From: an uncultured archaeon
GTDB taxonomy: Archaea > Asgardarchaeota > Lokiarchaeia > Sigyniarchaeales > Promethearchaeaceae
Length of the DNA: 10,290 bases
Direction: 5' to 3'
Assembly: GCA_964426185.1 (NCBI GenBank)
Contig: CAYRPF010000092.1
Location: 1-10,290, forward strand
Positions 1-10,290 of the stretch are shown one piece after another. The first letter of the stretch is position 1. Each line of letters opens with the position of its first letter. The notes beneath the pieces are model-generated. The model was not told where the DNA came from. It was given only the letters and a program-made list of their open reading frames with translations, and searched no databases. The position numbers and the translations under genes are program-made.

Positions 1-243
1 CACTTTTACATTATCTTTAGAAGCAGTCAAATTTTGATTATAAGCAGCACTTTCGGGAAAATTGTTCTCTGTAATAAATGGACATAAATCATCATCATTG
101 GGATTGTCCACATTTACGTCTTGAAAGTTATCATTTGGTATAGATTTTAACGGTGTAAAAATTTGTATAATCATAAAACCAATCAAGAAAACAATTGATA
201 GAGTTATTCTTTTACCAGAAGTGTGCTTATATTTTTTATTCAT
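1..243 (-). CDS. 5' part of a secreted/membrane-anchored protein (runs off the left edge; absent from the ORF track)
   Basis: Manual translation from the ATG at 243-241 is open to position 1: MNKKYKHTSGKRITLSIVFLIGFMIIQIFTPLKSIPNDNFQDVNVDNPNDDDLCPFITENNFPKSAAYNQNLTASKDNVKV. It has a basic n-region, a hydrophobic h-region and then a polar N/D-rich segment. A TATA/BRE-like element lies about 24 nt upstream. Confidence 0.8.
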   Translation of the reverse strand, partial: MNKKYKHTSGKRITLSIVFLIGFMIIQIFTPLKSIPNDNFQDVNVDNPNDDDLCPFITENNFPESAAYNQNLTASKDNVKV

Positions 244-265
244 AATTTTATTGCATTGCAAAAAG

Positions 266-280
266 ATTTATAACTTTTGT
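266..280 (-). promoter_or_regulatory. Archaeal BRE-TATA promoter candidate for the 1-243 gene
   Basis: The minus strand reads ACAAAAG-TTATAAAT, a purine-rich BRE next to a TATA box. It ends about 23 nt before the ATG, the spacing expected for a leaderless or short-leader transcript. Confidence 0.55.
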
Positions 281-313
281 ATTTTAAAACGAAAAGTTAA
301 TGCATTAGGCATT

Positions 314-351
314 AAAAATTAAGAAAAATTAGCCAAAAATTGAGAAAAATT
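314..351. repeat. Four phased AAAAATT heptamers
   Basis: AAAAATT starts at 314, 324, 335 and 345 (spacing 10, 11, 10 bp). Confidence 0.75.
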
Positions 352-369
352 TACAACTTAAAGATGAAT

Positions 370-390
370 GAAAAAGAAATTAGAAAAAAC
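370..390 (-). terminator. Oligo-T archaeal terminator candidate for the ACD beta gene
   Basis: T-tracts on the minus strand (TTTTTTCTAATTTCTTTTTT) lie about 35-55 nt after the stop at 426. Confidence 0.4.
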
Positions 391-425
391 TTTTCAACAC
401 TGAAATTTAACAACAATTCTGATAA

Positions 426-1127
426 TTATTCGGACTTCAAAATAATCCGGGCATCTACCGCTAAAATTCCGTCTGCATAGGTAAATAAGGGATTTAAATC
501 CATCTCCGCAATTTCTGGATGGTCATAAGCCAATTTTGCTACTTTCTTTAGGGTATCTTTAATGGCTTCTAAGTCGGCGGGAGGTTTGCCTCGATATCCA
601 TCAAGAATCTTGAATCCTTTTATCTCATGAATCATTTCGTCCGCATCAAAATTGGAAATAGGCGCAATTCGGAAAGCAACATCCTTCATTACCTCCACCA
701 AAACACCTCCAATACCAAACATAATCGTTGCTCCAAATTGAGGATCTTGCAAAGAACCGATAATAATTTCAGCGATAGGGGGTTTCGCCATTTGCTGGAT
801 GGATATTCCCTTGTGTTCATCGTCGCATTCGATTGCAAGTAAATCAGCCATGGCAGCTTGTGCTTCGGTTTCATTTTGAATATTTAGTTTTACAGCACCT
901 GAATCAGATTTATGCACAATTTTATCGCTCATAAGTTTCATCACAACGGGATAACCAATTTGGCTGCAGGCTTGAATTACCTTTTCTTGCCCATCCTTCA
1001 CTGGAACTAGCATTTGCGCAGGAATCGGAATACCTACTGCAGTTAATAATTCTTTAGATTCAAATTCAGTTAACACGGTTCGATTGTCATTTTTTGCCCG
1101 AGCTAGAATTTCATCTACGGTCGCCAT
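426..1127 (-). CDS. acdB: ADP-forming acetate/acyl-CoA ligase (ACD) beta subunit, ATP-grasp domain
   Basis: Motifs LTEFESKELL, IGYPVVMK, IVHKSDSGAVKL, EIIIG..DPQFGATIMFGIGGVLVEVMKDVAFR, ILDGYRG and EMDLNPL..AVDARI. The 233-aa length is typical of the standalone archaeal beta subunit. Confidence 0.92.
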   Translation of the reverse strand: MATVDEILARAKNDNRTVLTEFESKELLTAVGIPIPAQMLVPVKDGQEKVIQACSQIGYPVVMKLMSDKIVHKSDSGAVKLNIQNETEAQAAMADLLAIECDDEHKGISIQQMAKPPIAEIIIGSLQDPQFGATIMFGIGGVLVEVMKDVAFRIAPISNFDADEMIHEIKGFKILDGYRGKPPADLEAIKDTLKKVAKLAYDHPEIAEMDLNPLFTYADGILAVDARIILKSE

Positions 1128-1209
1128 AGGTATAAATAAAATAAGATCGTAAAAAATGATTTCCTTTTGCTATATCTGGAGGGCGGAAATTCCCAATTGC
1201 AGAACGGGT

Positions 1210-2259
1210 TTAAAGTTGATTTTCCTTCCTTGAAGTAAAAATTTTAAAAAACAACCCTATTCCTACTATTGAGAAGGCATCCCTCACAAAATCACCTGTT
1301 TTTGCACTGGTTTCCATGAATGAACAGTTAAGACTCCGTGCTATTTCTTCGCCTTCATCGTGAGAAACTTCACGAGCATTTTCAAGATCAATTTTATTTC
1401 CGATGATAACCAAGGGAATATTTGGTAAAACTGCTCGGATATCTTCCAACCAAAATTGAATTTTATCAAAAGTTTCCCGCCTTGTTACATCATAGCAGAT
1501 AAATCCGACATCGGCACCTTGATAATAATATTTACGAACTCTCCGAAAGAAATTTTGACCTGCCACGTCCCAAATCATAAAATTCAGTTGATTTTCTTCA
1601 AAACCTTGTAAATGATAGACTTGATTGGTTATGGAAATTCCCAAAGTTGGTTTATAATCTTGTAAAAATCTGTTGTGAACAAATTGATAGATTAAAGTAG
1701 ATTTTCCAACGGCGGGTTCACCAATTACGCATAGTTTTAAGTGGATTTCCTTCTGAGCTTGTTCTGGATCAACAGTAAATACCCTAAATGGAAGAGATGT
1801 CGATTCATTATCGAAAGAAAGTTCAGATCCTAAATATAAATTTGGAATGGATAAATCAACCATACGTCTTGGATCGTCAACTAGACGGGCCACTTTCTCT
1901 GCAACTAAAAAAGTATAAGGCATCAACTTTGATAAGTGAGTTTCTAATGTTACCACTGATAGCATGATTGCATGCTGCCCGCATTCAAGAAAAACTAACC
2001 GATGTTCGTTTGTTTCGAAAGTGCTCGTGCCATAAGCTCCGGGATATCTTTCTTTAATTGCAGTTAAGGTATTTTTTACGATTTCTGCAATATTGCCGTA
2101 AAGTTTATCCTCTGAAATCATGCTGTTGGGCTGTTCTGAAAGTTTTTTGCTGATTAGTTTTCCTTCACGCGTAAAAACATAAACAGCTTCTAAAATTTTT
2201 AGACAAGCTTGAAAATAATTATACAGTAAAATTTCAATTTTCTCGATGACTTCTTCCAT
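1210..2259 (-). CDS. Rab/Ras-like small GTPase with N-terminal Roadblock/LC7 (MglB-like) domain
   Basis: The C-terminal G domain (from about aa 173) has G1 GEPAVGKS, G2 YKPTLG, G3 WDVAGQ, G4 NKID and G5 ETSAK. The N-terminal ~130 aa show a helix-strand-strand-helix-strand-strand-strand-helix pattern with LEAVYVFTREGKLIS, resembling the Roadblock signature. The Roadblock assignment is by eye. Confidence 0.88.
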   Translation of the reverse strand: MEEVIEKIEILLYNYFQACLKILEAVYVFTREGKLISKKLSEQPNSMISEDKLYGNIAEIVKNTLTAIKERYPGAYGTSTFETNEHRLVFLECGQHAIMLSVVTLETHLSKLMPYTFLVAEKVARLVDDPRRMVDLSIPNLYLGSELSFDNESTSLPFRVFTVDPEQAQKEIHLKLCVIGEPAVGKSTLIYQFVHNRFLQDYKPTLGISITNQVYHLQGFEENQLNFMIWDVAGQNFFRRVRKYYYQGADVGFICYDVTRRETFDKIQFWLEDIRAVLPNIPLVIIGNKIDLENAREVSHDEGEEIARSLNCSFMETSAKTGDFVRDAFSIVGIGLFFKIFTSRKENQL

Positions 2260-2499
2260 GAAAATTACCTTTTACACAGCTTTCGCGAAATAATATATGA
2301 AATTCGGTTCTAATATTAAGTAGATCAAAGTTTATGTAATAAGTTTTTGGATAGAAATAAGGAAATTCATTTTCTTTGATGTTATAATGTTGTGGTATGC
2401 TTTACGAAACGACCAAGCACCAAAAGGTTGAAATTTGAATTTTCTCAGTGAATGGTTTTAAATCTTAGGTTAACTGATAGAAAATGTAGTTTATATGAA

Positions 2500-2520
2500 A
2501 TAAGAAAGAATAAAAAAAAG
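2500..2520 (-). terminator. Oligo-T terminator candidate after the P-type ATPase
   Basis: A T8 run followed by ATTCTTTCTTA on the minus strand begins about 20 nt downstream of the stop at 2540. Confidence 0.45.
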
Positions 2521-2539
2521 TAGAATCATTTCCGCATTT

Positions 2540-5440
2540 TTATAATCCCATTTTTTTGCGGAAATAAATCTTCAGAAGCTCTACAGCACCAATTGTAACA
2601 ACAATTGTTGGTATTATCCACATCCAATCAATCAAACTTAAGGGAATTACTGAAAAGATATTTCCTAAGCCCCTCCAAAAATACAGAAGGAAGGTTAAGA
2701 GAATTGAAGCAACCACGGAATACAGCATGAATTTATTGGTGAAAAGTCCAATTTTGAAAATAGATTGGTACTCACTGCGACAGTTATACGCATTGGCCAT
2801 TTCGGCAAACATCATAGTAAGGAATGTAACTGATCGAGCATACCATTTAATATAATTTTCCAACAATTCTTTCTGATATTCCGCTTCAATTTGAACTGGT
2901 GTAAATTCGGGGAATTCATTTCCAATATACGTTAACCAGGCGTTTTTATCAGTGAAACCTTCGTAATTTATGACTAAACTTTCATGGGCTGCAGGAACTG
3001 CGTTCGGTTCAAAGAATGGAACAGTGTCATATATCACAAACAATCCTAAAATAAGAATGGTTAAAATTACGCCTCTGTAAACCATTGTTATAATAAAGTT
3101 CTTTGTAAGGAGCGGTTCGTTTAGGGGACGCGGTTTCTGCTTCATCAATGTCGGATCATAAGGATCAAATCCTAATGCTAATGCAGGAGCACCATCGGTT
3201 ACCAAGTTAATCCATAACAACTGAGTGGCCACTAATGGTGGAGGAATTCCTATTATTGAAGCAAATAACAGCACTAATACTTCCATAATGTTTGAGGATA
3301 ACAGGTATTGAATGAATTTTTTTATATTATCATAAATTCCTCGGCCTTCTTCAACGGCATGTACGATAGTAGCGAAGTTATCATCGGCTAAAACCATAAC
3401 GGCTGCTTCTTTTGAGACATCAGTTCCAGTGATACCCATAGCCACTCCAACATGAGCGTTCTTTAATGCTGGTGCATCATTGACACCATCTCCTGTCATG
3501 GCGGCTACATGGCCATTATTCTGTAATGCAGACACAATATCCATTTTATGTTCAGGAGAAACCCGTGCAAATACATTACAATTCACAATTTCTTCTTCGG
3601 TTAAATCTGGAATGTTCTTCCCTTGATAGGCGGGATCTCCTGGATTTATTATCCCTAATTCTTCAGCAATTGCAACCGCGGTAATAAGATTGTCGCCGGT
3701 GATCATTTTAACTCCAATACCTGCTTGTCGACATTCTTTGATTGCTTGCTTTACTTCTTCGCGAGGTGGATCAATCATAAATTGCATACCCACAAAGGTA
3801 AGATGTTGCTCCATTTCTTCGATAGTATGCTCAATTCCATCTGCTTCACGGTAGGCAAAACCCAATCCCCGCAATGCTTGAGAAGCTTTTTCTTCATAAG
3901 CTTTCATGATCGCTTTTTTATCATTTTCTGTAATGGGGCGGATTTGTCCGTTTATTTGGATATTATCACATAAATCCAATAGAATTTCAGTGGCACCTTT
4001 AATATAAGCCATTTTTTTGCCATTGACTTCATGGATAGTTGTCATACGTTTGCGGCTGGAATCAAAAGGAATTTCATCAATTCTGGGATATTTTTTAGCT
4101 GTTTCTTCTGGATCTAATCCCGCTTTCCAAGCGGAAGTAATAAGACAACCCTCTGTGGGATCTCCGAATGTATTCCATTTCTTGTTTTGTTCATTTTGGT
4201 TTAAACGTGCATTATTGCATAATAATCCTATACGCAATGTTAATTCAAGGTCTAAAATTGAGAGCGGATCGACTTTTGATTCATTTAGTAAGAATTCACC
4301 CTTTGGTTCATATCCAGAGCCAGTAACATCATATACTTTTTCTCCCGCCCAAATAGAGCGAACTGTCATCTCATTTTTAGTTAGGGTTCCAGTTTTATCA
4401 GAACAAATAACGCTAGTACAACCTAAAGTTTCAACAGAATGAAGCTTTTTAATTATTGCATTACGGTTAGACATCCGAGTGACACCGATCGCTAAACATG
4501 TTGTAACAACAGCGGGTAATCCTTCAGGAATGGCTGCTACAGCAAGTGCGACTCCGGACATAATTGAATCTACCCAATACTCACCTTGAAGGATATAAAT
4601 TACTGAAACTAATGCACAAATGATTAAGATGATTTTTCCAAGGAAACTTCCGAATTTTTCAAGATTTTGCTGCAGAGGAGTTAGTTTTTCTTCTACCCCA
4701 GAAATCATCCCAGCAATCTTTCCCACTTCAGTTGTCATTCCAGTTTGCGTAACAATTGCTTTTCCTCGACCATATGTACATAAGGTGGATGCAAAAACAA
4801 GATTTTTTCGCTCTGCTAAAGGTGTATCTGGTTCTAAAATCTCTGGAGTCTTATTAACCGGTACACTTTCTCCAGTCAATGCTGCTTCTTCGCATTTTAA
4901 GTTTGAGGCTTCAATAATACGTGCATCTGCAGCAATCATATCACCTTCATGAATCAGTAGAATATCTCCGGGAACAATATCCCGAGCTTTAACGGTAATT
5001 TCTTTACCATCCCGTATAATTTGGGCTTCTGGAGCTGCGAAGTTCATCAGAGCTTCTATCGCAGAGTCTGCTTTACCTTCTTGAACATAGCCGATTATTG
5101 CATTTAAAATAACAATTACTGCAATAACTATCCAATCATCGCCTAAAGTTCCTTTATCAATTAGATTTAAAACAGCAGAGGCTATAGCTGATAGAATTAA
5201 GATATAAATTAATACATCTTTAAATTGATCTAGAAAAACTTTCCATCGAGGCCTTTTTTCTTTTGCCGTCAATTCATTTGGACCGTATTTTTCTAAACGT
5301 GATTGTGCTTCAGCAACAGATAACCCAGTTGATACTGAAGTTTCAAGTATTGCCTCCACTTCTGATACATGCATGGCCCACCATTCAGTTTCGGGAATAT
5401 CTTGGACTTCGGCGACTTCAGTCATTTCTTGAGTTTCCAT
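2540..5440 (-). CDS. P-type ATPase, P2A (SERCA-like) Ca2+-translocating
   Basis: Motifs YGPNEL, TGES (A domain), AAIPEGLP (M4), CSDKTGTLT (phosphorylated D348), KGATE, DPPR, MITGD and MTGDGVNDAPALK. Membrane segments M5 YLLSSNIMEV, M6 LLWINLVTDG and M8 AEMANA are consistent with a 10-TM layout. Confidence 0.95.
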   Translation of the reverse strand: METQEMTEVAEVQDIPETEWWAMHVSEVEAILETSVSTGLSVAEAQSRLEKYGPNELTAKEKRPRWKVFLDQFKDVLIYILILSAIASAVLNLIDKGTLGDDWIVIAVIVILNAIIGYVQEGKADSAIEALMNFAAPEAQIIRDGKEITVKARDIVPGDILLIHEGDMIAADARIIEASNLKCEEAALTGESVPVNKTPEILEPDTPLAERKNLVFASTLCTYGRGKAIVTQTGMTTEVGKIAGMISGVEEKLTPLQQNLEKFGSFLGKIILIICALVSVIYILQGEYWVDSIMSGVALAVAAIPEGLPAVVTTCLAIGVTRMSNRNAIIKKLHSVETLGCTSVICSDKTGTLTKNEMTVRSIWAGEKVYDVTGSGYEPKGEFLLNESKVDPLSILDLELTLRIGLLCNNARLNQNEQNKKWNTFGDPTEGCLITSAWKAGLDPEETAKKYPRIDEIPFDSSRKRMTTIHEVNGKKMAYIKGATEILLDLCDNIQINGQIRPITENDKKAIMKAYEEKASQALRGLGFAYREADGIEHTIEEMEQHLTFVGMQFMIDPPREEVKQAIKECRQAGIGVKMITGDNLITAVAIAEELGIINPGDPAYQGKNIPDLTEEEIVNCNVFARVSPEHKMDIVSALQNNGHVAAMTGDGVNDAPALKNAHVGVAMGITGTDVSKEAAVMVLADDNFATIVHAVEEGRGIYDNIKKFIQYLLSSNIMEVLVLLFASIIGIPPPLVATQLLWINLVTDGAPALALGFDPYDPTLMKQKPRPLNEPLLTKNFIITMVYRGVILTILILGLFVIYDTVPFFEPNAVPAAHESLVINYEGFTDKNAWLTYIGNEFPEFTPVQIEAEYQKELLENYIKWYARSVTFLTMMFAEMANAYNCRSEYQSIFKIGLFTNKFMLYSVVASILLTFLLYFWRGLGNIFSVIPLSLIDWMWIIPTIVVTIGAVELLKIYFRKKMGL

Positions 5441-5656
5441 TTTATGCTACCTTGTTAGATTTTTGTATTTCACGATTTTCACAATTTACCCAGAATTATT
5501 TGCGTAAGGTGAAAAACAAGGTAAAAAAATATTTCGTGCATTATTAAATTTATTCTGATAATTATCCACTAACCTAAGTGAACCACCCATTTATTCCACT
5601 AATGGGCATTTTTTTTGTTTTTTTTTACCGTAATTTTAGAAAGAATGAAATTTTGA

Positions 5657-6517
5657 TTATTCTAAAAGGGGATTTTCTTTCAAGATTTTTCCCCTCGAAT
5701 TTTGAACATGTTCTTTCAAGATGTTATAAAGTTCATTAATTTTATTGGGAATAGATTTATTCTTGGTGAAAGCGGTGAGATGCACTTCAACTTCATAAAT
5801 TCTTTTCCCATTCATTAATTTGGATCTGGGATGTGTTTTTATCCATATTTCGGGATATTTATCCTTTATCGAATAAATTAACTCCGTAAATCGGCTTTCA
5901 CCCAAATTTGCAAAAATAAAGCCACATTGATAATATTTTATATCTCTTGTCAATTTTTGAACACGGGATACGATATGCTGAACAAAAATTGCTTCCAATT
6001 CCAATGGAACTCCAGGAAGTGCGATTATTTCAGTAACCCCATTTGTAAATTCTTTGGGAATTAAAACCCCTGGCGCCATTCCTTCAGAATTATTGAGAGG
6101 GATTGCACACTGGGGTAAAATTGCCATTTTATGATGAAGGGGATATCTTTTTTCCAAAAAAGATTTTACTTCTTTGGTTGATTTTTTAAACCTTTTTGAG
6201 TAAGATTGATAAATCATTTCAAGAGCATCGGCATTTTCTTTCATTTCTTGAAAAGGTTTCAATATTTGGTTAATACCTTCCAATGTCATATCATCAAATG
6301 TAGGACCCAACCCTCCTGATGTAAAAATAAACATTGGTTTACGGGTTAGTGAATCCAATACTGCATTTCTAATTCTTAGAAGATCATCAGGAATAATGGT
6401 TATTTGTGTTATTTGCATACCAAGAGGAATTAAATGATCGATGATAAATTTTCCATTCGTATCTTGAACTTTGCCGATTAAAAGTTCATTACCTATTAGT
6501 ATTATTTCACTTTCCAT
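5657..6517 (-). CDS. CinA N-terminal-like / molybdopterin-binding-domain protein (COG1058-type nucleotide pyrophosphatase)
   Basis: Motifs IILIGNELLIGKVQDTNG, IIPDD, FTSGGLGPTFDDMT, GMAPG, ALPGVPLEL and GES, plus a C-terminal IKTHP KH-like region. There is no PncC domain (286 aa). Confidence 0.88.
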   Translation of the reverse strand: MESEIILIGNELLIGKVQDTNGKFIIDHLIPLGMQITQITIIPDDLLRIRNAVLDSLTRKPMFIFTSGGLGPTFDDMTLEGINQILKPFQEMKENADALEMIYQSYSKRFKKSTKEVKSFLEKRYPLHHKMAILPQCAIPLNNSEGMAPGVLIPKEFTNGVTEIIALPGVPLELEAIFVQHIVSRVQKLTRDIKYYQCGFIFANLGESRFTELIYSIKDKYPEIWIKTHPRSKLMNGKRIYEVEVHLTAFTKNKSIPNKINELYNILKEHVQNSRGKILKENPLLE

Positions 6518-6659
6518 TTTCTTCCAATAATTTAAATGAAGATAACTAATAAAAGATTCTTTTTAAAAAGAGAGAAGATATTCCACTTATATGTTATTTT
6601 GAAAGCAAAGAATCGCTCGAAAATCCTTATAGGAAGTTCAAAGCTTGTCACCTCTATAG

Positions 6660-7460
6660 ATGACAGTTGAAATTGATGACAGTGGAACGGGTGATATCAT
6701 AGGTCCCGCCTTTATTTTATTTTGGCGTAGAGAAACAAACACTTTGGTTAAAAAAGAAGTCCCTTTAGAGCTTTACCAACAGAAAAATTTCAACACGCTT
6801 ACAAAGGAATATATTCGGGAGTTATTTAAAGAGGTTTTCCAAATAATGGATATCCCTCCAACTGAAGATATCTGGTTATGCACCGGTCCTTGTTTTGATG
6901 AAGCGCGTAAATGGTTGCAAGAAAACCGTTACAACTATCACGATGCAAAAATTGAAGGTTATCTGCAAACACAAGTGGAATCGACTTATCTTGATTATCT
7001 TATTGAAAATTATGACTTTCCTAAAGAAAAGGCAATTTTAGAAAGTGGAAAAAAGAGATTCTTTGCAATTTTTAATTGGGTCGTAGATGATTTTCCTAGG
7101 CGGATAAAATTTATTAAATCGGGATTTGATAAATGGCAATCGAAATGGAAAAATGAAGCTGAAACTTTGTGGATGAAAAAAATGGTTGAAATTTCATCCA
7201 ATACCAAAGAAGTAGGAAAAATTAGGATGAATGAAAGAATTCAAAATAAACAATCGTATAAATCAAATCAAAATACTAATCATCCTTCAAAATCTTTCTC
7301 TAAAAAAACAAATTCTAAAAAAAGAAATAAATCATATTCAACGAAAATTTCAAAATCAAGGAAGAAATACCCGAAGAAGAAAAAAACTTATAGTAAGACG
7401 CATCAACAAGCATCAAATTCATCAAAATACAAAAAAGACCCAATGCAAAAATTTTATTAA
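6660..7460 (+). CDS. Conserved hypothetical protein with RNase HII-like N-terminal motif and a Lys/Ser-rich basic tail
   Basis: The N-terminus VEIDDSGTGDIIGP resembles the RNase HII G(I/V)DEAGRG..xGP motif. A globular region of about 175 aa is followed by a low-complexity K/S/N/Q tail of about 85 aa. The CDS is well supported, but the nuclease function is inferred. Confidence 0.75.
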   Translation: MTVEIDDSGTGDIIGPAFILFWRRETNTLVKKEVPLELYQQKNFNTLTKEYIRELFKEVFQIMDIPPTEDIWLCTGPCFDEARKWLQENRYNYHDAKIEGYLQTQVESTYLDYLIENYDFPKEKAILESGKKRFFAIFNWVVDDFPRRIKFIKSGFDKWQSKWKNEAETLWMKKMVEISSNTKEVGKIRMNERIQNKQSYKSNQNTNHPSKSFSKKTNSKKRNKSYSTKISKSRKKYPKKKKTYSKTHQQASNSSKYKKDPMQKFY

Positions 7461-7489
7461 TTATTCCCTTTTTTATATCTGAAGCAGTA

Positions 7490-8035
7490 ATGAAGATATA
7501 CCCTTATTTGATTCCTATTTCTGCAACATCCACAATGAACATTGCTAAAAATGGTAAATTTTGGCAATCCATTGTTTATAGGTATGAAGATGGAAATTTT
7601 GACCAAACGCAAAACAATTACAAACACTATTTGAAAAATTCAACAAATTTCCAAAATGAGCTTCTATTATTCTCCCAAAATATGCAGAATATCTTAGATT
7701 CTGAACGAAATTATGTGAATGATACTCAAGTTTACCCGAAAGTTATAAATTGTGCTATTTTCTTCTTGCAACCGAAAATTTCTGAAGTTCAATGGTCAAT
7801 AGAATTTCAGGGACCCTTCAAACTTGGAGATAACATATATTCAAGTTATATAGATGCTGCAACCATAGACTATCCCATCCATTCTATTTACATATTTGAT
7901 TCCATGATTGAAGTTCAAACGGTAACAACTTCTTTATCCTATCGAATAGATCAATCGAAAAGAGTAGTGGAATATTGGGGAAAGAAAGGTGAATATTTAC
8001 AAGATTTTGAACAAATTTCTTTTCGGTTGTATTAA
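7490..8035 (+). CDS. Archaeal hypothetical protein (beta-rich, soluble)
   Basis: A 181-aa ORF 29 nt downstream of the previous gene on the same strand. The segments NMQNILDSE..VN...VYPKV, IEFQG..KLGDNIY and EQISFRL resemble, from memory, an uncharacterised archaeal family. No function is assignable. Confidence 0.75.
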   Translation: MKIYPYLIPISATSTMNIAKNGKFWQSIVYRYEDGNFDQTQNNYKHYLKNSTNFQNELLLFSQNMQNILDSERNYVNDTQVYPKVINCAIFFLQPKISEVQWSIEFQGPFKLGDNIYSSYIDAATIDYPIHSIYIFDSMIEVQTVTTSLSYRIDQSKRVVEYWGKKGEYLQDFEQISFRLY

Positions 8036-8038
8036 TTT

Positions 8039-8959
8039 TTAAAAAACAATTGTTTCATCATTGTTTTCTTCCATATCTTTTACCTTTATTTTAAAATTTG
8101 AGTTTATATTATCTGAAGATTTATGTATTTTGTGCAATTTATGAGGCAAATAGACGGTAAAACGAGTGAATTGTGATGGTTTAGATTCAAATTCTATAAA
8201 TCCATCATGGTTTTGAATAATATTTTTGCAGTATGCCAAACCTAGCCCCAATCCTTGGCTTTTTTGATCTTTCAGATGATCACTCTTGCTTTTTTTAGTG
8301 GTAACGAACGGTTCAAAAATATGTTCTTGTATATTTTTTTCAATTCCGATACCGTTATCATAAAATTCTACTGAAATATAGCTATTTAATTCATTTTCCT
8401 GTTGAATCTTCTTTTCTGATACGGTAATTTCAATATAATATTCTTGCTTGTTTTTAGAATTCTCTGTTGATTTCTTTTGGATGGCGAATATGGAATTGTC
8501 AATCAGATTTACAAAAACTTGTTGGATTTGGTCAGAGCGCACCAGTGAAAAAGGTTTAGAAGTATTAATTTTAATATTCAGTTTAATATTCGCTTTAACT
8601 ATCATTGGTTGCATTAATTTAACCACTTTTAACAAGAGGTTTTCAATATTGGTTATTTCAGGATAGTTAGATTTTGTTCGGGTGAATTCCAATAAATTTT
8701 TTGTAATTTTCGAGATTCGTTCACATTCTTCCAGAATTTCCTGTAGATAAGAATAATACTCGTTTTCAGAGGTAATGATAAGTTGATTTTTCTCATGAAT
8801 TTCATCTAATATCAAAGAAACATAGTTCTGAATGATCATAATAGGGTTATTTATTTCATGGGCTACTCCAGAAGCCATTTTTCCCATCAGTAAGAATTTC
8901 TCTGATTCAAGCATCCGGAGGAATAAATTATTAGGAGTTTGAGAAGGGGGATTATCCAT
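8039..8959 (-). CDS. Histidine kinase, HisKA + HATPase_c only (NtrB-like), lacking an input domain
   Basis: H-box GKMASGVAHEINNP, N-box QVFVNLIDNS, G1 DNGIGI, F-box IFEPFVTTK and G2 GLGLGLAYC. Only about 20 aa precede the DHp domain, and there is no TM segment. Confidence 0.92.
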   Translation of the reverse strand: MDNPPSQTPNNLFLRMLESEKFLLMGKMASGVAHEINNPIMIIQNYVSLILDEIHEKNQLIITSENEYYSYLQEILEECERISKITKNLLEFTRTKSNYPEITNIENLLLKVVKLMQPMIVKANIKLNIKINTSKPFSLVRSDQIQQVFVNLIDNSIFAIQKKSTENSKNKQEYYIEITVSEKKIQQENELNSYISVEFYDNGIGIEKNIQEHIFEPFVTTKKSKSDHLKDQKSQGLGLGLAYCKNIIQNHDGFIEFESKPSQFTRFTVYLPHKLHKIHKSSDNINSNFKIKVKDMEENNDETIVF

Positions 8960-9033
8960 TGATAATTATTTCTCGCACATAAAACATAAATAACTTGTTA
9001 CCCTTTGTTAACGAGAATTCTGTTCAGATTAAT

Positions 9034-9076
9034 GAAAAAGTAATAAAAAGATAAGAAATATATTAACAAAAAAAAT
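9034..9076 (-). terminator. Oligo-T terminator candidate after the thiolase
   Basis: A long T run starts a few nt after the stop codon on the minus strand, followed by further T5 tracts. Confidence 0.45.
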
Positions 9077-9081
9077 TCAAT

Positions 9082-10290
9082 CTAAATTCGTTCCAGATGA
9101 ACAGCTTCAGATACCCCTCCGCCTCCGCAAAGGGTTACCAAGCCGTGAGTTTTATTGGAATGAATTAATTCATAAAGCAAGGTCACCATGATTCGAGCGC
9201 CAGTACAACCCACTGGATGGCCTAATCCAATACCTGATCCGTGAACATTTGTAATATCTCGATTAAGTCCTAATCCTTTCTCAACAGCTAAATATTGAGA
9301 AGCAAATGCCTCATTTACTTCAATACGTTCAAACAGATCTAATGATACGCTTGTTCTCTTTAAGAGATCTTTGACGGCAGGGATTGGGCTTTCACCCATG
9401 TAGTATGGATGATTAGCCCCCATTCCCACTCCTGCAATACGGGCTAAAGGTTTCAATCCTAGTTCGTTGGCTTTCTCTTCAGACATGATTACTAAAGCCG
9501 CAGCGCCATCATTGATACCTGAAGAATTTCCAGCAGTTACCGTTCCAGTTTTTGGAATAAATGCTGGCCGTAATGCTGCGAGTTGTTCCATAGTTAAATT
9601 CTTCCGATAATGCTCGTCTTTATCCATCACGAATTCTTTACGCCGAGTTTTTACAGTGATTGGAACTATTTCATCCGCAAAAAATCCCTCGTTATTTGCT
9701 CTTTCGGCTTCATTATGAGAACGAAGTGCCACTTCATCTTGCTGTTCCCGAGTGAATCCATGTTTTTGCGCTAAAAATTCAGCCGTTAATCCCATAATAT
9801 AGGGTTTTCCTCGGTAATATTCATCAGGAAAATCACCCGTCCCTTCTTTAGGATATGGAACAAAATGGCTTCCAGCATGTAGTCCATGAATTAGGCCGTC
9901 TTTAAAGGTGCGATCTTGCAGACGAGCTCCCCAACGAGTTTCTTCACTGACGTATGGAACATTCGACATGGATTCTACCCCTCCTGCTAAAACAACATCA
10001 GAAACTCCGGCCATGATTTGCCATGCTCCGGAAACTACAGCTTCCATTCCAGAGATACAAACACGATTAATTGTTACAGCTGGAATTGTTTCAGGTAATC
10101 CTGCTATTAATTGAGCCACACGTGCAATATTTAATGCATCAACAGGCTCTAAGCAACAACCAAACCGAATATCACCAATCTCTTTAGGATCAATTCTTGC
10201 TCGAGATACTGCTTCATTCATCACATGAGCGGCAAGCTGAGGTGCGGGTACACTTTTCAATGATCCACCAAATGCACCTATTGGCGTTCG
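9082..10290 (-). CDS. Acetyl-CoA C-acyltransferase (thiolase), 5'-truncated by the window edge
   Basis: Motifs TINRVCISG (acylated Cys), [35 protein letters not shown] and TLCGGGG. The frame stays open to 10290 ([15 protein letters not shown], the conserved thiolase N-terminal motif), so the TTG at 10260 is not the true start. Confidence 0.96.

Follow-up and report, generated by a model that had tools for sequence, protein, structure and literature searches.

A Lokiarchaeial fusion of a Roadblock domain to a Rab-like GTPase: an RG-family protein with conserved gene neighbors

The window analyzed here (the whole stretch of 10,290 nt, with all of the features described below on its minus strand) encodes at positions 1210..2259 a protein of 349 residues plus stop, P0001, which has three parts: a Roadblock domain, a disordered linker of about 40 residues, and a Rab-like G domain with motifs G1 to G5. 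It is a Lokiarchaeial member of the “RG” family and falls into a well-supported orthogroup that includes one catalogued protein of MK-D1. Taken as a whole, the explanation preferred here, at a probability of roughly 0.6, is that the RG protein is a GTP/GDP switch with a pairing Roadblock platform, which acts at the membrane together with a conserved gene cluster.

The minus strand codes throughout positions 1210–2259, with exactly one ORF, stop codon included; the plus strand of the same interval has many stops. With an intact frame and a 349-residue product, the gene proposed in the first-pass annotation is real. A pseudogene or chance ORF was considered as well and rejected on the grounds of the intact frame, the invariant motifs, and the hundreds of homologs (431 at E ≤ 0.001). 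Among the matches listed, full-length relatives are 39–76% identical to P0001 and keep its two-domain layout. In the AlphaFold2 model an alpha/beta N-terminal domain (residues 1–128) is followed by a mostly disordered linker (residues 129–170, 1750..1875), with pLDDT below 50 for residues 144–168, and by the G domain from residue 171. These boundaries therefore agree with the earlier description, made from the sequence, of a domain of about 130 residues plus a linker of about 40.

The N-terminal domain (1876..2259) adopts, in its model, an MglB-type Roadblock fold with a helix at either end, and is neither a longin nor a profilin. Its modeled elements (AlphaFold2 domain model, pLDDT 83) are in the order alpha-beta-beta-alpha-beta-beta-beta-alpha, with helices at residues 2–18, 50–71, and 109–128 and strands at 23–30, 35–40, 78–82, 86–93, and 97–104; the first and last helices flank the sheet in the manner of the N- and C-terminal helices of MglB. 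All of the best 50 Foldseek matches are Roadblock proteins, led by Thermus thermophilus MglB (E 2.4e-8, TM 0.71). In VIA-align MglB, which has helices at both ends, is also the top structural match (Z 16.4, 2.6 Å over 126 residues), with Z 16.1 for MK-D1 Roadblock3 and 15.0 for the MglB of M. xanthus. The first-pass annotation had named longin and profilin as the folds against which a Roadblock should be weighed. Both Foldseek and VIA-align place Roadblock clearly first, with lower VIA-align scores for profilin (Z ~10–11), the Mon1/Ccz1 longins (11–12), and synbindin (9.5); the best Roadblock scores are about 4 units or more above those of longins and profilin. Run as a profile against PDB sequences, the domain had Roadblocks as its top three matches (among them CvnB5, E 0.0016, and 9jue, E 0.0018), and hhalign against seven stand-alone Roadblock ORFs from the same genome, six of them above the Pfam PF03259 cut-off, gave 96.1% (E 3.3e-9). 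Pfam and NCBIfam models gave no match to residues 1–172, for Pfam even at E 10; a paralog of the same RG layout on contig C23 passes Pfam Robl_LC7 with 33.7 bits (cut-off 23).

Rag/Gtr proteins, including LokiRagO (PDB 8yl2) and LokiRagM (9m28), resemble P0001 in carrying a small-GTPase and a Roadblock domain in one chain, and the C-terminal Roadblocks of Rags superpose on the P0001 model with Z 12.7–13.7 (VIA-align); among the papers searched, none relevant turned up on the two solved Loki proteins. The domain order is the opposite, however, as had been proposed at the outset: the Roadblock is N-terminal in P0001 and follows the G domain in Rag. P0001 also differs in its long, disordered linker and in a Pfam Gtr1_RagA score of 16.1 bits, under the cut-off of 22. 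A purely dimerizing or scaffolding function of the Rag kind, in which the Roadblock pairs chains or docks on Roadblock/longin platforms while separate regulators attend to the nucleotide, is possible, if somewhat unlikely. It would be in keeping with the strong matches to Rag C-terminal domains, LAMTOR subunits, and solved Asgard Roadblock homodimers (Z 11–16), with the at least seven stand-alone Roadblock proteins in the genome as possible partners, and with the low confidence of helix alpha2, the central helix, which is the least confident part of the monomer model; Tran et al. place Roadblock dimerization in the central helix, within its C-terminal half (PMC10933270). What it leaves unexplained is that Roadblocks of this subfamily hardly ever occur without a G domain, and that the Roadblock is always N-terminal of it with a conserved motif between. 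A profile of the subfamily retrieved just 134 cluster representatives among 1.84 billion; 76 of these reach 290 residues or more, and in 71 of the 76 a small-GTPase domain comes directly after the Roadblock. In the sequences compared, the Roadblock-then-G order is strictly conserved in the RG family, and profiles and models both point to the Roadblock and G domain behaving as one module.

The conserved motif, L-S-I-P-N-L in P0001 (residues 136–141, 1837..1854), lies in the first part of the linker. Its Ile138-Pro139 pair is invariant in seven divergent RG paralogs (28–35% identical), as is Lys122 in the Roadblock domain. In a set of 74 family members (the 71 long representatives and three RG proteins from the same genome as P0001), the distance from the end of the Roadblock to the start of the G domain has a median of 27 residues, and [ILVM]P precedes the G domain in 73, compared to 48% of random windows. 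The finding of an invariant Ile-Pro motif shortly C-terminal to the Roadblock is new here. Atlas models from other clusters superpose on the P0001 Atlas model with TM 0.79–0.82 over 335–337 residues, and the full-length AlphaFold2 model has a pTM of 0.75, which suggests a fixed mutual arrangement of the modeled Roadblock and G domains.

The G domain (residues 171–349, 1213..1749) matches Pfam Ras (PF00071) over residues 175–330 (E 5e-47, 160 bits). Rabs head both the sequence and the structure rankings, in line with the initial assignment of a Rab-type G domain: they make up all of the best 60 phmmer matches in the PDB, with Rab2B first (E 1.6e-35), and the best 50 Foldseek matches are 49 eukaryotic Rab chains and Thor-Rab. 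The top matches overall are Rab2, Rab14, Rab4, and the Thorarchaeota Rab (PDB 7ezb; E 1.1e-33), at 29–38% identity and TM ~0.9 on the target. P0001 shares Rab-like motifs with them (YYQGA and CYDVT(R)RETF), and its switch II aligns to that of Rab2B without gaps or insert; its switch I, YKPTLG, is a mix of Ras-like YDPT and Rab-like TIG. It differs from eukaryotic Rabs in the added N-terminal Roadblock, the missing prenylation Cys, and an unusually basic switch II. All five nucleotide-binding motifs reported in the first pass were found intact: G1, the P-loop GEPAVGKS (residues 180–187, 1699..1722); G2, Thr205 within Y-K-P-T-L-G (1645..1647); G3, DVAGQ (residues 231–235, 1555..1569), which includes the catalytic Gln235 and is followed by the basic switch II FFRRVRK; G4, NKID (residues 288–291, 1387..1398); and G5, ETSAK (residues 316–320, 1300..1314). 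Across 41 aligned members neither Gln235 nor any other residue of the G motifs varies, and DxxGQ is kept in all 117 orthologs.

C-terminal to these motifs, helix alpha5 (AFSIVGIGLFFKIF, residues 328–341, 1237..1278) is uniformly hydrophobic and has no C-terminal Cys after it. A GIGLFF-like motif is present in 114 of the 117 orthologs, and the mean hydropathy of the P0001 helix (2.33) is the joint highest among 32 small GTPases of the genome. As a hallmark of all RG proteins a hydrophobic alpha5 was rejected, the difference in hydropathy not being significant (median 1.45 versus 0.86, one-sided p = 0.06, n = 5 versus 27); an unusually hydrophobic alpha5 is a feature of the P0001 orthogroup only, and is new here. 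The protein ends in ...FKIFTSRKENQL, and a prenylation Cys was sought in the last 15 residues of the 117 orthologs and found in none. By its motifs the G domain should thus be catalytically complete, and with no prenylation Cys it is predicted to be non-lipidated.

The pairing of a Roadblock with a Ras-superfamily GTPase is shared with the MglB-MglA polarity module of Thermus and Myxococcus (PDB 1j3w, 3t12, 6h5b, 6izw), in which, however, the two are separate proteins rather than a fusion. The P0001 G domain differs from MglA in being Rab-like, in having no expanded switch I, and in having no arginine before the G2 Thr. Two residues before this Thr, at what we take to be the position of Ras Asp33, 108 of the 117 orthologs have Arg and eight have Lys; P0001 has Lys. 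The residue directly before it is Pro in all 117 (Pro204 in P0001), so there is no switch-I arginine of the MglA type. The MglA alignment of Tran et al. has an R-T pair at G2, and the missing arginine was pointed out by the same authors for the RG proteins of MK-D1 (PMC10933270). Because this arginine is absent, simple MglB-style GAP action is unlikely, as far as sequence can tell.

The same residue bears on a self-regulating switch, in which the Roadblock would be a built-in GAP or a lock on the nucleotide state, within the same chain or dimer, and no separate regulator would be needed. The domain's closest structural match is MglB; the Roadblock-then-G order, short linker, and invariant Ile-Pro are strictly kept; predicted full-length structures for different clusters agree in how the two domains are placed; and Gln235 is retained, so that hydrolysis could be stimulated. 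Yet MglB acts by bringing into place a switch-I arginine that MglA itself supplies, where the P0001 orthologs have an invariant Pro, and no invariant arginine was identified in the Roadblock domain. A self-regulating switch is considered rather doubtful.

Asgard archaea have dozens of eukaryote-like small GTPases, a picture to which the fusion as such contributes nothing new. Its novelty was overstated in the first-pass annotation: Roadblock domains fused to Ras-like GTPases were reported from Lokiarchaeum in 2016 (PMC4917890), and Tran et al. (2024; PMC10933270) described four “RG” proteins in MK-D1, with the architecture taken from AlphaFold models only and no RG protein tested. The RG proteins have no switch-II insert, unlike the GR proteins (PMC10933270). 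P0001 fits this Asgard class, with its Roadblock N-terminal to an insert-free small-GTPase domain, and one of the four MK-D1 proteins, WP_147664993.1, is its ortholog, with the same architecture in the same orthogroup; it is from a different genus, and has Arg where P0001 has Lys two residues before the G2 Thr. An RG protein from genome G211 fits the alignment fragments of WP_147664993.1 (RNLRF..., NRFVTNQ.YSEYKPTLG.SITNQEY, and GSILRCSFLE.SAKSGENVRDA.NMIGIEL) and is 48% identical to P0001, in the same clade with support of 100/98. This clade holds the pump-adjacent RG proteins of both Lokiarchaeia families described below, together with P0023 of L. ossiferum, and leaves all paralogs outside. 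Neither the Ile-Pro motif nor the hydrophobic alpha5 nor the pump and ATP-grasp neighborhood appears in the published account of the RG proteins (PMC10933270). The genome of P0001 has five RG paralogs among 41 small-GTPase ORFs; in a G-domain tree limited to the small GTPases of this genome, the five-RG clade has support of 38/86 and is monophyletic in 39% of bootstraps.

Upstream of the RG gene is a type-IIA (SERCA/PMR1-like) P-type ATPase of 966 residues (2540..5440; Pfam, NCBIfam), with NCBIfam scores of 721 bits for TIGR01522 and 700.6 bits for TIGR01116, each slightly below its cut-off. The conserved downstream neighbor of the RG gene encodes a stand-alone ATP-grasp_5 protein of 233 residues (426..1127), similar to the ATP-grasp portion found in ADP-forming acyl-CoA synthetases. 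The next gene enters the window with its N-terminus only (1..261, 87 residues, with a hydrophobic anchor-like stretch); its product shares homology with a giant protein (3038 residues in Harpocratesius), and the giant-protein gene comes after the ATP-grasp gene in all ten other loci compared. In a census of the orthogroup (38 copies in 34 genomes), 20 copies have both neighbors, five the pump only, and three the ATP-grasp gene only. One or both of these genes adjoin the RG gene in 28 of the 34 genomes and nine of the 12 genera, spanning two Lokiarchaeia families, and have been kept despite an in-place inversion of the RG gene in one of them. An earlier reading of the context as not conserved, based on two loci, was rejected in view of this wider census. 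A conserved pump, ATP-grasp, and giant-protein cluster around the RG orthogroup is new here, and a search for a described link between a GTPase and such a pump found nothing relevant among the papers covered.

The RG gene could also owe its position to inherited synteny, with no functional coupling. In three genomes (G216, G162, and G049) the pump, ATP-grasp, and giant-protein genes are adjacent although the cluster lacks this RG gene; the RG gene is therefore an accessory to genes that stay together regardless. In the family where it is inverted, co-transcription with either neighbor is impossible, and the L. ossiferum copies of the orthogroup are located elsewhere in the genome.

In the explanation preferred here, P0001 would cycle between GTP- and GDP-bound states as a switch. 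Its Roadblock, by analogy with Roadblocks elsewhere, would pair with a second one (that of another P0001 chain, of an RG paralog, or of a stand-alone Roadblock protein) into a platform holding two tethered G domains, and this platform would probably contact a G domain and modulate its nucleotide cycle or output. Since the orthogroup is found between the pump and ATP-grasp genes and near that of a giant anchored protein, the switch would most likely have a role at the cell membrane that is linked to this cluster. Complex prediction for two Roadblock domains and a G domain with GTP/Mg gave 0.14 and 0.10 relative to a mark of 0.32, and counts neither way.

A more specific and decidedly unlikely version has the RG orthogroup as the dedicated switch of a membrane module made up of the SERCA/PMR1-like cation pump, the ACD-beta-like ATP-grasp protein, and the giant anchored surface protein. 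The hydrophobic helix alpha5 would dock it at the membrane, the Roadblock would control the GTP cycle through the Ile-Pro motif, and this cycle would be coupled to pump activity or surface-protein function. If this were true, an Asgard Rab-like GTPase would gain a defined set of partners, and a prokaryotic small GTPase would be tied to ion transport. Roadblock/longin platforms such as Ragulator, Mon1-Ccz1, and MglB bind GTPases of other chains, and with 41 small-GTPase ORFs in the genome the Roadblock might likewise serve in trans, binding one of the roughly 40 other small GTPases as a platform in a GTPase cascade. No GTPase is genomically linked to the RG gene, however, its conserved neighbors being the pump, the ATP-grasp protein, and the giant protein, and such a cascade is regarded as very improbable.

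The neighbors shared across two Lokiarchaeia families are concrete candidate partners, testable in culture or with recombinant proteins, and the Ile-Pro motif and hydrophobic alpha5 are targets for mutations that would probe control of the G domain by its own Roadblock. The 280-bp intergenic region upstream of the RG gene (2260..2539) was inspected by eye. A T-run follows the pump gene, and the ATG is preceded by an AT-rich TATA-like element some 40 nt away and by AGGT at a distance of 8 nt.

Window 1210-2259 is one minus-strand ORF that encodes a 349-aa protein (P0001); the plus strand is riddled with stops here. The first-pass annotation had described the content of this region correctly and had left the strand unstated. 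The five G motifs that it had reported as intact are all present, namely G1 (GEPAVGKS, residues 180-187), G2 (Thr205), G3 (DVAGQ, 231-235), G4 (NKID, 288-291) and G5 (ETSAK, 316-320), with their residues invariant throughout an alignment of 41 full-length relatives (A1), and Pfam Ras covers residues 175-330 (E 5e-47). The N-terminal 135 residues are conserved too (47% mean column identity in A1). AlphaFold2 run on this alignment (pLDDT 77.7, pTM 0.75) gives an alpha/beta domain at 1-128, a stretch of pLDDT <50 at 144-168, and the G domain from 171, in agreement with the ~130-aa domain and ~40-aa linker proposed from the sequence.

Despite the lack of a direct Pfam or NCBIfam match, four independent lines concur in predicting that the N-terminal domain is a Roadblock, as first assigned. 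Modelled on its own (pLDDT 83), it has the topology alpha-beta-beta-alpha-beta-beta-beta-alpha. In a Foldseek search of the PDB, all of its top 50 matches are Roadblock proteins, led by Thermus thermophilus MglB (E 2.4e-8, TM 0.71) and followed by MK-D1 Roadblock3, a Thorarchaeota Roadblock, Myxococcus xanthus MglB and MglC, Rag C-terminal domains, and LAMTOR. MglB is also the closest structural match in an exhaustive VIA-align search of 48,161 chains (Z 16.4, 2.6 A over 126 residues), ahead of MK-D1 Roadblock3 (Z 16.1) and M. xanthus MglB (Z 15.0), as against 11-12 for the Mon1/Ccz1 longins, 10-11 for profilins and 9.5 for synbindin. The three best PDB sequences for a profile of the domain are CvnB5 (E 0.0016), MK-D1 Roadblock3 (E 0.0018) and the Thorarchaeota Roadblock (E 0.14). 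Aligned by hhalign with seven stand-alone Roadblocks that Pfam Robl_LC7 finds in the same genome (six of them above its cut-off), the domain matches at 96.1% probability (E 3.3e-9, 132 columns), and a paralog of the same layout on contig C23 passes Robl_LC7 itself (33.7 bits, cut-off 23). Helices at both ends define the "RB" form (Tran et al., 2024; PMC10933270); by this criterion the modelled domain is of the RB form, as in MglB, and the LC7 form and a longin were ruled out.

The G domain is predicted by sequence and model to be Rab-like, bearing out the earlier Rab-type label. Searched by Foldseek, the full model has eukaryotic Rab chains as 49 of its best 50 matches, the other being Thorarchaeota Rab, and the best 60 in a PDB sequence search are likewise all Rabs (Rab2B, 1.6e-35; Rab14; Rab2A; Rab4B; Thor-Rab, 1.1e-33). 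Switch II aligns to that of Rab2B without an insert. P0001 is not, however, a Rab in the eukaryotic sense: the final 15 residues are free of cysteine in all 117 full-length orthologs. Switch II (window 1519-1554, residues 236-247, NFFRRVRKYYYQ) is unusually basic; the orthogroup never varies at Phe238, Arg240 or Arg242, and the last of these is fixed across paralogs as well. Helix alpha5 of the orthogroup, AFSIVGIGLFF, is hydrophobic throughout, with a GIGLFF-like motif in 114 of 117 orthologs, and in P0001 its hydropathy is the joint highest among 32 small GTPases of the genome.

P0001 tethers an MglB-type Roadblock to a Rab-like G domain that is catalytically complete; the order of the two is strictly conserved, and so is a motif between them. 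The Roadblock would pair with a second one, giving the platform usual for such domains, and this platform would contact a G domain; a dimerising, GTPase-regulating platform in this broad sense is given a probability of roughly 0.6. That the Roadblock acts on its own G domain, as a self-GAP or a lock, is considered unlikely. The catalytic Gln is kept in all 117 orthologs, but switch I reads Y-(R/K)-P-T-L-G, and since a Pro precedes the G2 Thr in every one of them, the intrinsic arginine found there in MglA is absent. Plain MglB-style GAP action depends on this residue and is therefore improbable. Pure scaffolding by the Roadblock is somewhat doubtful. Atlas models of other clusters superpose on that of P0001 with TM 0.79-0.82 (about 336 residues), which, with the AlphaFold2 pTM of 0.75, suggests that both domains are placed by the predictors in a single fixed arrangement.

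The Roadblock-GTPase (RG) architecture is not new. Fusions of Roadblocks with Ras-like GTPases were already reported for Lokiarchaeum in 2016 (PMC4917890). Structures have been predicted for 74 MK-D1 small GTPases, 26 of them combined with Roadblock or longin domains, with "RB-GTPase" set against "GTPase-RB" designs and four "RG" proteins aligned alongside Ypt1 and Rab1B (Supplementary Fig. 6a of Tran et al., 2024; PMC10933270). An RG protein from genome G211, 48% identical to P0001 and in the same clade (support 100/98), matches the printed alignment fragments of one of these four, WP_147664993.1 (PMC10933270), so an ortholog of the P0001 gene has already been catalogued. An Atlas cluster of close relatives carries the automatic name "Roadblock/LAMTOR2 domain-containing protein". 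What is added is modest: the pump/ATP-grasp/giant-protein neighbourhood, an Ile-Pro motif and the hydrophobic alpha5, which make P0001 easier to test than most Asgard GTPases.

Five of the 41 small-GTPase ORFs in the window's genome (3.26 Mb) have the RG layout. Their Roadblocks appear from profile searches to be a dedicated subfamily, found at 2-9 copies in each of the 44 genomes sampled from the order; the profile fails to recover the same genome's stand-alone Roadblocks, and outside the order it finds weak matches only, with one exception. Among 1.84 billion proteins it recovers 134 cluster representatives, and in 71 of the 76 with at least 290 aa the subfamily directly precedes a small-GTPase domain (45 plain, 17 with a C-terminal and nine with an N-terminal extension). 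Related genomes include a 532-aa Roadblock-Rab-X protein (L011:391-1989), whose C-terminal extension of ~190 aa has no Pfam match, and a 681-aa form ending in DUF4268 (L012:206-2251). Beyond the G domain, seven paralogs (28-35% identical) share as invariant residues Leu11, Lys122 and Ile138-Pro139, a pair lying ~10 residues past the final Roadblock helix. Two further Rab-like GTPases of the window's genome (G000:C38:8343-9431 and G000:C11:53103-54125), clustering at 100/100, have a different N-terminal domain of ~160-180 aa with weak, sub-threshold GCV_H similarity only; adjacent in the clustering is a 639-aa Rab-like protein with a zinc ribbon at its end (C9:6551-8470).

A reading from two loci that the gene's context is not conserved was overturned by further loci and a census across 61 genomes of the order. 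Counting neighbours on the same contig, 20 of 38 orthogroup copies (34 genomes) have both a type-IIA P-type ATPase (the pump) and a 230-aa stand-alone ATP-grasp_5 gene, five the ATPase only (three at a contig end), three the ATP-grasp only, and ten neither; at least one of the two neighbours is present in 28 of the 34 genomes and nine of the 12 genera, though related genomes do not count as independent samples. The order-wide block (window 1-5440, minus strand; L018-L030) runs from a SERCA/PMR1-like ATPase (2540-5440) through, usually, the RG gene to ATP-grasp_5 (426-1127) and a giant protein (start at 1-261). The pump scores 721 bits with the PMR1-type NCBIfam model and 700.6 with the SERCA-type, both slightly below cut-off; the ATP-grasp protein is similar to the corresponding portion of ADP-forming acyl-CoA synthetases. 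In each of the ten other loci compared, the gene after ATP-grasp encodes a large homologous protein whose N-terminus is hydrophobic; this protein has no Pfam match and is 3038 aa long in Harpocratesius.

Pump-adjacent RG proteins of both families, together with Lokiarchaeum ossiferum P0023, whose gene sits away from the pump, form one clade (100/98) with all paralogs outside. Within the window's own family the pump, RG and ATP-grasp genes are for the most part collinear, as in the window itself; the other large family keeps RG in the same place, between pump and ATP-grasp, but in inverted orientation. The RG gene probably entered the block before the families split and has mostly stayed since. 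In G216, G162 and G049 it is missing from the block, with the pump directly beside the ATP-grasp gene; the giant-protein gene also stays where RG is absent. The placement suggests a functional link with the block but is also compatible with inherited synteny; a functional tie to the pump cluster is a long shot. In G030 a Na+/Ca2+ exchanger gene (L021:3349-4368; Na_Ca_ex, E 1.4e-46) lies between RG and ATPase, which fits a calcium or cation theme. Within the window's genus a Peptidase_C92-like gene on the opposite strand separates RG from the pump, or from where the pump used to be (L028:4325-5059, L007:4984-5703); in one assembly of Harpocratesius the pump is gone from this position.

Two plus-strand ORFs of the window, 6660-7460 (266 aa, Lys-rich tail) and 7490-8035 (181 aa), have no Pfam match, nor do the comparably sized ORFs (280 and 181 aa) at the corresponding place in the Harpocratesius locus. 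A 306-aa histidine kinase (8039-8959, minus strand; HisKA and HATPase_c), with no recognisable sensor or transmembrane region, is syntenic in Harpocratesius.
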